Shown here: one piece after another, positions 1 through 64,000 of the stretch | Position numbering within the stretch: position 1 is the first letter of the stretch | Layout of the letters: every line of letters starts with the position of its first letter | DNA from: Clostridia bacterium | GTDB lineage: Bacteria > Bacillota > Clostridia > Christensenellales > DTU072 | Reading direction: 5' to 3' | DNA: 64,000 nucleotides | Assembly: GCA_045601385.1 (NCBI GenBank) | Contig: JAZRZM010000005.1 | Span: forward strand, 823-64,822 | The notes under the pieces: model-generated | What the model was told of the DNA's origin: nothing | The model's database searches: none | Seen by the model: only the letters and a program-made list of their open reading frames with translations | Program-made: the position numbers and the translations under genes

Positions 1-73
1 GAACGCGCGCCTGACATTCTCCGGCGAACGCACGCGCCAGATTGCTAAACGTTTTACTTTTTATAAGTTCCAT
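1..73 (-). CDS. rubrerythrin-like diiron protein, 5' end only (gene runs off the left edge)
   Basis: Minus-strand ATG at 73-71 with GGAGGT upstream. It translates MELIKSKTFSNLARAFAGECQARV, which resembles the N-terminal 'NL..AFAGE.QAR' helix of rubrerythrins. Only 24 codons are visible. Confidence 0.5.
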   Translation of the reverse strand, partial: MELIKSKTFSNLARAFAGECQARV

Positions 74-159
74 ATTTTTTACCTCCGTGCAGGGAGTATT
101 GCCGACGGTTCTTTATCTTAAACATTGACTTATTTTATAAAAAAGTTTATACTGTTTTT

Positions 160-750
160 ATGAAAGTAGAAATCAACGCCGATAAAAAAAGGTATTTTCA
201 ATGCAGCATGTACTACATGCGGAGATATTTCGGACTGCGTGAAATCATTTTGCTGACTTTACTTCTCGGCATCGGGCTTGCGCTGTTCTTTTTGAGCGGC
301 GGCACGCAGATTATTATGCTGATCCTTTTCGGCGTGTCGGTTGCGATCATTTTATTCGCGTTCGTACTGTTTTTATGGACGTCCACGTCGGGGTACAAGG
401 TTGACTTCGAGATGAAAGGCATCGCCCATCAGGTGCTGGAATTCGACGAAGACGCCCTGCACGTGACAAACTACGACAAAGGCGGCAAACCCGTCTTTAT
501 GGAGACGCATCTATATAATAAAATCGACAAAATCGCCATAAGAAAAGACGTCATCTATATTTATGCGCAGGTTTCGGTCTTCTACTACATCACGGCGGAT
601 TCTTTGGACGCAACGCAGCGTACCGAACTTATCGAACTGTTACACCGCCATATCGACGACGAAAGCGTCTTCAAAATCAAAAAGACGTATCGCGTCTTCC
701 CGAAAAAGAAAAAAGTCACATTGGAACCCGACGAAAAGAATAAAAAATAA
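160..750 (+). CDS. hypothetical membrane protein (two N-terminal TM helices plus a soluble C-domain)
   Basis: 196-aa ORF. Hydrophobic segments are LLTLLLGIGLALFFL and IMLILFGVSVAIILFAFVLFLW. No catalytic motif recognised. Confidence 0.6.
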   Translation: MKVEINADKKRYFQCSMYYMRRYFGLREIILLTLLLGIGLALFFLSGGTQIIMLILFGVSVAIILFAFVLFLWTSTSGYKVDFEMKGIAHQVLEFDEDALHVTNYDKGGKPVFMETHLYNKIDKIAIRKDVIYIYAQVSVFYYITADSLDATQRTELIELLHRHIDDESVFKIKKTYRVFPKKKKVTLEPDEKNKK

Positions 751-764
751 CGGAGGTAATTTTT

Positions 765-1676
765 ATGTTACTTGATAAACTGTATCGCTTCTTTTGGACA
801 AAGGTCGACATCGGCGACAAAAAAAGAGTGGACGGAGAAGTCTTTCCCAAAAACATTCGTACCGAACTCGACGTTCCGTACATAGAAGACGGAGACAAAT
901 GGCATCTTTTGGACGTTTTTCGCCCTGATAACGACGAAAAACTGCCTTTGATTATCGACATTCACGGTGGCGGACTGATGGGCGGAACCAAACTCGGAAA
1001 CCGCACTTATTGTTATCATCTCGCATCGAAAGGCTTTGTCGTCATCGCGCCCGACTATGCGCTTTCGCCCGAAAAGCGGTATCCGGCGCACCTTATCGAC
1101 GTCAACGACGCTTTGATATGGATTAAAGAACACGCACCCAAGTACGGCTGGGACGGGAAAAACGTCATTTTGACCGGCGACAGCGCGGGCGGTTTTCTCG
1201 CTATGCACGAGACGCTCGTCAACAACGACGAAAAATACGCCGCCGTATACGGACTCCGCTCTCCGGGATTCGATTTCAACGCAATCGTCCTGACAAGCGG
1301 TATGTACGACCTCGATAAAGGCGCACCGAAAATCATGTTTCCCGGCATCTTCGGCACTTACCGCAAGAAAAAAGCCCCCTATTTTGACAAACTCGATCTG
1401 TCGCAGTGGGTAACGAAACAAAACGTTCCGCCATGTCTGATGATTACGAGCGACGAAGACTTTATTCAGTTTTCCACTCTGACGCTCGATAAAGTCATGG
1501 CCGAAAAAGGCATCGAACACACCCTATATAACTACGGCAAGCGCGACGATCAAAAACTCGAACACGTCTTCGCCGTCCTGCATCCGGCTTCGCCCGCGGG
1601 AAAAATCTGCGTAGATCAAACGGTCGAATTTATAGAAAAGTTTATCGACCGAAGCGCTTGCGCCGAAGAAGCCTGA
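765..1676 (+). CDS. alpha/beta hydrolase (esterase/lipase, fold-3 / hormone-sensitive-lipase-like)
   Basis: Oxyanion-hole motif IDIHGGGLMGG and nucleophile elbow GDSAGG. 303 aa. Confidence 0.8.
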   Translation: MLLDKLYRFFWTKVDIGDKKRVDGEVFPKNIRTELDVPYIEDGDKWHLLDVFRPDNDEKLPLIIDIHGGGLMGGTKLGNRTYCYHLASKGFVVIAPDYALSPEKRYPAHLIDVNDALIWIKEHAPKYGWDGKNVILTGDSAGGFLAMHETLVNNDEKYAAVYGLRSPGFDFNAIVLTSGMYDLDKGAPKIMFPGIFGTYRKKKAPYFDKLDLSQWVTKQNVPPCLMITSDEDFIQFSTLTLDKVMAEKGIEHTLYNYGKRDDQKLEHVFAVLHPASPAGKICVDQTVEFIEKFIDRSACAEEA

Positions 1677-1706
1677 AAACTGCTTTTTGCCGAACGAATA
1701 TAATTT

Positions 1707-1736
1707 AACTCCGCCCGACGCGGCGGAGTTTTTTTG
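1707..1736 (+). terminator. rho-independent terminator after the esterase gene
   Basis: AACTCCGCC / GGCGGAGTT stem (1707-1715 / 1722-1730) followed by a T-run. Confidence 0.75.
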
Positions 1737-1769
1737 CGCAAAAAAATGTGAAATTTATTTCAAATTCAT

Positions 1770-1798
1770 TTGACATTCAATAGCGGCATAGTTATAAT
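1770..1798 (+). promoter_or_regulatory. sigma-A type promoter of the feo operon
   Basis: TTGACA (1770-1775), exact 17-nt spacer, TATAAT (1793-1798), about 28 nt before the feoA ATG region. The palindrome TGAAAT-TT-ATTTCA (1749-1762) lies just upstream. Confidence 0.7.
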
Positions 1799-1825
1799 AG
1801 AGGTGCCAAAAAGGGGAAAGCAAGC

Positions 1826-2062
1826 ATGAAAGAAATCGGTCTTGACAAAATGAAAATCGGGCAAACGGGCACGATAACAAAAGTCGGCGGACAAGGCGAC
1901 CTGAGGTGTCACTTACTCGACATGGGGCTGATACCGAAAACAAAAGTCAAAATCGTACGTTTCGCGCCCATGGGCGATCCGGTGGAAATCATGCTACGCG
2001 GATATAATTTGACTTTGCGCTTATCCGACGCGCACTTGATTCTGGTGGAGGCGAACGAATGA
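1826..2062 (+). CDS. feoA: ferrous iron transport protein A
   Basis: 78-aa SH3-like FeoA pattern (MKIGQTGTITKV...LLDMGLIPKTKVKIVRFAPMGDPVEI). Overlaps the feoB start by 4 nt. Confidence 0.9.
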   Translation: MKEIGLDKMKIGQTGTITKVGGQGDLRCHLLDMGLIPKTKVKIVRFAPMGDPVEIMLRGYNLTLRLSDAHLILVEANE

Positions 2063-4050
2063 TTTTTGCTCTTATCGGCAACCAAAACTGCGGAAAAACG
2101 ACTCTTTTTAACCAACTGACGGGCGCAAACCAACACGTCGGCAACTTCCCCGGCGTAACGGTGGACGGAAAGTCGGGCGTCATTCGTAATACCAAGGACT
2201 GCACCGTCGTAGACCTGCCCGGCATATATTCTTTACGCCCCTATTCGGGAGAAGAAATCGTAACGAGAGACTTTTTGATTCGCTCAAAACCGGACGCAGT
2301 CATCAACATTGTGGACGCAACCAATCTCGAACGGAACCTGTATCTTACCCTGCAACTATTGGAAATGCGCATTCCGACGGTCATCGCTCTGAACATGATG
2401 GACGAAGTGACCGCAAACGGCGGCAGCGTCAATATTCCCTTACTCACCGAAAAACTGGGCGTACCCGTCCTACCTATCAGCGCGGTCAAAAACGAAGGCG
2501 TATCCGAACTGCTCACGACGCTCGTCGAAGTCGGCAAAAAAAAGTTGATACCCACTGTCTATGACTTTTGCGCGTCGGGACCGATACACCGCTGTATCCA
2601 CGCGGTAACGCACGTCGTCGAAGACCACGCCGAAAACGCCGGAATCAATCCGCGTTTTGCCACGACCAAATTGATCGAAGGCGACAAAGACGTCATTTCT
2701 CTTTTACAACTCGACGAAAACGAAACGGAACTGATCGAACACAGCGTCGTGGAAATGGAAACCGAACACGGCATGGACCGCCACGCCGCGCTTGCCGATA
2801 TGCGTTATACTTTTATCGAAAAAGTTTGTTCGGAAGCCGTCGTCAAATGCGAAGAAAGCAAAGAGCACAAACGCAGTCAAAAAATAGACAAAATCCTGAC
2901 CGACAAGTTTGCCGCCTTACCTATATTTGTCGGCATCATGTTTTTGGTCTTTTATCTTACCTTTGAAGTGATCGGATACTATCTGAGCGAACTGATTGCG
3001 CTCGGTATAGACAAACTCTGCATAGTCACAGCGGACGGACTGAGCCGTTTCGGAACAAACGCCGTAATGATCAGCCTTTTGACCGACGGCATTTTCCGCG
3101 GCGTAGGCAGCGTGCTGTCCTTTATTCCCTACGTCGTCGTTTTGTTCTTCTTTTTGTCCATACTCGAAGACACGGGCTATATGGCGCGCGTCGCGTTCGT
3201 CATGGATAAACTGCTGCGAAAAATCGGATTGTCGGGCAAAAGCATCGTCCCGATGCTGATCGGCTTCGGATGTTCCGTCCCCGCCGTCATGAGCGCGCGC
3301 ACCTTGTCCGGAAAGCGCGACCGCCACATGACCATCATGCTGATACCCTTTATGAGTTGTTCGGCAAAAATACCGATTTATGCCCTTTTTACCGCGGCAT
3401 TCTTCCCCCGCTTCAAAGCGCTGATTATGCTTTCTTTGTACGTCGGCGGTATCGTCATCGGCATTATCGTCGCCTTGATTCTGAAATCAACCGCCTTTCG
3501 CGGAAATCCAAATCCGTTTGTTATGGAACTCCCAAACTACCGTTTTCCGTCACCCAAAAGCGTACTTCTTTTAATGTGGGAAAAAGCGAAAGACTTTATC
3601 GTAAAAGCGTTTACCATCATCTTTATCACGAGCGTGATTATATGGTTTTTACGGTCGTTCGACATCTATTTCAACCCGGTATTGGATGACGCCGGTTCGA
3701 GCATGCTTGCCGCAATCGGTTCGTTTATCGCACCCGTTTTTAAGCCGTGCGGCTTCGGCACATGGGAAGCGGCGACTTCTCTTATCGCCGGTTTTACTGC
3801 CAAAGAAGCCGTCGTCAGTTCTCTCGAAGTCCTCACCCAAGGCGCGGCGACAAGCCTGTTTACGTCCGCCTCGGCATACAGTTTTATGACGTTTACCCTT
3901 TTATACACGCCCTGCGTCGCCGCCGTCACTACGATACGGAAAGAGACGAAAAGCCTGCCGTTGACGCTCCTTATTGTCGCTATGCAGTGCGTCCTCGCCT
4001 GGGTGGCGTCCACCGTCATTTATCAACTGATTCTGGTTTGCGGCGGCTGA
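2059..4050 (+). CDS. feoB: ferrous iron transport protein B (GTPase plus permease)
   Basis: N-terminal G-domain with G1 GNQNCGKTTLFN and DLPG, followed by a polytopic membrane domain. 663 aa. Confidence 0.95.
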   Translation: MIFALIGNQNCGKTTLFNQLTGANQHVGNFPGVTVDGKSGVIRNTKDCTVVDLPGIYSLRPYSGEEIVTRDFLIRSKPDAVINIVDATNLERNLYLTLQLLEMRIPTVIALNMMDEVTANGGSVNIPLLTEKLGVPVLPISAVKNEGVSELLTTLVEVGKKKLIPTVYDFCASGPIHRCIHAVTHVVEDHAENAGINPRFATTKLIEGDKDVISLLQLDENETELIEHSVVEMETEHGMDRHAALADMRYTFIEKVCSEAVVKCEESKEHKRSQKIDKILTDKFAALPIFVGIMFLVFYLTFEVIGYYLSELIALGIDKLCIVTADGLSRFGTNAVMISLLTDGIFRGVGSVLSFIPYVVVLFFFLSILEDTGYMARVAFVMDKLLRKIGLSGKSIVPMLIGFGCSVPAVMSARTLSGKRDRHMTIMLIPFMSCSAKIPIYALFTAAFFPRFKALIMLSLYVGGIVIGIIVALILKSTAFRGNPNPFVMELPNYRFPSPKSVLLLMWEKAKDFIVKAFTIIFITSVIIWFLRSFDIYFNPVLDDAGSSMLAAIGSFIAPVFKPCGFGTWEAATSLIAGFTAKEAVVSSLEVLTQGAATSLFTSASAYSFMTFTLLYTPCVAAVTTIRKETKSLPLTLLIVAMQCVLAWVASTVIYQLILVCGG

Positions 4051-4051
4051 T

Positions 4052-4234
4052 ATGAGCAAAGCGGATATCGTCGTTCTGATCGTCGTCCTCGTTTGGCTCG
4101 CACTCGCCGTCTTTTTTCTGATTCGCGCCAAAAAAAAAGGAAGAACGTCGTGCGGTTGTTCTTCCTGTAATCAATGCTCTTCCTGTAAAAACCGATCCGA
4201 CTGTTCCGCCTGCGAAAAGGCAAAACGCGAATAA
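4052..4234 (+). CDS. FeoB-associated Cys-rich membrane protein
   Basis: 60 aa. One TM helix (IVVLIVVLVWLALAVFFLI) followed by a CGCSSCNQCSSC...CSAC tail. Starts 2 nt after the feoB stop. Confidence 0.8.
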   Translation: MSKADIVVLIVVLVWLALAVFFLIRAKKKGRTSCGCSSCNQCSSCKNRSDCSACEKAKRE

Positions 4235-4239
4235 TTCTT

Positions 4240-5043
4240 TTACAGATTTCTCAAAAACGCAAGTCCCTCGCGGACGCCGTCAAAAGGATCTTCCGTACCC
4301 TCGAATTCGACGGTATAATAGCCGTCGTATCCGCTTTCTTTCAGGTATGAAACACATTCGGAGACGGGCACGTCCCCCCTCCCCACGATCGTGCCCGTCA
4401 AGAACTTTCCGTTTTTCGACGGGAACGAACCGGTTTTCGGTTTATCCGTAACAAAAAAATCCTTGACATGGACGTGTTTCACATACGGCAACGCCGTTTT
4501 TACCCCTACGACGGGATCTGCGCCGACGCAAAGGAAATTCCCGATATCGCATAGCCAACGGTAGTTATCGTCTCCGACAGTATCCATCAGAAGTTTCATT
4601 CTTTCGGGCGCCTGAAAAATAAAACCGTGATTCTCGGTCATGGTGACGATACCTTTTTCACGCGCATACGCCGTTATTTCCCGAATACGCGGCGCAATGA
4701 TACCGATCGCCCTCTCGATCGACTCGAACGGACGCAAAGCGTAACATACGTCGTGGCGCAATACGGGCGCGCCGAGCGCGGCGGCGATATCGATATGCCT
4801 TTTGACCTTTTCGACCGCTCTCTTTCCGAAAGGCGTATTCAGGTTCGCACTCACGCAATATGCCGTGATCGGCAGACCGATTTTCCGACAATATTCCTTG
4901 ATTTCCGTCGCTTTTTCGACCGTTTCCGGACTCAACGTCGTAAATTCGATTCCGTCGTACCCCATTTCTTTGGCTTTATCGCACATTTCGGTATAGGATA
5001 TACGGCATTTTGAAAAACTGTAACTCGATACGCTGATTTTCAT
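4240..5043 (-). CDS. sugar phosphate isomerase/epimerase (xylose-isomerase-like TIM barrel)
   Basis: Starts MKISVSSYSFSK..., with GYDGIEF, HVHVKDF and GYDGYYTVEFEG, all typical of AP-endonuclease-2/XylA-like TIM barrels. The internal ATG at 5043 was chosen over the 5190 ORF start, which overlaps the putP 3' end. Confidence 0.75.
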   Translation of the reverse strand: MKISVSSYSFSKCRISYTEMCDKAKEMGYDGIEFTTLSPETVEKATEIKEYCRKIGLPITAYCVSANLNTPFGKRAVEKVKRHIDIAAALGAPVLRHDVCYALRPFESIERAIGIIAPRIREITAYAREKGIVTMTENHGFIFQAPERMKLLMDTVGDDNYRWLCDIGNFLCVGADPVVGVKTALPYVKHVHVKDFFVTDKPKTGSFPSKNGKFLTGTIVGRGDVPVSECVSYLKESGYDGYYTVEFEGTEDPFDGVREGLAFLRNL

Positions 5044-5119
5044 GGTTTTACTCCTTTTTAAGACAAAGATCCCCGAATTGCTCCGAAGATCTTTTGTTTT
5101 TATTGTTTTTTGTTTCCGT

Positions 5120-6679
5120 TCAGATTTTTTTCGTTGCGGACACTTTATCGAACAGGTCGAGGATTTCCTGCTTGGGCGAACCCGTCGCAAGAGAAACCGC
5201 CACGGCGGTTATCATTCCGCAGACAAATCCGGGGATGATTTCGTACAAACCGGTATTGAAGACCGCGCTGACGCCGTCGTAATATTCATAGTTAAAGAGG
5301 AACATCCAAAGGACGTCCACCACAAAACCGACGATGATGGAAGCGGTCGCGCCTTTGTAATTGAGTTTTCTCCAATACAATGAAAGCAAAATAACCGGTC
5401 CGAACGCCGCGCCGAACGCCGCCCACGCCGCCGAAACAAGGCTCATAATCGTCGCAAAAGCCGCAACAAGGGGTTTGCCCGACCATGTCGCCGAGCCGAG
5501 CAAGGCGATAACAAAAGCGACCAGGGACACGACGATGACGACGATACGTCCCACCCACATGACTTCTTTATCTTTCGCGTTCTTGCGAATAACCGTTTTA
5601 TATACGTCGGAAGCAAACGCCGAACTCGACGCAAGGAGTTGCGAATCCGCAGTGCTCATGGACGCGGCAAGAATCGCGGAAATAATCACGCCGCCGATAA
5701 ACGCCGGGAAAACCGAACGCGCCATCATAATAAAGATCGTACTCTTGTCTCCTTCTACGGCGGAGCCGAAATACTTTCTGCCGACCAACGCGACGACCGT
5801 GGTCATAATGAGGATAAGCGCCGTCCAACAACTGCCCGTAATCTGCGAGCGTTTCATTTCTTTTTCCGACTTGATCGAAATATACCGGACGATAATATGC
5901 GGCATACCGAAGTAACCCAAGCCCCAGCCGAGACCGGTCAGAATCGTCGCCACACTGTACCAGTCGAATTTTCCCGTCGAAAGCAGGTTATAATAGTTTG
6001 CCGGCAGGTCGCCCGACACAAAGGCGGCAATTTGGGTTTCACTGCCCATAAGGCACGCGGCGACGATCGGAGTAATCATAAGAGCCAGCAACATCAGCAT
6101 ACCTTGGAAAAAGTCCGTCCAACACACGGCGTTAAAGCCGCCGAGGAAGACGTAAACCAATATGATCACGGTAGCGATCGCCATGGCTATCCGCTCGTCA
6201 AGACCGAAAAGGGTGTTAAAAATCGTTCCGCACGCGCTGATGCTCGACGCACCGTACACACAATAAACAACGATGAAAATGACGGCGCATACGACCTGCA
6301 AGACAGGACTTTCCGACAAAAAGCGATTGGTCAGATACTGCGGAATGGTAATGGAATCCTTCGCCATAATGGCGTATCTGCGAAGTTTGGGCGCAACGAA
6401 AATCCACGCAAGCACCGTGCCGATCAGCAAGCCGATCGCGATCCAGATTTGACCGAGCCCCAAAGCATAAATGGCGCCGGGAAGTCCCATCAGCGCCCAC
6501 GCGCTCATATCGGAAGCGCCCGCGCTCAACGCGGCGACAAGTCCGTTCATGTTTCTTCCGCCCAAGAAGAATTCTTTTTCGCCCGTCGCGTTTTTGTCCT
6601 TAAAGAAAAAGTACAGTCCGATACCGAGAACGACGACAAAATAGAGAACAAACGCGATGATTTCACCTGTTTTTGACAT
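5120..6679 (-). CDS. putP: sodium:solute symporter, PutP-like (sodium/proline)
   Basis: 519 aa, polytopic. FFLGGRNMNGLVAALSAGASDMSAWALMGLPGAIY matches the SSS/PutP signature region. Confidence 0.75.
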   Translation of the reverse strand: MSKTGEIIAFVLYFVVVLGIGLYFFFKDKNATGEKEFFLGGRNMNGLVAALSAGASDMSAWALMGLPGAIYALGLGQIWIAIGLLIGTVLAWIFVAPKLRRYAIMAKDSITIPQYLTNRFLSESPVLQVVCAVIFIVVYCVYGASSISACGTIFNTLFGLDERIAMAIATVIILVYVFLGGFNAVCWTDFFQGMLMLLALMITPIVAACLMGSETQIAAFVSGDLPANYYNLLSTGKFDWYSVATILTGLGWGLGYFGMPHIIVRYISIKSEKEMKRSQITGSCWTALILIMTTVVALVGRKYFGSAVEGDKSTIFIMMARSVFPAFIGGVIISAILAASMSTADSQLLASSSAFASDVYKTVIRKNAKDKEVMWVGRIVVIVVSLVAFVIALLGSATWSGKPLVAAFATIMSLVSAAWAAFGAAFGPVILLSLYWRKLNYKGATASIIVGFVVDVLWMFLFNYEYYDGVSAVFNTGLYEIIPGFVCGMITAVAVSLATGSPKQEILDLFDKVSATKKI

Positions 6680-6805
6680 AAAAATTACTCCTTATGAATA
6701 AACAATATAAATATAATACTAAAAATAAGTAAAAAAAGCAAACAATATCGGTAAAAACTTTTATATATCGACTAAACGTGTTATAATCGAAATCGGAGGG
6801 TAGAC

Positions 6806-7363
6806 ATGAATATATGTTTTTTCGGCTCGGCGCGCGAATGCGTCGGACAAAAGTATAAAGAAGAATCCTTTTTACTCGGCAAAGAAATGGCAAAACGCGG
6901 ACACACGCTTGTCTTCGGCGGCGGCGGAAAAGGTTTGATGGGCGCGGTCGCGCGCGGCGTAAAAGAAGGCGGCGGTAAAATCATCGGCGTCATTCCGCGC
7001 TTTTTTTCCGAAGACAACCTCGAAGAAGCGTTTTGCCATTGCACCGAATTACGCGAATGCGATACCATGAGCGAAAGGAAACAAATCATGGAAAGCCTCG
7101 CCGATGCATTTATCATCGCGCCGGGTGGCGTCGGAACTTATGACGAGTTTTTTGAAGTGCTTTGCAACAAACAACTCGCACGGCACAATAAGCCCATCGC
7201 TCTAATCAACACCGACGGCTTTTACGAAGAATCGGAAATAATGATGACGCGAGCAATCGAAAAAGGCTTCGTCGCCGAAAACTGCCGCCTCTTATACCGC
7301 GTTTTTGTCGATTATAACGAAGCGTTATCCTTTTTGGAAGCGTCGGGCGAAGTTAAGAAGTAA
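6806..7363 (+). CDS. LOG family / TIGR00730 Rossmann-fold nucleotide-binding protein
   Basis: VFGGGGKGLMGAVARG and PGGVGTYDEFFE (the PGGxGTxxE motif). 185 aa. Confidence 0.85.
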   Translation: MNICFFGSARECVGQKYKEESFLLGKEMAKRGHTLVFGGGGKGLMGAVARGVKEGGGKIIGVIPRFFSEDNLEEAFCHCTELRECDTMSERKQIMESLADAFIIAPGGVGTYDEFFEVLCNKQLARHNKPIALINTDGFYEESEIMMTRAIEKGFVAENCRLLYRVFVDYNEALSFLEASGEVKK

Positions 7364-7676
7364 GAACGAATTTTGCTCTGTTTATCGGCATACCGTATTG
7401 CCGATCGACAAGGATAAACCGATTATTTATTTCGTTTTCGGGAAACTTTAACGCAATAAAAAGGATTCCGTTCCCGATGTTTTTATAAAAATTAATCAAG
7501 GTGTCGCTACCGTCCGTCGCCCGAAGCCAAAGCCCGTTCCCGTAAAAAGGCACGTCGAGTACGATACATGTATTCCGGACGGAAAAATCACAAAGAACGC
7601 GATGTTTTCCGTCGGATATATTTACCGTAAAATAAGGTTTGTTACTGCTTATTATTGCGGTAAACGTCTTTATCAT
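7353..7676 (-). CDS. hypothetical protein (107 aa), translationally coupled to the upstream gene
   Basis: Its ATG (7676-7674) overlaps the TGA of the 181-aa gene as TGATG. No recognisable motif. The region looks more AT-rich than its neighbours by eye. Confidence 0.5.
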   Translation of the reverse strand: MIKTFTAIISSNKPYFTVNISDGKHRVLCDFSVRNTCIVLDVPFYGNGLWLRATDGSDTLINFYKNIGNGILFIALKFPENEINNRFILVDRQYGMPINRAKFVLTS

Positions 7677-8221
7677 CAGTCAAAATCAAGCGTCGCCGTC
7701 GGAATGACAAGTCCGGCATAATTAGCGTCCGTCAGCGTAAAGGACTGTTGCGCAATCGGTTCGTTACGGATATATTCGGTCTGCGTCTGCGACGTCATCG
7801 ACACCGTAATCACACCGTCGTAAACGTTGTGCGTATCGTCCGCCGTCAACTGCTTGAAATAAAGCGTAAACGGCGTGGTCGCGTCCCCGAAAGGGACATT
7901 CTCGAAGACGGCTTCGCCGGTCGGCTTGATTGTCACGGCGGTACCGTATTCGGCATTCCCGGCCGAATCGGTCATAATCAAAGTACCGCCCGTGACGGGT
8001 GTGCCGCCGGCGGCGCCCGTTTCGTTGACGTTAAACGTCAGTGTGCCCGTAGCCGACAGCGTAAAGACGCCGCTTCCCGCCGTTTTTCCCGCCACAAAAG
8101 AAGTCGGCGACAGCGTAGAGAGGTCATATCCCGGCGCGGACACAGCCGCCACCGTATACGTTCCCTCTTTCATCGGCAACGATCCGCTGCCGTTTACGAT
8201 AGTAACTGTATATTTTCCCAT
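7676..8221 (-). CDS. hypothetical beta-rich protein (two Ig/prealbumin-like halves, no signal peptide)
   Basis: 181 aa, rich in T/G/A/V. Repeated 'TGTLTFNV' / 'GEAVFENVPFG' strands resemble carboxypeptidase-regulatory-like or phage-fibre beta-sandwiches. No hydrophobic N-terminus. Confidence 0.55.
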   Translation of the reverse strand: MGKYTVTIVNGSGSLPMKEGTYTVAAVSAPGYDLSTLSPTSFVAGKTAGSGVFTLSATGTLTFNVNETGAAGGTPVTGGTLIMTDSAGNAEYGTAVTIKPTGEAVFENVPFGDATTPFTLYFKQLTADDTHNVYDGVITVSMTSQTQTEYIRNEPIAQQSFTLTDANYAGLVIPTATLDFD

Positions 8222-8329
8222 TGTTATTTCTCCTTTGCATTATGCTTTCACTGCATTCTACGCGCATACAAAAAAAATTGTTCAAAGGAGCATCTTTAAC
8301 TTATTCTTGCCTCTCCGACAAAAGAGCAT

Positions 8330-8361
8330 AAAAAAACCGCCTGCCAAAACGGCAGACGGTT
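8330..8361 (-). terminator. rho-independent terminator of the MFS transporter gene
   Basis: The minus strand reads CCGUCUGCC-guuuu-GGCAGGCGG followed by U7. Confidence 0.75.
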
Positions 8362-8386
8362 CATATTTTTGCAAAGGAAAACGGTT

Positions 8387-10153
8387 TTATGCGGCGGTTT
8401 CGTCTTCCGCGACGGCGGCAGTGACGCCTTTGGCGGTGTTTTCCTGCCGAGCAAGTATTTCGCTGATTTTCTTTTTATCGAGTTTTAACTGCGAGAAGAT
8501 GATGATACCGGCACCGACGAAGACGGTCACGCCGATACAAAGGATCCAACCGATACCGTCGCAAGCCTCTTTCGGTTGCGTCGCGTTACCGCTGACAAAA
8601 TGAATGGTGTCGAGAAGAGCGGTCGAAACGGCGGTGATGATGCCTTGTCCGGCTTTGTAGCAGAAAGTCATGACGCCCGCGTAAGTACCCGTTTGATCCC
8701 GTCCCGTCAGATCTTTCTGAATGACGACGACGTCGCCGACCAAAGCGAGCGGCATCGAGTACAAAACGCCCGTACCGGCGCCGGCGATCATGAGCGACGG
8801 CGCGAGAATGACGACGCCCCACCAACTCTTATCGGTAGCCAAAATCGCGTTGATATTGTCGCGGCAAAGGAAGCAGATAAACAGAACGATACAGCCGATA
8901 AAACTGACGATAAGTCCGGCAAACATCGAAAACTGCTTTGACTTTACCTTGGACAGTTTCATCCAAACGGGTTGACAACCGATCGTGCAAAGGAGAAGCG
9001 CGCCCATCAAAACGTACATCTGAATCGTTTTCAGTTGGAAAGTAAACGTAAAGACGTTAAAACCGAGCGAGATAATCAACGTCGCGCTCATCATAGCGAC
9101 GACATAGCCGATCGCGATGGTACGCATTTCTTTAATCTTGAACGTACCGAAAAAGTTGCGGAGGACATTGCCGAGAGTGATTTGTCCGTCGTCGGCGCGT
9201 TTCTTTTGCAGAAGACTGCGTACTTCGCGGTTGGTCGGATTCTTTTTGCCCGAATCGATCAATTCTTGACGGCATTCTTCCATGGTGTGTTCTTTCTTGG
9301 GCGCGTTGAGGTCGATTCCTTTTTCGATCGCTTCTTTCATTTCGCGATCTTGCAAAATCTTGATATAACGCTTGGTTACAAGAAGCAGGAAAGCGCTCGT
9401 AACGACGGTGATCGCCGTGCCGACCAAAGCAAAGTCACGGTAGCCTTGCGCGACTTGCTGACCTTTTCTGAAATCAAGTCCCGTCAGACCTTTTGCCGCG
9501 ATTTCCGCTTCGGAGAGGGCGTCTTTCGTCTTATAAACGAGTTCGGAGCCGTTGTAATATCCGGCGTACTTATTCTGGAACGAACCCATAACGACGACGC
9601 AAAGGAGCATACCGATGATATAAAGAACCGAACGAACCGCCTGAATCGTCGTCCGCTCGTTGTAATCCATACTGATTTCCACGCTGAACGCGCCTACGGG
9701 CGTGTAATACATCGTATTAAACGTACGCAAAAGAATCAAAAACACGGTAAACCAAATAAAAATACCCGCCGCTCCCATCGTTTCGTACGGTATGTACCAA
9801 ACGGCAAGCGCCGTCGCCATCATTCCGATCAAGCCGATCAACATAAACAAATGACGTTTGCCGAAAACCTTACTGTTGAAGTGGTCGGAAATAAAGCCCA
9901 TAATCGGATCGCTGATCGCGTCAAAGATGACTGCGATACCCACGGCAATGCCCATCAAAGCGGCGGTAAAACCTCTTTCTCCCACACCCGGAAGAGCCAT
10001 CGTACCGAAAGTCGTGATATACGTCGCGACGGTGCTGCTGATTAAGCCGTATCCGAAATCGCCGAGTCCCAACGCGACCATATCGAGTTTACGCACGCGC
10101 GTACCACCCTTATCGTCCGTGAACCCACTGAAAAACTTTTTTATAGCATTCAT
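8387..10153 (-). CDS. MFS transporter, glycoside-pentoside-hexuronide (MelB-like) type with an enlarged central loop
   Basis: 588 aa. N-terminus LDMVALGLGDFGYGLISSTVATYITTFG is typical of GPH/MFS_2 carriers. A charged insert of about 70 aa (KILQDREMKEAIEKG...RADDGQITLGN) lies between the two six-helix halves. Confidence 0.75.
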   Translation of the reverse strand: MNAIKKFFSGFTDDKGGTRVRKLDMVALGLGDFGYGLISSTVATYITTFGTMALPGVGERGFTAALMGIAVGIAVIFDAISDPIMGFISDHFNSKVFGKRHLFMLIGLIGMMATALAVWYIPYETMGAAGIFIWFTVFLILLRTFNTMYYTPVGAFSVEISMDYNERTTIQAVRSVLYIIGMLLCVVVMGSFQNKYAGYYNGSELVYKTKDALSEAEIAAKGLTGLDFRKGQQVAQGYRDFALVGTAITVVTSAFLLLVTKRYIKILQDREMKEAIEKGIDLNAPKKEHTMEECRQELIDSGKKNPTNREVRSLLQKKRADDGQITLGNVLRNFFGTFKIKEMRTIAIGYVVAMMSATLIISLGFNVFTFTFQLKTIQMYVLMGALLLCTIGCQPVWMKLSKVKSKQFSMFAGLIVSFIGCIVLFICFLCRDNINAILATDKSWWGVVILAPSLMIAGAGTGVLYSMPLALVGDVVVIQKDLTGRDQTGTYAGVMTFCYKAGQGIITAVSTALLDTIHFVSGNATQPKEACDGIGWILCIGVTVFVGAGIIIFSQLKLDKKKISEILARQENTAKGVTAAVAEDETAA

Positions 10154-10301
10154 TTTTCTGCGTCTCCTTTAAACAAAATTGCGTTTCTTATAGTATACAT
10201 CAAAGCGCATTTTTTGAAAAGGGGGCAAATTGCCACAGCAGAGAGTTTACCGAAAGTTTTTTTACTTTGATCAACCGTTTAGTCCCGCATCCTAAAAACA
10301 G

Positions 10302-10330
10302 TTGCATTCCCGCATATTTCGTGATATACT
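10302..10330 (+). promoter_or_regulatory. promoter of the stand-alone tRNA-Gly gene
   Basis: TTGCAT (10302-07), 17 nt, TATACT (10325-30), 18 nt upstream of the tRNA 5' end. Confidence 0.6.
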
Positions 10331-10347
10331 GTAAATGCATTCGATAT

Positions 10348-10421
10348 GCAGGTGTAGTTCATCGGTAGAATGCGAGCTTCCCAAGCTTGAGAGGAGGGTC
10401 CGACTCCCTTCACCTGCTCCA
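10348..10421 (+). tRNA. tRNA-Gly (anticodon CCC), CCA encoded
   Basis: Hand-folded cloverleaf. Acceptor GCAGGUG/CACCUGC, D-arm GUUC-AUCGGUA-GAAU, anticodon arm CGAGC-UUCCCAA-GCUUG, T-arm GAGGG-UCCGACU-CCCUU, discriminator U, then CCA. The T-loop has C where U55 is normally invariant. Confidence 0.85.
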
Positions 10422-10430
10422 CAATAAAAA

Positions 10431-10458
10431 AACCGCACGGAGAGTCGTGCGGTTTTTG
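10431..10458 (+). terminator. rho-independent terminator after tRNA-Gly
   Basis: AACCGCACG-gagagt-CGUGCGGUU followed by a U-run. Confidence 0.8.
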
Positions 10459-10584
10459 TTATCGAACTCTATTATGGGAGTCGGACGGGCGGACAGGCGA
10501 CATATACGCTTTTTCGCACTGTTGTCGCCGTAATTGACAACACAGTGCGTTGTCATACCGCCCCGGCCTGTCGGCGAGCGATAG

Positions 10585-10650
10585 CGAGAGTGCGAGGGAC
10601 TCCTTCACCTGCTCCATAATTAAAACCACACGGTGCTCTGTGCGGTTTTT
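10585..10650 (+). repeat. degenerate second copy of the tRNA-Gly 3' end plus its terminator
   Basis: GAGGGACTCCTTCACCTGCTCCATAATTAAAACCACACGGTGCTCTGTGCGGTTTTTT compared with GAGGGTCCGACTCCCTTCACCTGCTCCACAATAAAAAAACCGCACGGAGAGTCGTGCGGTTTTT at 10394-10457. No matching 5' acceptor half. Confidence 0.75.
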
Positions 10651-10705
10651 TATTATCAAACTCATAAGGACAAAATATTTTTCGCAAAGTTCAGAATATA
10701 AAAAA

Positions 10706-10945
10706 ACGGAACGCCGCTGTACCGACGTACCGCAAGCGAACGCCTCGTTTTGAATCACAAAGCAAAGAACGGAGAATTGAGAGAGATTTCGGACGAAACG
10801 GAACGCCGCTGTACCGGAGTACTGCAAGTGAACGTTTCGTTTTGAATCACAAAGCAAAGAACGGAGAATTGAGTGGGATTTCGGACGAAACGGAACGCCG
10901 CTGTACCGGAGTACTGCAAGTGAACGCTTCGTTCAAAATCACCTC
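10706..10945. repeat. 92-bp tandem repeat, about 2.6 copies
   Basis: ACGGAACGCCGCTGTACC begins at 10706, 10798 and 10890, an exact 92-bp period. Copies 1 and 2 differ at a handful of positions and copy 3 is truncated. Confidence 0.9.
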
Positions 10946-10960
10946 AATTATCCGTTCTGC

Positions 10961-12010
10961 TTATAAATTCGGGTTGGCGTCGAGACCCAACTTTGCCGGG
11001 GGGATTCCTTCTTTTATGGCAAAGAAAGCCGCTTCCCCGATCATCGCCGCATTATCGGTGCAAAGATGTCGCGGCGGCAATAACGCCGTGATACCGTACT
11101 TCGCCGCCTCCGCCGTGATCCCTTCACGCAAAGCGGAATTGGCACCAACGCCGCCGGCGACGGCGATTTTTTTGACTTTACATGCTCGCGCCGCGCGGAT
11201 CGCGTTTTCGATCAGCATTCCCGTCGCTCTTTTTTGAAAAGAACAGGCGACGTCGCTTTTATTGACAGGGATACCTTTTTGCTCGCAGGTATGGACGTAA
11301 TTGATAACGGCTGTTTTGATGCCGGAGTAGGAAAAGTTATAGGTCTTCTCGCCTTTGAACGGTCGCGGCAGGTCGATACAGTCGGTACCGTCTTTTGCGC
11401 ACGCCTCGATCTGCGGACCGCCCGGATAAGGCAAGCCGATGACGCGAGCCACTTTATCGAACGCCTCTCCGGCGGCGTCGTCCGCCGTTTGTCCGAGAAG
11501 GCGCATATCGCCATAACTTCTGACATCCAAAATTTCCGTGTGTCCGCCGCTTGCGAGAAGGCACAAAAAAGGAAAGTTAAGATTTTCGTGCGCAAGAAAA
11601 TTGGCGCAGACGTGACCTTTGATATGGTCGATGGCAACGAGAGGTTTATCCAAAGCGAAAGCAAGCGATTTGGCATACGAAACACCGACCAAAAGGGCAC
11701 CCAAAAGCCCAGCACCGTACGTGACGGCAATGACGTCGATATCTTGCAGAGTGAGGTGAGAATCGGCAAGCGCTTCTTCGACGAGAGTATCGATCGCCAA
11801 CACGTGATTACGGGAAGCGATCTCGGGGACAACGCCTCCGAAGCGTTTATGTATATCTATTTGCGAATTGATTTTGTTACTGATGATTTCTCTGCCGCGC
11901 ACGACGGCGACAGCCGTCTCGTCGCAACTCGATTCAAACGCAAGAATATAATAGTCGTCTCGCGCGCGGAGCGCGTCAAGCTTACGCACCGCTCTTTCAT
12001 AGTATGACAT
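10961..12010 (-). CDS. tsaD: tRNA N6-adenosine threonylcarbamoyltransferase
   Basis: ILAFESSCDETAVAVV, GVVPEIASRNH, HIKGH and GGVGANSALR are Kae1/TsaD hallmarks. 349 aa. Confidence 0.95.
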   Translation of the reverse strand: MSYYERAVRKLDALRARDDYYILAFESSCDETAVAVVRGREIISNKINSQIDIHKRFGGVVPEIASRNHVLAIDTLVEEALADSHLTLQDIDVIAVTYGAGLLGALLVGVSYAKSLAFALDKPLVAIDHIKGHVCANFLAHENLNFPFLCLLASGGHTEILDVRSYGDMRLLGQTADDAAGEAFDKVARVIGLPYPGGPQIEACAKDGTDCIDLPRPFKGEKTYNFSYSGIKTAVINYVHTCEQKGIPVNKSDVACSFQKRATGMLIENAIRAARACKVKKIAVAGGVGANSALREGITAEAAKYGITALLPPRHLCTDNAAMIGEAAFFAIKEGIPPAKLGLDANPNL

Positions 12011-12013
12011 AGT

Positions 12014-13111
12014 TTAACTCTTCTTCAAATATTCGATAATAAAGTCCTGAATGTCGCCGTCCATTACCGCGTTGACGTTGCTGTTTTCGTAGCCCGTGCG
12101 GTGGTCTTTGACGAGGGTATACGGACAGAAGACGTAACTTCTTATCTGACTGCCCCACTCGATTTTTTTCAGTTCGCCCTTAATGGACTGCGCCTCTTCG
12201 AGTTGTTCTCTCTCGCGCATTTCGGTCAGTTTTCCGATGAGGATACGCATCGCCATTTCTTTATTCTGCAACTGGCTCCGCTCGTTCTGACAAGCGACGA
12301 CGATACCGGTGGCAAGGTGCGTGATACGGACGGCGGAGGATACTTTGTTGACGTTCTGACCGCCCGCGCCGCCGCTTCGGTAAGTATCGACGCGTATTTC
12401 TTCGGGACGGACGACGATATCGCTGACGTCGGTGATTTCCGGCATGACTTCGAGACTGGAAAAAGAGGTGTGACGACGTTTGTTCGCGTCAAACGGCGAT
12501 ATACGCACCAAACGGTGCACGCCCATTTCGGCGCGGAGATAGCCGTAGGCGTTTTCTCCCGAAACCATAAAAGTCACGCTCTTTATTCCGGCTTCTTCGC
12601 CGTCGAGAAGATCGAGAACGCTTACTTTGTACCCTTGTCTTTCGGCATAGCGCGTATACATACGGAAAAGCATGCCCGTCCAGTCCTGCGCCTCGGTTCC
12701 GCCCGCCCCGGCATGGAGCGTCAGAATCGCGTTGTTGGCGTCGTATTTTCCGCGAAGCAACGCTTCGATACGGAGTTGTCCGACCAAATCGGTGATTTCG
12801 TCCACCGTTTTCAGGACGGCTTCCACTTCGCCTTCTTCCTGCATTTCCTCTACGAGCGCGACAAGTTCCACCGTGTCGTCAACCTGTTTTTTTACGTCGT
12901 AAAACCGTTTTACTTTTCTTTCGCACGTAGCGAGTTCGCGACTGTTCTTGGTTGCTCTTTCGGTATCGTCCCAAAAGTGTTCTTCATTCTGCTCTTCTTT
13001 AAGAAGGGCGATTTTATTTTCCGCCTCGGCAATACCGGTCGCGTCAAAAAGAACGCGGACGTCTTCCTGCAAAGCGGCAAGTTGTTGCTTTTGCGCGTAA
13101 AAATCTACCAT
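12014..13111 (-). CDS. prfB: peptide chain release factor 2 (single uninterrupted frame)
   Basis: SPF tripeptide (RISPFDANKRRHTSF) and GGQ (SGGAGGQNVNKV). 365 aa. AAGGAG lies upstream of the ATG at 13111. Confidence 0.95.
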   Translation of the reverse strand: MVDFYAQKQQLAALQEDVRVLFDATGIAEAENKIALLKEEQNEEHFWDDTERATKNSRELATCERKVKRFYDVKKQVDDTVELVALVEEMQEEGEVEAVLKTVDEITDLVGQLRIEALLRGKYDANNAILTLHAGAGGTEAQDWTGMLFRMYTRYAERQGYKVSVLDLLDGEEAGIKSVTFMVSGENAYGYLRAEMGVHRLVRISPFDANKRRHTSFSSLEVMPEITDVSDIVVRPEEIRVDTYRSGGAGGQNVNKVSSAVRITHLATGIVVACQNERSQLQNKEMAMRILIGKLTEMREREQLEEAQSIKGELKKIEWGSQIRSYVFCPYTLVKDHRTGYENSNVNAVMDGDIQDFIIEYLKKS

Positions 13112-13125
13112 AAAAAAGTTACTCC

Positions 13126-15789
13126 TTATTTCCGACCGCAGCAGTCCTTATATTTTTTGCCCGATCCGCACGGACAGGGAGAATTGCTCTTGATGCCCAT
13201 TCTCTGTTCGTTCTGACGGACTCTTTTTTCTTCAAAGGCGTTCTTGCGTTCGACCGTTTTTTCCATATCTATCTTGCACAGGAAAATCGCGACGTTATTC
13301 TGAATGGCGGTAACCATATCTTCAAACATGTCGCTACCCTCTTTTCTGTATTCGGTGACCGGATCGACGTGACCGATACTTCTGAGTCCGATACCTTTCC
13401 GCAAAAGATCCATATTGTCAATATGCTCCATCCAGTTGCGATCGACTTGATTCAGAAGAACGGAACGCTCCACTTCCTTGAAATCCATATCGTTTTCTTC
13501 GGCGAGTCTGCACTTGGCGTCATACTGCCGCACCGCCTCGGCGCTTATTTCGTCGGTAATCTTCTGATAGTTCCTGTGACCGACAAGTTCGGGCGTGACA
13601 AAATTTGTCCCCGGTTTGAGGACGCGCTGTTCGAGCGCGCGATTGAACGCGTCGTAATCGACCGTCGTCTCGTCGTTGCCACCTTCAAAACTGACAAATT
13701 CGGCTACCGTATCGGCAATTACGGGTTCCATATATTTCAAAACCTGTTCGTGTACGTCCGCGCCGTTTAACACGTCGTTACGTTGGGAATAAATCAGTTT
13801 TCTCTGTTTATTCATGACGTCGTCGTAATTAAGAACGTTTCTGCGGATAGCGAAGTTATTGTTTTCGCAGGCTTTCTGCGCGCGTTCGATTTGTTTGGAA
13901 ATGACGCCCGCCTGAATGACCGTATCCTCGTCGCCGCCGGTCAGAGAAGACATAAGCGACTTCATTCTGTCGCCGCCGAAGCGTCTCATCAATTCGTCTT
14001 CAAAAGAAAGGTAGAAGCAGGTACTGCCCTCGTCGCCCTGACGACCGCTACGACCGCGCAACTGGTTGTCGATACGGCGCGACTCGTGACGGGAAGTACC
14101 GATGACGCGAAGTCCGCCGAGTTCTTTGACTTTTTGGTGTTCTTCTTCCGTCTCTTTCTTGTATTTTTCGACAAGGTGGAGATAGTGCTCGCGCGCACGG
14201 ATTTCTTCTTCGTCGAAAAGCGCGTTATAAGCGGACGCCACGCTGATGATTTCTTCTTTATACCCTTCCTTTCTCATTGCCTCTTTCGCCATGTATTCGG
14301 GATTGCCGCCGAGCAAGATGTCGGTACCGCGCCCTGCCATGTTGGTCGCAATCGTCACCGCGCCGACTCTTCCGGCTTGGGCGATGATATAGGCTTCGTC
14401 TTCGTTGCTTTTTGCGTTCAGGACGCGGTTAGCGATTCTTTCCCGACTGAGCCTGCGCGAAATCAGTTCGCTGACGTCCACGTCAACCGTGCCGACCAAG
14501 ATAGGCTGTCCCGTCTCGTGCGTCCTTTTGACTTCCGCGACGACCGCCTTATACTTGGCTTCCGCCGTGGCGTAGATTTTGTCGGCTTCGTCCCGACGGA
14601 TGTTGGGCAAATTGGACGGAATCACGACGACGTCGAGACCGTATATTCCTTTGAATTCCGGCTCTTCCGTCTTTGCCGTACCCGTCATACCCGACAGTTT
14701 TTTATACAAACGAAAATAGTTTTGGAACGTAATCGTCGCGATCGTGCGGTTTTCGCGTTTAATGCGCACCCCTTCTTTGGCTTCGATCGCCTGGTGCAAA
14801 CCTTCCGAGTAGCGCCGTCCTTCCATTTTGCGCCCGGTAAACTCGTCCACGATGACGACCTCGCCGTTTTCGACGATGTAGTCCTGGTCGGCAAACATCA
14901 AAAAGTTCGCGCGCAAAGCGTTATTGATTTTTTTATTCAAGTCGGGATTACTGCCGTCGGCAAGACCTTGACGGAAGTAGCGTTCGGCTTTTTCAAGTCC
15001 CTCTTCGGTAAGGTAAATATGTTTGTCCTTTTCTTCGATGGTATAGTCGCCCTCTTTCAGAATCCGCATAAACCGCTGACACTCGGCATAGATTTCACCC
15101 GAAGCCCCGGCAGGCGCGGAAATAATAAGCGGCGTACGCGCTTCGTCGATCAGAATGCTGTCCACTTCGTCGACGATGGCAAACGCATGACCGCGTTGCA
15201 TTACTTTGCTTTTATGCGTCGCCATATTGTCGCGCAGATAGTCGAACCCGAGTTCGTTGTTGGTACAATAGGTAATGTCGCACGCATAAGCCGCTTTTTT
15301 CTGCTCGAAACTCATATTCGGCAGAATACATCCGACCGTCAAACCGAGAAAACGGAATACTTTGCCCATCCAATCGGCGTCGCGCTTGGCAAGATAATCG
15401 TTGACGGTAACGACATGCACGCCCTCTCCCGTCAAAGCGTTCAGATATGCCGGCAAAGTCGCCACAAGCGTTTTTCCTTCGCCCGTTTTCATTTCGGCGA
15501 TGCGCCCCTGATGAAGCACGATACCGCCGAGGATCTGCACGTCGAAGTGGCGCATTTTCAGCACACGCCACGCGCCCTCCCGTACGACGGCATACGCGTC
15601 GGGCAAAATCGCGTCAAGCGTCTCTCCGCTTTGCAAACGTTTTTTCAGCACGTCCGTCTGCATGCGCAGTTCTTCGTCGCTCATCGCCTTATAAAGGTTT
15701 TCTTTTTCGTTGACCTTTACAACGGTCTTCTGCAATTTCGCTATGGCTTTCTTTTGTTCGCGCTCGGCAAAAAACTGAACCAAACACAT
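13126..15789 (-). CDS. secA: preprotein translocase ATPase SecA
   Basis: 887 aa. MKTGEGKTL Walker A, DEVDSILIDEARTPLIIS, and the C-terminal zinc motif CPCGSGKKYKDCCG. Confidence 0.97.
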   Translation of the reverse strand: MCLVQFFAEREQKKAIAKLQKTVVKVNEKENLYKAMSDEELRMQTDVLKKRLQSGETLDAILPDAYAVVREGAWRVLKMRHFDVQILGGIVLHQGRIAEMKTGEGKTLVATLPAYLNALTGEGVHVVTVNDYLAKRDADWMGKVFRFLGLTVGCILPNMSFEQKKAAYACDITYCTNNELGFDYLRDNMATHKSKVMQRGHAFAIVDEVDSILIDEARTPLIISAPAGASGEIYAECQRFMRILKEGDYTIEEKDKHIYLTEEGLEKAERYFRQGLADGSNPDLNKKINNALRANFLMFADQDYIVENGEVVIVDEFTGRKMEGRRYSEGLHQAIEAKEGVRIKRENRTIATITFQNYFRLYKKLSGMTGTAKTEEPEFKGIYGLDVVVIPSNLPNIRRDEADKIYATAEAKYKAVVAEVKRTHETGQPILVGTVDVDVSELISRRLSRERIANRVLNAKSNEDEAYIIAQAGRVGAVTIATNMAGRGTDILLGGNPEYMAKEAMRKEGYKEEIISVASAYNALFDEEEIRAREHYLHLVEKYKKETEEEHQKVKELGGLRVIGTSRHESRRIDNQLRGRSGRQGDEGSTCFYLSFEDELMRRFGGDRMKSLMSSLTGGDEDTVIQAGVISKQIERAQKACENNNFAIRRNVLNYDDVMNKQRKLIYSQRNDVLNGADVHEQVLKYMEPVIADTVAEFVSFEGGNDETTVDYDAFNRALEQRVLKPGTNFVTPELVGHRNYQKITDEISAEAVRQYDAKCRLAEENDMDFKEVERSVLLNQVDRNWMEHIDNMDLLRKGIGLRSIGHVDPVTEYRKEGSDMFEDMVTAIQNNVAIFLCKIDMEKTVERKNAFEEKRVRQNEQRMGIKSNSPCPCGSGKKYKDCCGRK

Positions 15790-15913
15790 AAGGCAAACAC
15801 CCCTCTTATATTAAATATTTTTTACAGTATACCATATATTTTTGCGAAACACAAACGATATAAAACAAAAACCCGCCCCGTCAGCGGAGCGGGTTTGAAT
15901 AAAAAAAACTTCT

Positions 15914-18900
15914 TTACCGGACCGTCGGCACGCCGATAACGCCCGCCGGACAAAGCACATACTTGGCTGAAAAGGCAAATTTGCGAAAATCGCTCGGTCC
16001 GTCAACGTGATCGCGGCAAGCCGTACCGCGATTATGTATCGCTCCGAAAGCGTTCTGACGGGAAATATATGCCGACACATCCAACTTGTTTTCTCCCTGC
16101 ACGGTCGGTATCTTGCAGACGTACGGCGCATAGGCGATATCTTTCGTAACGCCGTTCGCGCACACTTCCACTACCGGCGCACAAAAACGTCCGACCTGTA
16201 CGGCAATGTCCCGTCCGTCGCCCATAAATGCGGTATGATAGGTCAGTTTGCCGCCGTAGAAAGGCAACCTCTGTTTGGTTATGTTCCCGAAAGAAAGAGT
16301 GGGAGCCAACTCGGTCACGACGCATTTCCCCGCCTTTACTTCCACGCCGAAGTTACCTAAAAGGAAGCAGTTTTCGGTGTCGGTATTCTCGCCGAACGGT
16401 AATACCACTTCCAATACGTTTTTCCCTTTTTTCAAATCGGGCAGCGTGATTTTTCGGATGGATTTATCGACGTAATAGCCCTTGACGACTTTTTCCACTT
16501 TCTTGCCGTTAAATGTGATTTCCGCTTTTTCGGCGTCTTCCAAGGCAAGTTCGGGAGCCCTATATTCGATTTTACTTGTAAAGGTAAACAACAAACGCAA
16601 TGTGTGATCGGCGTCTTTTTTCACCTGCGCCCACGGCTGGCAGATACTGCCGCCGTGCGGCGCGTAGCCGCACCGACGCCGACAAATATTATCGAGCGTA
16701 ATCAGATTCAAGCGCGCGCACGAATATTTCCCGTTATCGACGGCAAAGCGCGCTCTGTCCAGAACAAGGACGTTCGGCTCGTGCAAAGTATACGGGACAT
16801 TATCGCATACGGGCGTACCCTGCTCATCGGAGACAAGTTCTTTTTCGATTCTCTCAGGCTTACCGGGTTCCAATCGGATAAGAAGGCTATCGTGATTATA
16901 CATGCACGCTTCGATTTCCGTCATACCGTCTTTTTCTTCGCAAGACAGTCTCTCGGTTGTGCCGTCGAGCGTATTATAAAGCGTGGCGCTGTATTCGCCG
17001 AGAACCTTGACCGTCAGTTTCTGTCTGATAATGACGTCGTTATCGGGAAACCGCTCTTTGAACGCGCGTGCCGCAAAAAGCCAAAGTCCGCCGTCTCTTT
17101 CGCGGAGACAAGAGACAATATTGTCGGTGTGCTTTCCGCTTTCATCGTAAAATCCGACGACGCGGTAGGGTTCCAACGCGCGCAAAATCTCCTTTTTATC
17201 GAAGTTTACGCAGGACGCGTCCGAAGCAAGTTCGTACGGACGTCTTGACAATGCGGCGTCCATATACAAAGGTAAATCGCCCGCAAATATCAGTTTTCCG
17301 CCGTTTGCGACGAATTTTTCCAACCTTTCTACCGTCGTTTGCCGCAAGGTGAGACACGACGGGATCACAATGACTTTGTATTGCATCTGCCCGACGGTCA
17401 AAGGGTAATCGCCTTCTTTATTCAATTCGGGCAAAAGCGACTCGTCGATAAAATCAAAATCAAGTCCGCTTTTCACAAGCCATTCGGTCAGATCGGCAAA
17501 ACGTTTCTCCGTTTTTTGTTTGAGCCGCATATTGCGTTCGCACGTACCCCAAAGGAGCCAATAACTCTCCACCGGATGAATAACGGCGATGTCGGTTACG
17601 GCTTTTCCGCCCGTCAAAGCGGTATTGACTCTTCCGAAATGATCTTCGACAAGCCCGAATTTTTCATACCAAGGCGATTGATAAAAGATAGACGCCGGAT
17701 AGTCGCGCTTGGCTTCGCCTTTCATCGACATCATACTCAAATGCGGAACGCGAAGAGTAACGCCGAGCGCCGCTTGCCAGTCACCGTGCAATTTGTAGTT
17801 GCGGAATTCGTAGTTCCAACGCGACACGCCGTACAGTTCCGAAAGCATACCTTCTTTCCCGTATTGATGCACGACGGATTGGCACTGTTTGGCGGTCGTG
17901 AATTCGTACCGCGAACAAAGCATATCGATACCCGGTACACCAAAACCGCGATAACAGCGCATTGTCTCCCCGACTGCTCGCGTTTGGGATAACAAAGTCG
18001 GCTCTTCCATTAAATGCCCCGTAAATTCCAACCCTACTTCCCGCGCTTTTGCACCGAGATTATCGCAAAACGCTTCGGCAAAGCGATCTGCCACGTGGTC
18101 AAAATAGCGGTAACGTACGGCAGACAAGACGCCGCTCTTCGGTTCAAAGAAAAGTTCGGGCAAAAAGTCAAGAATATCCTCGTCGTATTTTTCCCGATAG
18201 GTCACTTCAAAGTCGTCCGTCCACGCTCTCTCGAAAGAAAGGGAGAGGGCAGACGGAAAGTCTTTCGCGCGGTACACTTGCGGTTCGTCGGTAAAAATAG
18301 CCCGACATTCTTTTCCCATTGCGTCGGGAAAATGCTTGGCGTAGTTGCCGTACGTGATATCGGCAAAGAGATCGATCGCTTCTTTGTTCATCGTATCGAC
18401 GTACGCCTGATTGTTGTGCCACGTCTCCGGTTTTATCACTTTCAGATAGGCGTACCACGTCGAGCCGGAGGCAGTTTCGTCGTCGCGCAAGCGGCGGTAG
18501 GAAAGGATACGACCGAAGAAAGCATGCACGCTGTAACGGGCAAGCAGTTTATTCCCTTCGAGCAGTCGCCCTTTTTCATCGAATACGGGTTTCTCCGTCC
18601 GTTCGACTTTGGTAAAGAGAAGATATCTTCCGCGATAGGCTTTATTTGCCGTCACCTTTCCGCCGGCAAACCCGGACGGCCAGCGATCTTCGTCGTAAAG
18701 CCAGGAAAGCATATTCAGTTTGCGAGAACTGTCGATACACGCGCGCACGTTTTCGTTAAACTCGTCTCCGAGATAGGGCGTCTCCAACCCGGTTCTGACA
18801 TGCATAAAGTATCCGCCGAAGCCCATTTTTTTGAAGACTTCGGTCTGCCACACGGTTTCTTCTTTATTAAGTTTCGTATTCCACGCCCAAAAAGGCGCGC

Positions 18901-18970
18901 CGCGATATTCACTCGTCGGATTGGAAAACAGTTCTTTGGAAAAGGGTTCTTTACTCTTCGGATAAATCAT
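15914..18970 (-). CDS. large glycoside-hydrolase-like protein (family not assignable by eye)
   Basis: 1018 aa. N-terminal YRGAPFWAWN...GFGGYFMHVRTGL...WLYDEDRWPSGFAGG is a signature I recall from uncharacterised GH (GH106-like / jelly-roll) proteins. No signal peptide. Confidence 0.5.
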   Translation of the reverse strand: MIYPKSKEPFSKELFSNPTSEYRGAPFWAWNTKLNKEETVWQTEVFKKMGFGGYFMHVRTGLETPYLGDEFNENVRACIDSSRKLNMLSWLYDEDRWPSGFAGGKVTANKAYRGRYLLFTKVERTEKPVFDEKGRLLEGNKLLARYSVHAFFGRILSYRRLRDDETASGSTWYAYLKVIKPETWHNNQAYVDTMNKEAIDLFADITYGNYAKHFPDAMGKECRAIFTDEPQVYRAKDFPSALSLSFERAWTDDFEVTYREKYDEDILDFLPELFFEPKSGVLSAVRYRYFDHVADRFAEAFCDNLGAKAREVGLEFTGHLMEEPTLLSQTRAVGETMRCYRGFGVPGIDMLCSRYEFTTAKQCQSVVHQYGKEGMLSELYGVSRWNYEFRNYKLHGDWQAALGVTLRVPHLSMMSMKGEAKRDYPASIFYQSPWYEKFGLVEDHFGRVNTALTGGKAVTDIAVIHPVESYWLLWGTCERNMRLKQKTEKRFADLTEWLVKSGLDFDFIDESLLPELNKEGDYPLTVGQMQYKVIVIPSCLTLRQTTVERLEKFVANGGKLIFAGDLPLYMDAALSRRPYELASDASCVNFDKKEILRALEPYRVVGFYDESGKHTDNIVSCLRERDGGLWLFAARAFKERFPDNDVIIRQKLTVKVLGEYSATLYNTLDGTTERLSCEEKDGMTEIEACMYNHDSLLIRLEPGKPERIEKELVSDEQGTPVCDNVPYTLHEPNVLVLDRARFAVDNGKYSCARLNLITLDNICRRRCGYAPHGGSICQPWAQVKKDADHTLRLLFTFTSKIEYRAPELALEDAEKAEITFNGKKVEKVVKGYYVDKSIRKITLPDLKKGKNVLEVVLPFGENTDTENCFLLGNFGVEVKAGKCVVTELAPTLSFGNITKQRLPFYGGKLTYHTAFMGDGRDIAVQVGRFCAPVVEVCANGVTKDIAYAPYVCKIPTVQGENKLDVSAYISRQNAFGAIHNRGTACRDHVDGPSDFRKFAFSAKYVLCPAGVIGVPTVR

Positions 18971-18985
18971 TCTTTTTCACCTCAT

Positions 18986-20089
18986 TTATAAAAGTCTGTC
19001 GATGATCGCGTCCGCATCTTTCATTTTATTTTCCATATCGGAGACCAGTTTGAATTGATTTCGGGCTCTTACAAGGTTATGTTCGGGATACCCAACGCGG
19101 AAATACTTGTCCCCGTCAAGATAATCGGTCAAGAAACGCATGCCTGTTTCGAGCGTGATGACGACAGCCCCGAGCGGAAGAAGACGGATTTCTTTTTCGG
19201 TGATAAAACCTTTCAGTTCACCCACGTATCCGGTAGCGAACGCCTCGAACATATCGAGGGACATGCCGACTTTATCGAGATCCTTTTCATCTTCGGGCGC
19301 GGAAGAAGCGCCGTACCGTATCGCGTCGCCGAAGTCATACAAGACGCTCCCCGGCATAACGGTATCGAGGTCGATGACGCAGACGCTTTTTTGCGTTTTT
19401 GTGTCGATCAGAATATTGTTGAGTTTGGTATCGTTATGCGTAACGCGCATAGGAATAACGCCTTTTTCCAAAAGATCGACAATACTTACGCACGTTTTTT
19501 CGCGGGACAAAACGAATTCTATTTCGCTTGCCACGCCGTCGCGCCGACCGGACAGATTTTTTTCGACCGCCTCGCGGAACTTGCGCAAACGGTCTTTTGT
19601 GTTATGGAAATTGTCGATGACTTCGCCGATCGTAGACGTGTCGAAGTCGGCAAGCATCTTGGTAAACTTGCCGAAACTTCTTCCCACTTCGGTAAAAAAC
19701 GTCGGACCGGGGCAGGCGTCGTAGGTCTCCGCGCCTTCGATAAAGTCGTACATGCGCCACGGTGCGTTTTCTTCGTCGCGGTAATAGTTTTTTCCGTCTC
19801 TCAACTTATGAAACCGCAACGTACAGCGCGTTTCGTCTTCTCCCGCAAGCGCGGCTTTTTGTCGGATAAAATCGGTCACCGACATCACGTTATGCATCAG
19901 TACGTCCATTTTCGGAAAGACGTATTCGTTCATTTTTTGTAGGACGTAGCGCTTTTTCCCCTCGTTTTCCAACGCCGTAGTAACAAAAAAAGTGCGGCTG
20001 ATATGCCCGATAAAGCACTCCTCAACCGCTATTACTTTTTCGTTATTGACGTCAAAATGCGAGAAAACTTCCCGTATTTTATACAACAT
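18986..20089 (-). CDS. aminoglycoside-phosphotransferase-fold sugar anomeric kinase (NahK / AmgK-like)
   Basis: 367 aa. RYVLQKMNEYVFPKMDVLMHNVMSVTDF is colinear with the N-acetylhexosamine 1-kinase N-lobe. Catalytic loop THNDTKLNNIL and DLDT are present. Confidence 0.7.
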   Translation of the reverse strand: MLYKIREVFSHFDVNNEKVIAVEECFIGHISRTFFVTTALENEGKKRYVLQKMNEYVFPKMDVLMHNVMSVTDFIRQKAALAGEDETRCTLRFHKLRDGKNYYRDEENAPWRMYDFIEGAETYDACPGPTFFTEVGRSFGKFTKMLADFDTSTIGEVIDNFHNTKDRLRKFREAVEKNLSGRRDGVASEIEFVLSREKTCVSIVDLLEKGVIPMRVTHNDTKLNNILIDTKTQKSVCVIDLDTVMPGSVLYDFGDAIRYGASSAPEDEKDLDKVGMSLDMFEAFATGYVGELKGFITEKEIRLLPLGAVVITLETGMRFLTDYLDGDKYFRVGYPEHNLVRARNQFKLVSDMENKMKDADAIIDRLL

Positions 20090-20094
20090 AAGTA

Positions 20095-20940
20095 TTATAA
20101 TCCTTTATACAATCCGCGTTCGATAAGATCGGTCATCGCCGCTTTGACTGCCGGCGAATCCTCTTTATAGGTCACGCCGAACCACTTTTCGGGCGTGGGA
20201 ATAACCTTGATTTTCGCACCTTGCGTACGAATCAATTCGTCCAGAAGAAGGGGCAGATAAAATTCGTCTTTCATAGGATTGGTCATGCCTGCATAGAAAG
20301 CGCGGAACTTTTCTTCCATAATACCGAACAGCGACGGGAAGAGTCCCCACATATTCATCGAGGCGACCGAGTCAAGCGGAATGCCGCTGTCTTTCGTGAT
20401 GGCTTTGCATTCGTCCACACCGGCAAGGTAGCCGTCTTTTACCGCGCAGATACCGCGCGAAACCGAACCGTTATCGGTGAGCGTTTGTCCGAGACGAAAA
20501 CCGATATTGCACATTTCGTCGGAAGAAACGAGATGATCGTGCAACAGTTTATACGACTGCTGACCGTAGTAGTCGTCGGCATTGATTACGCCGAAAGGAG
20601 AATCGACGACCTTTTCGCAACACATAATCGCGTGCGCCGTTCCCCACGGCTTGGTTCTGCCCTCGGGCACGGTCAGTCCCGCCGGAATATCGTCCATCTG
20701 TTGGAACGCATATTCGACGTCAACCATTTTTTCGATACGTTTTCCGACGACTTCGCGAAAATCGGCTTCGTGCTCTTTTTTGATAATCATAACGACTTTA
20801 TCAAAGCCCGCCTTTACGGCGTCATAGACCGAAAAATCGATCAGAATTTCTCCGTTCGGTCCCAGGGGCGCGATTTGTTTCATTCCGCCGAAACGACTGC
20901 CCATACCGGCAGCCAGGACGACTAACGTGGTTTTTCTCAT
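20095..20940 (-). CDS. sugar-1-phosphate nucleotidyltransferase
   Basis: Starts MRKTTLVVLAAGMGSRFGG (the GxGxRF/L NTP-transferase signature). The internal ATG at 20940 has GGGAGG upstream. Confidence 0.8.
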   Translation of the reverse strand: MRKTTLVVLAAGMGSRFGGMKQIAPLGPNGEILIDFSVYDAVKAGFDKVVMIIKKEHEADFREVVGKRIEKMVDVEYAFQQMDDIPAGLTVPEGRTKPWGTAHAIMCCEKVVDSPFGVINADDYYGQQSYKLLHDHLVSSDEMCNIGFRLGQTLTDNGSVSRGICAVKDGYLAGVDECKAITKDSGIPLDSVASMNMWGLFPSLFGIMEEKFRAFYAGMTNPMKDEFYLPLLLDELIRTQGAKIKVIPTPEKWFGVTYKEDSPAVKAAMTDLIERGLYKGL

Positions 20941-21122
20941 AAAATTACCTCCCGTATGACATAAGTCATATTTATTATATGTTTTATATTTACAGTGTAT
21001 CATTTTTGATTCGAATACGCAACCCTTTTTTAGAAAACGTCACAAAAAAATGCGTAACGAAAACACCCCTTCCAAACCGTTTTTCCGTCATTATTCGCCG
21101 CAAAAAAACATACAATATCGGT

Positions 21123-22175
21123 ATGAAAAAAGTCGTCGCGGCGTCTTTCGGGTTTGTCGGCACGGTTATCGGCGCCGGGTTTGCCTCGGGCAAAGAAATC
21201 GCCCTGTACTTCGGTCAATCGGGCGTCGTCACCCCCGCTCTTTCCGGATTGATTCTCGCTCTTTTTGCCTATCTGTTTTGCGAAACGGGCCGAACCGTCG
21301 GCGATCCGACCGCACTTTTTCCCAAAGGCAAAAAACCGTTTTCGATTTGCGTCGAACTGTCAAACGCCGCCGTGTTTTGTACGACTGTCGCCGGAAGCGA
21401 ACAAACCGTTCTTTCTCTTTGCGGCTTTCACGGCGGAGCAATCATAACGGTTCTTCTGACGCTCGCCACTCTCTTTTTCGGTAAAAAAATCTCTTCGGCG
21501 CTGTCCGTCGTTTCCGTCGTCGCCATTCTCGTCATGATCGGTTATTTGTTTTTCGCCTCGGATATTCCTCTCCCGACAGGAAAATTCAGTCCCCTGTCCG
21601 CGTCTGTCTACGCAGGCATGAACATGCTTACGGGCGGATTCTTTATATCGTCGATGAGTCGTGACTTCACAAAAAAAGACAGCGTACGCACCGCTGTCCT
21701 GACTTTTTTTCTGCTCACCGCTCTTCTTCTCGCCGTCTTCTGCATCGGCAAAAACCACACGGACGAAACCTTTCCTCTGCTCGCCGCAGCCGAAGATCTG
21801 CACGTCGAAAAACTCGGCTCCGCCGTCCTTTTCCTCGCCATGTACACAACCTGCGTCGGCACGATGACCGTCGCCGGCAAAAACGTCCCGGAAAAAAACC
21901 TCGCTCTTGCCTCCGCTTCTCTTCTCGTCTCTTGCCTCGGCTTTGAAAAACTGCTCTCTACGCTCTATCCTATCATCGGCGTGCTCGGCGGATTCTTTTG
22001 CGTCGTTACCGCCGTCTTTTATCTGAAAGAAAAACCCGACAAAAATAATACGTTATCAGTAAGCGACAACCGTAATCCGCTCGTTGTCAAAAACGGCGGT
22101 TCCGGCAAGAGCGGCAGGAAGCGTCAGAGAAACAAGGTCGGTGTTATTAAAAGCACTTTGGGCAACCGAATTTAA
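21123..22175 (+). CDS. polytopic membrane protein (YkvI-like transporter family)
   Basis: Starts MKKVVAASFGFVGTVIGAGFASGKEI, followed by about 10 hydrophobic segments. The frame stays open for 120 nt into the convergent gene. Confidence 0.55.
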   Translation: MKKVVAASFGFVGTVIGAGFASGKEIALYFGQSGVVTPALSGLILALFAYLFCETGRTVGDPTALFPKGKKPFSICVELSNAAVFCTTVAGSEQTVLSLCGFHGGAIITVLLTLATLFFGKKISSALSVVSVVAILVMIGYLFFASDIPLPTGKFSPLSASVYAGMNMLTGGFFISSMSRDFTKKDSVRTAVLTFFLLTALLLAVFCIGKNHTDETFPLLAAAEDLHVEKLGSAVLFLAMYTTCVGTMTVAGKNVPEKNLALASASLLVSCLGFEKLLSTLYPIIGVLGGFFCVVTAVFYLKEKPDKNNTLSVSDNRNPLVVKNGGSGKSGRKRQRNKVGVIKSTLGNRI

Positions 22176-23648
22176 CTTTGAGGCTGCCGAAATATAAAAT
22201 TCAGACAAATTTTCACATCCCGCAAAAGCATTTTCGGAAAGGGTAGTCACGCTATCGGGCAAAGTAAACGCAATCAGAGCCTTGCAGTCGCCGAAAGCCG
22301 ACTTCCCGACGCGGATAAGACCGTCCGGCAAGGATATTTCATTCAGGGACACACACCCGAAAAAGCACTTGTCGTCCAAAACAAGCAAACCGCTTGGCAA
22401 GACGACTTTTTGCAAGGCGGTGCAAAATTGAAAAGCGGAAACGTTCAGCACGGTCCTCTCGTTTCCCTCTTCGAAGGTGACGTTCCGCAAGTTTTTACAG
22501 GACATAAACGCCTGCGCAAAATCAAGGTCGTACGTAGACGGAACGGTCAGATTGACGATCGGAGACGAATTGGAAGAAGTGGGCGTAAAGCCGGCTTTTT
22601 TGATCGCGCGCACAGGAAGCGATTCGTGCCCGTTCGGCAAAACGACGTCGCCGGGAAAACGATCGGGATCCTTTGCGGACAGTTCGTAATAGTCGTTGCC
22701 GAAGTTGTCCGTTTTTTGTTCAAAAGAAAAATACGAATCGGGCGTGGCGACCGAGGCGTTTGAGTTTACCCATTTTGCATACAGCGTGAAATTGTCCGAC
22801 AAAAAAACGTCCGCTTTCCAGTTGTAGGCGACTTGGCAGTCCTCGTCTTCATACCAACCCAAAAAGATTTTTTCGGCGCAGACGGGATCGGACGGTCTTT
22901 CGAGATAAGAACGGATGTTGCCCGTAAACGGTTCGACCGCGCTTCCGCCGTTTGAGTCGAATGTGACGGTAAACGTGCGCGTGGAATACTCGTATTCGTA
23001 CGAAGAACAAACGGTTATATTGTCTTTCAAATCGATTAAACGGTCCTGCGTAACGTCCGTTTCGGTCCCGTCGTCGTTGACGATAACCCATTTTTTCGCA
23101 ACAATGCGCCTTGCCGAGCCATCGGGCTCATTGTTATCGTCATAAAAATATGGAACTTCGGGCAGATCGCCGAGCGCAAGACTGCCACCGAACGGCACGC
23201 CGATATAGGGCGTCGTTTCGTAGGCTTTGACGGTATCTCCGTCGCGTAAGAAAAAGCAAACCAGCACGTCTTTTTGCTTGGTGGTGACGGTATACTTCTT
23301 GATTCGGTCGATGTCCCTTTTGCCGTCGGAGCCGGTCAGGCGCAAGATGACCGTATACTTTTTCCCGCGTTCGAGCGTCACCGTACGGCGACTTGCGACG
23401 GGTAATTCGACATTCTCCTCGTCATACACGCGCACCGACAAATTGAGATTGTATACGGCGGCGTATTTGTCGTAATCGGGAATCGAATAGCGCAAAGTGT
23501 ACTCTCCCGCTTCGACGTCCGTCACGTCGTCGGCAAAGATTTCCGGTCCGTCCGCTCTCCCCGTACAGGCGACGAGCGCAACGACAAAAAACATAATCAG
23601 AAGCGCGATTATACCTTTTTTATTCATCATTTTTTTATCCACATTCAT
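22056..23648 (-). CDS. surface lipoprotein with a Listeria-Bacteroides (Flg_new) repeat and BspA-type leucine-rich repeats
   Basis: Lipobox VVALVAC near the N-terminus. FTVTFDSNGGS...FLGWYEDEDCQ...FTLYAKW is a Flg_new repeat. The C-terminal units 'F.gC..L..v.lP..l..i...aF' are BspA-like LRRs. The start codon is ambiguous (23648, 23630 or 23627) and none has a strong SD. Confidence 0.8.
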   Translation of the reverse strand: MNVDKKMMNKKGIIALLIMFFVVALVACTGRADGPEIFADDVTDVEAGEYTLRYSIPDYDKYAAVYNLNLSVRVYDEENVELPVASRRTVTLERGKKYTVILRLTGSDGKRDIDRIKKYTVTTKQKDVLVCFFLRDGDTVKAYETTPYIGVPFGGSLALGDLPEVPYFYDDNNEPDGSARRIVAKKWVIVNDDGTETDVTQDRLIDLKDNITVCSSYEYEYSTRTFTVTFDSNGGSAVEPFTGNIRSYLERPSDPVCAEKIFLGWYEDEDCQVAYNWKADVFLSDNFTLYAKWVNSNASVATPDSYFSFEQKTDNFGNDYYELSAKDPDRFPGDVVLPNGHESLPVRAIKKAGFTPTSSNSSPIVNLTVPSTYDLDFAQAFMSCKNLRNVTFEEGNERTVLNVSAFQFCTALQKVVLPSGLLVLDDKCFFGCVSLNEISLPDGLIRVGKSAFGDCKALIAFTLPDSVTTLSENAFAGCENLSEFYISAASKLNSVAQSAFNNTDLVSLTLPAALAGTAVFDNERITVVAY

Positions 23649-23826
23649 TATACAGGAATGTCGCCGAAAAGTAAACTCTTTCCACCGAAAAGGGTTCCCG
23701 ATTACACCTCCGTTTCAGTTTTTCGACTTTTTTCGCTTGTGGAAAACCCAAAAAATGTGGATAACCGCGGGTAAATTGTGGACAAATCCTGTATAAATGT
23801 GGATAACCGCGTATAATTGTGGATAA
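23635..23826. promoter_or_regulatory. cluster of six DnaA boxes
   Basis: TTATCCACA at 23635-43. On the other strand: TGTGGAAAA 23738-46, TGTGGATAA 23756-64, TGTGGACAA 23777-85, TGTGGATAA 23798-806, TGTGGATAA 23818-26. Confidence 0.85.
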
Positions 23827-23869
23827 CCGACCGTTTTGCGTCAAAGAAAAAATCCGAACGAAAACGCAT

Positions 23870-23895
23870 AAAAAAAGGTGCCTTTCGGCACCCTT
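23870..23895 (-). terminator. rho-independent terminator after recR
   Basis: The minus strand reads GGGUGCC-gaaa-GGCACC followed by U7. Confidence 0.75.
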
Positions 23896-23922
23896 ACAAA
23901 CGGCTTTTTGCAAAGCGTATTT

Positions 23923-24501
23923 TTATAAATCTTTTCGATCGGACAAAGCCCTTTGCAAAGTGACTTCGTCGGCATATTCGATTTCCGAACCGACCGAAAT
24001 ACCGTACGCAAGGCGCGTGACGCGGATCCCGAGGGGCTTGATTTGTCCGGCGAGGTAAGACGCCGTCAGTTCGCCGCTGATGTCGGGGTTGGTGGCGATA
24101 ATGACTTCTTCCACGCCGACAAGGCGCGCCATCAGTTCCTTGATACGGATATCGTCTACCCCGACGCCGTTCCGAAAGTCGATCGTACCGTGCAAGACGT
24201 GATACACGCCTTTGTACGAACCGAGTTTTTCAAAAGGCGCGATGTCCTTTGGTTGCGCCACGACGCAAATGATTTTTTTAGAGCGGCTTTGGCAAAATTC
24301 GCAAAGGTCGTCCTCGGTATAATTGCCGCATTCGGGGCAAAATCGGACGTTCCTCTTTACTTGCAAAATCGCCTCGGCAAACTCCTCCGCCCTGCTTTGA
24401 TCGCCCTCGACAATGCTGTACGCATACCGAAGAGCCGTTTTTGTGCCGACTCCGGGCAAAGCGCGAAAGCACGCGGTCAGGCGAGAAATCGAGTCGGTCA
24501 T
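23923..24501 (-). CDS. recR: recombination protein RecR
   Basis: LPGVGTKTALRYAY (HhH), zinc finger CPECGNYTEDDLCEFC, and a Toprim region. 192 aa. Confidence 0.95.
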   Translation of the reverse strand: MTDSISRLTACFRALPGVGTKTALRYAYSIVEGDQSRAEEFAEAILQVKRNVRFCPECGNYTEDDLCEFCQSRSKKIICVVAQPKDIAPFEKLGSYKGVYHVLHGTIDFRNGVGVDDIRIKELMARLVGVEEVIIATNPDISGELTASYLAGQIKPLGIRVTRLAYGISVGSEIEYADEVTLQRALSDRKDL

Positions 24502-24502
24502 A

Positions 24503-24850
24503 TCAGAAGAGACCTCCGCCCAGTCCGCCCGTCAGCGGTCCCATAACCTTTTGATATTCTTCTTCCACACCTTCCATCGCTTCGTTGAACCCGGCGAGAA
24601 TCAAGTCCTGCAACATCTCCACGTCGTCCGGATCGACCGCCTCTTTGGCGATTTTGATGCCCGTCAGTTTGCGGTCGCACGTCATTGTGACTTCGACCAT
24701 GCCGCCACCGGCCGTACCGACGACTTCCGTCTCCGCGAGTTGCGCTTGCGCTTCCTGCATATCCGCTTGCATCTTTTGCGCCTGCCGCATCAGTTGTTGC
24801 ATATTTCCGCCGCCGCCGAAGCCGCCGCCGAATCCGTTGAATTTACCCAT
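24503..24850 (-). CDS. ybaB: YbaB/EbfC family nucleoid-associated protein
   Basis: 115 aa. NMQQLMRQAQKMQADMQEAQ...GGGMVEVTMTCDRKL...DPDDVEMLQDLILAGFNEA is canonical for the family. Confidence 0.9.
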   Translation of the reverse strand: MGKFNGFGGGFGGGGNMQQLMRQAQKMQADMQEAQAQLAETEVVGTAGGGMVEVTMTCDRKLTGIKIAKEAVDPDDVEMLQDLILAGFNEAMEGVEEEYQKVMGPLTGGLGGGLF

Positions 24851-24882
24851 TTTGTTTTTCTCCTTGTCCGTTTATTTTTTTC

Positions 24883-25398
24883 TTACCAATACAGCGCGTT
24901 TACATCGGGCTTAATTATGACTCCGTTATTTTGGCTGTCGGGATCGAAAGGAAGAACTGCGTCTTCACGATACCCGTCTGCGGATACAACCTCGATAACA
25001 TAGCCGTTTTTCTTGTTTTGCGACCGACTCCAAACTTCCGTCATAACGTAAAAATGCGCTCCGTTTTCGACGGAAAACGTCTTCGATTTATCCATAGAAA
25101 GGACGCTGCCGTCCTCGCCGATAACGCGCAAAACGTGCCACGTCGCGCCTTTACTGACTTCGACGACCGATTCAAGATCGACCGAGGTCGTCCCGTCTTC
25201 GTATCGATAGACGAGTACGTCGCCGTTGCAACGGCGCAAAACCGCGCTTTCCGTCGCCGCGGCATTGGTTATGACCGCCTCTTGTTTATCCAAATAGGCT
25301 TTATGCCCGTAAACCGCGCCCGTCAGACTGCCGATTACGACGATCGCAAGTATGACGATAAAAAGAACCGTCCCCTTTCCCGATATTTTTTCGTTCAT
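24883..25398 (-). CDS. hypothetical single-pass membrane protein (171 aa)
   Basis: ATG at 25398 with GGGAAGGA upstream. It overlaps the upstream stop by 4 nt. TM helix VLFIVILAIVVIGSLTGAVY is followed by a beta-rich ectodomain. Confidence 0.6.
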   Translation of the reverse strand: MNEKISGKGTVLFIVILAIVVIGSLTGAVYGHKAYLDKQEAVITNAAATESAVLRRCNGDVLVYRYEDGTTSVDLESVVEVSKGATWHVLRVIGEDGSVLSMDKSKTFSVENGAHFYVMTEVWSRSQNKKNGYVIEVVSADGYREDAVLPFDPDSQNNGVIIKPDVNALYW

Positions 25399-26438
25399 TT
25401 CCTTCCCTTCTTTGTTTGCCCTTCTTCGACGCCGAGGCACCTTGCGACGTATTGCTCGTCCTCGGAAAAGCCGTAGAACTCCGCAATCGGCAAGCACTCT
25501 TCGTCCGTGACCGTCGCAACTTCCGTTCTTTCCGTCATAAATTTGGAAAAACCGCCTATTTTGCAACCGTCTCCGATAAACAAAACGCCCTCGCTCTTTA
25601 TTGTACGCACCGTCTCCGCGTCACATTCCCGCAACATGGCAAAAACGAGTTCCGCCGTCCGCTCGTACAAGAGAGAGACCGTCTCAAAGACGTCTTTCGC
25701 CGCAAATCCGACCGCTTTCGGCTTGTCGCAAATGGCATCCTTGCAAACAAATTGTACCCTCGTGCAGTCGCCTTTATAAAGAGAAAAATATTTTCCGATG
25801 TCGATCGTATATCCGTCGTCGGGAACAGCCGTCCGTTCGTGCGAAATTTCGGCATTCTTGCAGCCCGGCACCGTTTCGCTCCGCTTACATACTTCTTCGA
25901 TAAGAAGACGCGCCGTCTCCGACGTGCCGAAATTAAGAGCATAGGCTTTTTTAATAACGCCCGACTCGGTAATAACCGCCTCAACGCCGACTGTGCCGAT
26001 TTCCACGATAAACCGTTTTCCCTCTTTTTGCGCGATCTGCGACAAAACGTACGGTTTTTCAATCAAATCGACGTTGCGAAAACCGCTGTCAATAAAGGCT
26101 TTTTCGACGGACGAGCGATAAGCATCGTCCGCAAAAGACGGTATCAGCACAAAAACATGGGGTTTTTTCGTCCCGAAAAGACGGGAAAAACAAACTTTTA
26201 TAAGCAATTTTGCGCCCTGTACGTCGTTGATTCCGCCGACGCCGAAAGGACGAACGAAAACTTTATCGCCCGAAAGACCGTCTTTCGAAGCGATCGCGCT
26301 TTTTCCGAACGAAACGAGGGACGGAATCGCCGTCTTCTTGCGAACGACCGCGTTTTTTTCCCGCGCAAGCAATTTTCCGTCGCCGTACACGCAAAAATAC
26401 TCCTTGTCAAAAGAGACGACCGCTCTTATTTCCGACAT
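25395..26438 (-). CDS. MreB/actin-fold homologue with degenerate nucleotide-binding motifs
   Basis: 347 aa, colinear with MreB. VRPFGVGGINDVQGAKLLI aligns with LRPMKDGVIADYETT, and IEKPYVLSQIA with IEEPFAAAIGA. The ATP-binding motifs themselves are lost: phosphate-1, phosphate-2 and adenosine motifs read SFDKEYF, EIGTVGV and IGDGCKI. Confidence 0.65.
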   Translation of the reverse strand: MSEIRAVVSFDKEYFCVYGDGKLLAREKNAVVRKKTAIPSLVSFGKSAIASKDGLSGDKVFVRPFGVGGINDVQGAKLLIKVCFSRLFGTKKPHVFVLIPSFADDAYRSSVEKAFIDSGFRNVDLIEKPYVLSQIAQKEGKRFIVEIGTVGVEAVITESGVIKKAYALNFGTSETARLLIEEVCKRSETVPGCKNAEISHERTAVPDDGYTIDIGKYFSLYKGDCTRVQFVCKDAICDKPKAVGFAAKDVFETVSLLYERTAELVFAMLRECDAETVRTIKSEGVLFIGDGCKIGGFSKFMTERTEVATVTDEECLPIAEFYGFSEDEQYVARCLGVEEGQTKKGRK

Positions 26439-26989
26439 AGTATCCCCTCCTCATGCAGTATTTTTTCGAGTTTTTCGGTGGGCAAGCCGACGATATTGTC
26501 ATAACTGCCCTCAAAGTGCTCCACCACTTGCCCGTCCTGAATGGCATAGGCGCCGGCTTTATCGTACACGCAATAACCGTCTATATACTTTTCGATATCT
26601 TCCGCCGTCAAGTCGCGGAAAAAAACGGTCGATTTTTCAAAGCATATCCGCTCTTTTTTGTCAATACGAACATATAATCCGCTGATAACCTCGTGCGCCT
26701 TACCCGAGAGCGCCGCCAGCATGGACGCCGCTTCTTCTCTGCCGTGCGGCTTGCCGAAAATCTTTCCTTCGGGCGAAACGACAATGGTATCGCACGCAAT
26801 CACCACGTCGCCTTCGGTAACGGCGCGCCCTTTTTTGGCGGCAATCGCCGACGCTATCCTTTCCGGTTCGGTTTCGCAAACCGATTCGTCTACCGCCGGA
26901 ATGCGGATAAGGTATTCGTCGAACAACTTTTTCAGCAGTTCTTTTCGCCTCGGAGAAGAGGACGCCAGCACAACGACGGGCGTCGGCAT
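26426..26989 (-). CDS. maf: Maf-like nucleoside triphosphate pyrophosphatase
   Basis: VVLASSSPRRKELL, ACDTIV and KAGAYAIQ motifs. 187 aa. Confidence 0.9.
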   Translation of the reverse strand: MPTPVVVLASSSPRRKELLKKLFDEYLIRIPAVDESVCETEPERIASAIAAKKGRAVTEGDVVIACDTIVVSPEGKIFGKPHGREEAASMLAALSGKAHEVISGLYVRIDKKERICFEKSTVFFRDLTAEDIEKYIDGYCVYDKAGAYAIQDGQVVEHFEGSYDNIVGLPTEKLEKILHEEGILCRK

Positions 26990-26991
26990 GT

Positions 26992-28503
26992 TTACAGAAT
27001 ATCGAGATTCTTTTGGAAGGCGCGGCGGAATTCGCTCACCGCCGAAAGCGCGTCCTGAATTTCCAACGAGCAGTCGGCAGTCGCTTCCGTCTTCAAAATG
27101 ACGCTTTCGCCGAGAATGTCGCAGTTCAGCGTCGTGATAACGCCGTTTGAACTACGGTCAAAACACTCGGCAATGCGCACCAGAACGCCCAGTTTCCGAA
27201 TCGCGTCGATGTCGTCTTCTTTCAGCATGGTCAGGTATTGCTGAATGTCGGGGCTGTCGAGCGCCTGACTCGTATGCATACCGGCTACGATCGCCGCCAT
27301 CACCAAATCCTTTTGCTGAATTCCGTATAGATTACTGTTCAAAATAAAGTAAAACGAATGTTTGTGATGTTCGTAGTACTTAAAACTGCTCCCGATGTCG
27401 TGCAGTTGCGCCGCGACGCGCAGGACTCTGACGTAAGCGCGGGGGAGTTTGTGCAGCACTTTCAGTTGACGATACAGTTGCAACGCCAATTCGAAAACGT
27501 GCTCGGAATGCTGAATGTTCATATTGAAAATGGTCAGCATGTTATAGATACTGTGCCCGAGGATATCGCTGATGGAGCGCTCGTACGTAGACGGCAACGC
27601 ATAGTGGAACATAACCCCTTCCCTGAGTCCGGCGCCCGAAATCACGATCTCCTTGAACGACGTCGCCTCTTCAAAGGCTTTTATGACCGTCATCGCCGCC
27701 GGCAGAATCTCCGCGCGCGCCGAAGAAATACCCTTGATACGGAGCGACTTGCTCGTATCGACGACTTTCAAAGAATTGTAAATGCTGTCGAATTCGTCGA
27801 AAGGAATGTGGTAATTATGCGCCATGTTCAACGGATACCGCTTCAAGCGGCGACTGATTTTACCGAGATTACGGATCGAACCGCCCACCCCGATAAACTG
27901 CGTGTCTTCTTCCAGCTCGTTCAGCCAATCCAGTTTTTTGATATGCTCGGTGATATACTCTTTCATCTTTTCGATGCGTTCGTTCGGATCCTGCACTTCG
28001 GCAAACTTCTCCGTCAACGTCACCGCGCCGAACGGCAAACTCTCCTGGTTGAGCATCAGTCGGCGGTTGTAATGAATGACTTTTACGCTCGCGCCGCCGA
28101 TATCCACGATCACGCCGCGCGGCACGTCCATCGAATTGATGACGCCCGTATAAACGAGGTTTGCTTCTTCTTCTTGCGTCAAAACGGTGATTTTGATACC
28201 GCATCCGTTCAGAATCTCGTCGACAAAGGTCTTTTGGTTCTTCGCTCTGCGCACCGCCGCGGTCGCATAGGCAAACACTCTGTTTACCTTGTGACTTTCG
28301 TACAGGTTCTTGAACATGTTGAGCGTCTTGACCATTTGTTGAATGCGAATCGGGCGCAAAAATCCGTCCGTTTCCATCCCCTGCGCAAGGCGTACCGGCT
28401 CTTTCAACTCGTCGATTACGTTGAAATACCCTCCGTCGATAATATTGACGATCACAATACGCGCCGTATTGGATCCGATGTCGATAATTGCTATTTTTTC
28501 CAT
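26992..28503 (-). CDS. Ppx/GppA family phosphatase with C-terminal HD domain
   Basis: IAIIDIGSNTARIVI and DIGGASVK (ASKHA fold), plus LHDIGS in the HD region. 503 aa. Confidence 0.85.
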   Translation of the reverse strand: MEKIAIIDIGSNTARIVIVNIIDGGYFNVIDELKEPVRLAQGMETDGFLRPIRIQQMVKTLNMFKNLYESHKVNRVFAYATAAVRRAKNQKTFVDEILNGCGIKITVLTQEEEANLVYTGVINSMDVPRGVIVDIGGASVKVIHYNRRLMLNQESLPFGAVTLTEKFAEVQDPNERIEKMKEYITEHIKKLDWLNELEEDTQFIGVGGSIRNLGKISRRLKRYPLNMAHNYHIPFDEFDSIYNSLKVVDTSKSLRIKGISSARAEILPAAMTVIKAFEEATSFKEIVISGAGLREGVMFHYALPSTYERSISDILGHSIYNMLTIFNMNIQHSEHVFELALQLYRQLKVLHKLPRAYVRVLRVAAQLHDIGSSFKYYEHHKHSFYFILNSNLYGIQQKDLVMAAIVAGMHTSQALDSPDIQQYLTMLKEDDIDAIRKLGVLVRIAECFDRSSNGVITTLNCDILGESVILKTEATADCSLEIQDALSAVSEFRRAFQKNLDIL

Positions 28504-28712
28504 ACTCTCCGTTCCTCCGAAAACCGTGAATAAGTAACGATTCCTTTCGTTCCCTCTTTACTAAAACAAATTATAATCCTTTTACAAATTCTTTGCAAGA
28601 GGGTATCGATATATTTTACCGTTTTTTTACCGTTTATTTTTTGAAGCGCGTTTATATCGCTTCGGCAAAGGGAATAAAAAAAGAAAACGACAAAAAAGAG
28701 GGAGAAAAAAAG

Positions 28713-29423
28713 ATGAAAGCGATTATTATGGCAGGCGGAAAAGGCACGAGGCTGATGCCGCTTACGGGGAAAATGCCGAAACCTATGGTAAACCTTCTGG
28801 ACAAGCCGGTACTGTGCTACACGCTCGCGCTGCTGCGAAAACACGGCGTAACGGATATCGGCGTCACGGTAGGGTATATGGCGGACAAAATCGAAAGTTA
28901 TTTCGGCGACGGCGAGGACTTCGGCGTACGCCTGACGTATTTTGAGGAAGAGACGCCTCTCGGCACCGCCGGCGGCGTGCGCCGGGCGGAAGACTTTTTG
29001 GACGAAGACTTTTTCGTTTTAAGCGGTGACGCCTACACGGAAATCGATTTAAGCCGCGCCGCCGCCTTTCACAAAGCCAAACGCTCTCCTTTCACGGTTG
29101 TGTGTCAGCCGCGCACGGATCCGACGGGTTTAGGCACCCTGAATATCGATTTTGAAAACCGAATAACGGATTTTGTCGAAAAACCGCAGGAGAAAAAACC
29201 GGGGCTTGTCAACACGGGGATTTATGTCGTCAATAAGGGCGTCCTGCGCCTGATACCGAGCGGTTTTTACGATTTCGGACGAGACTTATTACCGCGGATA
29301 TACGACCGCTGTTTCGCGTACGTAGATTATTCGTACTGGTCGGATATCGGCACGCTGGACAGTTATTACGACACCAACAAATATCTCGCGTCGAAGTGGC
29401 GTGACGACGTCGTCGTGCCGTAA
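28713..29423 (+). CDS. sugar-1-phosphate nucleotidyltransferase
   Basis: Starts MKAIIMAGGKGTRLMPLTGKMPKPMV (GxGTRL signature). ATG at 28713 with AGAGGGAG upstream. Confidence 0.85.
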   Translation: MKAIIMAGGKGTRLMPLTGKMPKPMVNLLDKPVLCYTLALLRKHGVTDIGVTVGYMADKIESYFGDGEDFGVRLTYFEEETPLGTAGGVRRAEDFLDEDFFVLSGDAYTEIDLSRAAAFHKAKRSPFTVVCQPRTDPTGLGTLNIDFENRITDFVEKPQEKKPGLVNTGIYVVNKGVLRLIPSGFYDFGRDLLPRIYDRCFAYVDYSYWSDIGTLDSYYDTNKYLASKWRDDVVVP

Positions 29424-29429
29424 AAAAGT

Positions 29430-30422
29430 TCACGCGTAAAAATCGGAAACGGCTTTGAAAAAAGCGTCGAGATTTTCCCATTTGGCGCGAGCGGGAATAT
29501 CGCAACCGGAACTGATTAAAAAGTTTTTATACAAAGAGCAGTCTTTCATAAGATCGGTTGTGATCCCGTACACCTTTTCGGGCGTTTCGTCGCAGAAAGC
29601 GAGAGGATCGATATTGCCCATCACAACAGCGTCGGAAGGCATTTTTTCAAGCATCGCGCGCATATCGACGGCGTTTCCGAAGTGATAGGCGTCGGCGCCG
29701 AGAGAGGCGATATTATCCGCCATATGCACGACGGAGCCGGCGCAATTATGATAAACGACGGCAAATCGGTCATCGGAGACGGCTTTTATTATCCGACGGA
29801 CATGGCGGGAAGAAAACTGTTCCAGAAGAGATGGCGACAAAAGCCCCGCGGCAGGCTCGGCAATGATGATTCCGTCCGCTCCGACGGCTTTGAACGCCTC
29901 GGCATACCGAATCAAAAAATCACATCCGACGGCGATCATGTTATTTGCCCCTTCGTCGTCGTCGGCACACCACAAAATCAGGTCTTCCATTCTGCACAAA
30001 CGCGCCGCAAGCGTAAACGGCCCCGTCACACTGCAAAAAAGCGGAACGTCGTTTCCCAAACGGACTTTGGCTTCCATTACGCCTTCGATAAAAGTTTCCG
30101 TTCGGCGCATACCGACAAGAGGCATACGCAGATTACGCGCTTGCGCATCGTTTGCCACGCGAATTGATTTCACCGTCGGCAGGTCGCTTTCCTTATAAAT
30201 AAGTTCGGCGCCGAAAGCCTCCGCTTCCACCGACAAATCCATCGGATAAACCGCCGCGCTTACCGGACAACGGTCGATAATCGAAAGCACCCCTTCGATT
30301 TGCTTTTCTTTATCGGTAATCAGTTCCCGTACCGTCGCTCCCGTCAAAGAGACGGCGGGAAACGACAGAATGGGCAACGCTTTATTTTTCTGCGCCGCTA
30401 TTTGTTCGAGAATCGGTTTCAT
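29430..30422 (-). CDS. uroporphyrinogen-decarboxylase-family methyltransferase (MtaA/MT2-like)
   Basis: 330 aa. The URO-D/MtaA-like layout (PILSFP...DLSVEAEAFG...HNCAG...) sits immediately downstream of a corrinoid protein gene. Confidence 0.7.
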   Translation of the reverse strand: MKPILEQIAAQKNKALPILSFPAVSLTGATVRELITDKEKQIEGVLSIIDRCPVSAAVYPMDLSVEAEAFGAELIYKESDLPTVKSIRVANDAQARNLRMPLVGMRRTETFIEGVMEAKVRLGNDVPLFCSVTGPFTLAARLCRMEDLILWCADDDEGANNMIAVGCDFLIRYAEAFKAVGADGIIIAEPAAGLLSPSLLEQFSSRHVRRIIKAVSDDRFAVVYHNCAGSVVHMADNIASLGADAYHFGNAVDMRAMLEKMPSDAVVMGNIDPLAFCDETPEKVYGITTDLMKDCSLYKNFLISSGCDIPARAKWENLDAFFKAVSDFYA

Positions 30423-30425
30423 CCT

Positions 30426-31061
30426 TTATTTTCCCGAGCAAAAACGCTTTGCGATTTCCGCCGCACTGCCGGCTTCGGGCGTAAACGCGTCCGCGCCGAT
30501 GCTTTTCGCGAACTCTTCCGTCACCGGCGCACCGCCGACCATAACTTTGACTTTATCACGCAGTCCTGCCGCTTTCAGGTCATCAATAACGGTCTTTTGG
30601 TATACCATAGTCGTCGTAAGCAGAGAAGAAAGACACACAATATCGGCGCCGCTTTCACGCACGGCTTCGATGATACGATCGCTGCCGACGTCGGTGCCGA
30701 GATCGATACATTCGATTCCGACGCCTTCGAGCATAATACGGACGACGTTTTTCCCGATATCGTGAATATCGCCTTTTACGGTGCAAATAACGGCTTTTCC
30801 GATCGGTTTGACGCCGCTTTCGAGGAGAAGCGGACGAAGGATATCGAGGCACTTGTTCATGGCGCGCGCGGCGATAAGAACGTCGGGAATAAAGATTTCT
30901 TCGGCTTTGAATTTCGCACCGATTTCGTCCATCGCGGCGATCAGTCCGCCCGACAGTATTTCGGACGCGCTTATTCCGACGGCAAGAGCCGTTTCGACAG
31001 CCGCCTGCGCGTCTTTTGCTTTTCCTTTACGGATATATTCGTTAATAAGTTCGATTGTCAT
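30426..31061 (-). CDS. corrinoid (B12-binding) protein of a methyltransferase system
   Basis: GDIHDIGKN (DxHxxG), SSLLTTTM (SxL) and VMVGGAPV (GG), after an N-terminal helical cap. 211 aa. Confidence 0.9.
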   Translation of the reverse strand: MTIELINEYIRKGKAKDAQAAVETALAVGISASEILSGGLIAAMDEIGAKFKAEEIFIPDVLIAARAMNKCLDILRPLLLESGVKPIGKAVICTVKGDIHDIGKNVVRIMLEGVGIECIDLGTDVGSDRIIEAVRESGADIVCLSSLLTTTMVYQKTVIDDLKAAGLRDKVKVMVGGAPVTEEFAKSIGADAFTPEAGSAAEIAKRFCSGK

Positions 31062-32062
31062 TGCAGAACGAGTCCTCCTTTATAGTGGCGATATTTTTCC
31101 GCCGCGTCAAAAAGAGCGGCTATGTTTTCGAGCGGTATATCCTGATTCGTCTCGATATGCAGGCTCAGTCCGCCGCGTTTGTCGTACAAAGCCTCGACGC
31201 ATTCGGCAAAGTGATCGAAAATCTGTCCGCGCGTTGCGAACGGATACAACTGCCTGTCCAGGTCAAGGTCGATGGCGATCGGATTTTTACCCCTGCGGCA
31301 GACGTTGACCAGATTTTCCAAACCGTTGGCGCGGTACTGCGGATTGATGATATCGACGTGCGCGTCAATAAGGTCGGGCATAATTTCGTAAATACAACCG
31401 TCGGTGTGCATATAAACGACCAATTCGGGGTTGTGCGCCTTACACTTGCGATACAGTTTTTCAAAACACGGCTTCATATACCTGCGCCACCGTTCGGCAC
31501 CGATAGCAAGCCCTTTTTGCATACCGAGGTCGTCGCCGAATGTGATGATTCCTTTGCCGGAGCGTTTTACCTTGCCCAAGCGGATATCCAACTGTTTTTC
31601 GTTATACAAAAGGACCTTATCGATCAACGTGCGAAGAGCGTCCCCTTCCTCCGCAAAATAAATCATCGCGTCTTCAAAACCGCATAAGTCGATCAACCGT
31701 AAATACATGAACCCGTGCGGCATCTTGCCGTTTCTGTTCTTGGGTATCTGTAAAGAAAAAATATCCTCTTCCGACCGCACGGGGTGTCCCACAACGACGG
31801 AATTCAGTCCTTCTTCGATATTTTTCCATTCGCAGCCCCATTCGTCGACGTGGATACCCTCGTGGTACTTGGGGGGCATTTTTACGCGGTGATGCTTGAT
31901 ATTGCGGTGCGGCGCGAAAAACTGCGGATACTGATTCATAAGCCGCAACAGATCTTCGCCGTATTTCAGAAAAGTAATCGGTTGCAAACCGATATTGATC
32001 GGAATCGTTTCGGGGCTGTCAAACTTCGCCGCGCGATACAATCCTTTTTGAAAATTATTCAT
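31058..32062 (-). CDS. uroporphyrinogen-decarboxylase-family protein (candidate substrate:corrinoid methyltransferase)
   Basis: 334 aa. URO-D-like C-terminal half (VVYMHTDGCIYEIMPDLIDAHVDIINPQ). 4-nt overlap with the corrinoid protein gene. Confidence 0.6.
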   Translation of the reverse strand: MNNFQKGLYRAAKFDSPETIPINIGLQPITFLKYGEDLLRLMNQYPQFFAPHRNIKHHRVKMPPKYHEGIHVDEWGCEWKNIEEGLNSVVVGHPVRSEEDIFSLQIPKNRNGKMPHGFMYLRLIDLCGFEDAMIYFAEEGDALRTLIDKVLLYNEKQLDIRLGKVKRSGKGIITFGDDLGMQKGLAIGAERWRRYMKPCFEKLYRKCKAHNPELVVYMHTDGCIYEIMPDLIDAHVDIINPQYRANGLENLVNVCRRGKNPIAIDLDLDRQLYPFATRGQIFDHFAECVEALYDKRGGLSLHIETNQDIPLENIAALFDAAEKYRHYKGGLVLQ

Positions 32063-32209
32063 TTGCTTCTCCTTGTCTTGTTATAAATGTATTATAAATA
32101 CTATAAGTAAAACTGTCAATATTGAAAAAGTCGAAAAAAAATCAACGAAACACTTGCTTTTCTCCTTTTATATGATATAATAGGAAAAATTTTTTATAGG
32201 AGAGGAGAT

Positions 32210-33706
32210 ATGGCATACTATTTTGAAGAACCTTCGCGCACGTTCAGCGAATATCTGTTGATACCCGGATACACGGACGAAAATTGCCGCCCGGAAAACG
32301 TAAAACTCACGACTCCGCTTGTCAAATACAGACCGGATCGGGAGGAATGTCCCATTCGTCTGAATATTCCTTTGGTATCGGCTATCATGCAATCGGTATC
32401 CAACGACACACTGGCGATCGCTTTGGCAAAACAAGGCGGTATGTCTTTTATTTACGGCAGTCAGTCTATCGAAAGCGAAGCGGCGATGGTGGCGAAAGTC
32501 AAAAACTACAAAGCCGGTTTCGTCGTCAGCGACAGCAACGTAAAACCGACCGCCACGCTGAAACAACTGATCGAACTCGTCCGCACCAACGGACACTCGA
32601 CCGTCGCCGTCACCGAGGACGGAACGGGCACGGGAAAACTGCTCGGGCTTGTCACAAGCCGCGACTACCGCGCAAGCAAAATCGACCCGGAAACTCCGGT
32701 TGAAAAAGTGATGACAAAACTTGCCGATTTGATTACCGCTCCCGAAAACATCGATTTAAGTACCGCAAACAACCTGATTTGGGATCATAAAATCAATCAA
32801 CTGCCCATTGTGGACAAAAACGGAAACTTGAAATATCTCGTCTTCCGCAAAGACTACGAAGAGCACGCCGACAATCCCGACGAAGTCGTCGATAAAGAAC
32901 ACCGCTTGATGGTCGGCGCCGGCATCAACACCCTCGATTTTGAAAAAAGAGTCCCCGCTCTTATCGAAGCGGGAGCGGACGTACTGTGCATCGACAGCAG
33001 CGAAGGATACAGTTGCTGGCAAAAAAATACCATTGCGTTCATACGCGCAAAATACGGCGATTCGGTCAAAGTCGGCGCGGGTAACGTGGTCGATAAAGAC
33101 GGCTTTTTATTCCTCGCAAAAGCCGGAGCGGACTTCGTCAAAGTCGGTATCGGCGGCGGTTCGATATGTATCACGCGCGAACAGAAAGGTATCGGCAGAG
33201 GACAAGCGACCGCTCTTATCGAAGTGGTCAAAGCCCGTGACGAATACTTCAAAGAAACGGGAATCTACGTGCCCATTTGCTCGGACGGCGGCATCGTTCA
33301 CGACTACCACATGACCTTGGCTCTCGCTATGGGCGCGGACTTTATCATGCTCGGCAGATATTTTGCCCGTTTTGACGAAAGCCCGACGACGCGTCTGAAC
33401 ATCAACGGCAGTTACGTCAAGGAATATTGGGGCGAAGGCAGTAACCGCGCCCGTAACTGGCAACGGTACGACCTCGGCGGCAAGAGCGGACTTTCTTTTG
33501 AAGAAGGCGTCGATTCTTACGTCCCCTACGCCGGACACCTCAAAGACAACGTCGCAAAGAGCCTCTATAAAGTCAAATCGACCATGTGTAACTGCGGTGT
33601 GACCGACATACCCACTTTCCACGAAAAAGCCCGTATTACCCTCGTCTCCGCCACCGGTATCATCGAAGGCGGCAGCCACGACGTCATCTTAAAAAACTCC
33701 GATTAA
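32210..33706 (+). CDS. guaB: IMP dehydrogenase
   Basis: 498 aa. Catalytic loop [12 protein letters not shown] and an internal CBS-pair region (VMTK...[14 protein letters not shown]). Confidence 0.9.
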
Positions 33707-33726
33707 ACGGATATTCCTTTACAGAA

Positions 33727-33766
33727 CGCGCTCTTTTGTCCGACGGATAAAAGAGCGTTTTTTTTA
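33727..33766 (+). terminator. rho-independent terminator after guaB
   Basis: CGCTCTTTT / AAAAGAGCG stem followed by T8. Confidence 0.75.
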
Positions 33767-33815
33767 TCGAAAACGGCAAAAAAAGATACACTATCCGCCG
33801 TCCGCACGCACGGTA

Positions 33816-34226
33816 TTATCGCAGCAGAGCCACGATAAGAGACGTTTTTCTGTTTTCGCCGACAAGCAGGCTTTGCGATGCATTGGGTATCCTGTCGAGC
33901 GTAATCAGGATACTGATTTGCTGATCATAGACAGACAAAACGGTTCTTGACGGTGACGAAGGACAATGCCCGGCACGGACCGACGGGACGTAAGAATCGT
34001 TTCCGAGCAAAGCGTTCAGATCGCGCAAAGAACGAAAAATGAGGTTCTTTATATAACCCACCGTACGCGCCGAAAGAGCGGAGCGGACAGAGCCGAGATC
34101 GCCGAGAAGTTCCAGTTGATTTTCTTCCAACAGAATCAGGCGTTCGATCGGCGTTTTGTCGTTTGATTCGTCCGACGTCATTACTTTTTGATATTCGCGC
34201 GCCATTTGTTCGATTTCTTCGTTCAT
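33816..34226 (-). CDS. hypothetical protein (136 aa, helical)
   Basis: Internal ATG at 34226 with AGAGGG upstream. No motif recognised. Confidence 0.45.
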   Translation of the reverse strand: MNEEIEQMAREYQKVMTSDESNDKTPIERLILLEENQLELLGDLGSVRSALSARTVGYIKNLIFRSLRDLNALLGNDSYVPSVRAGHCPSSPSRTVLSVYDQQISILITLDRIPNASQSLLVGENRKTSLIVALLR

Positions 34227-34398
34227 ATTTACCCTCTTTGGTTTCACAATATGCGCCCGCGGCGGCTTTTGTGCGACTTTTTGCCACATATTACGTCGGG
34301 TGCGTCCGAAAAAAAGCCGAAATTGCTTGCTTTCGGATACTTTAATATGATACAATGACTTGTAAATTATATTTATTTAATATATACGAGGCATTGAT

Positions 34399-35880
34399 AT
34401 GAGCAAAAAAGTTTTTTCACGTTCCGGACGGCGCATTACGGCGGTTTTGCTTGCGATTCTGACGGTTTTTGTTTGCCTGTTATTGCCTGCCTGTACCGAC
34501 GGCGTCAACGAAGACGAAAAGGAAGAAAAAAACGCGATTATCATCATACCCGGCTTGTTTGCTTCGGCATTATACGAAGAAGACACGGGCGAACCGATAT
34601 GGGATCCCTTTACGGATAACGACCTATGGATTACCGACCTGCTTGCGCACAGCGGAATGAATTATGCGACCATACTCGCTCTCCTGCAAGACGAGCAATT
34701 TTTGGCTCAACTGAATCACATCACCGCAAACGGCGGCTTGGGCGACGGAGAAAGTTTTTTATACAAACTGACCGCTATGACGGACGACGGAAAAAGCGTC
34801 TACAATATCAAACCGGTATCTTTCTTTGACGCCGACAGCCGTCTTCGCTACGGATTGATGAACGCGCAGACGGAAATCTATAACGACTTTCACGAAAAAT
34901 ACGGTTCCGACTACGAAGTCAGCGTTTTTAACTACGATTTTCGCCTCGACAACCGCGACAGCGCCGCGCTTTTGCAGACTTTTATCGACGAAAAGGAATA
35001 TGACAACGTGATTTTCGTCACCCACAGCAACGGCGGACTTGTCGTGGCGCGCTACCTTGCCATGAGCGAAGAAAACCGTGCGAAAGTGCGCCTTAACCTC
35101 AGTTATGACGCGCCCTATCTCGGCTCCGTCCTCGCTTTAAGCACGCTTGAAAACCTCGACGGCATGGCGGACGATATTTACGAAATAACCGATTCGCTCG
35201 GGTTAAAAGACATGGACGAAATCATCGACACGGCGTTCCGCACGCAGTTTTTACCCCTTGCCAATATGTACGTCGTCTATCAACTGCTTCCGACGTACGA
35301 ACTGCTTTGCTCGCCGCATTTTTATAATTACATGACCGAACATACCCACACGCCCGGTCAGGAAGTCCGCGACGTACTGTACGAACACGAAGTTCCGCTC
35401 GTGACGAAAATCGACGCAAACGGCAAAAAAACCGCTCTGCACTTCGACAGCGAACAAGAACTGTACGACTTTTATTGCTCGCGCCCGTGGGCGCACCTTG
35501 ATAACGACGTGGAAAAACCCCTCCGCGCCGGCATGAAAGACTGGCTCGACTACTGCGACTCGATGTATGTGGAGACGGCGACGGGCAAAGTGCACTCGAC
35601 CACGCTCGTCGATTCCGTTTATTTCTGCGGCACGGGCTACCGCACCGATATCGGCGTCGCGTACAAGACGTATGCAAGTGGCGAGACCGTTTGTTACTAC
35701 GACACCGAAAGCGAACTCGGCGACGGGACCGTCCTGCTATATTCGGCTTCGGCAGGCGTAACGGACAGCGCAAAAATCCGCGTTGTACCCCACGCAAATC
35801 ATTTTGATCCCGTACAAGAGTTTTTGACATACTCTGCGGATATGACCGACGCGGTCATGAAAGAATTTTTGAAAAAGTAA
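34399..35880 (+). CDS. secreted/lipoprotein alpha/beta hydrolase (LCAT/PGAP1-like lipase)
   Basis: Lipobox LLPAC. IIIIPGLFASALY and nucleophile elbow VTHSNGGLVVARYL. 493 aa. Confidence 0.7.
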   Translation: MSKKVFSRSGRRITAVLLAILTVFVCLLLPACTDGVNEDEKEEKNAIIIIPGLFASALYEEDTGEPIWDPFTDNDLWITDLLAHSGMNYATILALLQDEQFLAQLNHITANGGLGDGESFLYKLTAMTDDGKSVYNIKPVSFFDADSRLRYGLMNAQTEIYNDFHEKYGSDYEVSVFNYDFRLDNRDSAALLQTFIDEKEYDNVIFVTHSNGGLVVARYLAMSEENRAKVRLNLSYDAPYLGSVLALSTLENLDGMADDIYEITDSLGLKDMDEIIDTAFRTQFLPLANMYVVYQLLPTYELLCSPHFYNYMTEHTHTPGQEVRDVLYEHEVPLVTKIDANGKKTALHFDSEQELYDFYCSRPWAHLDNDVEKPLRAGMKDWLDYCDSMYVETATGKVHSTTLVDSVYFCGTGYRTDIGVAYKTYASGETVCYYDTESELGDGTVLLYSASAGVTDSAKIRVVPHANHFDPVQEFLTYSADMTDAVMKEFLKK

Positions 35881-35896
35881 AAACAGGAAGGACAGT

Positions 35897-37969
35897 ATGG
35901 TTACCGATTTGTTTGGAAGCATGGTATTCGGAGATCGCGAAATCCGCGATCGGATCAGCGAAAGCGATTACGCCGAATATAATTTGTGCGTGACCGAGGG
36001 CAAGCGCCTTTCTCTTCGTCTTGCGACCGTAATCGCCGACAAGATGAAAGAATGGGCGATCGAGAAAGGCTGCACGCACTTCACGCATTGGTTTCAGCCG
36101 ATGACGGGTATCACCGCCGAAAAGCACGAAAGTTTTATCGAACCTGCCGAAAATGGCGGCGTCGTGATGAAATTCAGCGGAAAAGAATTAATTAAAGGCG
36201 AACCGGACGCGTCGAGTTTTCCTTCGGGCGGGCTGCGCGCCACGTTTGAAGCGCGCGGATATACCGCATGGGATCCGACCAGTCACGCTTTCATCAAGGA
36301 CGGCGTGTTGTGCGTCCCGACGGCGTTTTGCAGTTTTAACGGGCTTGCGCTCGACAAAAAGACGCCCCTTCTCCGTTCGATGGAAGACCTCAGTCGCATC
36401 GCGCTGCGTATTCTGAAAATCTTCGGAAAAGACGACGTCAAAAAGGTCATCCCGATGGCGGGGCCCGAGCAAGAATATTTTTTGGTCGACAAAAAACTGT
36501 TTGAAAAGCGTCCCGACCTTGTTTGCTGCGGTCGTACGCTGTTCGGCGCGCGCAGTCCGAAAGGGCAAGAACTGGGCGATCACTACTTCGGTACGGTCAA
36601 GCCGCGCGTTCTTTCTTACATGAAAGATCTGGACGAAGAACTGTGGAAACTGGGCGTGTATGCGAAGACGAAGCACAACGAGACGGCGCCGGCTCAACAC
36701 GAACTTGCCGTCATCTACACCGACGCGAACACGGCGACCGATCATAATCAGATCATTATGGAATTGATGAAGAAGATAGCGACTCATCACGGGCTTACCT
36801 GTCTTCTGCACGAAAAGCCCTTTGCCACCATCAACGGCAGCGGCAAACACAATAACTGGTCTCTGCAAACGGACACCGGCGTAAATCTTCTCGAACCGGG
36901 CGAAAACCCGCGGGATAATATGCTCTTTATGCTCTTCCTTTCCGCCGTCATTTCGGCGGTGGACAAACATCAGGACCTGCTCCGCATCGCCTGTGCAAGC
37001 GCGGGAAACGATCACCGTCTGGGCGGATACGAAGCGCCGCCGGCGATTATCTCGATTTTTCTCGGGGACGAATTGACGGGCATTCTGAACGCCATCGAAA
37101 AAGGAAAGAATTTCAGCGAAAGAGCCAACTGCGAAGTGGAAATCGGCGTCAAGTGCCTGCCCAAGTTCCGTCGCGACACCACCGACCGCAACCGCACGTC
37201 GCCGTTTGCCTTTACCGGGAATAAGTTTGAATTCCGTATGCTCGGTTCGGAGTTCTCCACCGCCGACGTCAACGTCGTCCTCAATACCATTGTCGCCGAC
37301 GAATTGCTTTCTTTTGAAGAAAAACTGGATAAAAACGACCTTGTCACGTCGGTTAACGCCATCGTGCGCGACGTGATGAAAAATCATAAACGCGTCATTT
37401 TCAACGGCAACGGATACTCTGCCGAATGGGTAAAAGAAGCAAAAAAACTCGGACTTCTGAACCTCTCTTCGACGATGGACGCACTGCCGATGTATACGCA
37501 GGAACAAAACGTCGCATTGTTCGAACGCCACGGCGTACTGAACCGCGCCGAAATCGAATCGCGCGCCGAAATTCTGATAGAAAACTATCGGAATATTCTC
37601 CATATCGAAGCCTCGACTATGTCCGACATGGCAAAAGAACTCTTCTTGCCGGCGATATACGAATATATAAAAGAACTCGCCAAGACGAAAAAACTTCTTG
37701 CCGAACTCAACCTTCCGTGCGAAAACAAAACGCTCGATAAACTCGCCCGCCTTTATGCCGAGGGCGAAACGCTCGTCGAAACGCTCGACCAAGCGATAGC
37801 AAACGCCGACAAACAAAAGACGGCGAAAGCGCGCGCCGATTTCTTCCGCAAAAAAGTCCTGCCGTGCATGGACAGTCTGCGCCTTGTCATCGACGAAGCC
37901 GAACTTCTCACCGCCAAAAAATACTGGCCCGTACCGACCTACGAAGACTTGCTCTTCGGCGTCAACTGA
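35897..37969 (+). CDS. glnN: glutamine synthetase, type III
   Basis: 690 aa. N-terminal FG..VF...MKEWAIEKGCTHFTHWFQPMTG and the catalytic region NGSGKHNNWS are typical of GSIII. Confidence 0.85.
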   Translation: MVTDLFGSMVFGDREIRDRISESDYAEYNLCVTEGKRLSLRLATVIADKMKEWAIEKGCTHFTHWFQPMTGITAEKHESFIEPAENGGVVMKFSGKELIKGEPDASSFPSGGLRATFEARGYTAWDPTSHAFIKDGVLCVPTAFCSFNGLALDKKTPLLRSMEDLSRIALRILKIFGKDDVKKVIPMAGPEQEYFLVDKKLFEKRPDLVCCGRTLFGARSPKGQELGDHYFGTVKPRVLSYMKDLDEELWKLGVYAKTKHNETAPAQHELAVIYTDANTATDHNQIIMELMKKIATHHGLTCLLHEKPFATINGSGKHNNWSLQTDTGVNLLEPGENPRDNMLFMLFLSAVISAVDKHQDLLRIACASAGNDHRLGGYEAPPAIISIFLGDELTGILNAIEKGKNFSERANCEVEIGVKCLPKFRRDTTDRNRTSPFAFTGNKFEFRMLGSEFSTADVNVVLNTIVADELLSFEEKLDKNDLVTSVNAIVRDVMKNHKRVIFNGNGYSAEWVKEAKKLGLLNLSSTMDALPMYTQEQNVALFERHGVLNRAEIESRAEILIENYRNILHIEASTMSDMAKELFLPAIYEYIKELAKTKKLLAELNLPCENKTLDKLARLYAEGETLVETLDQAIANADKQKTAKARADFFRKKVLPCMDSLRLVIDEAELLTAKKYWPVPTYEDLLFGVN

Positions 37970-37996
37970 AATAACACCAAGTGAGGTAAAACCAAT

Positions 37997-38824
37997 ATGA
38001 AAAAAACAATCTCCGTTCTTGTCATCGTCCTGCTGCTTGTCGGCTCCGTTTTTGCCTTGGCGGCTTGCTCGAACAAAGACATCACCGTCGACAAATGCTG
38101 GGCAAACAACGAAAAACTGACCTACGCCGTCCTTGACGGCGACCGTGAAGTCGGCTCGCTCGACATTACTCTTGACGCCGATCCAGACGACAAAACCCTG
38201 CCTTACGGCGACGAGACGCGCACCTATTCTTCCGCCAACGTCCGCATTTCCGAGACGCTTGTCCGTAGCGGAGAAGCGACGGTAACGACGACGATCCTTG
38301 CCGACAACTACACCGTGCTTGCCGTAAACAAAGTCTATACCGACCTTTCCGACAACGCGAACAGTAGTTATTCCTTGCAGTCCTACCACGACGGCAAAAA
38401 CTACGTATACACCCTGCAAAAAGGCGATCAGACCGTTTCCGAAAAACTTAAAGTCGGCGCAAGCGGATATACCGATAACGAATTCTTATATTATTATATC
38501 CGCTGCTATAACATAAACGCCATTCCCTCTTCCGTCAAAGTCGCCGATCCGATCGGTAATTCTGTCCGCGAACTGAACGCGACTTTCATCGGCGAGACGA
38601 GCGTCGTCACCGCGTGTCCGGAAATCGGAACCGCCACTTGCAACGCAATCTATATCACACTGAAAGAAACGCCCTCGGGTAGCGGCATCTATGCCTATTA
38701 TCTGCCCGATAACGATAATTACAGATACGGTGACTTTTTGATTAAAAGTGCAAAATATCCGGTGAAACTTGTCGAGAACAATATTACGTACTTGTTGAAA
38801 TCTCAAGAAGCCCGCTATCAGTAA
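37997..38824 (+). CDS. putative lipoprotein (beta-rich, unknown function)
   Basis: Signal peptide plus lipobox FALAAC. 275 aa. Confidence 0.65.
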   Translation: MKKTISVLVIVLLLVGSVFALAACSNKDITVDKCWANNEKLTYAVLDGDREVGSLDITLDADPDDKTLPYGDETRTYSSANVRISETLVRSGEATVTTTILADNYTVLAVNKVYTDLSDNANSSYSLQSYHDGKNYVYTLQKGDQTVSEKLKVGASGYTDNEFLYYYIRCYNINAIPSSVKVADPIGNSVRELNATFIGETSVVTACPEIGTATCNAIYITLKETPSGSGIYAYYLPDNDNYRYGDFLIKSAKYPVKLVENNITYLLKSQEARYQ

Positions 38825-38836
38825 GAACGTACATTC

Positions 38837-39270
38837 GGGGTGATTTACGTATTTGTCAAAATAACTAAAAAGGATATTCCATAGAAATTTTGACGCATAC
38901 TTGTCCGAAACGTGCGGTCGCAGTACTTCTTGTACAGCTTCCCTGCGTTTCATACAAAATCCCTCCCGACTGTCCGTTCTTCGTATGCCGGATGCTTGGG
39001 GCGATTTACGTATTTGTCAAAATAACTAAAAAGATTATTCTATAATATTTTGACGCATACTTGTCCGAAACGTGCGGTCGCAGTACTTCTTGTACAGCTT
39101 CCCTGCGTTTCATACAAAATCCCTCCCGACTGTCCGTTCTTCGTATGCCGGACGCTTGGGGTGATTTACGTATCTGTCAAAATAACTAAAAAGGATATTC
39201 CATAGAAATTTTGACGCATACTTGTCCGAAACGTGCGATCGCGCGGTTCACGTGTTTGTCAAAACAAAAA
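38837..39270. repeat. 160/161-bp tandem repeat, about 2.5 copies plus a fourth partial head
   Basis: GGGG(T/C)GATTTACGTAT starts at 38837, 38998 and 39158. Copies 1 and 2 are about 95% identical. A related head, GGTTCACGTGTTTGTCAAAAC, lies at about 39245. Confidence 0.9.
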
Positions 39271-39316
39271 AATAAATGAGCGATTTTGCGCATTTTATAA
39301 AAAAACGGAGGCTATT

Positions 39317-40348
39317 ATGCAAAAGTTCAAAAATCTTGTTTTATGGAAAAAAATCGTGATTATTGTCGCCGCGGTTCTCGTGCTCGGCGGAATCGTGACC
39401 ATGTGCGTACTTCTGCCCCTTTCGGCTCGTGAAAAACGCGCTTACGAAAGACATAAACCCACGGCGTACACGCAGGAAGCGCACACGAAAAACTGTATCC
39501 ACTTCTTAAACACAGTCAACAGTGACTGCATGATTCTGGAAAGCGACGGGCATATCGCCATCATTGACTGCGGCGAAGATAACGACAACCCGCGCAACTT
39601 TTCCAACCTCGAACTCGAAGGCTACGAAGACAAAGTTGTGCGCTACGTTAAGGAACACTTTGCCGATGAAAGCGGAAACGTATATATCGATTTTATCGTC
39701 GGCACGCACGCACATTCCGACCACATCGGCGGTTTTGACACCCTCATTCTCGACGAAAAAATCACCGTCGGTAAAGCCTATCTGAAACGCTACAAACCCG
39801 AAACGATACGCTCATACGAGAAAGACAGATGGGACAACCAAGAAGTTTATGACCAAATGGTAAACGCGATCAATACGCGCGGAATTGAACTCGTGCAGGA
39901 TATTCCGAACGAAACGTTTTCTCTCGGCGAATACAAAATCCGCTTCTTGAACACGAAAGACGCGGAAGGGAAAAACCTCGGCGAAAACGACAATTCGATC
40001 GCGACTTTCGTCACGCTCGGCAATAAAAAAGCACTGCTGATGGGCGACGTCAACAACGACTCCGGCGACGAAGACGAAATCGCCGCGATCGTCGGCGAAG
40101 TGGATCTGATGAAAGTCGGACATCACGGCTACACCGCTTCTTCCACAAGAAACTTTATCAAAACCGTTTCGCCCGAAATCGCGATCGTCCCCAACAAACT
40201 CGAACGGATGGATCCCGATAACAAACGCCGTATCGTCAAAGAGGGCGGCTCTGTGTACGCCACTTATGACGAAAACGGTATCCTCGCCACGTTTACCGAA
40301 GACGGAATCAAACTGTACAACAATACCATGGACGGCTATTGGGATTGA
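39317..40348 (+). CDS. membrane-anchored MBL-fold metallo-hydrolase
   Basis: ATG at 39317 with ACGGAGG upstream. N-terminal TM helix, then GTHAHSDHIGG (HxHxDH) and VGHHG. Confidence 0.8.
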   Translation: MQKFKNLVLWKKIVIIVAAVLVLGGIVTMCVLLPLSAREKRAYERHKPTAYTQEAHTKNCIHFLNTVNSDCMILESDGHIAIIDCGEDNDNPRNFSNLELEGYEDKVVRYVKEHFADESGNVYIDFIVGTHAHSDHIGGFDTLILDEKITVGKAYLKRYKPETIRSYEKDRWDNQEVYDQMVNAINTRGIELVQDIPNETFSLGEYKIRFLNTKDAEGKNLGENDNSIATFVTLGNKKALLMGDVNNDSGDEDEIAAIVGEVDLMKVGHHGYTASSTRNFIKTVSPEIAIVPNKLERMDPDNKRRIVKEGGSVYATYDENGILATFTEDGIKLYNNTMDGYWD

Positions 40349-40365
40349 GTTTACGCTTGTAAAAA

Positions 40366-40402
40366 CACAAAAAAAGCGGTGGCTTCGACCACCGCTTTTT
40401 TA
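40366..40402. terminator. bidirectional rho-independent terminator between the MBL hydrolase gene and dnaE
   Basis: A-run, AGCGGTGG-cttcga-CCACCGCT, then T-run. Confidence 0.8.
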
Positions 40403-40421
40403 TAAAAGACTTTACCGAAAA

Positions 40422-43400
40422 TTATTCCTTTTTATCGCCGAGTATTTTGACGTTTCGATAGCCGAGAATACCTGTCAGGCTGTTTTTGAGCGAGTCGATA
40501 CCCATAATACGAAAACCGAGTTCATAAAGTTTACCGTCCATTTGAATTTTGACAGCGTTACTTCCGCCGCGATAATCGGACAAAATACCCATGACTTTAT
40601 CGTACAATTCGGGATCGTTATCGATACGCAAGCAAAGGACGCGGTCGTCCTGCGGTTCTTCCTTGACCTCTTCGAGTCCCCAGCCATAAACGCTCTGCGC
40701 TTCGATTTTCGGTTTTCCGCCTTCGACGACGGCGACTTTCCCTTTGATTTTTACCAACGCGTCGTCGTGAATAAGGGTTTTATAGGTGTCGTACGCCCTG
40801 CCGAAGAAAACGACGTCAAAACTACCGTTCAAGTCCTCGCAGACAGCCGCCGCCCACTTTTTGCCCGATTTTGCATTGACCTTGACGATGACGTCGCTGA
40901 GCACGCCGCCGAAGAAGACAAGATCACCGTTTTTGACGGGATATTCTTCCGTTTCTTCACCCTCTTCTTCCTCTTCGATCGGTTCTTTTTCAATGGGAAC
41001 AAACATCGTCGAATCGAAAGTAAATCCCGTCATCTCGCTCTCGTGTCCGTCCAGCGGATGCCCGGAAATATATCTGCCGAGCACTTCTTTTTCCAATTGG
41101 AGACGGGCGAGTTTGCTCTCGGATACTTCGACGTATTTGTAATCGTCCTGCAACATAAAGTCAAAAAACATCTGACCGCTGCCGAGCAGATTTTTATTGC
41201 CGAGTTCGATATCGAGGATTTTTTCGTAGTTAGCCATCATTGTGGCGCGGTTTTTGCCGAAACAGTCAAAAACGCCCCCTTTTATCATACTTTCGAGCAT
41301 TCTTTTATTGACCGATTCTCCGCCGGCACGACGAACAAAATCGGAAAAACTCTTGTATTCCCCGTTATTTTTCCGTTCTTGCACGATAGCGTCAACCGCC
41401 GCTTTGCCGACGTTTTTGATACATATAAGCCCGTATCGGACGGCTTCTCCTTCCGGGATAAACAGCCCCTCGCTGTGGTTGATATCGGGGGGCAAAACGG
41501 TAATGCCGTGTTCTTTGATGACGCGTAGGTACTTGCCCGTGTCGTCGGGTTTGTTGATACGGTTATTGATAACGGCGCAGAAATATTCGAGCGGATAATA
41601 GCATTTCAGATAAGCCGTCTGATACGTTAGGACGGAATAGGCGGCGGCGTGCGACTTATTGAACGCGTACGCGCCGAACTTTTCCAACTCCGCCCACATC
41701 GTCATGGCAAATTCTTCCGCGACGCCGTTGGCTACGCACCCGTCCACAAAACGCTTGCGCTGTTCGGGTATCTGCTCCACTTTCTTTTTACTGATAAACT
41801 TTCGGAAATTATCGGCTTGCGCCATGGTATAACCGGCAAGCGCCTGCGTGATGAACATTGCCTGTTCCTGATAGACGATAACGCCGTAGGTGTTTTGCAA
41901 AATCGGTTCGAGTTTCGGGTGGCGATAATCGATTTTGTCGCGGTGCTGTTTGTTCTCGACAAAGGTATCGACGTACTGCATCGGTCCCGGACGGTACAGA
42001 CTGACGCCGGCGATGATTTCTTCGATCAAGGTCGGTTTCAGACGTTTCATAAAGTTTTTCATACCCGCGCTTTCGAGTTGGAATACGGCGTCGCAGTCCC
42101 CCGTTCCGATCATCTTGTAGGTGTTCTGGTCTTCGTATCCGATTTTATCAAAATCGATTTTTACGCCGCGGTAGCGTTCGATCAGTTCTTCGCAACGGTC
42201 GATGTCGGTCAGCGTTTCGATAGCGAGGAAGTCCATCTTCAAAAGTCCGAGTTCTTCGCATTCGGTCATATCGAACTGCGTCGTAATGTCTTCGCCGTTT
42301 CTCGACAAAGCGACGACTTCGGCGACGGGGCGGGAACAAATGATAACGCCGGCGGCGTGTTTGCCACGGTCGCGCGGCATGTCCTCTATCTGCGCGGCAA
42401 GGTCGAGCACCTCTTTATAAAGAGGATTGTTGTTGTACATCTCGATCAATTCGGGAACGGCGTTCGGATCGTTCGGATCGAGCAAATTGGGGATATGGAC
42501 TTTTTTATCGTTATCGTGAATGTTTTTGACAAGCGCGTTCGCGTTGGCGAAAGGAATTTTGTACACGCGCGCGACGTTTTTGATCGCGTTCTTTTTCTTC
42601 ATCATCCCGAACGTGATAATCTGCGCGACGTGATCGACGTGGTATTTATCGCGGACGTAATCGATGACTTTTTCACGCCTGTCCGAACAAAAGTCGATAT
42701 CGAAGTCGGGCATCGTCTGCCGTTCGGGGTTCAAAAAACGCTCGAAAATAAGTCCGTACCGAAGAGGATCGATTTCGGTAATGTGAATGGCGTAAGCAAT
42801 GATACTGCCCGCGCCGCTCCCTCTGCCCGGTCCGATCGGGACGCCGTGCGTTTTGCCGTAGTTGATAAAGTCCCACACGATCAGATAGTATGAGGCAAAA
42901 CCCATTCGACAAATAACGTCCAATTCGTAATCGGCGCGCTTTTGTATATCGGGCGTGATTACGCCGTACCGCTCTTCCAAGCCCTTGTACGCCATTTTAC
43001 GCAGGTAGTCCTTGTCGTCCGCGTACCCTTCGGGCGGATCGTAATGCGGAATGGTATAGACGTGGAACGGTATCTCCACGTTGACTTTGTCCGCTATTTC
43101 GAGCGTGGTTTTGAGCGGCTCTTCGTCTCCGCCCATCAGTTCGAGCATCTGCTCGTACGATTTATAATAGAATTCGTCGTTCGGAAAACGCCACCTGGTC
43201 GGATCGTCTATATCTTTCTGCGTCTGTATGGCAAGAAGTACGTCGTGCGCCTTTGCGTCCGACTTTTCGATATAATGAAGGTCGTTGGTCACGACGGTCT
43301 TGACGCCGATCTCGGCGGCGATTTTTTTCAATAAAGGCAATACGCGCAGTTCTTCTTCCATACCGTGATTTTGCAATTCGATATAAAAGTCGTCGCCGTA

Positions 43401-43889
43401 AATATCTTTGAAATTTGTTGCGCACGCTACCGCTTCGTCATATTTTCCGTCGAGAAGTAATTGCGAAATCTCTCCCGCGATACAGGCGGAAAGGCAAATG
43501 ACGCCTCTGCTGTTGGCACGCAAAACTTTTTCGTCGACGCGCGGTTTATTATAGAATCCGTCCACGAATCCGGCGCTGGACACGTTCATGCAATTATGAA
43601 AACCTTCCAGGTCTTTCGCGATAAGGATCAAGTGAAAATAATCGGAGTGTTCGCGATCTTTCAGCGACATATCGTGGCAGGTATACGTTTCGATACCGAT
43701 AATGGGCTTAATTCCGGCAGCCTTGCACGCCTTGTAAAACTTGATCGCGCCGTACATATTGCCGTGATCGGTCATAGCCACTGCCGGCGCGCCCTCCGCC
43801 GCCGCTTTTTTCGCCAGTTTGTTTATGCGCGCATAACCGTCCAAAAGACTGTATTCGGTATGGTTATGCAAATGAACGAATGTTCCCAT
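40422..43889 (-). CDS. dnaE: DNA polymerase III alpha subunit (DnaE type)
   Basis: 1155 aa. PHP domain FVHLHNHTEYSLLDG, a polymerase core, and a C-terminal OB region. Confidence 0.95.
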   Translation of the reverse strand: MGTFVHLHNHTEYSLLDGYARINKLAKKAAAEGAPAVAMTDHGNMYGAIKFYKACKAAGIKPIIGIETYTCHDMSLKDREHSDYFHLILIAKDLEGFHNCMNVSSAGFVDGFYNKPRVDEKVLRANSRGVICLSACIAGEISQLLLDGKYDEAVACATNFKDIYGDDFYIELQNHGMEEELRVLPLLKKIAAEIGVKTVVTNDLHYIEKSDAKAHDVLLAIQTQKDIDDPTRWRFPNDEFYYKSYEQMLELMGGDEEPLKTTLEIADKVNVEIPFHVYTIPHYDPPEGYADDKDYLRKMAYKGLEERYGVITPDIQKRADYELDVICRMGFASYYLIVWDFINYGKTHGVPIGPGRGSGAGSIIAYAIHITEIDPLRYGLIFERFLNPERQTMPDFDIDFCSDRREKVIDYVRDKYHVDHVAQIITFGMMKKKNAIKNVARVYKIPFANANALVKNIHDNDKKVHIPNLLDPNDPNAVPELIEMYNNNPLYKEVLDLAAQIEDMPRDRGKHAAGVIICSRPVAEVVALSRNGEDITTQFDMTECEELGLLKMDFLAIETLTDIDRCEELIERYRGVKIDFDKIGYEDQNTYKMIGTGDCDAVFQLESAGMKNFMKRLKPTLIEEIIAGVSLYRPGPMQYVDTFVENKQHRDKIDYRHPKLEPILQNTYGVIVYQEQAMFITQALAGYTMAQADNFRKFISKKKVEQIPEQRKRFVDGCVANGVAEEFAMTMWAELEKFGAYAFNKSHAAAYSVLTYQTAYLKCYYPLEYFCAVINNRINKPDDTGKYLRVIKEHGITVLPPDINHSEGLFIPEGEAVRYGLICIKNVGKAAVDAIVQERKNNGEYKSFSDFVRRAGGESVNKRMLESMIKGGVFDCFGKNRATMMANYEKILDIELGNKNLLGSGQMFFDFMLQDDYKYVEVSESKLARLQLEKEVLGRYISGHPLDGHESEMTGFTFDSTMFVPIEKEPIEEEEEGEETEEYPVKNGDLVFFGGVLSDVIVKVNAKSGKKWAAAVCEDLNGSFDVVFFGRAYDTYKTLIHDDALVKIKGKVAVVEGGKPKIEAQSVYGWGLEEVKEEPQDDRVLCLRIDNDPELYDKVMGILSDYRGGSNAVKIQMDGKLYELGFRIMGIDSLKNSLTGILGYRNVKILGDKKE

Positions 43890-43906
43890 TTTTTTCTCTC
43901 CGTATT

Positions 43907-44860
43907 TTAATTCCGTTCGGCAAGTCGCATGATTTTACGCATACGGTGGTTGACGCAACTTTTCGTAACGGGCGGCGACGACATCGCCGCGATTTCTTCC
44001 AGCCCCGCGCTCTCGTTTTCAAGCCGCAGGCGACACGTCTCGCGCAGGTCGTCCCCGAGCGTTTGCCACACGTCGCTCGACATCAGTTTTTTGATCGCCG
44101 CGATCTGCTCGGCGGCGGTCCGTACCTTTTTACCGATGTTGGCAAGGTCGAAATTCTGCGCGCGGTTCAGATCGTTATTCATTCTCCTTTCCGCCATAAT
44201 CTCATACAAACGGAGCGTCGCTTCGCTCGCTTCCAGGTAGGCAAGCACTACGCCGATCGCTTCGCCGCTTTTCAAAAAAACGCCGCTGCCTTTCTTGCGC
44301 GTCTGCACTCTGCCTTTTTCGATATGTGGCAAAGAAGAAATCAGTTTTACGACGTCCTCTTTTACCATATCCGAGTTGAGATTAAAACAAAGCAAATAGC
44401 CTTTGCTTCTGCTCGCTTCGCCGAAAACTTCGGTTTTTTCGGGCGTTTTCAGCGTTCCGCACGACAAAAACAAACCGGCAAGATAGGCTCTGCGCATTCT
44501 TTCGGACGAAACAAGTTCTTTCGGGACGCAGTCGATCAAGGTATATTTATCGCGCACGATTCCGCATTTTTCAAAAATCGGCGCGGCTTCTTTTGCCGGC
44601 AAAGAGGCGCAAAAAAGAGGCGCGCCGTCCACGTCGCCGACGGTTTTTTCCGGTTTATAGCGAAAAATTCGCTCGATTACATCGCACACAAGGTCGATAA
44701 AGGATTTTTCCCGCGCCGAAAAAGACAATTCAAAACCGTTTTTCGTAAAAGAAATTTCGCCGCAACCGCGAATGGCTCCGCTCAAAAACGGAACGCACGC
44801 CGCGTCGGAAAACGTAACGGAATACAGTTCCCGCCTAACGGTCTTGTCGACGCTCTCCAT
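43907..44860 (-). CDS. whiA: DNA-binding protein WhiA
   Basis: LAGLIDADG-like AYLAGLFLSCGTL and the C-terminal HTH SCVNHRMRKIMRLAE. The start is uncertain: ATG at 44860 or 44920. Both overlap the murB 3' end. Confidence 0.8.
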   Translation of the reverse strand: MESVDKTVRRELYSVTFSDAACVPFLSGAIRGCGEISFTKNGFELSFSAREKSFIDLVCDVIERIFRYKPEKTVGDVDGAPLFCASLPAKEAAPIFEKCGIVRDKYTLIDCVPKELVSSERMRRAYLAGLFLSCGTLKTPEKTEVFGEASRSKGYLLCFNLNSDMVKEDVVKLISSLPHIEKGRVQTRKKGSGVFLKSGEAIGVVLAYLEASEATLRLYEIMAERRMNNDLNRAQNFDLANIGKKVRTAAEQIAAIKKLMSSDVWQTLGDDLRETCRLRLENESAGLEEIAAMSSPPVTKSCVNHRMRKIMRLAERN

Positions 44861-45704
44861 AGACACAAATCTCCTTTTCCAGTTTGATTCCGAAGTTCTT
44901 TCGTACCGTTTTTTCGGCAAGATTCACCAGTTCGAGATACTCTTCCGCCGTTCCGCCGCCTGTATTGACAATGACGTTGGCGTGCTTTTCGCTGATCTGC
45001 ATGCCGCCTGCGCGCGCGCCTTTCAAGCCCGATTTTTCAATATAATAGCCCGCGCCCATTTCGTCCGGGTTTTTGAAAACGCACCCGAGACTCCGTTGCG
45101 AAGGCATTTTTTCCTTCCGCTTGCGACGCGCTTCTTCCATCCTCGCCGCAATACGCGCCGAGTCGTCCGGATAGAGACGCAAGCCGACTTCGTAAACAAA
45201 GTCGAGATTCCTACGCAAACTGCTGTGACGGTAAGAAAAAGCGATTTCTTCCCGACAAAGCAACTCCGTTTCGCCGTCGTCCAACCGAAACACGGACACC
45301 GACTCGATAAGATCGGACAGGCTCGAACCATATGCGCCCGCATTGCCGTAAACCGCTCCGCCGATCGTGCCGGGTATACCGCACAGATTCTCCAACCCCG
45401 ACAACCCGTAAACGCGCGCAAGGTCGGCCACGTGCGCCGTTTTTTCCCCAACGCGCACCGTCACTTGGTCTTCTTCAAAGCGTATTCCGCGAAAACAGTC
45501 CGAAAAAAGGAACGTTTCGTCCGCACCGCTTAAAACAAGGGTGTTGGTCAGTCCTCCCGCGATAACAAAAGTTTCGTCCGACCGCTCGGCGGCTATCGCC
45601 GCAAGTTCGGTCAAATTTTTTGGGAAAAAAGCCTTTCCGACCACACCTCCGCATCCGAGAGACGACCGATCGGAGACATCCTGTTTTACAAATCCGATAT
45701 GCAT
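44835..45704 (-). CDS. murB: UDP-N-acetylenolpyruvoylglucosamine reductase
   Basis: FAD-binding GGLTNTLV and PGTIGGAVYGNAGAYG. 289 aa. Confidence 0.9.
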   Translation of the reverse strand: MHIGFVKQDVSDRSSLGCGGVVGKAFFPKNLTELAAIAAERSDETFVIAGGLTNTLVLSGADETFLFSDCFRGIRFEEDQVTVRVGEKTAHVADLARVYGLSGLENLCGIPGTIGGAVYGNAGAYGSSLSDLIESVSVFRLDDGETELLCREEIAFSYRHSSLRRNLDFVYEVGLRLYPDDSARIAARMEEARRKRKEKMPSQRSLGCVFKNPDEMGAGYYIEKSGLKGARAGGMQISEKHANVIVNTGGGTAEEYLELVNLAEKTVRKNFGIKLEKEICVYGERRQDR

Positions 45705-45856
45705 TATTATACTCCCTCTATCGATAAATTGTCAACCGATGGCGTAACCGACGCGGTCGCCTCCGTAGACAGAAAGAGTATATGATTTATGAAAATCAAT
45801 AATGCTTACAATATTTATTGTTTTTATCGGTAGCAAACGCTACATTTATCCGAATT

Positions 45857-46678
45857 TTATTTTTCAAAAGCAAGATTGTCGATCACCCAGGTAATCGGAT
45901 CGTCGTCACAGTCGGGAGCAATGACGTCCGCCGCCTTTTTGGCTGCGGCAGATCCGTTCCCCACGACGACGGCAAGCCCGCCGAAAGAAAGCAAAGTAAG
46001 ATCGTTATCCGAATCGCCCACGCAAATGACGTCCTTCCTGTCGATACCATAGCGCGCGGCAAGTTCCGCCGCCGCTTTTCCCTTGTTGATTTGTTTGGGT
46101 ATTATTTCGACGATAAAGGGTTTCGAGATGTTGACAAGCACCTCGTCTCCGAATTTTTCCGTCAGGTCGTCGCGAACGGACGGCATATCGCAAGGCTCGC
46201 CGAGAACAAGAATCTTCGGCGGACAAAACCGCTCTTTTTTCAGGTATTCCGACAAGTTACAGCCCGTCTCCACAAAATCGGCATGCGCAATCGAACGGTA
46301 AAAAAGCGTCCGCTCCGTCGCCTTTTGCGTATAAAAATACGGCTCGCGGTACGTCTGAAAATACACGCCCCTCTCTTCCAGATATTCGGCTATATTTATT
46401 GCCAAATCGGTATCAAGAGCTACCCTTTTCAATTCTTTTTCGGTATCAATATCGGTTTCCACGGCACCTTGATAGGTCAGTACTTCGCCGTGCAAATCAA
46501 GGTCTCTGCAAACGGGAAGCGCGCCGACGGTCATTCTGCCCGTGACGATAACAAACTTTCCTCCGGCGGCTACGTAACGCGCAATGGCGTCTTTCAGCCC
46601 TGCGCCGTATTGCTGTTTTCTGCCGACCAAGGTATCGTCCAAATCGACGCAAATCATTTTATATTTCGGTATTTTCAT
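45857..46678 (-). CDS. Cof-type HAD-IIB phosphatase
   Basis: CVDLDDTL (DxDxT) and VGDSDNDL. 273 aa. 4-nt overlap with uvrC. Confidence 0.85.
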   Translation of the reverse strand: MKIPKYKMICVDLDDTLVGRKQQYGAGLKDAIARYVAAGGKFVIVTGRMTVGALPVCRDLDLHGEVLTYQGAVETDIDTEKELKRVALDTDLAINIAEYLEERGVYFQTYREPYFYTQKATERTLFYRSIAHADFVETGCNLSEYLKKERFCPPKILVLGEPCDMPSVRDDLTEKFGDEVLVNISKPFIVEIIPKQINKGKAAAELAARYGIDRKDVICVGDSDNDLTLLSFGGLAVVVGNGSAAAKKAADVIAPDCDDDPITWVIDNLAFEK

Positions 46679-48483
46679 TCTTCTCCCCTTTTCTTTCGGA
46701 AAAATTCTATTATTTTTTCAGCGTCTTTCTCGCCGATACCGTCCACTTTTTGAAAGTCCTCTTTCGTCGCGTTTTCCATATTCTCCATACGACGGAAATA
46801 CACGATAAGATTTCTCGCTTTTGTCTTGCCGATCCCTTCTATTCCGGTCAATTCGCTTTCGGTCATTTGTTTTTTCCGAAGAAGACGGTGATAGGTAATG
46901 GCGAATCGGTGCGCTTCGTCGCGGATACGGATAAGCAGTTTGATAGCAAGACTGTCTCGCGGCAAAAATACGCTTTCCTCTCGTCCCGGGACAAACACTT
47001 CTTCCACCCTTTTTGCAAGACTGACGACCGGAAAATCAAGTTTGTCTTTTGCCATAACGTCGCAAACGTAGCCGAGTTGCCCTTTGCCGCCGTCTATTAC
47101 AATAAGGTCGGGGCGTTCGGAAAAACTGAGATCTTTTTGCGCTTTCCACTCTTCAAAGCGTCTCGAAAGTGTCTCCGCCATACAGGCAAAGTCGTTGTTT
47201 CCGACTACCGTTTTTATTTTGAAATGTCGATAGTATTTACTTGCTTTTGCCCCGTCCTTAAACACAACCATACTTGCCACCTTGTTGGTGCCGCTTATAT
47301 GCGATATATCGTAGCACTCGATGCGCAAGGGCAGAGTCGGCAGAGACAGCATGGCTTGCAGTTGTTTTACGCCGCCCATCGTCAGTTCTTCATAGCGGTT
47401 ATTATGTTCCAATTGCCGCGCAAGATGCTCTGACGCATTGGTTATTCCCATATCGACAAGTTGCTTTCGTATGCCGCCCGACGGCGTGAGAACGTGTATT
47501 TTTCTGCCGCTTTTTTTCGACAGATAATCGGCGAGTTCTTCCTTGAATTCTATTTCGTCACTGACAAGAATTTCGTTACAAATCAGCGCGTTTTGTTCAT
47601 AATATTGCATTATAAAAGACGTCAGTCCGTTGCTCATTTCGGTTTCTTTGCACGGGAAATTAACGCCGCCGAGATATTTTCCGCCGCGCACGGCAAAGCA
47701 GTTGACCACCGAATACATACCGTTTGTTACAAACGTAAAAACGTCGATGTCGGTTTCCTGTTTGAACGGGATAGTCTGCCTGCGCGACATTTCGTCCAGA
47801 CACGCGATGGTATCACGATATTTTTTTGCCTGCTCAAAATCCTCTCTTTCGGCGGCATTCATCATCTTTTCAGTCAAAATCGAACGCACTTTTTCGTCGT
47901 TTCCCGACAAAAAAGAAAGCATATCGTCAACGGCTTTCCGATACTCGGCTTCGTCCACGCGCCCCGTACAGGGTGCGCCGCACCGACCGAGAGAATAGTT
48001 CAGGCACTCCCTTTTCGGCAGCGTCCGACAACTTCGAATGGGAAAAACGGTGTGAATAATGTCGGTTACTTCGCGTATAGACACGCCGAGCATATACGGT
48101 CCGAAATAGCGTGCGCCGTCGGCTTTCATTTTGTAACAAACTTCCACTTTGGGGAATTTTTCTTTGACGTTTACGCGCAAATACGGATACGTTTTGTCGT
48201 CTTTCAGCAGAATATTATACGGCGGGTTGTACTGCTTAATCAGATTGTTTTCCAGAATAAGCGCCTCGTACTCGTTCGGCGTTATAATATAACGCAGGTC
48301 GTATATTTTTTCGACAAGAGCCATCGTCTTGTCGTTCTTGACGGTGTTATGAAAATATTGACGAACCCTGTTTTTGAGAACTTTCGCCTTACCGACGTAC
48401 AAGACGTTGTTCATTTCGTCCAGCATGACATAAACGCCGCTTTTTTCGGGCAGCGTGCGCAGTTTTTCGGTATAGGCTTTCAT
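46675..48483 (-). CDS. uvrC: excinuclease ABC subunit C
   Basis: GIY-YIG (GVYVMLDEMNNVLYVGKA), a UVR domain, and a C-terminal (HhH)2. 602 aa. Confidence 0.95.
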   Translation of the reverse strand: MKAYTEKLRTLPEKSGVYVMLDEMNNVLYVGKAKVLKNRVRQYFHNTVKNDKTMALVEKIYDLRYIITPNEYEALILENNLIKQYNPPYNILLKDDKTYPYLRVNVKEKFPKVEVCYKMKADGARYFGPYMLGVSIREVTDIIHTVFPIRSCRTLPKRECLNYSLGRCGAPCTGRVDEAEYRKAVDDMLSFLSGNDEKVRSILTEKMMNAAEREDFEQAKKYRDTIACLDEMSRRQTIPFKQETDIDVFTFVTNGMYSVVNCFAVRGGKYLGGVNFPCKETEMSNGLTSFIMQYYEQNALICNEILVSDEIEFKEELADYLSKKSGRKIHVLTPSGGIRKQLVDMGITNASEHLARQLEHNNRYEELTMGGVKQLQAMLSLPTLPLRIECYDISHISGTNKVASMVVFKDGAKASKYYRHFKIKTVVGNNDFACMAETLSRRFEEWKAQKDLSFSERPDLIVIDGGKGQLGYVCDVMAKDKLDFPVVSLAKRVEEVFVPGREESVFLPRDSLAIKLLIRIRDEAHRFAITYHRLLRKKQMTESELTGIEGIGKTKARNLIVYFRRMENMENATKEDFQKVDGIGEKDAEKIIEFFRKKRGEE

Positions 48484-48486
48484 CTT

Positions 48487-50022
48487 TTATAAATTAACCT
48501 CACAGTTCGGATCGGAAGGCCACTTGCGCCCCACGCGCAACCTTTGCCACACGCCGCGAAGCCCTTTCGGATTATACTTTTCGCGCGGGCAATAATTTAT
48601 CCCCTGCTCGTCCATTTCGGCGAAAAATCCGACAAGACGACTTTCAAAATCGGCAAAATTTTTGTTTTCCGACGCCGTCCAAGCCGCTTCGGCAAGCGCC
48701 TGCAAACGGGGATAGATCTGAAAATCGAGTTTCTTCTTGTCATAAACGTATTCCGTCCAAAGCGGCGCTTCGACGCCCAGCACGTTCTTATGCGCGCAAT
48801 CGGGTATGTCCATGTGTTCGGGTGTGAGATTGTACACCTTTTCAAGAGTCGTGGCTATGTAGGGATAATCGAGATAGCATATCATCGCGCGCGAAAGTAT
48901 CACCTTTCCGCCGTTTTTCACGCGTTCCATTGCCGCTTTCGGTCCGCGCCACCATTGCACGACGGCACTTTCCGGCAAATCGTCGCAGTCGAGTATCTCG
49001 TCCCACCCGATCAGCGTCTTTCCTTTCCCTTCCAGATATTTTGCCATTTCCGCGGTAAAATATCCCTGCAAGTTGGATTCGTCGCGTATTCCCTTTTCGC
49101 GCATAAATTCGTGACAACGGGGGCATTCTTTCCACTTGGTACGCGGTACTTCGTCGCCGCCGATATGAAAATAGGGCGACGGGAACAGTTCCGCCACTTC
49201 GTCGATTACGTCCCGACAAAACGCCCAAAAATCGGGGTTGCCGATACACCCGACGGTGTCCTTGACGCCGACTTTATTGCTGACGGCAAGCGGCTTTTTT
49301 TCGCACGAAAGATCGGGATAAACGGAAAGCGCGGAAGTAAGGTGTCCCGGCATATCGATCTCCGGTATGACTGTGATATAATTATCGGTAGCGTACGCCA
49401 CAATTTCGCGTACCTGTTCTTGTGTAAAGAAACAGCCTTTACCATATTCGTCTTTGCTGCGCTTGCCGATAACGTTCAGCCAGTCGCCTTGTCGCACGCT
49501 CCCTTTCACGCAAAGATCGGGATGCTTTTTTATTTCGATACGCCAACCTTGATCTTCGGTCAGGTGCCAGTGAAAAACATTGAGTTTGTAGTACGCCATA
49601 TTGTCAAGGATCTGCTTGATCTCATCCATACCGAAAAAGTGGCGCGCGACGTCCAGCATAAATCCTCTGTGCTTAAAGCGCGGTTTATCGTTTATACGGC
49701 AATACGAAAAAGCCCCCGACCGCGACAGCTGACACAAGGTGATCATGCCGTAAAACGCCCCTTTTTCGTCGGAAGAACGCACCTCGATTCCTTTTTCGTC
49801 GGCATTGAGAATATATCCTTCTTCGGCAACGGATCGGTCGGAAACAAAGCGTAAAAACGCGTCTTTTTCTTCGACAATCACAGGCGCAAAGGGACTCATC
49901 TTTTTTATGACCGCTCTTCCGAGGCGTTCGCCGTATTCTCCGAGACAAACGGAAAAACCGCTTTTCAATTCAATAGTTCCCGATCCGATATTGCTTTCGT
50001 ACGGTTTCGGTATTATTCTCAT
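48487..50022 (-). CDS. beta-N-acetylhexosaminidase (GH20)
   Basis: RGFMLDVARHF, FHWHLTEDQGWR and HIGGDEV. 511 aa. Confidence 0.9.
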   Translation of the reverse strand: MRIIPKPYESNIGSGTIELKSGFSVCLGEYGERLGRAVIKKMSPFAPVIVEEKDAFLRFVSDRSVAEEGYILNADEKGIEVRSSDEKGAFYGMITLCQLSRSGAFSYCRINDKPRFKHRGFMLDVARHFFGMDEIKQILDNMAYYKLNVFHWHLTEDQGWRIEIKKHPDLCVKGSVRQGDWLNVIGKRSKDEYGKGCFFTQEQVREIVAYATDNYITVIPEIDMPGHLTSALSVYPDLSCEKKPLAVSNKVGVKDTVGCIGNPDFWAFCRDVIDEVAELFPSPYFHIGGDEVPRTKWKECPRCHEFMREKGIRDESNLQGYFTAEMAKYLEGKGKTLIGWDEILDCDDLPESAVVQWWRGPKAAMERVKNGGKVILSRAMICYLDYPYIATTLEKVYNLTPEHMDIPDCAHKNVLGVEAPLWTEYVYDKKKLDFQIYPRLQALAEAAWTASENKNFADFESRLVGFFAEMDEQGINYCPREKYNPKGLRGVWQRLRVGRKWPSDPNCEVNL

Positions 50023-50390
50023 TTTTTATATTTTCTCCTTTATTTCAAAAAAGACGGAGTGTATAAAGCGCGTATCGTTTCGTATTCGTCGCAAATAAAT
50101 GCGCTCAGGGCGCTCGGAGCGGCATAAGTACGTTGATTTTTTGCGAAAACGGAGCGTAGGCGTACCGTCGTACGGTAGTCGACGTTTTCACAAAAGCCGA
50201 CGAAAACTCCGATTGCATTATCCGCTTTTTTATTGCTCTCCATTGTATTTTATGACATTTCTTTTTTCGTTTTCGTCGGCGCAAATAAATGTGCTTAGGA
50301 CGCTCCGAAAAAAAACCGCTACGTTTTGACAAGCATCAAAAGTAACGGTATCGGAAATCTGTTTTTTTAGTACGTTTGTTTTTTGCCCTA

Positions 50391-50774
50391 TTACGCCACC
50401 GAGCCGAACACCGTATTCGCGTCTTGCCATTGGCGATAACGTACGGGTACAAGGACGAAGAAATACACGGTCAAAGTGATGAGCGAGAAGAAGAACCACT
50501 TGAACACGTTGCCGAGGATTTCGCCGTATCTGCCGTCGAATTGCAGCGGAACGCCGACGATAAACGTATGTTTGCAACGGTAGCGATTCATGATCAAAAG
50601 CGCCCACGCCCAACCGAAAAACGGAATCGCAATCAAAATCACGCAGAACAGATTCTTAAAAAAGTTTCTTCCCGGCGTACCGGTATACTGCGATTGCAGA
50701 TTACGCGTCTTTTTACTGTTATTCAGAATATCACCCGAAAGGGTAATCGTGCAATTATTCAAACTCGGACCCAT
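50391..50774 (-). CDS. small membrane protein of unknown function
   Basis: 127 aa with two hydrophobic helices (LFCVILIAIPFFGWAWALLI and WFFFSLITLTVYFFVLV). The coding call is based on composition only. Confidence 0.45.
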   Translation of the reverse strand: MGPSLNNCTITLSGDILNNSKKTRNLQSQYTGTPGRNFFKNLFCVILIAIPFFGWAWALLIMNRYRCKHTFIVGVPLQFDGRYGEILGNVFKWFFFSLITLTVYFFVLVPVRYRQWQDANTVFGSVA

Positions 50775-50834
50775 GTAAACCTCCGTATAATAGTTATTTT
50801 ATCATTATATATCTTTTTCGTCAATATTTTTTTG

Positions 50835-51959
50835 TCAAAAACCGCATTTGGAACGGATTTCGCGGATATTTTTTACGATATGAAAGTCAACGCACAGTCT
50901 CTCGAACGTCGCCCCGCGTTTTTCGTGGAGAGAACAAAACGCCAGGGTGAGAGCGTCGAACCCCTCGTCGCCGCCGAGGATCAACGAAGCGATGAAGTCG
51001 TACGAATAGTGATGGATGCGGTTGATTTCTATCAGCGTTTCCGCGCGCAATTCAAGCGTATCTTTCAGTTTCAGCGAAGCGACGGCTTCGGGATACGGGC
51101 AATTACGGCGCATGATAAAATCGACAAGCGCAGAAACGGTCAGATCGTACCGACCGGACAAACCCATTTTTTTCGCGACTTTGGCATACGGCGTCTCGCT
51201 GCGGGCGGCGGTTTCGGTCAGAACATAGTCGATTTGGTTTTCGGGATATGTTTCGCGATAGCCGAGTTGCTCTTTTTGTAAAGAGGATAAGACCTTTTCA
51301 AACGGCTCTTTCCCGAGGCGCGGCGCGCTTGCCACTCCGGTACCGTCCAAAACTTCGAGGAGTTGTTCCATGCAGTCGCCCTTTTCCGAATTGATGCCGA
51401 GTTCGATATTGATAATCAGGTTGCCGTCGTGCGTGCCTTCGAGCAGATAGCGATAACTGTTATACGGATAGGATGAAGGATCTCCGTCGGGTGAAAGAGA
51501 ATGAACGTAGCGAATCTCGTGCGCCAGCGTGCCCGAATAAACACGCTTAAAAGTAGCGTCGCGGAAAGGCTTATCCACTCTGCGAAAACCGCTGTTGAAG
51601 TTGCGCCCGTATTCTTCCGCGACAAAGCGCGCATACACTTTCGCCGCTTCTTCGCGATCGGATTTGACGATAAAAAAGGCGGCGTCGTCCAGTATACAGT
51701 ACGACAGAAGCACGACTTTTTCCGACTCGTCCGCGCTGTCTTGCAAAATCTTTTCCATAATCTTCTTATTGGACTTCTTTTTCAACGCGTCGAAGCCGTG
51801 TATGCAATGCATGGACACCAAAGCGATATAGCCTGCGCCGCGACGAACGAGGTCTCCGCTCGTCTCTTCCATTGCTTTTACGTAGGATAGCGACTCGCCT
51901 TCCAGCGCGTCCACATACCCGGCAGTCTGTTCTTCCACTTGATTTTTCTTATTTGCCAT
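50835..51959 (-). CDS. Y1 (IS200/COG1943-type) transposase-like protein lacking the HUH motif
   Basis: 374 aa. The N-terminal 175 aa are colinear with COG1943 proteins: VVLLSYCILDDAAFFIVK aligns with 'iyAYCLMgNHiHLLlk', and RYVHSLSP...SYPYNSYRYLLEG with 'RYIHqNP...dYkWSSY.eY'. The two His of HUH are replaced by A and F. Confidence 0.55.
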   Translation of the reverse strand: MANKKNQVEEQTAGYVDALEGESLSYVKAMEETSGDLVRRGAGYIALVSMHCIHGFDALKKKSNKKIMEKILQDSADESEKVVLLSYCILDDAAFFIVKSDREEAAKVYARFVAEEYGRNFNSGFRRVDKPFRDATFKRVYSGTLAHEIRYVHSLSPDGDPSSYPYNSYRYLLEGTHDGNLIINIELGINSEKGDCMEQLLEVLDGTGVASAPRLGKEPFEKVLSSLQKEQLGYRETYPENQIDYVLTETAARSETPYAKVAKKMGLSGRYDLTVSALVDFIMRRNCPYPEAVASLKLKDTLELRAETLIEINRIHHYSYDFIASLILGGDEGFDALTLAFCSLHEKRGATFERLCVDFHIVKNIREIRSKCGF

Positions 51960-51993
51960 AAGTCACTCCTTTATTGTAGGTTGCTTTTCGTTT

Positions 51994-54900
51994 TTATTCC
52001 GTAATCATTATACCGTTCAGCCCGTCATACTGCACGACATAAAAATCGCCGTCGGCAAGAGTCCCCGCTTCCGCGCTGAATTCTCCCGTCTTGACGACCG
52101 ACGTATCCACCGACGCACCGCCGGTCAGAAGCATGTATATGCCGCTGTATTGAAGCAGGTCCGCGGTATCGATATAATATGTGACGTCGTATATTTCGCA
52201 TCTGTTTTGACGGAAAATATTGACGCCCGTCTGCACGATCCGATCGAACGCCGCGACGAATTCTTCCCGTCCGCTTGTTTGCGTAAACACAAACGTATCG
52301 CTGCCGTAATACAGTCTATCTACCGAAAAACCTTCTTTCATATCGGCAAGGAAGTTTTTATACAGTTCGTCCAAAGCGTCTTTTTGGGGATCTGTAAGTG
52401 CGGCTACGGGCTTCGTAAACAGGAATTTAACCGTCGTAACCGGCTCCGCCGTCAGTATAGACATATCGCGTATTCCTTCATATTCGTCGCTTAAAGCGTT
52501 TTTGTCCGTTTCAAAATTATTGCGGATATAAGCATACAGTTTATCGCTGTCGGCGAGATAGGTAAACGGTACCTTGATATACAAATAATCGACAAGATCG
52601 ACCTCTCTGTCCACCAGCGCGAAAAAGTCGCTTTCATTGCATTCGTTTATTTCTTTACCGCCATACAGGACGTTTCCGTATAAAGTAAGTTTATCGGCAA
52701 GGAAATGATATATCGCTTTTGCAAGCGCTTCTTTCTGACTGTTTACACCGCGCCAATTCGATATCAGATCGACGCGCAACACGTACTCCGTCGTTTCGCA
52801 CGAAAGAGCGACGCTGTCCGAAATTCCGGCATAAAAATCGTTTGCCATATGTGCGAAAGACAGCATTTCATCCGAGACGTTTTTGACAGTCGTATCGAAC
52901 GACGCGGTCTGCGAAAAACTCGCGTCGGCGTCGAACGTCACATATTCCGATCCGCTTTCGTACAGGTGTAAATCTTTGCCGAGATAGGCTTTTGTCACGC
53001 CGTAGTTCTTCATATAATTCAGGACGGAATAAATCCGTTCTTTCTGCTCGTCACTACCCGTCCAAAGATCGTTGGGGGTGAAGACGAGTTCAAAGTATTC
53101 GCGGTTGGGCGACAGTATGGCGATATCGGACAAGAAGTCGCACGAACCGTTCTCGCCGACCATTTCGGCGCGCAATTTGGCAAAATCTCCTCCGAGCACC
53201 CACGACGAATAAACGGTATGCGCGTTGGGCATATACACGCGGATAAGAAGATCCGTCTCGCTCCGCTCCCGCGTATGAACGGTCAATTCTTTTTTGCCGG
53301 TCATGGAGAATACGATCGGCGTCAGATCTATGGTATAACTGCCGTGGCCGAGAGTGCCGCAAACGGCGGTATATTCTCGAACGGATTCGTCATACGACAG
53401 AAGAAGTCTTCCCGACAATAGTTGCAGGACGCCCTTTCTTTTCAGCAGTTCTCCGTAGGTGACGGAATAAGAAATATCATACTCGACGTCGCTCTTTACT
53501 TCGGTAAACATATTGACGCCCACTTCCAGCGCGCCCCCTATCAGCGTAGTACAGGCGCTTTCCGAAGCGTTCGTATTGAAATCGGATTTTTCTTTCCCGA
53601 CCTTGATATTGGCGATACCCGTACTCTCGTACATTGTCTTCAAGAGGAAATAGAATACCGACGAAGCCGCCGTTTTTGCTTTTGCACTCGGAGCATAGGC
53701 TTCGACGCGCAATTCAAAATAGTCTTCGTTCGGACTCATCAGCGAAATCTCTTTAATCAGCGACTTGAAAGTCGTCCCTTCGACCTTGTACTTTTCGTTG
53801 GTTTCATCGTAAAGGATCGCGCTCAAAGCGTCCAGATTGGTCGGATTATGCAAATAAGCGATCGCCGACGGATTATTGGCGGTCGTCACGCGCAAAACGT
53901 ATGCGTTTTCGGACGGCGTAACGACGGATACGTCGATAACTTTCGGAATGATGCTGAATTCCTGCAAACAGTAATTTGCGTTTTCATAATACTTATTATT
54001 GGGATCGTCCACGCGAACGAAGAGGTAGTATACGTTGTTTATCTCCTCGCAAAGAGCGCTCAATTCGCTCGGCAAAGCGGCGTACTCTTCTTTGGAATAA
54101 CTATACAAAATATCTCCGCTCAACGTTACGGGAACGAGACGGCTTTTTTTGATAACGTAAAACTCGAAAGGCTCCAACCCCTCACGCTGCGTCGCCGACA
54201 TCGCGTCGTATTCTTCCTGCGTAAAGAATGCCGACACGCATTCCCCCGCAAAGCGCGCGTACACATAATGGGTGCATATCCCTTTGTACCTTTCGTCCAG
54301 TTTTGCGTATTGTTCGGGCGTGTACACATACCGAACGGCTTCGCCCGTGTAACCCTGCGTAAGACTGCGTTTGGTCAGCGTGTATATATAAGATACATTG
54401 ACAAGGGCTTGCGACTCGGGCGGCAAAGCGGCGTATTCTTCGGCGGAATAGACGATATCGCCCAGCGTATATCTCTCCGAACGGATATACAACGCGCGCT
54501 TCCCTGCCGACAAAGCCTCGTACTGCTCCTGCGTGCAAACCGTCAGGACAGAATCGGGATCCTCCGCATATTCGGTCGCCGTCATTCTTTCGAGCACCTC
54601 TCCGCTTGCCGATTTCAGCACATACGCCGAATAAATGACGTAATAGGTGCCCGAAGCGGGATCAAAGGGGTGCGCTTCGTCCGTTTCCAGACTGTCCGCC
54701 GAGATATAATACAGCACGTCGAGATTCATATTCTCGTCATACCCTTTGACGGCAAAGTAGGTACTGCGTTCTTCTTTGGTAAGATTCATCTGCAAAAACT
54801 GTTTGTACGGAATCAGATTCTTGCTTTGGATATAGTCCATACGAATATAGTTTTCGCTCGGGAATGCGAATTCGGGAATCTGCTTGCCCGTATCCATACC

Positions 54901-57900
54901 GAACGACGCCTCGGACACGTTGCCGTAGAAGAAAATCGTATTATTGAATACGAACGGTATATCCTGCAAGTCGTACACGGTAATAACGTACGACGTGGAC
55001 AAATAATCGTAGTCGCGGTATTGCACGCCTACGGTCACTTTGACGCCTGTTTTACTGTAAATATCGGTGCGGAAACCGCTATACGATATGTCGCTGTCGG
55101 TCATGGCGATATACTTCATCATATAGCCGACGGAAACGCCGCGCGCGTTGAATTTGGTAAACGTCAGATTGAGTATACCCGTCGAAACGTCCTGCTCCGC
55201 GTTACGGATATAATTGGTAAGCGGCTTATGCGTTTCGTTGATATCCACACCCGTCAGCGTGGCGCGCCATACGTAAATATAGACGTCGCAAGAATGGTTG
55301 CGATACTTGATGGCAATACGCCGATATCCCGTGGAAGAATCGATTTTGTCGTAGGAAAGCATTTCGGGCGTAATCGGCACGTTACCGACCGTACCGTCGG
55401 CATAATAAACGGTCAAAGTCTTTACCGTCAATACGTCGCCGATATACTCGGTCATCATGACGTCCCAACCTGCGGCGACCTCGCCGAGCACATAAACGGT
55501 ATTGCTGACGGTATACATCGACGAAAGTTTGTTCGTGTCCCGTAAAAAGTTCTCCGCTTCCTGCAACGTGACAAAGGATTTCTTTGCCGAAAGCGTAACG
55601 CCCTCGACGATTTCGTCTCCGTTCGCATTAAGATAATTCCCGTTGCGGACAAGATAATAATAGGTATCCGCCGCACGGTAAATCTGCGTTTCATAAAGGA
55701 AAGCGCGCGCTTCCGCCGCCGTATCGAAGATCGCTTTCGTCCTGCTTGCCCCGCTTTCCATATAGTCGTTTATGGCAAGTCCGACCTCGTTCAGATAGTC
55801 GCCTCCGCGCTTTACATAGTATTTTTCATTTTCACAAACGATTCCGTTCAGTATATCGGCATATTCGTTTGCGTCGTCTTCACTATTATAATAATAAAGA
55901 AGTTTGTATCCGTTTTCGGTCACGAAAGAACCGTACGTGTCCGCCAAAACGTATTTTCCCGTTACCGAATCCGACATAACCTTGTACGGAGCGCGCGAAA
56001 GCGCAAGAATTCTGCGGCGCATGGACTCGGCCTCGTCCCGCGCCTGTGCGTTCGTTTTGCCCGTCAATGAAACAAAGTAGGGCGTATAACCCGTTCTCCC
56101 TTCTTCGTCCACGTATTTCCCGTTGCCGTTCGCGATATAATATCCCGTCGTCGTCTGCGCCAAAGTCAGAGCAAGCAGTCTTGCACAGGCTTCTTCGCTT
56201 TCTTTTTGCGTGGCAAAATAGAGTTTTTCTCCCGTCGTGACGACCGAACCGTCTTCGGAAACGTATCCGAGCGTATAAACACCGTTGCCGTCCGAATACA
56301 AAACGGCGGCTCTTCCGTAGCGGTCAAGCACGGCGTACTGATTACCCATACCGTAACCGGCGATGTATTTGCCCGGTACTTCGGCGGAAATATCCTCGTC
56401 GCTACCGATATAGCGCACCGCCACCACGTCGTATGTGTTGGATGAAACGGATATGGAAAAGACGGTGGAAACGTCGGTATTCTGCGCGGCGACGCTATGA
56501 TGCAATTCGACCAGAACTTCTCCGATCACGTTAGCGATATCGGACGAAAGGGCTCCGCCCTTTTCCCAACCGGTCGTAAACTTTTCACCGGGACGATCTT
56601 CGTTAAGAGCCGCTATTCTCCTTTCGGCGGCGTCGAGCGTGGTAAGTCCGGCGTCAATAATGGTCGAGACGTTGCCGTCTTCATCGACGATCTCCCCGTC
56701 CGCATTGTAGACGACGTACAATTTTTGATACAGCGCATACCACCAACCGTCGTTTTGACGGAAAGACGAAACGCCCCGGAGCGTCTTGATCGGTTCGTAC
56801 GGTCCGGCATTGTAATAGGTGTAAAAAGTAAATTCCGAAAAATCGAGACTCTGCGTCGTCAGATACGCCGTTTTCCCTTCGGCGATCATCGCAAGCCCCG
56901 TTTCGCTTCTCGGACCGACCGAAATCTGCAAAGTCGTATCGTCCGTCGCGCCGAGGAAATAGAACTTGACGGGAATAAGCGTATCGCCCTCGGTCAGCGT
57001 GTTGGTGTCCGAGTCGTAAATCATATCTGCGGTCGCGTTTATTTTGCGGGAAGAGTTACCGACCGACAAAGTCACGTACACGCCGGCAAGATCCCAGTCT
57101 TCGTACTGTACGTAATTCGTCTTGCAGATATTAACGCCGGCGTCAACGTCCAGCGTGACTTTAATCGAAGTAAGCAACCACTCTTCGTTTTCGATCAAGT
57201 AGTAATAAAAATCGGTATAACAGGCATAGATGTCCGCCTTTTCAAAATAGACGAAAGAATCGTCCGCTACCTCCTGCTGATAGTCGGTATAACACGGATC
57301 GTAATAAGTCAAACGTCCGATACACCGTCTGCCGATTTTTGTTTTTTCGGCAATTAAAGACGGGTTTGCCGCCGTTTCCGCCTCGCTGTAAACATAGAGT
57401 TTACATTCGTCGCTTATATAAAGGTTATCGTACGCTTCGTTGGTAAAGGTCATCTGCGCCTTGCCGCCCGTCGACATTTCGCCGGCGTTCGCGGTGATTT
57501 CCGAGCCGTACAAAAGGAGCGTTTCGTTATTGCGGTAAGTCACCGAATACACGGCGCCCGTCAGGTCTATTTTTTCGGCGCCGGCGACATAAACCTTCGT
57601 CGCTTCCCTGATGACTTCCAATCGGCTGTCTATCATCGGTTGCGGTACGACGCGGCAGGTAATGGCGTCGGCAAAAATCTCTTCGGCGTCCTCTTCAAGA
57701 AGGGCCGCGTCCTCTTCGGGCAAGCGAAAACGTATCGTCTTCTGATACACGCCGCCGTCCGTGCCCTCGGCACAGTACAGACTCATACCGTCCGCCAGCA
57801 TGTCTTCCGTCACTTGGCGGTAGTCGCTCGTCGTTTCGTTGTTGTATTTAATATAGTATTGCAAAGAGCCGATGGATATGGTATCGCCGACAAAGAACCT

Positions 57901-59685
57901 TTGACCGGAAATAGTGTCGGTAGACGGCACAATATACATATTGGTCGGATACCGTCCCTCCACGCCGACATACAGCGAAACGTGGTGTTCGGGCACGCCG
58001 CCGTACACAAGCCACAGTTCGTACCACCCGGGCTCGGCGATATCGAGGGGCTGATTGACGGTTTCCGCACCGGCGTTGACGACCGAAATCATCGAACTGT
58101 TCAGCGAGAAAGTCTGCACCGTCCCGTCGTCGTACGTTACGCGCACCTGTCCCGTGGCAAGGTCGATCGTGTCGCCCTGTATCATGTTCTTGATCGTCGT
58201 CGTATCGGCATATTTGGTCGGCATAATATCGTCGATATTGACGATTGCCATTTCTTTATAGGCTTTACCTTGCGTCTTGCTGGTAAACGTCGTCGTCGGC
58301 GCGGTACGGATAATAACCGTTCCGTCGTCCCGCACTTCATCCACGATTCCGCCGCCTATGGAAAACACGCTGCTTGTACCATAGGTACCCAACATGGTAT
58401 TGTCCGCGATGATGTCGCCCGGTTTGACCGCCACCGTCGTCAGATTGTAGGGCATGTATGCCGAAACGGTAATCGTCCCCATTCCGTCCGCGTTATTCTT
58501 CATCGACGTCACCTTGCCGTAACTTTTCGACAAAACGGCGTCCAACGTGATTTCTTTACCGTCGCGGACGATATGGTTACTCGCAAGTTCCATATCCGGT
58601 TGCACCGTGCCGCCCACTTTGACGTACGCGTTACCGTAATAAGTATAAGTAAACTCGGTCGGATAGTCTTCGGGCAGATATAAAAGAATCGCCTCGACCG
58701 TCCTTTCCACGCTGTCGTCGATGCTGACGTACAAGTCGTTTTTCAAATCGGGCACGTCACGATAGTCGCCCTCTTTGGACGCACCCGTCGCCACGTCGTA
58801 CAAAGGCGTCTGCTCGTTGTCGTATCCGACGCGAAGGCTCATGCCGGAAAGATCGTAGCGATTATGGATTTTTGTCGTATAGGTACCGCCGAAGGCTTTG
58901 ACGAAAAGTTCGGCGGCGTCTTCCGCTTCGGCAAGCGTGGCGTACCCGGCAAAATCGTTTCCGTCCACCGTCGCGCCGTATGCGTCAAGAGGCTTACCCG
59001 TCCTGCCGTCGTGCACGGCGTAGACGTATTGTCCCATACCGATGTAGACAAAATTGTTTTCCGCCGAATCGACCACGCTTATCGAGGTGGGCGTTTTTTC
59101 TTCGTAATATACACGGAACGAAAGGATCTCTCCGTAATAGAAAGCGTTTATCGTCTGTTCGCCCAACCGATACGGATCGTACTCGTCCAACATGTCTTCG
59201 GTCAAAGCGAAATCCGATGTCTTCTCTTCGCTCTTATCCAACCCTTTTTCAAAATTCATCCGCACCGTCGCCCCGGCAAGGTCGATCGGTTGCCCCGCGA
59301 CGTAGCGCGTCACGTACGGTTGGGAAAGAAGTTCGATCGAAGAAAGCCGCCATTCGGTTACGACGATGTCGAACGAGGCGGACACGCCCGCATAGCGCAC
59401 GACGACCGTCTGCTCGCCCGGTTGCGTCATATCAAAAGAGGTCTTGTCGATCATCTCTTCGGTCAGGTCGAAAACCTGCGTTTTGTTATTATTGTAAACA
59501 ACGTGGATTTGCGCGCCGTCGATAAGAAGACTGTCTCCGGCGGTATATTCGGTCATTTCGATACCGTCAACCGTCATAGAAACGGCTTTGGGCGCGGCAA
59601 AAGTCAGATCGGGGGAACAAGCGCACAGCAGAAAAAGGCATGAAACGACAAGCAAAAACGTCCATAAAAAAGATTTCTTGCTCAT
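51994..59685 (-). CDS. giant modular surface lipoprotein (2,563 aa)
   Basis: ATG at 59685 (MSKKSFLWTFLLVVSCLFLLCAC) with a GGGGG SD. Signal peptide plus lipobox. Multiple Big_3-like Ig domains ('Y..Gd.ldl.Ga.v.v.Y.ng..') plus three further repeat classes. The frame is uninterrupted for 7.7 kb. Confidence 0.9.
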   Translation of the reverse strand: MSKKSFLWTFLLVVSCLFLLCACSPDLTFAAPKAVSMTVDGIEMTEYTAGDSLLIDGAQIHVVYNNNKTQVFDLTEEMIDKTSFDMTQPGEQTVVVRYAGVSASFDIVVTEWRLSSIELLSQPYVTRYVAGQPIDLAGATVRMNFEKGLDKSEEKTSDFALTEDMLDEYDPYRLGEQTINAFYYGEILSFRVYYEEKTPTSISVVDSAENNFVYIGMGQYVYAVHDGRTGKPLDAYGATVDGNDFAGYATLAEAEDAAELFVKAFGGTYTTKIHNRYDLSGMSLRVGYDNEQTPLYDVATGASKEGDYRDVPDLKNDLYVSIDDSVERTVEAILLYLPEDYPTEFTYTYYGNAYVKVGGTVQPDMELASNHIVRDGKEITLDAVLSKSYGKVTSMKNNADGMGTITVSAYMPYNLTTVAVKPGDIIADNTMLGTYGTSSVFSIGGGIVDEVRDDGTVIIRTAPTTTFTSKTQGKAYKEMAIVNIDDIMPTKYADTTTIKNMIQGDTIDLATGQVRVTYDDGTVQTFSLNSSMISVVNAGAETVNQPLDIAEPGWYELWLVYGGVPEHHVSLYVGVEGRYPTNMYIVPSTDTISGQRFFVGDTISIGSLQYYIKYNNETTSDYRQVTEDMLADGMSLYCAEGTDGGVYQKTIRFRLPEEDAALLEEDAEEIFADAITCRVVPQPMIDSRLEVIREATKVYVAGAEKIDLTGAVYSVTYRNNETLLLYGSEITANAGEMSTGGKAQMTFTNEAYDNLYISDECKLYVYSEAETAANPSLIAEKTKIGRRCIGRLTYYDPCYTDYQQEVADDSFVYFEKADIYACYTDFYYYLIENEEWLLTSIKVTLDVDAGVNICKTNYVQYEDWDLAGVYVTLSVGNSSRKINATADMIYDSDTNTLTEGDTLIPVKFYFLGATDDTTLQISVGPRSETGLAMIAEGKTAYLTTQSLDFSEFTFYTYYNAGPYEPIKTLRGVSSFRQNDGWWYALYQKLYVVYNADGEIVDEDGNVSTIIDAGLTTLDAAERRIAALNEDRPGEKFTTGWEKGGALSSDIANVIGEVLVELHHSVAAQNTDVSTVFSISVSSNTYDVVAVRYIGSDEDISAEVPGKYIAGYGMGNQYAVLDRYGRAAVLYSDGNGVYTLGYVSEDGSVVTTGEKLYFATQKESEEACARLLALTLAQTTTGYYIANGNGKYVDEEGRTGYTPYFVSLTGKTNAQARDEAESMRRRILALSRAPYKVMSDSVTGKYVLADTYGSFVTENGYKLLYYYNSEDDANEYADILNGIVCENEKYYVKRGGDYLNEVGLAINDYMESGASRTKAIFDTAAEARAFLYETQIYRAADTYYYLVRNGNYLNANGDEIVEGVTLSAKKSFVTLQEAENFLRDTNKLSSMYTVSNTVYVLGEVAAGWDVMMTEYIGDVLTVKTLTVYYADGTVGNVPITPEMLSYDKIDSSTGYRRIAIKYRNHSCDVYIYVWRATLTGVDINETHKPLTNYIRNAEQDVSTGILNLTFTKFNARGVSVGYMMKYIAMTDSDISYSGFRTDIYSKTGVKVTVGVQYRDYDYLSTSYVITVYDLQDIPFVFNNTIFFYGNVSEASFGMDTGKQIPEFAFPSENYIRMDYIQSKNLIPYKQFLQMNLTKEERSTYFAVKGYDENMNLDVLYYISADSLETDEAHPFDPASGTYYVIYSAYVLKSASGEVLERMTATEYAEDPDSVLTVCTQEQYEALSAGKRALYIRSERYTLGDIVYSAEEYAALPPESQALVNVSYIYTLTKRSLTQGYTGEAVRYVYTPEQYAKLDERYKGICTHYVYARFAGECVSAFFTQEEYDAMSATQREGLEPFEFYVIKKSRLVPVTLSGDILYSYSKEEYAALPSELSALCEEINNVYYLFVRVDDPNNKYYENANYCLQEFSIIPKVIDVSVVTPSENAYVLRVTTANNPSAIAYLHNPTNLDALSAILYDETNEKYKVEGTTFKSLIKEISLMSPNEDYFELRVEAYAPSAKAKTAASSVFYFLLKTMYESTGIANIKVGKEKSDFNTNASESACTTLIGGALEVGVNMFTEVKSDVEYDISYSVTYGELLKRKGVLQLLSGRLLLSYDESVREYTAVCGTLGHGSYTIDLTPIVFSMTGKKELTVHTRERSETDLLIRVYMPNAHTVYSSWVLGGDFAKLRAEMVGENGSCDFLSDIAILSPNREYFELVFTPNDLWTGSDEQKERIYSVLNYMKNYGVTKAYLGKDLHLYESGSEYVTFDADASFSQTASFDTTVKNVSDEMLSFAHMANDFYAGISDSVALSCETTEYVLRVDLISNWRGVNSQKEALAKAIYHFLADKLTLYGNVLYGGKEINECNESDFFALVDREVDLVDYLYIKVPFTYLADSDKLYAYIRNNFETDKNALSDEYEGIRDMSILTAEPVTTVKFLFTKPVAALTDPQKDALDELYKNFLADMKEGFSVDRLYYGSDTFVFTQTSGREEFVAAFDRIVQTGVNIFRQNRCEIYDVTYYIDTADLLQYSGIYMLLTGGASVDTSVVKTGEFSAEAGTLADGDFYVVQYDGLNGIMITE

Positions 59686-59860
59686 AAGTTTAACCCCCAC
59701 GATAAAATATAAATATATTATATATTACGCGCGCACAAAAAGCAAGAGCCAAAATCATTATTTTTGCCGAAAAAAAAGGAGCGGCACTTATTTAGTGCTT
59801 TACGCTCATAAAACGAGAAAATTCATTGTCACGCGCAAAAAAAAGTCGTATACTGAAAAC

Positions 59861-60529
59861 ATGGTACACTTCGGAAACGATTGGGACGACGTCCTGCAAG
59901 GAGAATTCGACAAAGACTACTATCGCAATTTGCACGACTTTTTGCGCGAAGAATACGCCACGCAGACAGTCTATCCGCCCATGCACGATATCTTCAACAG
60001 TCTGAAAACCACCCCCTATAAAGACGTGCGCGTCTGCGTCATCGGACAGGATCCTTACTTCAATCCCGGTCAGGCGCACGGCATGTGCTTTTCGGTACAA
60101 GAAGGCGTCCCCTGCCCGCCGTCGCTGAAAAATATTTATAAAGAGATTTTTGACGATTTGGGTATCCGAGAACCGAATTGCGGATACCTGATGAAATGGG
60201 CAAAGCAAGGCGTCCTGCTCCTCAACACTGTGCTTACTGTGCGGAAAGGCGCGCCGTTTTCCCACCGCGACAAAGGGTGGGAAACATTCACCGACGACGT
60301 CTTGAAAAAACTCAACGAGAAAAAAGAACCGATCGTTTTTTTACTGTGGGGACAACCCGCGAAGAAAAAAGCGGCGATTATCGATAATCCGATCCACCTC
60401 AAACTCGAAGCGGCGCACCCGTCTCCTATGTCGGCGACAAACGGTTTTTTCGGTTGCAGACATTTTTCAAAAACAAACCGTTTTTTAGTCGAACACGGAC
60501 TCGAACCGATCGACTGGGATCTGAATTGA
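59861..60529 (+). CDS. ung: uracil-DNA glycosylase
   Basis: ATG at 59861. VIGQDPYFNPGQAHGMCFSV and AAHPSPMSA motifs. 222 aa. Confidence 0.93.
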   Translation: MVHFGNDWDDVLQGEFDKDYYRNLHDFLREEYATQTVYPPMHDIFNSLKTTPYKDVRVCVIGQDPYFNPGQAHGMCFSVQEGVPCPPSLKNIYKEIFDDLGIREPNCGYLMKWAKQGVLLLNTVLTVRKGAPFSHRDKGWETFTDDVLKKLNEKKEPIVFLLWGQPAKKKAAIIDNPIHLKLEAAHPSPMSATNGFFGCRHFSKTNRFLVEHGLEPIDWDLN

Positions 60530-60534
60530 TTTTT

Positions 60535-60744
60535 TTATAATCCGAAATTCGTCCCCTGACCGCAACCGCACGAAGACGTTTCTCCGCCGCAGGAGCAAGA
60601 CGAACCGTTATCGGACAAACACAGCAAACAAAGACACATGGCAAGGGTATTTTTATTATCCGCCATGCTTCCTCCGCATCCGCACGAGCCGTTTCTGTTA
60701 TTATTCAGAATCATTAACAAGAGCATCGGCAAAGAATCAAACAT
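60535..60744 (-). CDS. small Cys/Gly-rich protein (69 aa, 9 Cys)
   Basis: GGAGGT 9 nt upstream of the ATG at 60744. Three S-C-(G/S)-C-G motifs plus MCLCLLCL. Divergent from an ArsR-family gene. Confidence 0.5.
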   Translation of the reverse strand: MFDSLPMLLLMILNNNRNGSCGCGGSMADNKNTLAMCLCLLCLSDNGSSCSCGGETSSCGCGQGTNFGL

Positions 60745-60813
60745 AAAGAAAATACCTCCGTTTTTTTCGCTTATTCTACAATATGCGTCAAATAATCCGT
60801 TCGTGACAGGTTT

Positions 60814-61215
60814 ATGATGGAAGAAAAAAAACGGAGAACATCAAAAATGAGTTTAGACGAAATTATTGCACGCTACATGCCGACGGACGAATCCATTCGG
60901 GACATCTGCGAGTTCTTTTCGGTATTCGCGCAGGACACGCGCATTCGGCTTGTCTCACTGCTATCCATCTCGCCCCTTTCGGTAGGCGACATCGCGCGAC
61001 TTCTCAACATCAACCAAACGACGGTTTCGCATCAACTGCGTATTCTCAAAGACCGCCGCGTCGTAGCCTGCACCCGTCGCGGAAAAGAAATCGTCTACAC
61101 CCTCGCTTCCGACGGCGTAAACGACATTTTATTGCAAGCCGTCAAGGTCACGCGCCTGCGCGAAGACACCTTCGCCGAGCGCCTCAATAAACAACCGACG
61201 GAATTCAGAGCGTAA
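60814..61215 (+). CDS. ArsR/SmtB family transcriptional regulator
   Basis: FSVFAQDTRIRLVSLL...SVGDIARLLNINQTTVSHQLRILKD is a winged HTH of the ArsR type. The classical alpha3 CxC and alpha5 His ligands are not evident. Confidence 0.85.
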   Translation: MMEEKKRRTSKMSLDEIIARYMPTDESIRDICEFFSVFAQDTRIRLVSLLSISPLSVGDIARLLNINQTTVSHQLRILKDRRVVACTRRGKEIVYTLASDGVNDILLQAVKVTRLREDTFAERLNKQPTEFRA

Positions 61216-61239
61216 CAAAAAACTTTTTCCGCAAAAAAA

Positions 61240-61788
61240 TTATTTTTTTATTTTGGAAATCCGCACGCACGCGTATTCGTAGCCTTTGATTAAAAGAAAG
61301 TCATATAAAAGGAACAAAACACTAAAAACGATATTAAAAACGACATAAAACGCGCTTTCGGAAAGATTTTGCACCAAAGTGATTTTGGAAAAATCGACGC
61401 TGATCAAACCGAGCGCACGATACGCCACCCAAAAAACAAGACAGGAATAAGCGATTTTTATAAGACAAGAAAGAATAATTTTATACGGTTTATCACCGCA
61501 TTTTTGTTCGGCAAAAACGGTCAGCACGACGTAAAAGCCGCTGCACATAACGAACGAAACGATCTTGACGTTGACGATAAAAAAGCCGACGACCGCCGCG
61601 ACGATGACGGCAAGGACGGCTTCGCGATAGTATTTTTGCGTCAAAGGCAGGACGATACCGATAGCGGAAAGAGCGACGCACGAGACGGAGACGTATCGCA
61701 CGAAATACCCGATCAAAATAAAGACAAGGCTGACCGCCGCGCCGATTCCGCCGAAAGCGAGCCGCCTTGCCAAATCTTTTTTCTTCAT
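61240..61788 (-). CDS. polytopic membrane protein (5-6 TM), unknown function
   Basis: 182 aa, strongly hydrophobic. Starts 1 nt after the stop of the J-like gene. Confidence 0.6.
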   Translation of the reverse strand: MKKKDLARRLAFGGIGAAVSLVFILIGYFVRYVSVSCVALSAIGIVLPLTQKYYREAVLAVIVAAVVGFFIVNVKIVSFVMCSGFYVVLTVFAEQKCGDKPYKIILSCLIKIAYSCLVFWVAYRALGLISVDFSKITLVQNLSESAFYVVFNIVFSVLFLLYDFLLIKGYEYACVRISKIKK

Positions 61789-61789
61789 A

Positions 61790-62479
61790 TCAGCAGCAAC
61801 GAATCAGGTCGCCGCCCATACATTCGCAACAACAGTCGGCGCACAGGAGCGAATTACAGCAGTCGCACACCGTACAACCGCGCCGCGCGTTGCGGAAATC
61901 GGCTTCCGGTCCCGAATAGACGCTCTCGCCGTTCTTTTCCGTTTCACTGTAAAAAGAATTGCCTTTTTCGGTCGTATGCGCGCGCATTTCCGTTTCCAAA
62001 GCGGTTTTTGCGTCGGCATATTTGGTATTCGACGGCTCCATATTGCAAGCGAATTCCAACTGTTTCAAAGCGTCCGCGTGCCAATTTTTCCGATAAAAAA
62101 TCGCCGATTGCAGATAGTGCCACTTTGCCGAGCGCGACGTACAGTCGTCCAGGATCTTTTGCGCGGCGTCCATTTGTCCGCTTTTAATAAAGGCTTCGGC
62201 TTTATCAAGATCCATCGAATACCGATTGTCGTCGGTCTCACTGTAAAAAGAACCGCTTTGCGAAGAAAAACTTTCGTACCCTCTCTCACGCAGAATATCG
62301 CACGCGTCGTTATATGCGTCTTCTATTTCTTCCAAGCGCGCGCACGCTTCCGCGCCCTCTTCGCCCGGATTAAAACGCTTTTCCTCATATAACGCGCGTT
62401 TTTGGGTGTACGCGGCATATAATTCGTCTCTCGACGCGCTTTCGCTTACGCCTAAAATTTCAAATGGGTTTCTTTGCAT
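61790..62479 (-). CDS. J-like domain protein lacking HPD, with TPR-like middle and Cys-rich C-terminus
   Basis: NPFEILGVSESASRDELYAAYTQKRALYEEKRFNPGEEG aligns with the J domain, but YHPD is replaced by YEEK. The tail CTVCDCCNSLLCADCCCECMGGDLIRCC has 11 Cys in 28 aa. Confidence 0.7.
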   Translation of the reverse strand: MQRNPFEILGVSESASRDELYAAYTQKRALYEEKRFNPGEEGAEACARLEEIEDAYNDACDILRERGYESFSSQSGSFYSETDDNRYSMDLDKAEAFIKSGQMDAAQKILDDCTSRSAKWHYLQSAIFYRKNWHADALKQLEFACNMEPSNTKYADAKTALETEMRAHTTEKGNSFYSETEKNGESVYSGPEADFRNARRGCTVCDCCNSLLCADCCCECMGGDLIRCC

Positions 62480-63309
62480 TTTTCTCCTTTGGCAGCCAAA
62501 ACCTGCTCGGTGCGGCTCCTAAAACCGCGATATATGATGTTGGATAACGCGCCTTCGCCGACGGTCGCGTCGATGTCTTTATACCCCTCGATAATCCGAT
62601 CGATACAGTCGTACAAAAGGGGGCGCGCTTGTTTTTCCACGTCGTCGAAACAAAAGTCTTCTCCGCAAAAAGAAAGAAACGGATTATAACAACCTTTGGA
62701 AAAATCCCTCTTTGCGTCGTCGGTCGCGTCGATAAGATAAACCCATTTCCCGACGTAGAACAATAGTTTTTTCAACGGCGCGTCGGCTTTTTTTGTCAGA
62801 CTTTCGCCGCACGCCATCATGATTTGTCCGAAAAGTTCTCCTATGCAGGCGGCGTTTTTTTTCGCCTTTTCGCTCTCCCGTATACGATTATACCCTTCCT
62901 GCACCTTTTTTGTCAAATCGGGCATACGTTTCGCCGCTTTCTTAAAGGCAGGTTTCAGCACGGCTTTCCATACGCGGTGCCTGTTTTCGTCCGTCACGTC
63001 GTCACTCGCCTTAAAATAGCCCAGTATTATATTGATATCGGCTACGCGCCCGAGAATGTCGCTGTCCTTTATCGACGGGACTTTGCTTATCGGATGCGTT
63101 ATGCAATGTTCTTCGCAAAAAATCGGTTCTGCGTCCTCATAATTATAACCGAGCAGAGCCAACAAAACAATGTCGTAATTGAGGGTGAACCGCATCGCCG
63201 TCCCGTACCGTCTGCCGATCGCTTTACACAAGCCGCAATAATAGGAACGGTACGTTTGGTAATCCTTAATCAGGATATTGGGTTTATCAATAACGACATA
63301 ACCGAACAT
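62452..63309 (-). CDS. DUF5685-like Cys/His-rich protein
   Basis: Starts MFGYVVIDKPNILIKDYQTYRSYYCGLCKAIGRRYG..., which I recall as the N-terminal signature of DUF5685. ATG at 63309. 28-nt overlap with the J-like gene. Confidence 0.6.
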   Translation of the reverse strand: MFGYVVIDKPNILIKDYQTYRSYYCGLCKAIGRRYGTAMRFTLNYDIVLLALLGYNYEDAEPIFCEEHCITHPISKVPSIKDSDILGRVADINIILGYFKASDDVTDENRHRVWKAVLKPAFKKAAKRMPDLTKKVQEGYNRIRESEKAKKNAACIGELFGQIMMACGESLTKKADAPLKKLLFYVGKWVYLIDATDDAKRDFSKGCYNPFLSFCGEDFCFDDVEKQARPLLYDCIDRIIEGYKDIDATVGEGALSNIIYRGFRSRTEQVLAAKGEKCKETHLKF

Positions 63310-63316
63310 ATTTTGT

Positions 63317-64000
63317 TTACACCAAACCGACTTTGCGATAGACTTTGGAAAGCGTCCTACGCGCGATGGCGCTCGCCTTTTCGGCTCCTTTTTTTGCCGT
63401 CTCCAACACAAAGTCCTTGTTCTTCATATAGTCGAGATACCGTTCGCGAATGGGACGGAGTTTTTCGACGACGGCTTCGCCGACAGCCGTTTTCAGTTCG
63501 GCATAGCCTTTCCCCTCGAAGTCGCGTTCGAGCGTCTCGATAGGCGTATCGGTGACCGAAGAAAAAATCGTCAAAAGGTTACTCACCCCCGGTTTATTTT
63601 CTTCGTCATACCGCACGCGTCCGTCGCAGTCGGTGACCGCGCGCTTAAACTTGCGCATGATGTCGTCGGGCGTATCAATCAGGCTGACCGTCGCGTTGAC
63701 GTCGGGATCGGACTTGCTCATCTTTTTGGTCGGATCCTGCAAAGAAAAGACCTTCGATCCCTGCTTGCCGATATAGGCTTCGGGCACGGTGAAAGTCGGG
63801 CTGTACAAGTTATTGAACCGTATCGCAAGATCGCGCGACAGTTCGAGATGTTGTTTCTGGTCGATACCCACCGGCACATAGTCGGTTTGATACAAAAGAA
63901 TATCGCTCGCCATCAGCACGGGATAATCGAGCAGTCCCATATTGATATTATCCGCGTGTTTTGCCGATTTATCCTTAAATTGAGTCATCCGTTGCGCTTC
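63317..64000 (-). CDS. trpS: tryptophan--tRNA ligase, C-terminal about 228 codons (gene continues off the right edge)
   Basis: GIDQKQHLELSRD and KMSKS. The frame stays open to position 64000 (…EAQRMTQFKDK). Confidence 0.9.
   Translation of the reverse strand, partial: EAQRMTQFKDKSAKHADNINMGLLDYPVLMASDILLYQTDYVPVGIDQKQHLELSRDLAIRFNNLYSPTFTVPEAYIGKQGSKVFSLQDPTKKMSKSDPDVNATVSLIDTPDDIMRKFKRAVTDCDGRVRYDEENKPGVSNLLTIFSSVTDTPIETLERDFEGKGYAELKTAVGEAVVEKLRPIRERYLDYMKNKDFVLETAKKGAEKASAIARRTLSKVYRKVGLV

What the first reader, a model, noticed from the sequence alone, without database searches (positions are those of the whole stretch)
23635..23826. Phased DnaA-box array with no dnaA, in the promoter region of an LRR lipoprotein gene
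Seen:
- Five same-orientation boxes are complementary to TTATCCACA: 23738 (TTTTCCACA), 23756 (perfect), 23777 (TTGTCCACA), 23798 (perfect), 23818 (perfect).
- Their spacing is 18/21/21/20 bp, about two helical turns.
- A sixth perfect box in the opposite orientation lies at 23635-43, inside the first codons of the LRR ORF.

Established: this 9-mer is the DnaA-binding consensus. Bacillus subtilis carries non-origin DnaA-box clusters and E. coli has datA, and both modulate initiation.

Inference: this is probably not oriC.
- No dnaA or dnaN is present.
- No obvious AT-rich unwinding element flanks the boxes.
- The long essential genes on both sides (secA, prfB and tsaD to the left; recR, dnaE and uvrC to the right) are all on the minus strand. 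There is therefore no leading-strand switch here.

The remaining options are a DnaA-titration locus or direct DnaA control of the surface-protein gene.
Basis: partly seen in the sequence, partly recalled or inferred. Interest (0 to 1): 0.6.

Follow-up and report, generated by a model that had tools for sequence, protein, structure and literature searches.

The report
Conserved non-origin DnaA-box array
A tight, evenly spaced row of binding sites for the replication initiator DnaA lies far from the real replication origin of this gut Clostridia genome; it is an enlarged copy of a three-site module kept across a whole bacterial family, and most likely soaks up or regulates DnaA, as similar clusters do in Bacillus subtilis and E. 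coli.

Summary
Window 23635-23826 holds 4 perfect and 2 one-mismatch TTATCCACA boxes. The whole 2.17-Mb genome has only 23 perfect boxes, and this is its densest cluster.

It is not oriC. dnaA-dnaN and the sharp GC-skew minimum lie on another contig. The window's contig has uniform skew over 129 kb.

The array is an expanded copy (A'B'ABC, a tandem duplication) of a three-box module with fixed geometry: A to B about 20 bp, B to C about 22 bp, all boxes co-oriented. The module:
- occurs usually once per genome, in 50 of 81 genomes and 9 of 17 genera of this Christensenellales family;
- occurs in 2 of 380 genomes sampled from the other families of the order;
- is never on the dnaA contig in 10 genomes checked;
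- is mid-replichore in the best-assembled relative.

Its neighbours change. The lipoprotein gene is the commonest left neighbour (19 of 30 loci). The distance to that gene's promoter varies from 49 to 118 bp, and four genus relatives (G002, G009, G014, G041) have the same promoter with no boxes.

Best reading: an autonomous DnaA-binding locus like the B. subtilis DnaA-box clusters or datA. In this genome a sixth box over the lipoprotein transcription start may also repress that gene. No binding data exist.

This scan has noted many such arrays on other DNA. It is a new member of a known kind.

The parts
23818..23826 (-). DnaA box C of the conserved three-box core (perfect TTATCCACA on the minus strand, TGTGGATAA on the plus strand)
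   Evidence: aligned with box C of relatives
23798..23806 (-). DnaA box B of the core (perfect); box B is the most invariant box across the family
23777..23785 (-). DnaA box A of the core (TTGTCCACA, 1 mismatch; the closest relatives G001, G010 and G016 carry the same T-to-G variant)
23756..23764 (-). Extra box B' (perfect). The box plus its spacer, TGTGGATAACCGCGGGTAAAT, nearly repeats box B plus its spacer, TGTGGATAACCGCGTATAAT. This indicates a tandem duplication of the A-B unit.
   Evidence: period 20, 3.8 copies
23738..23746 (-). Extra box A' (TTTTCCACA, 1 mismatch), the left end of the duplicated A-B unit. It occupies the place where relatives carry a short palindrome.
23635..23643 (+). 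Sixth box (perfect), inverted relative to the array. It lies between the -10 hexamer and the probable start codon of the lipoprotein gene, over the expected transcription start. It is absent at this position in the orthologous loci examined.
23647..23675 (-). Sigma-70-type promoter of the lipoprotein gene: TTTACT, 17-nt spacer, TATAAT. The same promoter is found in front of orthologues in relatives.
22056..23630 (-). Lipoprotein gene (524 aa from ATG 23630; lipobox LVAC; Listeria-Bacteroides repeat plus BspA-type LRR). It is the commonest left neighbour of the array in the family.
23874..23895 (-). Intrinsic terminator hairpin of the ybaB-recR operon, immediately upstream (on the minus strand) of the array
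23923..24501 (-). recR. It is the right-hand neighbour only in this genome; the array is not next to recR in 29 relatives.

Best explanation
The array is a non-origin DnaA-binding locus. It is this genome's enlarged copy of a family-specific module of three co-oriented consensus DnaA boxes set about two helical turns apart.

Proposed mechanism (inferred): DnaA binds the boxes cooperatively and head-to-tail, forming a stable oligomer. That oligomer holds DnaA away from the box-poor oriC, and possibly changes DnaA's activity. Initiation potential is thereby buffered, as with the B. subtilis DnaA-box clusters and E. coli datA. The locus doubles when the fork passes in mid-replication.

In this genome the module has grown from 3 to 5 boxes by tandem duplication. 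A sixth, inverted box sits over the transcription start of the adjacent lipoprotein gene. DnaA bound there, perhaps bridged to the array 95-180 bp upstream, would probably also repress that gene.

Shown: the sites, their rarity, their non-origin position, the module's conservation and geometry, and a cognate DnaA. Inferred: DnaA occupancy, titration and repression.
For: Rarity and density:
- 4 of the genome's 23 perfect boxes lie in 192 bp, the densest cluster in the genome.

Not an origin:
- dnaA-dnaN and the skew minimum are on contig C4; contig C5 has almost uniformly negative skew.
- There is no comparable AT-rich element: 80% AT at most, and that lies at the lipoprotein promoter, against 90% upstream of dnaA.

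Cognate protein:
- The genome has one DnaA. It matches the B. subtilis DnaA structure 8btg at E = 4e-98, and the domain IV recognition motif is kept (GGRDHSTI against GGRDHTTV).

Conservation of the three-box pattern:
- It is present in 21 of 28 genomes of the genus and in 50 of 81 genomes and 9 of 17 genera of the family, usually at one place per genome.
- A control with the pattern read backwards gave 0 hits.
- A stricter pattern hit 11 of 20 sampled family genomes against 2 of 380 genomes from 41 other families of the order.

Geometry:
- A to B is 19-22 bp (mode 20), B to C is 20-22 bp (mode 22) and A to C is 40-43 bp, while the spacer sequences differ between genera.

Autonomy:
- Neighbours differ. 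On the left is the lipoprotein gene or a small membrane protein gene. On the right is a PaaK-like ligase, an M20 peptidase, an RNA methyltransferase, a sugar kinase, or here recR.
- The distance from the lipoprotein -35 to box A ranges from 49 to 118 bp.
- Four genomes keep the lipoprotein/M20 spacer and promoter without any box.
- In this genome the PaaK-like gene moved away and kept no boxes.

Position:
- dnaA is on a different contig in all 10 genomes checked.
- In relative G017 the array lies 290 kb or more from either end of a 690-kb contig with uniform skew.

Precedent:
- The six non-origin clusters of B. subtilis restrain initiation and also regulate neighbouring genes (PMC3245932).
- Minimal datA consists of co-oriented boxes at optimised intervals (PMC5742627).
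Against: - There is no binding, expression or replication data for this organism; all genomes are metagenome assemblies.
- Seven of 28 genus genomes lack the module, five of them 92-96% complete by marker genes, so it is dispensable.
- Most B. subtilis clusters and datA are origin-proximal. This module is mid-replichore in G017, and its distance from oriC in this genome is unknown (at least 105 kb).
- Three boxes are a small sink compared with datA or the larger B. subtilis clusters.
- The lipoprotein gene is the left neighbour in 19 of 30 loci across two genera, always divergently oriented. That linkage is stronger than pure autonomy predicts.
Confidence: 0.55

Rival explanations
1. The array is mainly a transcriptional operator. 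DnaA bound to it activates or represses the divergent promoters on either side, above all the lipoprotein gene. This would couple expression of a surface protein to replication status, and any effect on initiation would be incidental.
For: - The array nearly always sits in a divergent promoter region, with the left gene on the minus strand and the right gene on the plus strand.
- The lipoprotein orthologue is the left neighbour in 19 of 30 loci, including a second genus.
- In this genome a perfect box lies between the -10 and the ATG of the lipoprotein gene.
- B. subtilis DnaA regulates sda, ywlC, yydA and dnaA from such clusters (PMC3245932).
Against: - The distance from the array to the lipoprotein -35 varies from 49 to 118 bp without fixed phasing, whereas the internal geometry is fixed.
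- Orthologous lipoprotein genes in G009, G041, G002 and G014 (same synteny) and in G020, G003, G024, G008 and G019 have the same type of promoter and no boxes.
- The module persists next to unrelated genes when the lipoprotein gene is elsewhere.
- The box at the transcription start is seen only in this genome.
Confidence: 0.3
2. The repeats are iterons or a relic of a mobile element or plasmid origin, or are bound by a protein other than DnaA. Their likeness to DnaA boxes would then be secondary.
For: - The 20-21-bp direct repeats resemble plasmid iterons.
- The flanks of the module change between genomes.
- Short palindromes tend to lie at fixed offsets on both sides: about -29 from box A and +44 from box C.
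Against: - The conserved core is exactly the 9-bp DnaA consensus, while the rest of each 20-bp unit varies between genera.
- No rep, integrase or transposase gene is adjacent in any locus examined.
- There is one copy per genome at related positions, and no sign of mobility within a genome.
- The only protein in the genome with a DnaA C-terminal DNA-binding domain is DnaA itself.
Confidence: 0.07
3. The array is a second or cryptic replication origin.
For: Co-oriented phased boxes resemble the box arrays of Firmicute origins. The dnaA-dnaN spacers of relatives hold similar phased triplets (G019:C9, G024:C79, G003:C13).
Against: - There is no skew change at the array in this genome or in G017.
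- There is no dnaA or dnaN nearby in any of 10 genomes checked.
- There is no AT-rich unwinding stretch beside the boxes.
- The array's orientation relative to fork direction is opposite in G000 and G017.
Confidence: 0.03

Closest known systems
[quoted passage not shown] 2012, PMC3245932)
   Same: - Same phylum (Bacillota).
- Intergenic clusters of consensus TTATCCACA boxes outside oriC.
- They sit in promoter regions of unrelated genes, and the neighbouring genes differ between related species.
- They are expected to bind DnaA cooperatively, and so could both restrain initiation and modulate neighbouring genes.
   Different: - Here there is a single cluster per genome rather than six.
- The core is only three boxes, with fixed two-turn spacing conserved across a family.
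- It is mid-replichore in the one relative where position can be judged, whereas five of the six B. subtilis clusters lie near oriC.
- No ChIP or genetic data exist.
Escherichia coli datA (Katayama et al. 2017 review, PMC5742627)
   Same: - A non-coding locus whose essential DnaA boxes (7, 2, 3) are co-oriented.
- Orientations and interval lengths are optimised.
- It acts negatively on initiation.
- There are three essential boxes, as in the module core here.
   Different: - datA needs an IHF site in a long gap between boxes 2 and 3, and it stimulates DnaA-ATP hydrolysis.
- Here the gaps are 10-13 bp with no room for such a site.
- datA is origin-proximal.
- There is no sequence relationship, and the phylum is different.
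DnaA-repressed promoters (dnaA autoregulation; B. subtilis ywlC and yydA)
   Same: In this genome a perfect box lies between the -10 hexamer and the start codon of the lipoprotein gene, the classic position for repression. Further boxes lie upstream.
   Different: The promoter-proximal box is not seen in orthologous loci, and orthologous promoters work without any box. Regulation of this gene cannot be what conserves the module.

Membership tests
Non-origin DnaA-box cluster (B. subtilis DBC type) | Several consensus or near-consensus DnaA boxes clustered in an intergenic region outside oriC, far above genome background | tested here: met
   6 boxes in 192 bp against 0.24 per kb genome-wide (at most 1 mismatch). 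Densest cluster in the genome. Outside oriC.
Non-origin DnaA-box cluster (B. subtilis DBC type) | A cognate DnaA with a conserved box-recognition domain is encoded in the genome | tested here: met
   Single dnaA on C4. E = 4e-98 to B. subtilis DnaA 8btg, with domain IV motif GGRDHSTI.
Non-origin DnaA-box cluster (B. subtilis DBC type) | Stable DnaA occupancy in vivo or in vitro (ChIP, IDAP-seq) | not testable with these tools
   No experimental data; uncultured organisms.
Non-origin DnaA-box cluster (B. subtilis DBC type) | Deletion causes early or over-initiation; an ectopic copy complements | not testable with these tools
   Genetic test only.
Non-origin DnaA-box cluster (B. subtilis DBC type) | Origin-proximal position (true of five of six B. 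subtilis clusters; not strictly defining) | tested here: inconclusive
   G000: at least 105 kb from the origin-side end of contig C5. G017: at least 290 kb from the origin-side end of a 690-kb contig with uniform skew. Exact distances are unknown because the assemblies are fragmented.
E. coli datA | Essential boxes co-oriented with conserved interval lengths | tested here: met
   All core boxes share one orientation. A to B is 19-22 bp and B to C is 20-22 bp in 31 genomes of 7 genera.
E. coli datA | IHF-binding site between the boxes, required for function | tested here: not met
   Inter-box gaps are only 10-13 bp, too short for an IHF site. No IHF consensus scan was run on the flanks.
E. coli datA | Stimulates hydrolysis of DnaA-bound ATP | not testable with these tools
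   Biochemical assay only.
Chromosomal origin (Firmicute oriC) | Next to dnaA/dnaN | tested here: not met
   dnaA-dnaN lie on C4 in G000. dnaA is on a different contig from the array in 10 of 10 relatives checked.
Chromosomal origin (Firmicute oriC) | GC-skew sign change at the site | tested here: not met
   Skew is negative on both sides throughout the window and almost all of C5 (23 of 25 5-kb windows, no switch at the array). The sign change is at C4 about 24-25 kb. G017:C7 is uniformly negative.
Chromosomal origin (Firmicute oriC) | AT-rich unwinding element flanking the boxes | tested here: not met
   The highest 40-bp AT content near the array is 80%, and it lies at the lipoprotein promoter and start. 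Upstream of dnaA it reaches 90%.
DnaA-regulated promoter | Box overlapping or adjoining core promoter elements | tested here: met
   Box 23635-43 lies between the -10 (23652-23647) and ATG 23630.
DnaA-regulated promoter | Box-to-promoter arrangement conserved among orthologous promoters | tested here: not met
   The gap from the -35 to box A is 49-118 bp. Orthologous promoters exist without boxes. The box at the transcription start is specific to G000.

The most novel reading that the evidence does not exclude
The three-box, fixed-interval module, possibly together with short palindromes at about -29 and +44, is the Clostridia counterpart of E. coli datA or DARS. It would be a single-copy chromosomal site that catalytically changes DnaA's nucleotide or oligomeric state rather than merely titrating it. 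Its lineage lacks Hda, SeqA and IHF, and no such locus is known there.
Probability: 0.1. Interest if true: 0.7.

Novelty: new member of a known kind. Interest (0 to 1): 0.4.

Why it matters
Control of replication initiation outside E. coli and B. subtilis is poorly known. I found nothing in the paper library on non-origin DnaA sites in Clostridia. A single, family-wide three-box module with conserved two-turn spacing is a compact and easily synthesised test object. It could be used to ask how DnaA oligomers form away from the origin. It could also show whether gut Clostridia (Christensenellales) buffer initiation by titration. The expansion from 3 to 5 boxes, plus an operator-position box in this genome, shows how such a site can be recruited for gene control.

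Tried and rejected
- oriC: rejected on dnaA position, GC skew and AT content.
- An element tied to recR: rejected. None of 29 relatives has a box cluster downstream of recR.
- TATAAT-like hexamers in the spacers as rightward promoters: rejected. The hexamer spacing does not fit a sigma-70 promoter, and the hexamers disappear outside the genus.
- A structured or small RNA: no credible Rfam match in 23300-24200, only a far sub-threshold Histone3 hit on the terminator hairpin.
- Flank palindromes as a conserved hairpin: fold z-scores were only weakly better than a control region (mean -1.1 against -0.3), and column information content was low. I left this as an unproven observation.
- The idea that part of the array stayed with the displaced PaaK-like gene: rejected. 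Its upstream spacer on C49 has no boxes.
- Strand counts of long ORFs were uninformative because of shadow ORFs, so I used GC skew and named genes instead.

Full report
OBSERVATION

- Five boxes are complementary to TTATCCACA and share one orientation. They lie at 23738 (TTTTCCACA), 23756 (perfect), 23777 (TTGTCCACA), 23798 (perfect) and 23818 (perfect), spaced 18/21/21/20 bp.
- A sixth, perfect, inverted box lies at 23635-43.

The assembly is 2,171,008 bp in 62 contigs, and the window is C5:823-64822. It holds only 23 perfect boxes and 517 boxes with at most one mismatch. About 0.002 perfect boxes are therefore expected in 192 bp, and four are present. A scan for at least 3 boxes within 300 bp finds four places in the genome. 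This one has 6 boxes and the other three have 3 each. Tandem Repeats Finder reports a 20-bp period with 3.8 copies.

SETTING

On the minus strand the order is ybaB (24503-24850), recR (23923-24501), a strong intrinsic terminator (23895-23874), the five boxes, and then a sigma-70-type promoter, TTTACT-17-TATAAT (23675-23647). Next come the sixth box and a 524-aa lipoprotein gene with a Listeria-Bacteroides repeat and a BspA-type LRR domain.

The ATG at 23648 overlaps the -10 hexamer. The start that matches the orthologues and gives a normal lipoprotein signal peptide (MMNKKGIIALLIMFFVVALVAC) is 23630. The sixth box therefore sits over the expected transcription start, not in the first codons.

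NOT THE ORIGIN

- The only dnaA is at C4:22969-24342, followed by dnaN at 24538.
- Their spacer has three boxes, and a 90% AT stretch lies upstream of dnaA.
- The GC skew of C4 switches from -0.07 to +0.12 at about 25 kb, where the cumulative skew has its minimum.
- Contig C5 has negative skew along almost all of its 129 kb (23 of 25 5-kb windows), with no change at the array.
- From the sign of the skew, the origin lies beyond the high-coordinate end of C5. The array is therefore at least 105 kb from it.

The DnaA protein is a close homologue of B. subtilis DnaA (E = 4e-98 to 8btg) and keeps the recognition helix motif. TTATCCACA is thus its expected target.

WHAT ORGANISM

Two relatives' loci are identical to public metagenome-assembled genomes labelled 'uncultured Christensenella sp.' and 'uncultured Clostridia bacterium'. 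A more distant one is labelled 'uncultured Christensenellaceae'. The lineage is therefore Christensenellales (Bacillota).

THE ARRAY IS A CONSERVED MODULE

It is not tied to recR. None of 29 relatives has a box cluster downstream of recR.

A phased box pattern nevertheless occurs widely within the family:
- in 20 of 28 genomes of the genus, nearly always as three boxes at one place;
- in 21 of 28 genus genomes when the three-box pattern is searched with mismatches allowed;
- in 50 of 81 genomes and 9 of 17 genera of the family;
- with zero hits for the pattern read backwards.

A stricter version hit 11 of 20 sampled family genomes. It hit only 2 of 380 genomes from the 41 other families of the order.

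The geometry is fixed. Box A to B is 19-22 bp (mode 20), B to C is 20-22 bp (mode 22), and A to C is 40-43 bp, about four helical turns. All boxes are co-oriented. The spacer sequences differ between genera, apart from AAC(T) after each box and an A/T-rich run before it.

In this genome the boxes at 23777, 23798 and 23818 align with A, B and C of the nearest relatives, including the shared TGTGGACAA variant of box A. The boxes at 23738 and 23756 are a tandem duplicate of the A-B unit.

NEIGHBOURS

With the array written as TGTGGATAA, the left gene diverges from it and is the lipoprotein orthologue in 19 of 30 loci, covering the genus and one other genus. In several other loci the left gene is a small membrane protein or some other gene.

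The right gene is a PaaK-like AMP-binding ligase, a membrane-anchored M20 peptidase, a TRAM/U5 RNA methyltransferase or a sugar kinase. Only here is it the 3' end of recR.

This genome's PaaK-like orthologue is on C49 with a box-free upstream spacer. A rearrangement therefore cut just to the right of the array.

The lipoprotein promoter is recognisable in 18 genomes, but its -35 lies anywhere from 49 to 118 bp from box A.

Four genomes keep the lipoprotein/M20 spacer and promoter without any box. Five others have the lipoprotein gene elsewhere, again without boxes. The promoter does not need the array, and the array does not need the lipoprotein gene.

POSITION

dnaA is on a different contig from the array in all ten genomes checked.

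In G017 the array lies at 399 kb of a 690-kb contig. The skew of that contig is negative in 19 of 20 samples and about zero in the other one. The array is thus at least 290 kb from the origin side and at least 399 kb from the other end of a 1.9-Mb genome, which places it mid-replichore.

The array's orientation relative to fork movement is opposite in G000 and G017.

INTERPRETATION

The module behaves as a self-contained DnaA-binding site: consensus boxes, constrained phasing, free spacers, one copy per genome, and changing neighbours. The closest known systems are these.
- The B. subtilis non-origin DnaA-box clusters. Deleting all six advances initiation, some of them also regulate adjacent genes, and the flanking genes differ between Bacillus species (PMC3245932).
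- E. coli datA. Its essential boxes are co-oriented with optimised intervals (PMC5742627).

I therefore favour a role as a sink or regulator for DnaA. In this genome there is an added repressive input on the lipoprotein gene from the box at its transcription start.

The main rival is that transcription control of the flanking divergent genes is the primary function. The frequent and consistently oriented linkage to the lipoprotein gene keeps it alive. The variable distances and the box-free orthologous promoters weaken it.

Iteron or mobile-element readings and a second origin are unlikely, for the reasons given under the rival explanations.

LIMITS

- No binding, expression or copy-number data exist.
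- The assemblies are fragmented, so the distance to oriC in this genome is only a lower bound.
- Seven of 28 genus genomes lack the module, five of them 92-96% complete by marker genes, so it is not essential.

CONTEXT AND SCORE

A sample of 120 triple phased-box loci from across bacteria had dnaA or dnaN within about 8 kb in only 23 cases. The scan's own notebook holds over a hundred notes on such arrays in other genomes. As a class this is familiar.

What is specific here is the family-wide three-box geometry in Christensenellales. It is a new member of a known kind, of moderate interest.

Noticed in passing
own genome contig C4:22780-24540 (outside the window): Probable oriC. A 90% AT stretch lies upstream of dnaA (C4:22897-22965). 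The dnaA-dnaN spacer has only three near-consensus boxes (24337, 24356, 24387) plus AT-rich DNA, and the GC-skew minimum is here. The origin holds fewer strong boxes than the array in the window.
   Followed up: partly
own genome contig C60:5388-5510 (outside the window): A second small intergenic DnaA-box cluster, with two perfect boxes and one one-mismatch box. It includes an adjacent pair, TGTGGATAACTCTGTGGACAA. It lies downstream of an undecaprenyl-diphosphatase-like gene and near ychF.
   Followed up: no
relatives' loci, about -29 to -16 from box A and +44 to +52 from box C (e.g. L229, L230, L237-L241): Short palindromes tend to sit at fixed offsets from the module. The upstream one has arms that differ between genomes but stay complementary (GTAGC/GCTAC, GTAAC/GTTAC, GTCAAC/TTGAC, TGCGGC/GCCGCA). 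The downstream one is GGGTACCC-like. They are present in roughly a third to a half of genomes. Fold z-scores are only weakly better than a control region, and this genome lacks the upstream one.
   Followed up: partly
L218 (G005), L219 (G004), L234 (G011), about 56 bp right of box C: A fourth perfect box sits in the loop of a perfect 6-bp inverted repeat (CGTAAT-TGTGGATAA-ATTACG) in three related genomes.
   Followed up: no
L098-L217 (genome-contig scan): Triple phased DnaA-box arrays are widespread, in Anaerolineae, Actinomycetes, Clostridia, spirochaetes and others. Only 23 of 120 sampled loci have dnaA or dnaN within about 8 kb. L141 (a Treponema MAG) carries a long 21-bp tandem repeat whose unit contains TGTGGACAA. 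L164 and L166 (Spirochaetaceae/Sphaerochaetaceae) have very dense box pairs.
   Followed up: no
window 22056-23630 (-): The lipoprotein has an N-terminal region of about 200 aa with no Pfam match. That region is conserved among orthologues (motif AEDVxDVPEGEYTL). There are only far sub-threshold NCBIfam hits, to the HupY/LrrG LRR adhesin and to a Treponema neuraminidase model. The genus carries dozens of BspA-type LRR paralogues per genome.
   Followed up: partly

Follow-up and report, generated by a model that had tools for sequence, protein, structure and literature searches.

An MreB orthologue with a degenerate nucleotide site in a Christensenellales lineage without a detected Rod system

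MreB is usually viewed as an ATP-dependent polymer that steers the Rod complex. The window analysed here, a 64,000-nucleotide stretch of DNA from an uncultured gut lineage of the Christensenellales (contig JAZRZM010000005.1 of assembly GCA_045601385.1), encodes a 347-residue MreB-like protein (mreBL, for both gene and product) that an initial annotation had described as an MreB homologue with three degenerate nucleotide-binding motifs, coupled to a small membrane protein. The question raised by this locus is what such a protein is still kept for.

Results

Gene organization and fold of mreBL

Six genes, from ppx to recR, lie on the minus strand between a promoter-like site and a strong terminator-like hairpin (Table 1). 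The maf stop and the mreBL start overlap by 13 nt; the mreBL stop and the start of the membrane protein gene, TM171, overlap as ATGA, with a Shine–Dalgarno-like GGAAGG run upstream. The remaining gaps are 2 nt (ppx–maf), 32 nt (TM171–ybaB) and 1 nt (ybaB–recR). The motif strings, coordinates, ATGA overlap and gene spacing given in the initial annotation were all reproduced exactly. Against TIGR03706, the ppx product scored 274.8 bits, under the cut-off of 307.

Table 1. Features of the ppx-to-recR region, in window coordinates
Feature	Description	Position	Strand	Evidence
Promoter match	sigma-70-like, 5' of ppx	28570..28598	-	10/12 positions; consensus match only
ppx	Ppx/GppA family exopolyphosphatase; gene 1 of unit	26992..28503	-	Pfam Ppx-GppA 180.8 bits
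maf	Maf nucleotide pyrophosphatase family	26426..26989	-	Pfam Maf 168.8 bits
mreBL	MreB-like, 347 aa; MreB orthologue with degenerate nucleotide site	25395..26438	-	Pfam MreB_Mbl, AF2, Foldseek, dN/dS
Former phosphate-1 loop	SFDKEYF (aa 9-15); canonical MreB DLGTANT	26394..26414	-	alignments
Former catalytic segment	IEKP (aa 126-129); K128 in place of catalytic Glu	26052..26063	-	alignments
Former phosphate-2 loop	EIGTVGVE (aa 146-153); canonical DIGGGTTE; T167 equivalent is Gly	25980..26003	-	alignments
Insertion segment	aa 191-214 with 14-aa insertion, exclusive to five-species subclade	25797..25868	-	alignments
Former adenosine loop	IGDGCKI (aa 288-294); canonical TGGGALL	25557..25577	-	alignments
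TM171	171 aa, single-pass membrane protein	24883..25398	-	
ybaB/ebfC		24503..24850	-	Pfam YbaB_DNA_bd 118.8 bits
recR		23923..24501	-	Pfam RecR domains and Toprim_4
Terminator-like hairpin	with T-run, 3' of recR	23874..23895	-	9-bp stem, 5 G-C pairs

Pfam assigned mreBL to MreB_Mbl (PF06723) only, at 52.5 bits against a gathering score of 27, and the alignment is colinear, with residues 16–315 matching model positions 14–307. Scores against the NCBIfam MreB models TIGR00904, PRK13927 and PRK13929 were 47.5–47.7 bits and fell below their cut-offs of 293–515, and the DnaK of the same genome outscores mreBL on Pfam MreB_Mbl (75.6 versus 52.5 bits). Sequence identity to MreBs of solved structure is 16–19%. 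The AF2 model of mreBL, which is silent on ligand binding, has a pLDDT of 92.9 and a pTM of 0.90; its lowest-confidence part is the insertion segment, with a mean pLDDT of 70–75 over residues 191–210. When this model was searched with Foldseek, ranks 1–25 were all MreB or Mbl (E values of 1e-19 to 1e-23, query TM-scores of 0.69–0.79), MamK was found at rank 39, and actins ranked below all MreB entries with E values of about 1e-14. The fold-structural residues G45, A48, P64, G119, G284 and G289 are retained, and the predicted structure shows the complete MreB fold. Grouping with a non-MreB ASKHA family was looked for and not found: the FtsA, ParM, PilM and EutJ models of Pfam and NCBIfam gave no match to mreBL at E≤1, and membership of another actin-fold family is ruled out by the family models, synteny and Foldseek, with Pfam, NCBIfam and Foldseek all placing the protein with MreB.

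Compared with canonical MreBs (for example 4CZJ from Caulobacter crescentus, 1JCG from Thermotoga maritima and 7ZPT from Geobacillus stearothermophilus), mreBL is alike in fold, length, colinearity and its slot after (ppx-)maf, but all of their nucleotide-binding and hydrolysis signatures are lost. The loop aligned with the canonical membrane-insertion loop is shorter in mreBL and variable, and a conserved hydrophobic insertion loop, considered as a further feature, was dropped.

Positional orthology with mreB

Related loci were gathered via the neighbouring ppx, and relatives were obtained by exhaustive HMMER and genome searches, as word-indexed homologue searches returned only the query for both mreBL and TM171. 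In relatives with canonical MreB the gene order is (ppx-)maf-mreB-mreC-mreD-pbp2. The upstream half, ppx-maf-mreB, is conserved around mreBL, whereas the mreC-mreD-pbp2 half is missing from the window genome. The order ppx-maf-mreBL is present in all 20 loci of the genus and ppx-maf-mreB(L) in more than 60 species loci, with the maf-mreB(L) linkage kept in every locus examined. Its place after ppx-maf, the one taken in canonical relatives by the mreB of ppx-maf-mreB-mreC-mreD-pbp2, makes mreBL the positional orthologue and direct descendant of that mreC-linked gene. The option of a paralogue with a new role, raised at first, is rejected by its occupation of the canonical mreB slot after ppx-maf. 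In a phylogenetic tree the mreBLs of the genus form one clade (support 100/99) nested within the MreC-less group. A protein of about 450 residues with two transmembrane segments follows mreBL in other members of the genus; a "Wzz-like" label for it was dropped, as there was no such Pfam match.

The persistence of this linkage could also be read as the sign of a monomeric regulator, for example a partner controlling Maf or Ppx, in place of the scaffold proposed in the Discussion. It is the only linkage of the locus to survive everywhere, with genes that overlap or lie 2 nt apart, and the 14-residue insertion confined to the subclade would also fit such a role. The maf-mreB linkage is, however, ancestral and is found with canonical MreB as well, so that a direct interaction with Maf or Ppx is not necessarily implied, and we consider a regulator of this kind unlikely.

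Nucleotide site of mreBL

Where canonical MreBs carry the nucleotide-binding loops D-x-G-T, D-x-G-G-G-T and G-G-G, mreBL reads SFDK, EIGTVG and GDG. In the AlphaFold model SFDKEYF sits between strands 5–10 and 14–19, and the loop positions agree with the model strands. Of all MreBs, 95.8% conserve the motif E...T-X-[D/E] (E140, T167 and E169 in C. crescentus MreB), which is required for Pi release (PMC9597168). In mreBL it reads K128...G151-V-E153, with two of the three positions gone; the K128 column is the equivalent of E140, the second Glu of the canonical EEP. The residues lost are the Asp, Gly and Thr of phosphate-1, the catalytic Glu, the Asp and Gly-Gly-Gly-Thr of phosphate-2 and the middle Gly of the adenosine loop. 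Neither HMMER alignment against MreBs of the PDB nor MAFFT alignments of 88 and 72 sequences restored the ATP motifs, and the claim that all three are degenerate holds under proper profile alignment.

The altered positions also vary among orthologues, with SFDK, TFDD and AYDE at the first loop and VEIGTVGVE, VDVEEATAE and VDMGAKQTE at the second. In canonical MreB the column entropy of the site is 0.39 versus 1.35 for other columns; in the 12-member clade of the window the values are 1.32 and 1.57, placing the site near background. As judged from the alignments, the residues with which every characterised MreB binds and hydrolyses ATP are replaced in mreBL and are unconserved among its orthologues. 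The proposed pseudo-ATPase actin-fold protein, maintained in a structural or regulatory capacity, is very likely on this evidence.

The adenosine loop still has G289 and G291, and phosphate-2 is still followed by the acidic E153; these residues leave room for a weak or altered nucleotide site. A rewired pocket that still takes ATP or GTP and drives polymerisation would be consistent with these residues, with the fully kept fold and with the precedent of Spiroplasma MreB3 (7E1C/7E1G), which has lost catalytic residues and nonetheless binds nucleotide (PMC9597168). Like mreBL, MreB3 is a natural MreB without E...T-X-[D/E] in a cell without the Rod complex, but MreB3 has retained its phosphate and adenosine loops, can bind AMPPNP and assembles into polymers once nucleotide is bound (PMC9597168), whereas the binding loops of mreBL are gone. 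The cells differ as well: Spiroplasma is a swimmer without a wall and has five paralogues, MreB3 among them, whereas the walled, Clostridia-type cell of the window has mreBL as its only MreB homologue. The loops of mreBL are now charged or beta-branched (G to D11, T to K12, GGG-T to T-V-G and the middle G to D290), and both the differing replacements among close orthologues and the near-background entropy of the site columns are unlike what a conserved alternative pocket would show. A nucleotide-dependent mreBL is judged unlikely, slightly more so than a regulator.

The neighbouring membrane protein TM171

TM171 is predicted to have an N-terminal transmembrane helix, a beta-rich domain outside the cell and a short basic cytoplasmic tail, and its dN/dS is about 0.2. 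Homologues are present in 27 of 28 genomes of the genus. Only the five species of the window's subclade have TM171 next to mreBL. Elsewhere in the genus, each of the six loci inspected has it immediately upstream of ybaB-recR, at a distance from mreBL. Pfam gave no match of TM171 to MreC (PF04085), hhalign against nine Christensenellales MreCs returned a probability of 3.7%, and Foldseek found nothing at E≤0.001, only weak Ig/cadherin-like sandwiches. A shrunken MreC is ruled out by the hhalign and Foldseek results, and a dedicated partner of mreBL by the synteny across the genus.

The initial annotation had suggested that mreBL and a translationally coupled TM171 form a two-component replacement for MreBCD. 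The ATGA overlap, the adjacency of the two genes in five species and a basic tail that could touch a cytoplasmic partner would favour this, but the overlap is seen in the window genome only, the other four adjacent cases being 2–16 nt apart, and conservation of mreBL extends well past the species in which TM171 adjoins it. With TM171 travelling with ybaB-recR and lacking similarity to MreC, the two-component module was not borne out; it is largely refuted by synteny and appears highly improbable. TM171 belongs to a separate TM-ybaB-recR unit, outside the mechanism proposed for mreBL. The close packing of the six genes is thus particular to this subclade, in which two older units, ppx-maf-mreB and TM-ybaB-recR, have come to lie side by side.

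Selection on mreBL

Orthologues of mreBL are found in 23 of 24 genomes of the genus as intact open reading frames of 320–347 residues, so that a chance frame can be set aside. Across six close pairs within the genus, the dN/dS of mreBL is 0.065–0.10, similar to that of maf (0.08–0.22), with ppx lower (0.02–0.04). mreBL is under purifying selection, and values of 0.07–0.10 indicate a working protein; a pseudogene is ruled out by the dN/dS and the intact reading frames. That mreBL is a functionless leftover drifting to loss after the Rod system vanished is hardly credible given these same data, an AF2 model confident enough to imply coherent covariation and invariant fold-structural Gly, Pro and Ala residues, even though its identity within the genus is very low (22–36% versus 66–81% for ppx), its terminal branch is the longest in its clade and some MreC-less genomes (e.g. 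G034 and G045) have no MreB-like match beyond DnaK strength.

Loss of the Rod system across the order

As first noted, no mreC or mreD follows mreBL, and MreC, MreD and RodZ (RodZ_C) were not detected anywhere in its genome, a 95.8%-complete MAG with which relatives agree. Canonical MreB is likewise absent from this genome, the sole other MreB_Mbl match being DnaK, and one SEDS protein and two PBP hits are present. The lineage has lost mreC, mreD, the second SEDS protein (RodA), the elongation bPBP (PBP2) and RodZ, and the wall synthesis remaining in the window cell consists only of septal FtsW-FtsI and a class-A-sized PBP.

MreC was detected in 59 of 121 genomes of the order. Among the rows listed, families that lack MreC nearly always show a single SEDS match and no MreB but a divergent one, against two to four SEDS matches where MreC is present. 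The MreBs of other MreC-less Christensenellales, such as that of Candidatus Stercoripulliclostridium (MBO8424247.1, "rod shape-determining protein"), are the same ppx-maf-linked orthologue. The column equivalent to E140 is Glu in six of nine canonical MreBs, in none of 39 from the broad clade, where it is mostly replaced by Ser, and in none of 24 from the genus; the phosphate-2 Asp is present in 9/9, 6/39 and 4/24, respectively. Among the families sampled, none of those lacking MreC retains the catalytic Glu, and most no longer have the phosphate-2 Asp. MreBs of the broad clade keep D-x-G-[ST] at phosphate-1, G-x-G-[TNV]-T-[ED] at phosphate-2 and, mostly, GGG at the adenosine loop, and so may still bind nucleotide, whereas mreBL has lost these motifs. 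We infer that degeneration was stepwise across the Christensenellales, with the catalytic Glu and mostly the phosphate-2 Asp lost first and the glycine loops lost within the genus. On the aligned motifs, the subclade of the window appears as the end point of this series.

Discussion

The reading that we favour, with a probability of roughly 60%, is that mreBL is a descendant of mreB without an ATP site that does not cycle nucleotide and serves as a static, nucleotide-free structural or adaptor protein in a lineage without the Rod system. With the residues for binding and splitting ATP lost and the fold kept, a nucleotide-free scaffold is probable, and independence from nucleotide is what the motifs make most likely. 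Such a scaffold would work through parts of the MreB surface outside the active site and would organise what remains of envelope synthesis. Since FtsW-FtsI and the class-A-sized PBP are the sole remaining machinery, action at or near the divisome would be the most likely, although naming the divisome as the place of action is a guess from that machinery. A working analogy for the mechanism may be found in the cytoplasmic domain of GspL/EpsL and in TsaB (YeaZ), actin-like folds that do not bind nucleotide and serve as structural partners. These belong to other families of the superfamily; to our knowledge, none is derived from MreB, and we know of none that arose from a polymerising cytoskeletal ATPase.

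On the usual evolutionary path to a coccus, mreB is lost first (review PMC6925525). Here the order is reversed, with the Rod complex gone and mreB under selection after the loss of its nucleotide site, which suggests that the MreB fold has a second function, one requiring neither ATP nor the elongasome. The natural series from canonical MreB, through loss of the catalytic Glu, to loss of the binding loops offers a route to finding this function. Public records name such proteins "rod shape-determining protein (MreB)" in organisms without a detected Rod system, and, with mreB kept in the absence of that system, inferring cell shape from mreB would give the wrong answer in roughly half the Christensenellales families sampled. 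Literature searches turned up no account of an MreB without these motifs in Christensenellales that lack the Rod system.

In this genus the slot for ftsA (ftsQ-X-ftsZ) is taken by a very divergent homologue of FtsA, similarly degenerate in the loops for phosphate-1, phosphate-2 and adenosine and likewise under purifying selection. It is conceivable, though doubtful, that the genus, and perhaps the whole family, has converted both bacterial actins, MreB and FtsA, to nucleotide-free proteins that jointly form a static, ATP-independent scaffold for FtsW-FtsI, the last remaining set of wall synthases; if true, this would mean that the actin cytoskeleton changed from dynamic to passive throughout the lineage. 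SepF is present in the genome, and the idea of mreBL as a stand-in for a missing FtsA is weakened by this and by the divergent FtsA homologue that occupies the ftsA slot.

Family, fold and nucleotide site of mreBL

The sole Pfam family matched by mreBL, the 347-aa MreB-like ORF, is MreB_Mbl (52.5 bits; gathering score, 27), with residues 16–315 colinear with the model. NCBIfam MreB models scored approximately 47 bits and did not reach their cut-offs of 293–515. Membership of another actin-fold family, which the initial annotation had named as the case against an MreB, was checked in Pfam and NCBIfam, where no FtsA, ParM, PilM or EutJ model matched. The top PDB sequence matches were MreBs (E ~1e-6). 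An AlphaFold2 model built from 55 orthologues was very confident (pLDDT 92.9, pTM 0.90), and Foldseek searches with this model returned MreB/Mbl entries at ranks 1–25 (E 1e-19 to 1e-23, query TM-scores 0.69–0.79), followed by actins (E ~1e-14).

The three degenerate motif strings reported from the sequence were found exactly at the claimed residues (SFDKEYF, 9–15; EIGTVGV, 146–152; IGDGCKI, 288–294). Neither HMMER alignment against Geobacillus stearothermophilus MreB nor MAFFT alignment of 88 or 72 sequences restored the canonical motifs, and the former motif loops are turns between strands in the AlphaFold2 model. The equivalent of Caulobacter crescentus MreB E140 is Lys128 (IEKP) and that of T167 is Gly151, such that only the acidic residue is kept of the E...T-X-[D/E] hydrolysis motif, which was defined in PMC9597168 and reported there for 95.8% of MreBs. 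In the ppx product, an actin-fold enzyme of the same operon, DIGSNT is kept. mreBL is an MreB by fold and descent, not by active site.

Degeneration across Christensenellales and selection within the genus

Alignment of canonical, MreC-less and own-genus sequences could be read as three grades, which suggests a stepwise loss of nucleotide-site residues.

Nucleotide-site segments in the three grades of MreB
Grade	Phosphate-1	Catalytic	Phosphate-2	Adenosine
(i) Canonical	DLGTAN	EEP	DIGGGT[TS]E	GGGALL
(ii) MreC-less families	D-x-G-[ST] kept	No Glu in 39/39 (32 with Ser)	Glycine-rich loop retained, but only 6/39 with Asp	Mostly GGG
(iii) Window's genus	DFGS, then DFDS/SFDS, then SFDK/TFDD/AYDE	Glu to Arg, Ser or Lys	Unconserved	Unconserved

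In a maximum likelihood tree, the genus, a 12-member clade lacking the phosphate-1 Gly and the window's five-member subclade were each supported at 100/99, and no terminal branch in the genus clade is longer than that of the window sequence (1.07). In canonical MreB, conservation is highest at the 14 site columns (entropy 0.39 versus 1.35 elsewhere), which lie near background in the 12-member clade (1.32 versus 1.57). A 14-aa insertion in the window's subclade falls within residues 191–214, where model confidence is lowest.

Of 24 genus genomes, 23 have an intact mreBL ORF of 320–347 aa; the remaining genome, which gave no match, is 69% complete. dN/dS was 0.065–0.10 (Nei–Gojobori, six close species pairs of the genus), with maf at 0.08–0.22 and ppx at 0.02–0.04 in the same pairs. 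Intact ORFs and low dN/dS rule out a pseudogene. Invariant residues are fold-structural (G45, A48, P64, G119, G284 and G289), and a basic segment around residues 32–39 (consensus VVRKKSxxP) is typical of the genus. Between subclades, mreBL identity is just 22–36%, with ppx at 66–81%.

Origin of mreBL and the Rod system

Loci fetched via the neighbouring ppx came from uncultured Christensenellales MAGs (gut, rumen and digesters), with record titles including 'uncultured Christensenella sp.', 'Christensenellales bacterium' and Candidatus Stercoripulliclostridium. All 20 genus loci kept the order ppx-maf-mreBL, as did 60+ species loci, and canonical-MreB families carry (ppx-)maf-mreB-mreC-mreD-pbp2 on one strand (e.g. 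ppx-maf-mreB-mreC-mreD-PBP in locus L094). By position, mreBL is therefore orthologous to mreC-linked mreB, and the suggestion that it might be a paralogue is not upheld by gene order.

A genome-wide search for canonical mreB, mreC and mreD, proposed in the initial annotation, found no MreC, MreD or RodZ_C in the window's own genome (2.17-Mb assembly, estimated completeness 95.8%), and the only further MreB_Mbl match was DnaK (HSP70, 820 bits). DnaK outscores mreBL with MreB_Mbl (75.6 versus 52.5 bits), so that in this lineage calling MreB present or absent by score alone can select the wrong gene. The genome has one SEDS protein, encoded in the dcw cluster, where one of two transpeptidase-domain matches also lies; the other is in a 769-aa frame.

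Across the order, MreC was present in 59 of 121 surveyed genomes of at least 90% completeness. Families with MreC have MreB at 420–500 bits and 2–4 SEDS matches; among the rows listed, MreC-less families carry, with few exceptions, a single SEDS match alongside divergent MreB only (best E 1e-19 to 1e-116), which public records label 'rod shape-determining protein' by automatic annotation. About half of the sampled families had no MreC, and in the loci examined their MreB lacks the catalytic Glu and, in most copies, the phosphate-2 Asp. Reviews describe the evolution of cocci as usually involving an early loss of mreB (PMC6925525); here the order is reversed, with mreB kept and the rest of the Rod system undetected.

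The ftsA slot

No FtsA was found by PF14450 and TIGR01174 in the own genome, or by PF14450 in two congeners. The dcw cluster reads FtsI-murE-mraY-murD-ftsW-murA-ftsQ-[366-aa ORF]-ftsZ. The 366-aa ORF has no Pfam match, matches FtsA genes of other families directly (E 1e-4 to 1e-7) and shows a weak but colinear TIGR01174 match; it is a very divergent FtsA homologue. Its loops read FFNS (phosphate-1), CINEKNTD (phosphate-2) and VGSDD (adenosine); in other families, whether MreC is present or not, FtsA has [ED]IG[TS], D-x-G...T[DN] and mostly GGG. dN/dS is 0.06–0.10 and within-genus identity 20–33%. With degenerate loops in both mreBL and this ORF, both actin-family cytoskeletal proteins of the genus have lost their nucleotide signatures. 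SepF is present in the own genome. A SpoIIGA-like protease gene follows ftsZ; the single SEDS protein leaves no separate SpoVE despite this gene.

Organization of the gene block

Features in the window and at other loci (G000, own genome)
Feature	Location	Strand	Basis
ppx	26992-28503	-	Gene call
maf	26426-26989	-	Gene call
mreBL, MreB-like ORF, 347 aa	25395-26438	-	Pfam MreB_Mbl
TM171, TM protein, 171 aa	24883-25398	-	Gene call
ybaB	24503-24850	-	Gene call
recR	23923-24501	-	Gene call
TM171-ybaB-recR trio	23923-25398; loci L101-L106		
ftsA-slot ORF (ftsQ-X-ftsZ), 366 aa	G000:C3:13780-14877 = L107:9781-10881 (outside window)		
SpoIIGA-like protease gene	L107:12085-12840 (G000:C3)		
DnaK	G000:C3:103575-104612 (L001)		MreB_Mbl
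Tandem MreB_Mbl matches, genome G083	G083:C1:3831-6927		MreB_Mbl

The tight packing of six genes on one strand, ppx to recR, was confirmed, as was the ATGA stop/start overlap of mreBL and TM171, which has a Shine–Dalgarno-like run upstream. Five of the six genes were named by Pfam, maf and mreBL overlap by 13 nt, and the block is flanked by a promoter-like site ahead of ppx and, past recR, by a strong hairpin resembling a terminator.

In the TM171 model (pLDDT 78), an N-terminal TM helix (residues 7–38) is joined to a beta-rich outside domain; its fold searches gave no significant match, just weak Ig/cadherin-like ones, and comparison with Christensenellales MreC gave no similarity (hhalign probability 3.7%). 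Homologues occur in 27 of 28 genus genomes, in some species as the N terminus of a 529–544-aa protein with a C-terminal DUF6273. The TM171-ybaB-recR trio is kept across the genus, and in all six fetched loci outside the subclade TM171 lies directly upstream of ybaB-recR, far from mreBL. The proposed role of TM171 as membrane partner of mreBL is thus not supported, as it travels with ybaB-recR and lacks MreC likeness. Genes downstream of mreBL vary among relatives and include a ~450-aa two-TM protein, genes resembling minD-minE, and a multi-TM membrane protein followed by a ~875-aa gene, which we take by sequence to be a CDP-alcohol phosphatidyltransferase and valS. Two older units are therefore fused in the six-gene block, an arrangement specific to the subclade.

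Proposed role and comparison with known MreBs

mreBL joins mreB orthology, a kept fold and purifying selection with nucleotide-site residues that are lost and unconserved, and no further Rod-system component was detected in the own genome. The protein would no longer bind or turn over nucleotide and may act as a static scaffold or adaptor, the divisome being the most plausible place given that septal synthesis genes are all that remain. Alignment places a shortened, variable loop opposite the membrane-insertion loop. The replacement residues vary between close orthologues, which makes a rewired nucleotide site, though possible, unlikely.

The literature searched on the topic yielded no account of an MreB of this kind. 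Among characterised proteins, Spiroplasma MreB3 comes nearest: it likewise lacks the hydrolysis motif but, unlike mreBL, retains the binding loops and can still polymerise upon nucleotide binding (PMC9597168). Five MreC-less genomes (G051, G083 and G130 of family f28; G088 and G113 of f34) each had one SEDS match and 4–5 MreB_Mbl matches, of which one may be DnaK; several of these score 350–390 bits and lie in tandem, recalling the multi-MreB sets of Spiroplasma.

Follow-up and report, generated by a model that had tools for sequence, protein, structure and literature searches.

Introduction

Giant surface proteins of Gram-positive bacteria, such as Ebh, SasC and the Rib/alpha-like proteins, are rod-like, Megadalton-class molecules built by tandem domain duplication, and their copy number varies by strain. 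The Big_3 domain occurs in surface proteins of bacteria, and in Firmicutes tandem copies serve as scaffolds for display and adhesion. On so long a protein, an N-terminal lipid anchor is uncommon compared with LPXTG anchoring.

In Lactococcus lactis IBB477, AJ89_07570, a protein with four Big_3 domains, DUF285 and MucBP, aids adhesion to mucin and polystyrene (PMC5071367). Arrays of sandwich-barrel hybrid motifs (SBHM) are tandem and non-catalytic in the Thermus RNA polymerase beta' insert (2auj) and in cyanobacterial Si3 (8emb, PMC10895346).

The window analysed here, 64,000 nt from a Clostridia bacterium, contains a giant gene whose product varies the theme of giant Gram-positive surface proteins in a lineage-specific way. 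It shares tandem duplication with the repeat adhesins of the Ebh, SasC and Rib/alpha-like type, but its repeats are ancient and divergent and are not repeated at the DNA level. Modules of several unrelated classes alternate along the chain, anchoring is by lipid, and the gene has a fixed place at a core locus, not on an accessory island. Like AJ89_07570 and the Firmicutes Big_3 surface proteins, it is multi-domain with tandem Big_3 and is predicted to be exported. Unlike AJ89_07570, it has an N-terminal lipobox instead of a C-terminal wall anchor, lacks MucBP and DUF285, exceeds 2,500 aa with about 60% of it in familyless modules, and occurs in a few uncultured Clostridia only.

Alone, the giant lipoprotein opens no long-standing question. 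To the surface proteins of uncultured gut and rumen Clostridia, which are poorly charted, it contributes a clearly delimited orphan family.

Results

The gene and its lipid anchor

The following features define the gene and its upstream region.

51994..59685, minus strand, whole gene for a 2,563-aa lipoprotein precursor, stop codon TAA at 51996-51994
59617..59685, minus strand, signal peptide and lipobox, aa 1-23, with predicted lipidated Cys23 (sequence, family alignment)
59698-59694, minus strand, GGGGG Shine-Dalgarno (read from the sequence)
59722-59717, minus strand, TATAAT (read from the sequence)
59686..59860, minus strand, upstream intergenic region, common to the divergent UDG gene (read from the sequence)
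59798-59784, terminator-like hairpin within the upstream intergenic region

The ORF ran uninterrupted for 7,692 nt (12.0% of the window), in agreement with the sequence-only reading, which had described a single minus-strand ORF of 2,563 aa taking up 12% of the window. An in-frame GTG upstream would extend it to 51994..59700 (minus strand), while the ATG at 59685 gives 2,563 aa. The N-termini of the orthologues likewise read M-[SKR]-K, and the Shine-Dalgarno sequence lies 8 nt 5' of this ATG. The TATAAT may be the promoter of the giant gene. The protein was 100% identical to database protein P0001 (NCBI record).

The N-terminus, MSKKSFLWTFLLVVSCLFLLCAC followed by S, contained lysines, a hydrophobic core and L-C-A-C, and was parsed as MSKK-FLWTFLLVVSCLFL-LCAC, then S. 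It thus has the charged n-region, the hydrophobic h-region and the lipobox with conserved Cys ([LVI][ASTVI][GAS]C) of bacterial lipoproteins. Cys23 was invariant in 18 family members, which bore out the signal peptide and lipobox proposed earlier, and about 28 relatives carried [LVFAT][ACSTV][AGS]C at the equivalent position. The -2 position of the lipobox is Cys in the window protein and Val or Ala in the relatives. The signal peptide was the sole hydrophobic segment. Together these features support a very large, multi-repeat protein that is predicted to be exported and anchored by an N-terminal lipid.

Other anchors (LPXTG, SLH, dockerin, choline-binding and collagen-like) had been reported as absent. 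The motif scan of the giant protein indeed gave no LPXTG, collagen G-X-Y or GW/WYY motif, and Pfam gave no match to SLH, dockerin or CW_binding. A sortase-anchored surface protein was rejected, as there was neither an LPXTG-like motif nor a C-terminal hydrophobic segment.

Big_3 Ig-like domains

Pfam PF07523 (Big_3) matched two stretches of the giant protein with 39.2 bits (E=8.8e-10), above the gathering threshold of 21.2 bits. The best stretch, aa 45-109, was the one that the sequence-only reading had used as its example. Big_3 passed the Pfam threshold in 18/18 family members (best E=1.3e-18). A family-trained HMM and hhalign windows resolved nine confident copies and one doubtful copy, where at least eight had been claimed. 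Seven to eight of them were detected only by the family-trained HMM; Pfam sees two.

59356..59571, minus strand, Ig1, Big_3, aa 39-110 (Pfam PF07523, family HMM, hhalign)
59101..59325, minus strand, Ig2, Big_3, aa 121-195 (BLAST, HMM, hhalign)
58669..59088, minus strand, Ig3, aa 200-339, interrupted by module B1 (HMM, AlphaFold pLDDT 85-95)
57958..58206, minus strand, Ig4, aa 494-576 (tiled BLAST, HMM, hhalign)
57631..57918, minus strand, Ig5, aa 590-685, with an acidic insert at about aa 655-670 (tiled BLAST, HMM, hhalign)
57136..57600, minus strand, Ig6 (aa 696 to about 726 scores) and a Cys/Tyr-rich stretch of low conservation up to aa 850, boundary uncertain (HMM, hhalign)
56914..57132, minus strand, Ig7, aa 852-924 (HMM, hhalign)
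56344..56874, minus strand, doubtful Ig8-like region, aa 938-1114, containing module B2 (weak Ig score)
55270..55464, minus strand, Ig9, aa 1408-1472 (HMM, hhalign)
54976..55242, minus strand, Ig10, aa 1482-1570 (HMM weak; hhalign 96-98%)

In tiled BLAST, aa 44-144 matched aa 125-243 with E=2e-8. The score of Ig5 was confined to its N-terminal half, and the Ig8-like region gave an HMM iE of 0.061 and hhalign values of 4-14%.

A conserved sandwich-barrel core

The best conserved non-Ig block of the protein lies between Ig3 and Ig4.

58216..58668, minus strand, core of tandem sandwich-barrel hybrid motifs, aa 340-490 (AlphaFold, Foldseek, profile)

It was modelled by AlphaFold with a pLDDT of about 90-97 (89.3 for the whole 305-residue model, pTM 0.80). 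Foldseek matched the core to the Thermus RNA polymerase beta' insert and Si3 with E=2e-4 (best 1.9e-4) to 1e-3, at 21-24% identity over about 130 columns and with probabilities up to 1.0. The best 50 PDB matches were all RNA polymerase beta' SBHM inserts or Si3; TM-scores over the whole model were low, as the matches covered only part of its 305 residues. With a confident model that matches solved SBHM domains, the core is assigned a known fold, the tandem sandwich-barrel hybrid. Unlike the polymerase inserts, it is predicted to be extracellular, sits inside an Ig array and is unrelated to transcription, and the likeness was established at the structural level. The fold is of a protein-protein type and presumably non-catalytic, and was counted for a non-enzymatic reading. 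The sequence-only reading had not singled out this block.

A peptidoglycan hydrolase, or a regulator of one, with an M23/LytM-type core on an Ig stalk was also considered. Peptidase_M23 matched weakly in 3/18 members (best E=0.075), and the core profile resembled the degenerate LytM domain of SpoIIQ (3tuf) with E=0.05 and an M23 peptidase with E=0.34. However, every one of these matches was below significance. The invariant core residues were Y, P, G, S, K, N, V, T and F, and no conserved His/Asp metal site was found among the invariant columns of the family alignment. An active Peptidase M23 was rejected for lack of the HxxxD/HxH zinc ligands. The structural neighbours of the core, being non-catalytic SBHM inserts, also argue against such an enzyme, and we regard this explanation as very improbable.

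Orphan modules

Three further types of internally repeated module had been noticed, and all three were recovered, as classes B, C and D. Self-BLAST of the whole protein returned the identity match only; the repeats were resolved by tiled BLAST and iterated HMMs.

58864-59028, minus strand, B1 inside Ig3, aa 220-274 (HMM; AlphaFold strand-helix-strand)
within 56344..56874, minus strand, B2, aa 987-1032 (HMM, hhalign)
55519..56343, minus strand, B3-B7 array, aa 1115-1389, in long-form orthologues only (HMM, hhalign, shuffles)
54538..54972, minus strand, region X, aa 1572-1716, an invariant NTIFFYGN then degenerate C-like units (alignment, AlphaFold)
54016..54537, minus strand, five class C repeats, aa 1717-1890 (BLAST, HMM, AlphaFold)
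53320..53949, minus strand, D1, complete, aa 1913-2122, in all family members (HMM, AlphaFold)
52024..53295, minus strand, D2 (aa 2131-2260, N-part), D3 (aa 2265-2345, middle) and D4 (aa 2384-2554, C-part), in long forms only (BLAST, HMM)

Class B consisted of seven beta-hairpin/helix mini-modules of about 45 aa (HMM). Scores between copies were weak; 7/7 cross-matches landed on other B sites, and they beat nearly all of 300 shuffles. The B1 insert was missing from the short-form orthologues. A YegP/DUF1508 assignment was rejected (hhalign 3.8% against an approximate E. coli YegP sequence), as was a choline/glucan-binding repeat (CW_binding_1, LytA-type; hhalign 1.2%, no Pfam match). The class B profile gave only chance RRM-helix matches among PDB sequences (E>=0.05), and its alignment found nothing among 5.8 billion proteins.

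Class C was made up of five 'TxEEYxAL' helix-hairpin repeats of about 35 aa (HMM), each with two short helices and a beta-hairpin; elsewhere in the family the copy number was 1-4. Tiled BLAST matched aa 1718-1768 to aa 1822-1889 with E=1e-6.

Class D was a C-terminal module of about 210 aa in four copies or part-copies (HMM), and aa 2002-2119 matched aa 2433-2550 with E=5e-8 in tiled BLAST. Its AlphaFold model was confident (pLDDT 84-94) and had no significant structural neighbour in PDB or BFVD. The X/C/D model as a whole found nothing at E<=1e-3 in PDB and BFVD; the weak matches were generic alpha+beta, M16-like or ferredoxin-like sandwiches with probabilities <0.25. On these PDB and BFVD searches, the novel folds proposed in the sequence-only reading stay candidates. 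The X/C/D profile gave only chance beta-lactamase matches among PDB sequences (E about 0.02).

The last 35 or so residues of module D, with the motif G-x-Y-x-V-x-x-G-T-L-x-H-x-S-Y-T-I-D-L, resembled the C-terminal hairpin of MBG_2 (PF18676, YGX-type) in the two-partner-secretion (TPS) exoprotein P0040, with an hhalign probability of 74% over 27 columns only. The likeness first surfaced in the representative search through this kind of protein, a TPS protein of 3,100 aa. The library E-value of P0040 was inflated by its 23 near-identical repeats. An MBG domain was not supported: each repeat scored 10-17 bits, the reverse HMM search was non-significant, and 0/20 D segments matched MBG_2 in Pfam. 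The relation appears to be one of resemblance, not membership.

Classes B, C and D had no match in Pfam, NCBIfam, PHROGs, PDB or BFVD. The two Big_3 domains were all that Pfam and NCBIfam covered in the giant protein, with no match from NCBIfam or PHROGs, and most of the non-Ig sequence was familyless. Family searches found no enzyme, toxin or phage family anywhere in it, and no ligand-binding family (lectin, CBM, MucBP, Cna, VWA). Boundaries and seed alignments for three or four possible new domain families are ready for Pfam-style curation.

Distribution and growth of the long form

The family formed 18 clusters among 5.8 billion proteins. The X/C/D profile found 28 proteins among 1.84 billion representatives, all but two of them members of the family or fragments. 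Among 185,579 species genomes the family occurred in four, all from uncultured Clostridia and one from rumen; all family genomes were MAGs. One relative, from a cluster look-up, was MBO4539225.1.

Full-length collinear orthologues, as the sequence-only reading had suggested seeking in related MAGs, were found with 39-45% identity in at least five independent assemblies, with contigs as long as 973 kb. Short orthologues of 1,600-1,780 aa were without the B modules and D2-D4. The long form thus grew in place through the gain of modules, from about 1,650 aa to about 2,450-2,560 aa. B mini-modules were inserted into and between Ig domains, C repeats expanded, and module D was serially part-duplicated. 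It offers a clean natural case of giant surface protein growth by these three routes at one locus.

Identity among relatives was 45-60% in the scaffold. It was 21-39% in the B, C and D2-D4 additions, which were confined to a subset of the relatives. The lower identity and patchy presence would fit a diversifying, exposed part.

The locus and the proposed role

The gene order UDG, giant gene, an orphan of about 375 aa, a membrane protein of about 128 aa and UvrC was fixed in every relative examined, and was identical in long-form and short-form genomes, including distant relatives. The genes uvrC, murB and whiA lie near. The triad of the giant gene and the two small genes after it was conserved, while GH20 came and went. 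The giant gene is, by this synteny, apparently inherited vertically at a fixed core-genome locus.

50835..51959, minus strand, downstream partner, 374-aa soluble orphan with its own AAAGGAG site (synteny, sequence)

This neighbour had been described as an 'HUH-less transposase-like' gene 35 nt away. The gap measured 34 nt, and the protein lacked an HUH motif and matched no family significantly. Pfam at E<=10 gave an unrelated zinc ribbon only, and PDB gave no match. An IS200/IS605 Y1 transposase (PF01797) was not supported, as only 1/6 orthologues touched Y1_Tnp (E=0.025). The gene was syntenic in every relative examined, which answers the earlier question of its conservation, and appears to be an orphan passed on vertically rather than a mobile element.

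That one match, together with the MAG origin of the genome and the unusual length of the ORF, could point to an assembly artefact, a chimera, a decaying pseudogene or mobile-element cargo. However, the ORF is collinear with the full-length orthologues of independent assemblies, which speaks against a chimeric or frameshifted ORF. No DNA-level or tandem repeats were found in the giant gene, so collapse or chimerism of the assembly is no concern. Its GC content was uniform with the flanks, the housekeeping synteny was the same in distant relatives, and PHROG matches were none. This explanation is largely refuted and hardly credible.

We lean towards a non-enzymatic, fibrillar cell-surface protein with a ligand-binding distal part, in a lineage whose monoderm envelope was assumed from the class of the organism. 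After Sec export, Cys23 would be diacylglycerol-modified and the signal peptide cut, and the mature chain of about 2,540 aa would be tethered by its N-terminus to the outside of the cytoplasmic membrane. The proximal scaffold (Ig1-3, the tandem sandwich-barrel core and Ig4-10) may form a stalk of sufficient length to span the wall. The distal part (region X, C repeats, D modules) would then be displayed outside the wall and would most likely bind a ligand, such as matrix, other cells or a polymer of host or plant origin.

The lipobox, the single hydrophobic segment, Big_3 in all 18 members, the non-catalytic core and the lack of enzyme families count for a surface protein. The sequence-only reading of an 'envelope-tethered adhesin or matrix protein' held for the very large, lipid-anchored, exported repeat protein (lipobox, repeats), but the adhesin or matrix role had been drawn from the architecture only. 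Against an adhesin count the lack of a detected ligand-binding family, the N-terminal lipid anchor, rare on proteins of this length, and the fixed core locus in every relative, which is less typical of accessory adhesins. Such a locus fits a structural envelope role equally well.

The protein may instead be a lineage-defining, lipid-anchored spacer, or surface-layer-like component, with a role in organising the wall or fixing how thick it is, possibly together with its 375-aa and 128-aa neighbours. This is consistent with its constant place beside uvrC, murB and whiA, with the triad conserved while GH20 varies, and with the likeness of the core to non-catalytic SpoIIQ LytM, an envelope protein-protein scaffold. 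On the other hand, Pfam found no domain for wall binding or self-assembly, SLH and CWB2 included. Fast evolution and changing copy number, as in the distal modules, are more characteristic of exposed parts that bind ligands or are antigenic, and the murB/whiA adjacency is plain synteny, with no evidence of a functional link. We consider a structural component possible but rather unlikely, and keep the ligand-binding surface protein as the preferred reading.

It is a good deal more doubtful that B, C, D and X are truly new folds or families and that, at the same time, the lipoprotein, the cytoplasmic orphan of about 375 aa and the membrane protein of about 128 aa form a lineage-defining envelope system. 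If so, this could be, for example, a lipid-anchored fibrillar coat that replaces an S-layer or sortase-anchored adhesins in this uncultured Clostridia clade.

The last member of the triad matched DUF898 below threshold, and a promoter-like site lies ahead of it.

50391..50774, minus strand, conserved 127-aa membrane protein, sub-threshold DUF898 match (family search, synteny)
50824-50796, promoter-like site ahead of the 127-aa gene

The BIG gene and its lipoprotein signal

The genes discussed are:
43919-44860 (-), WhiA
48487-50022 (-), GH20 beta-N-acetylhexosaminidase
50391-50774 (-), 127-aa protein
50835-51959 (-), 374-aa protein
51994-59685 (-), BIG, the giant Ig-repeat lipoprotein
59861-60526 (+), UDG (uracil-DNA glycosylase)
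61240-62479 (-) and 62452-63411 (-), upstream block

The ORF of BIG was single and unbroken (51994..59700, minus strand), its 5' limit being an in-frame GTG upstream. Counted from the ATG at 59685 it encodes 2,563 aa, in agreement with the sequence-only reading. This ATG is the real start, because GGGGG lies 8 nt upstream and TATAAT at 59722-59717, all BIG orthologues begin with M-[SKR]-K, and the NCBI record P0001 is exactly the window protein.

The GC content was uniform with that of the flanks. No direct or tandem DNA repeats of note were present inside the gene, so that repeat collapse, a worry of the sequence-only reading, and chimerism were not an issue. An assembly artefact is a weak explanation of BIG.

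A terminator-like hairpin, GCACTAAATAAGTGC with a T-run after it (59784-59798, minus strand), stands some 100 nt ahead of the BIG start on the same strand, within the intergenic region common to BIG and UDG. The protein was unusual in composition (Tyr 8.3%, Thr 8.7%, His only 0.7%, Trp only 0.5%) and acidic (D+E 14.3% versus K+R 8.0%).

The N-terminus, MSKKSFLWTFLLVVSCLFLLCAC followed by S, contained all three parts of a lipoprotein signal and was the sole hydrophobic segment. Cys23 was invariant in the alignment (n = 18 members), which bears out the proposed signal peptide and lipobox, and about 28 relatives had [LVFAT][ACSTV][AGS]C at the matching position. Motif and domain scans also agreed with the proposed absence of LPXTG, SLH, dockerin, choline-binding and collagen-like anchors: LPXTG, collagen-like and GW/WYY motifs were not found in BIG, and Pfam gave no SLH, dockerin or CW_binding match in BIG or its 18 relatives.

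Domain organization

Big_3 was the only Pfam family recognized in BIG (E = 8.8e-10, two stretches). The best stretch, aa 45-109, was the example segment picked out at first sight. Big_3 was found in all 18 relatives, with no other consistent Pfam match; NCBIfam and PHROGs recognized nothing in BIG.

Tiled BLAST detected internal repeats between aa 44-144 and 125-243 (E = 2e-8), 50-101 and 504-564 (E = 2.5e-4), 1718-1768 and 1822-1889 (E = 1e-6), and 2002-2119 and 2433-2550 (E = 5e-8). The domain order was derived from iterated family HMMs and sliding hhalign windows, whose probabilities are partly circular, since the templates include those very segments; the tiled BLAST pairs are not circular. 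The at least eight Big_3-type segments and three other repeat classes reported earlier were thereby mapped as Ig1-Ig10 (Ig8 doubtful), B (mini-modules of about 45 aa), C (TxEEYxAL repeats of about 35 aa) and D (a C-terminal module of about 210 aa).

Domain order of BIG
aa 1-23, signal peptide
aa 39-110, Ig1
aa 121-195, Ig2
aa 200-339, Ig3, interrupted by B1 (aa 220-274)
aa 340-490, non-Ig core
aa 494-576, Ig4
aa 590-685, Ig5
from aa 696, Ig6, with a poorly conserved insert up to 850
aa 852-924, Ig7
aa 938-1114, doubtful Ig8-like stretch, containing B2
aa 1115-1389, B array (B3-B7)
aa 1408-1472, Ig9
aa 1482-1570, Ig10
aa 1572-1716, region X, opening with the invariant motif NTIFFYGN
aa 1717-1890, five C repeats
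aa 1913-2122, D1, complete
aa 2131-2260, 2265-2345 and 2384-2554, part-copies D2, D3 and D4

Class B is the weakest of the repeat classes. An HMM from one orthologous B position scored other copies at just 2-5 bits, yet all cross-hits (7/7) coincided with another B site, at scores that 0-14 of 300 shuffles reached.

Structure models

AlphaFold, given aa 196-500 and 17 homologues, returned a confident model (pLDDT 89.3, pTM 0.80). In it B1, inserted after the first strands of Ig3, ran from a strand/hairpin through a helix of 15 residues to a strand, and the core formed an all-beta double module. In a Foldseek search of the PDB with this model, the top 50 of 50 matches were lineage-specific RNA polymerase beta' inserts, those of Thermus (2auj) and cyanobacterial Si3 (8emb), with E from 1.9e-4 and 21-24% identity over about 130 columns. 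Such inserts consist of arrayed sandwich-barrel hybrid motifs (PMC10895346). The core, not singled out in the sequence-only reading, thus has an already known fold.

The core sequence profile weakly matched the SpoIIQ degenerate LytM domain (E = 0.05) and M23 peptidase (E = 0.34), and its invariant residues included no His or Asp capable of zinc binding. We interpreted the core as a non-catalytic, interaction-type barrel-sandwich module. An enzymatic reading of BIG is weak.

The model of aa 1572-2130 (with 15 homologues) was mixed (pLDDT 73.4), falling below 50 in its opening 35 residues and in two linkers. D1 was confident (pLDDT 84-94), with three strands leading to helices with a beta-alpha-beta-type sheet and an all-beta C-terminal part. 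Each C repeat formed two short helices and a hairpin (pLDDT 60-90). No match at E<=1e-3 was found in the PDB or BFVD; the best were generic M16-like/ferredoxin-like sandwiches at probability <0.25. The X/C/D sequence profile retrieved no PDB sequences beyond chance beta-lactamase matches (E ~ 0.02).

Distribution of the family

The full protein retrieved 18 relatives among 5.8 billion clusters, besides one unrelated Big_3 protein. Five were full-length (2,425-2,470 aa, 39-45% identity), one was partial (1,604 aa, 44%) and 12 had 1,620-1,780 aa. BIG loci were found in only four of 185,579 species genomes, all uncultured Clostridia MAGs, one from rumen. The sole source name was 'bacterial Ig-like domain-containing protein' (MBO4539225.1).

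Exhaustive HMMER with the X/C/D profile found 28 proteins in 1.84 billion representatives, all but two being BIG family members or fragments; P0028 retained the BIG architecture at 25-32% identity. One outlier, P0044 (265 aa, E = 2.3e-6), was short and internally repetitive, with Pfam matches that look spurious. The other, a two-partner-secretion protein of 3,100 aa carrying 24 MBG_2 repeats, matched the last ~65 D profile positions. These repeats scored 10-17 bits each, the reverse search was not significant, hhalign gave 74% over 27 columns, and no D segment matched Pfam MBG_2. D was not assigned to MBG_2: its terminal hairpin is alike, probably a resemblance rather than membership.

Locus and growth of BIG

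One relative, on a contig of 973 kb, had the gene order TrpRS, DUF5685, two small ORFs, ArsR, UDG, BIG, a 377-aa gene, a 129-aa gene, GH20, UvrC, HAD, MurB, WhiA and DnaE. The window had the same order, as did genomes with short forms (orthologues of about 1,600-1,780 aa), without GH20. The short forms and the long forms (about 2,425-2,563 aa) are therefore orthologues at a single fixed core locus. A triad of BIG, a soluble orphan of about 375 aa and a membrane protein of about 128 aa was kept.

Identity between the window and the 973-kb-contig relative
TrpRS, 85%
UvrC, 79%
UDG, 74%
GH20, 54%
374-aa partner, 43%
BIG, 39%

Among long forms, the Ig and core scaffold, region X and D1 were 42-62% identical, and B1, B2, the B array and D3-D4 21-32%. 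B modules and D2-D4 were restricted to long forms. The five C repeats were an expansion peculiar to the window genome, other members having 1-4. BIG therefore expanded in situ: domains were inserted, repeats multiplied, and part-duplications followed one another in series.

GH20, between the 127-aa gene and uvrC, occurred in the long-form relative L001/L002 but in neither of the short-form genomes L007 and L008, and is thus an insertion in the lineage where BIG also enlarged. UDG was on the opposite strand to BIG in the window and co-oriented with it in L001, L007 and L008. This inversion of a single gene gives rise to a divergent intergenic region of 175 nt. The upstream block was conserved and syntenic with relatives (55-69% identity), and carries the genes for DUF5685 (E = 7e-68), for a 229-aa protein that gives weak DnaJ/TPR signals and for a 182-aa orphan. 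WhiA was unexpectedly divergent for a housekeeping regulator, just 41% identical to its L001 orthologue versus 79% for the adjoining UvrC.

Possible function

BIG is a predicted exported, lipid-anchored, non-enzymatic, rod-type multi-domain protein, with a proximal scaffold that is conserved and a distal part that diversifies. Big_3 belongs to the domains of bacterial surface proteins; in L. lactis, a protein combining four Big_3 domains with DUF285 and MucBP has a part in adhesion (PMC5071367). We therefore somewhat favored a stalk that would span the wall and present a binding head made of X, C and D. The main rival, a structural role in the envelope, suggested by the universal presence of BIG at the core locus and by its SpoIIQ-like core, was judged rather unlikely.

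BIG is one lineage's variant of a familiar theme, the giant surface protein of Gram-positive bacteria. Modules for which no family has been described make up roughly 60% of its length, and the history of its accretion is clear. It is useful to specialists and unsurprising, and opens no long-standing question.

Downstream neighbors

The 374-aa gene, on the same strand and of the size first read, starts 34 nt (not 35 nt) past the BIG stop, with its own AAAGGAG site. It was strictly syntenic: its orthologues (31-44% identical) were always directly downstream of BIG. Y-S-Y and R..C motifs near the C-terminal end were invariant, and the protein had no transmembrane segment. A word-seeded search found three relatives, and the PDB gave no match.

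It had been called transposase-like. This was not supported, as it had no HUH motif, the only Pfam match was of one of six orthologues to Y1_Tnp (E = 0.025), and synteny was strict. A mobile-element reading of BIG is likewise weak.

The 127-aa protein, third of the triad, had two hydrophobic segments and a sub-threshold match to DUF898 (26.4 bits; cut-off 28). A promoter-like site, TTGACG-17-TAAAAT, lies ahead of its gene at 50824-50796.
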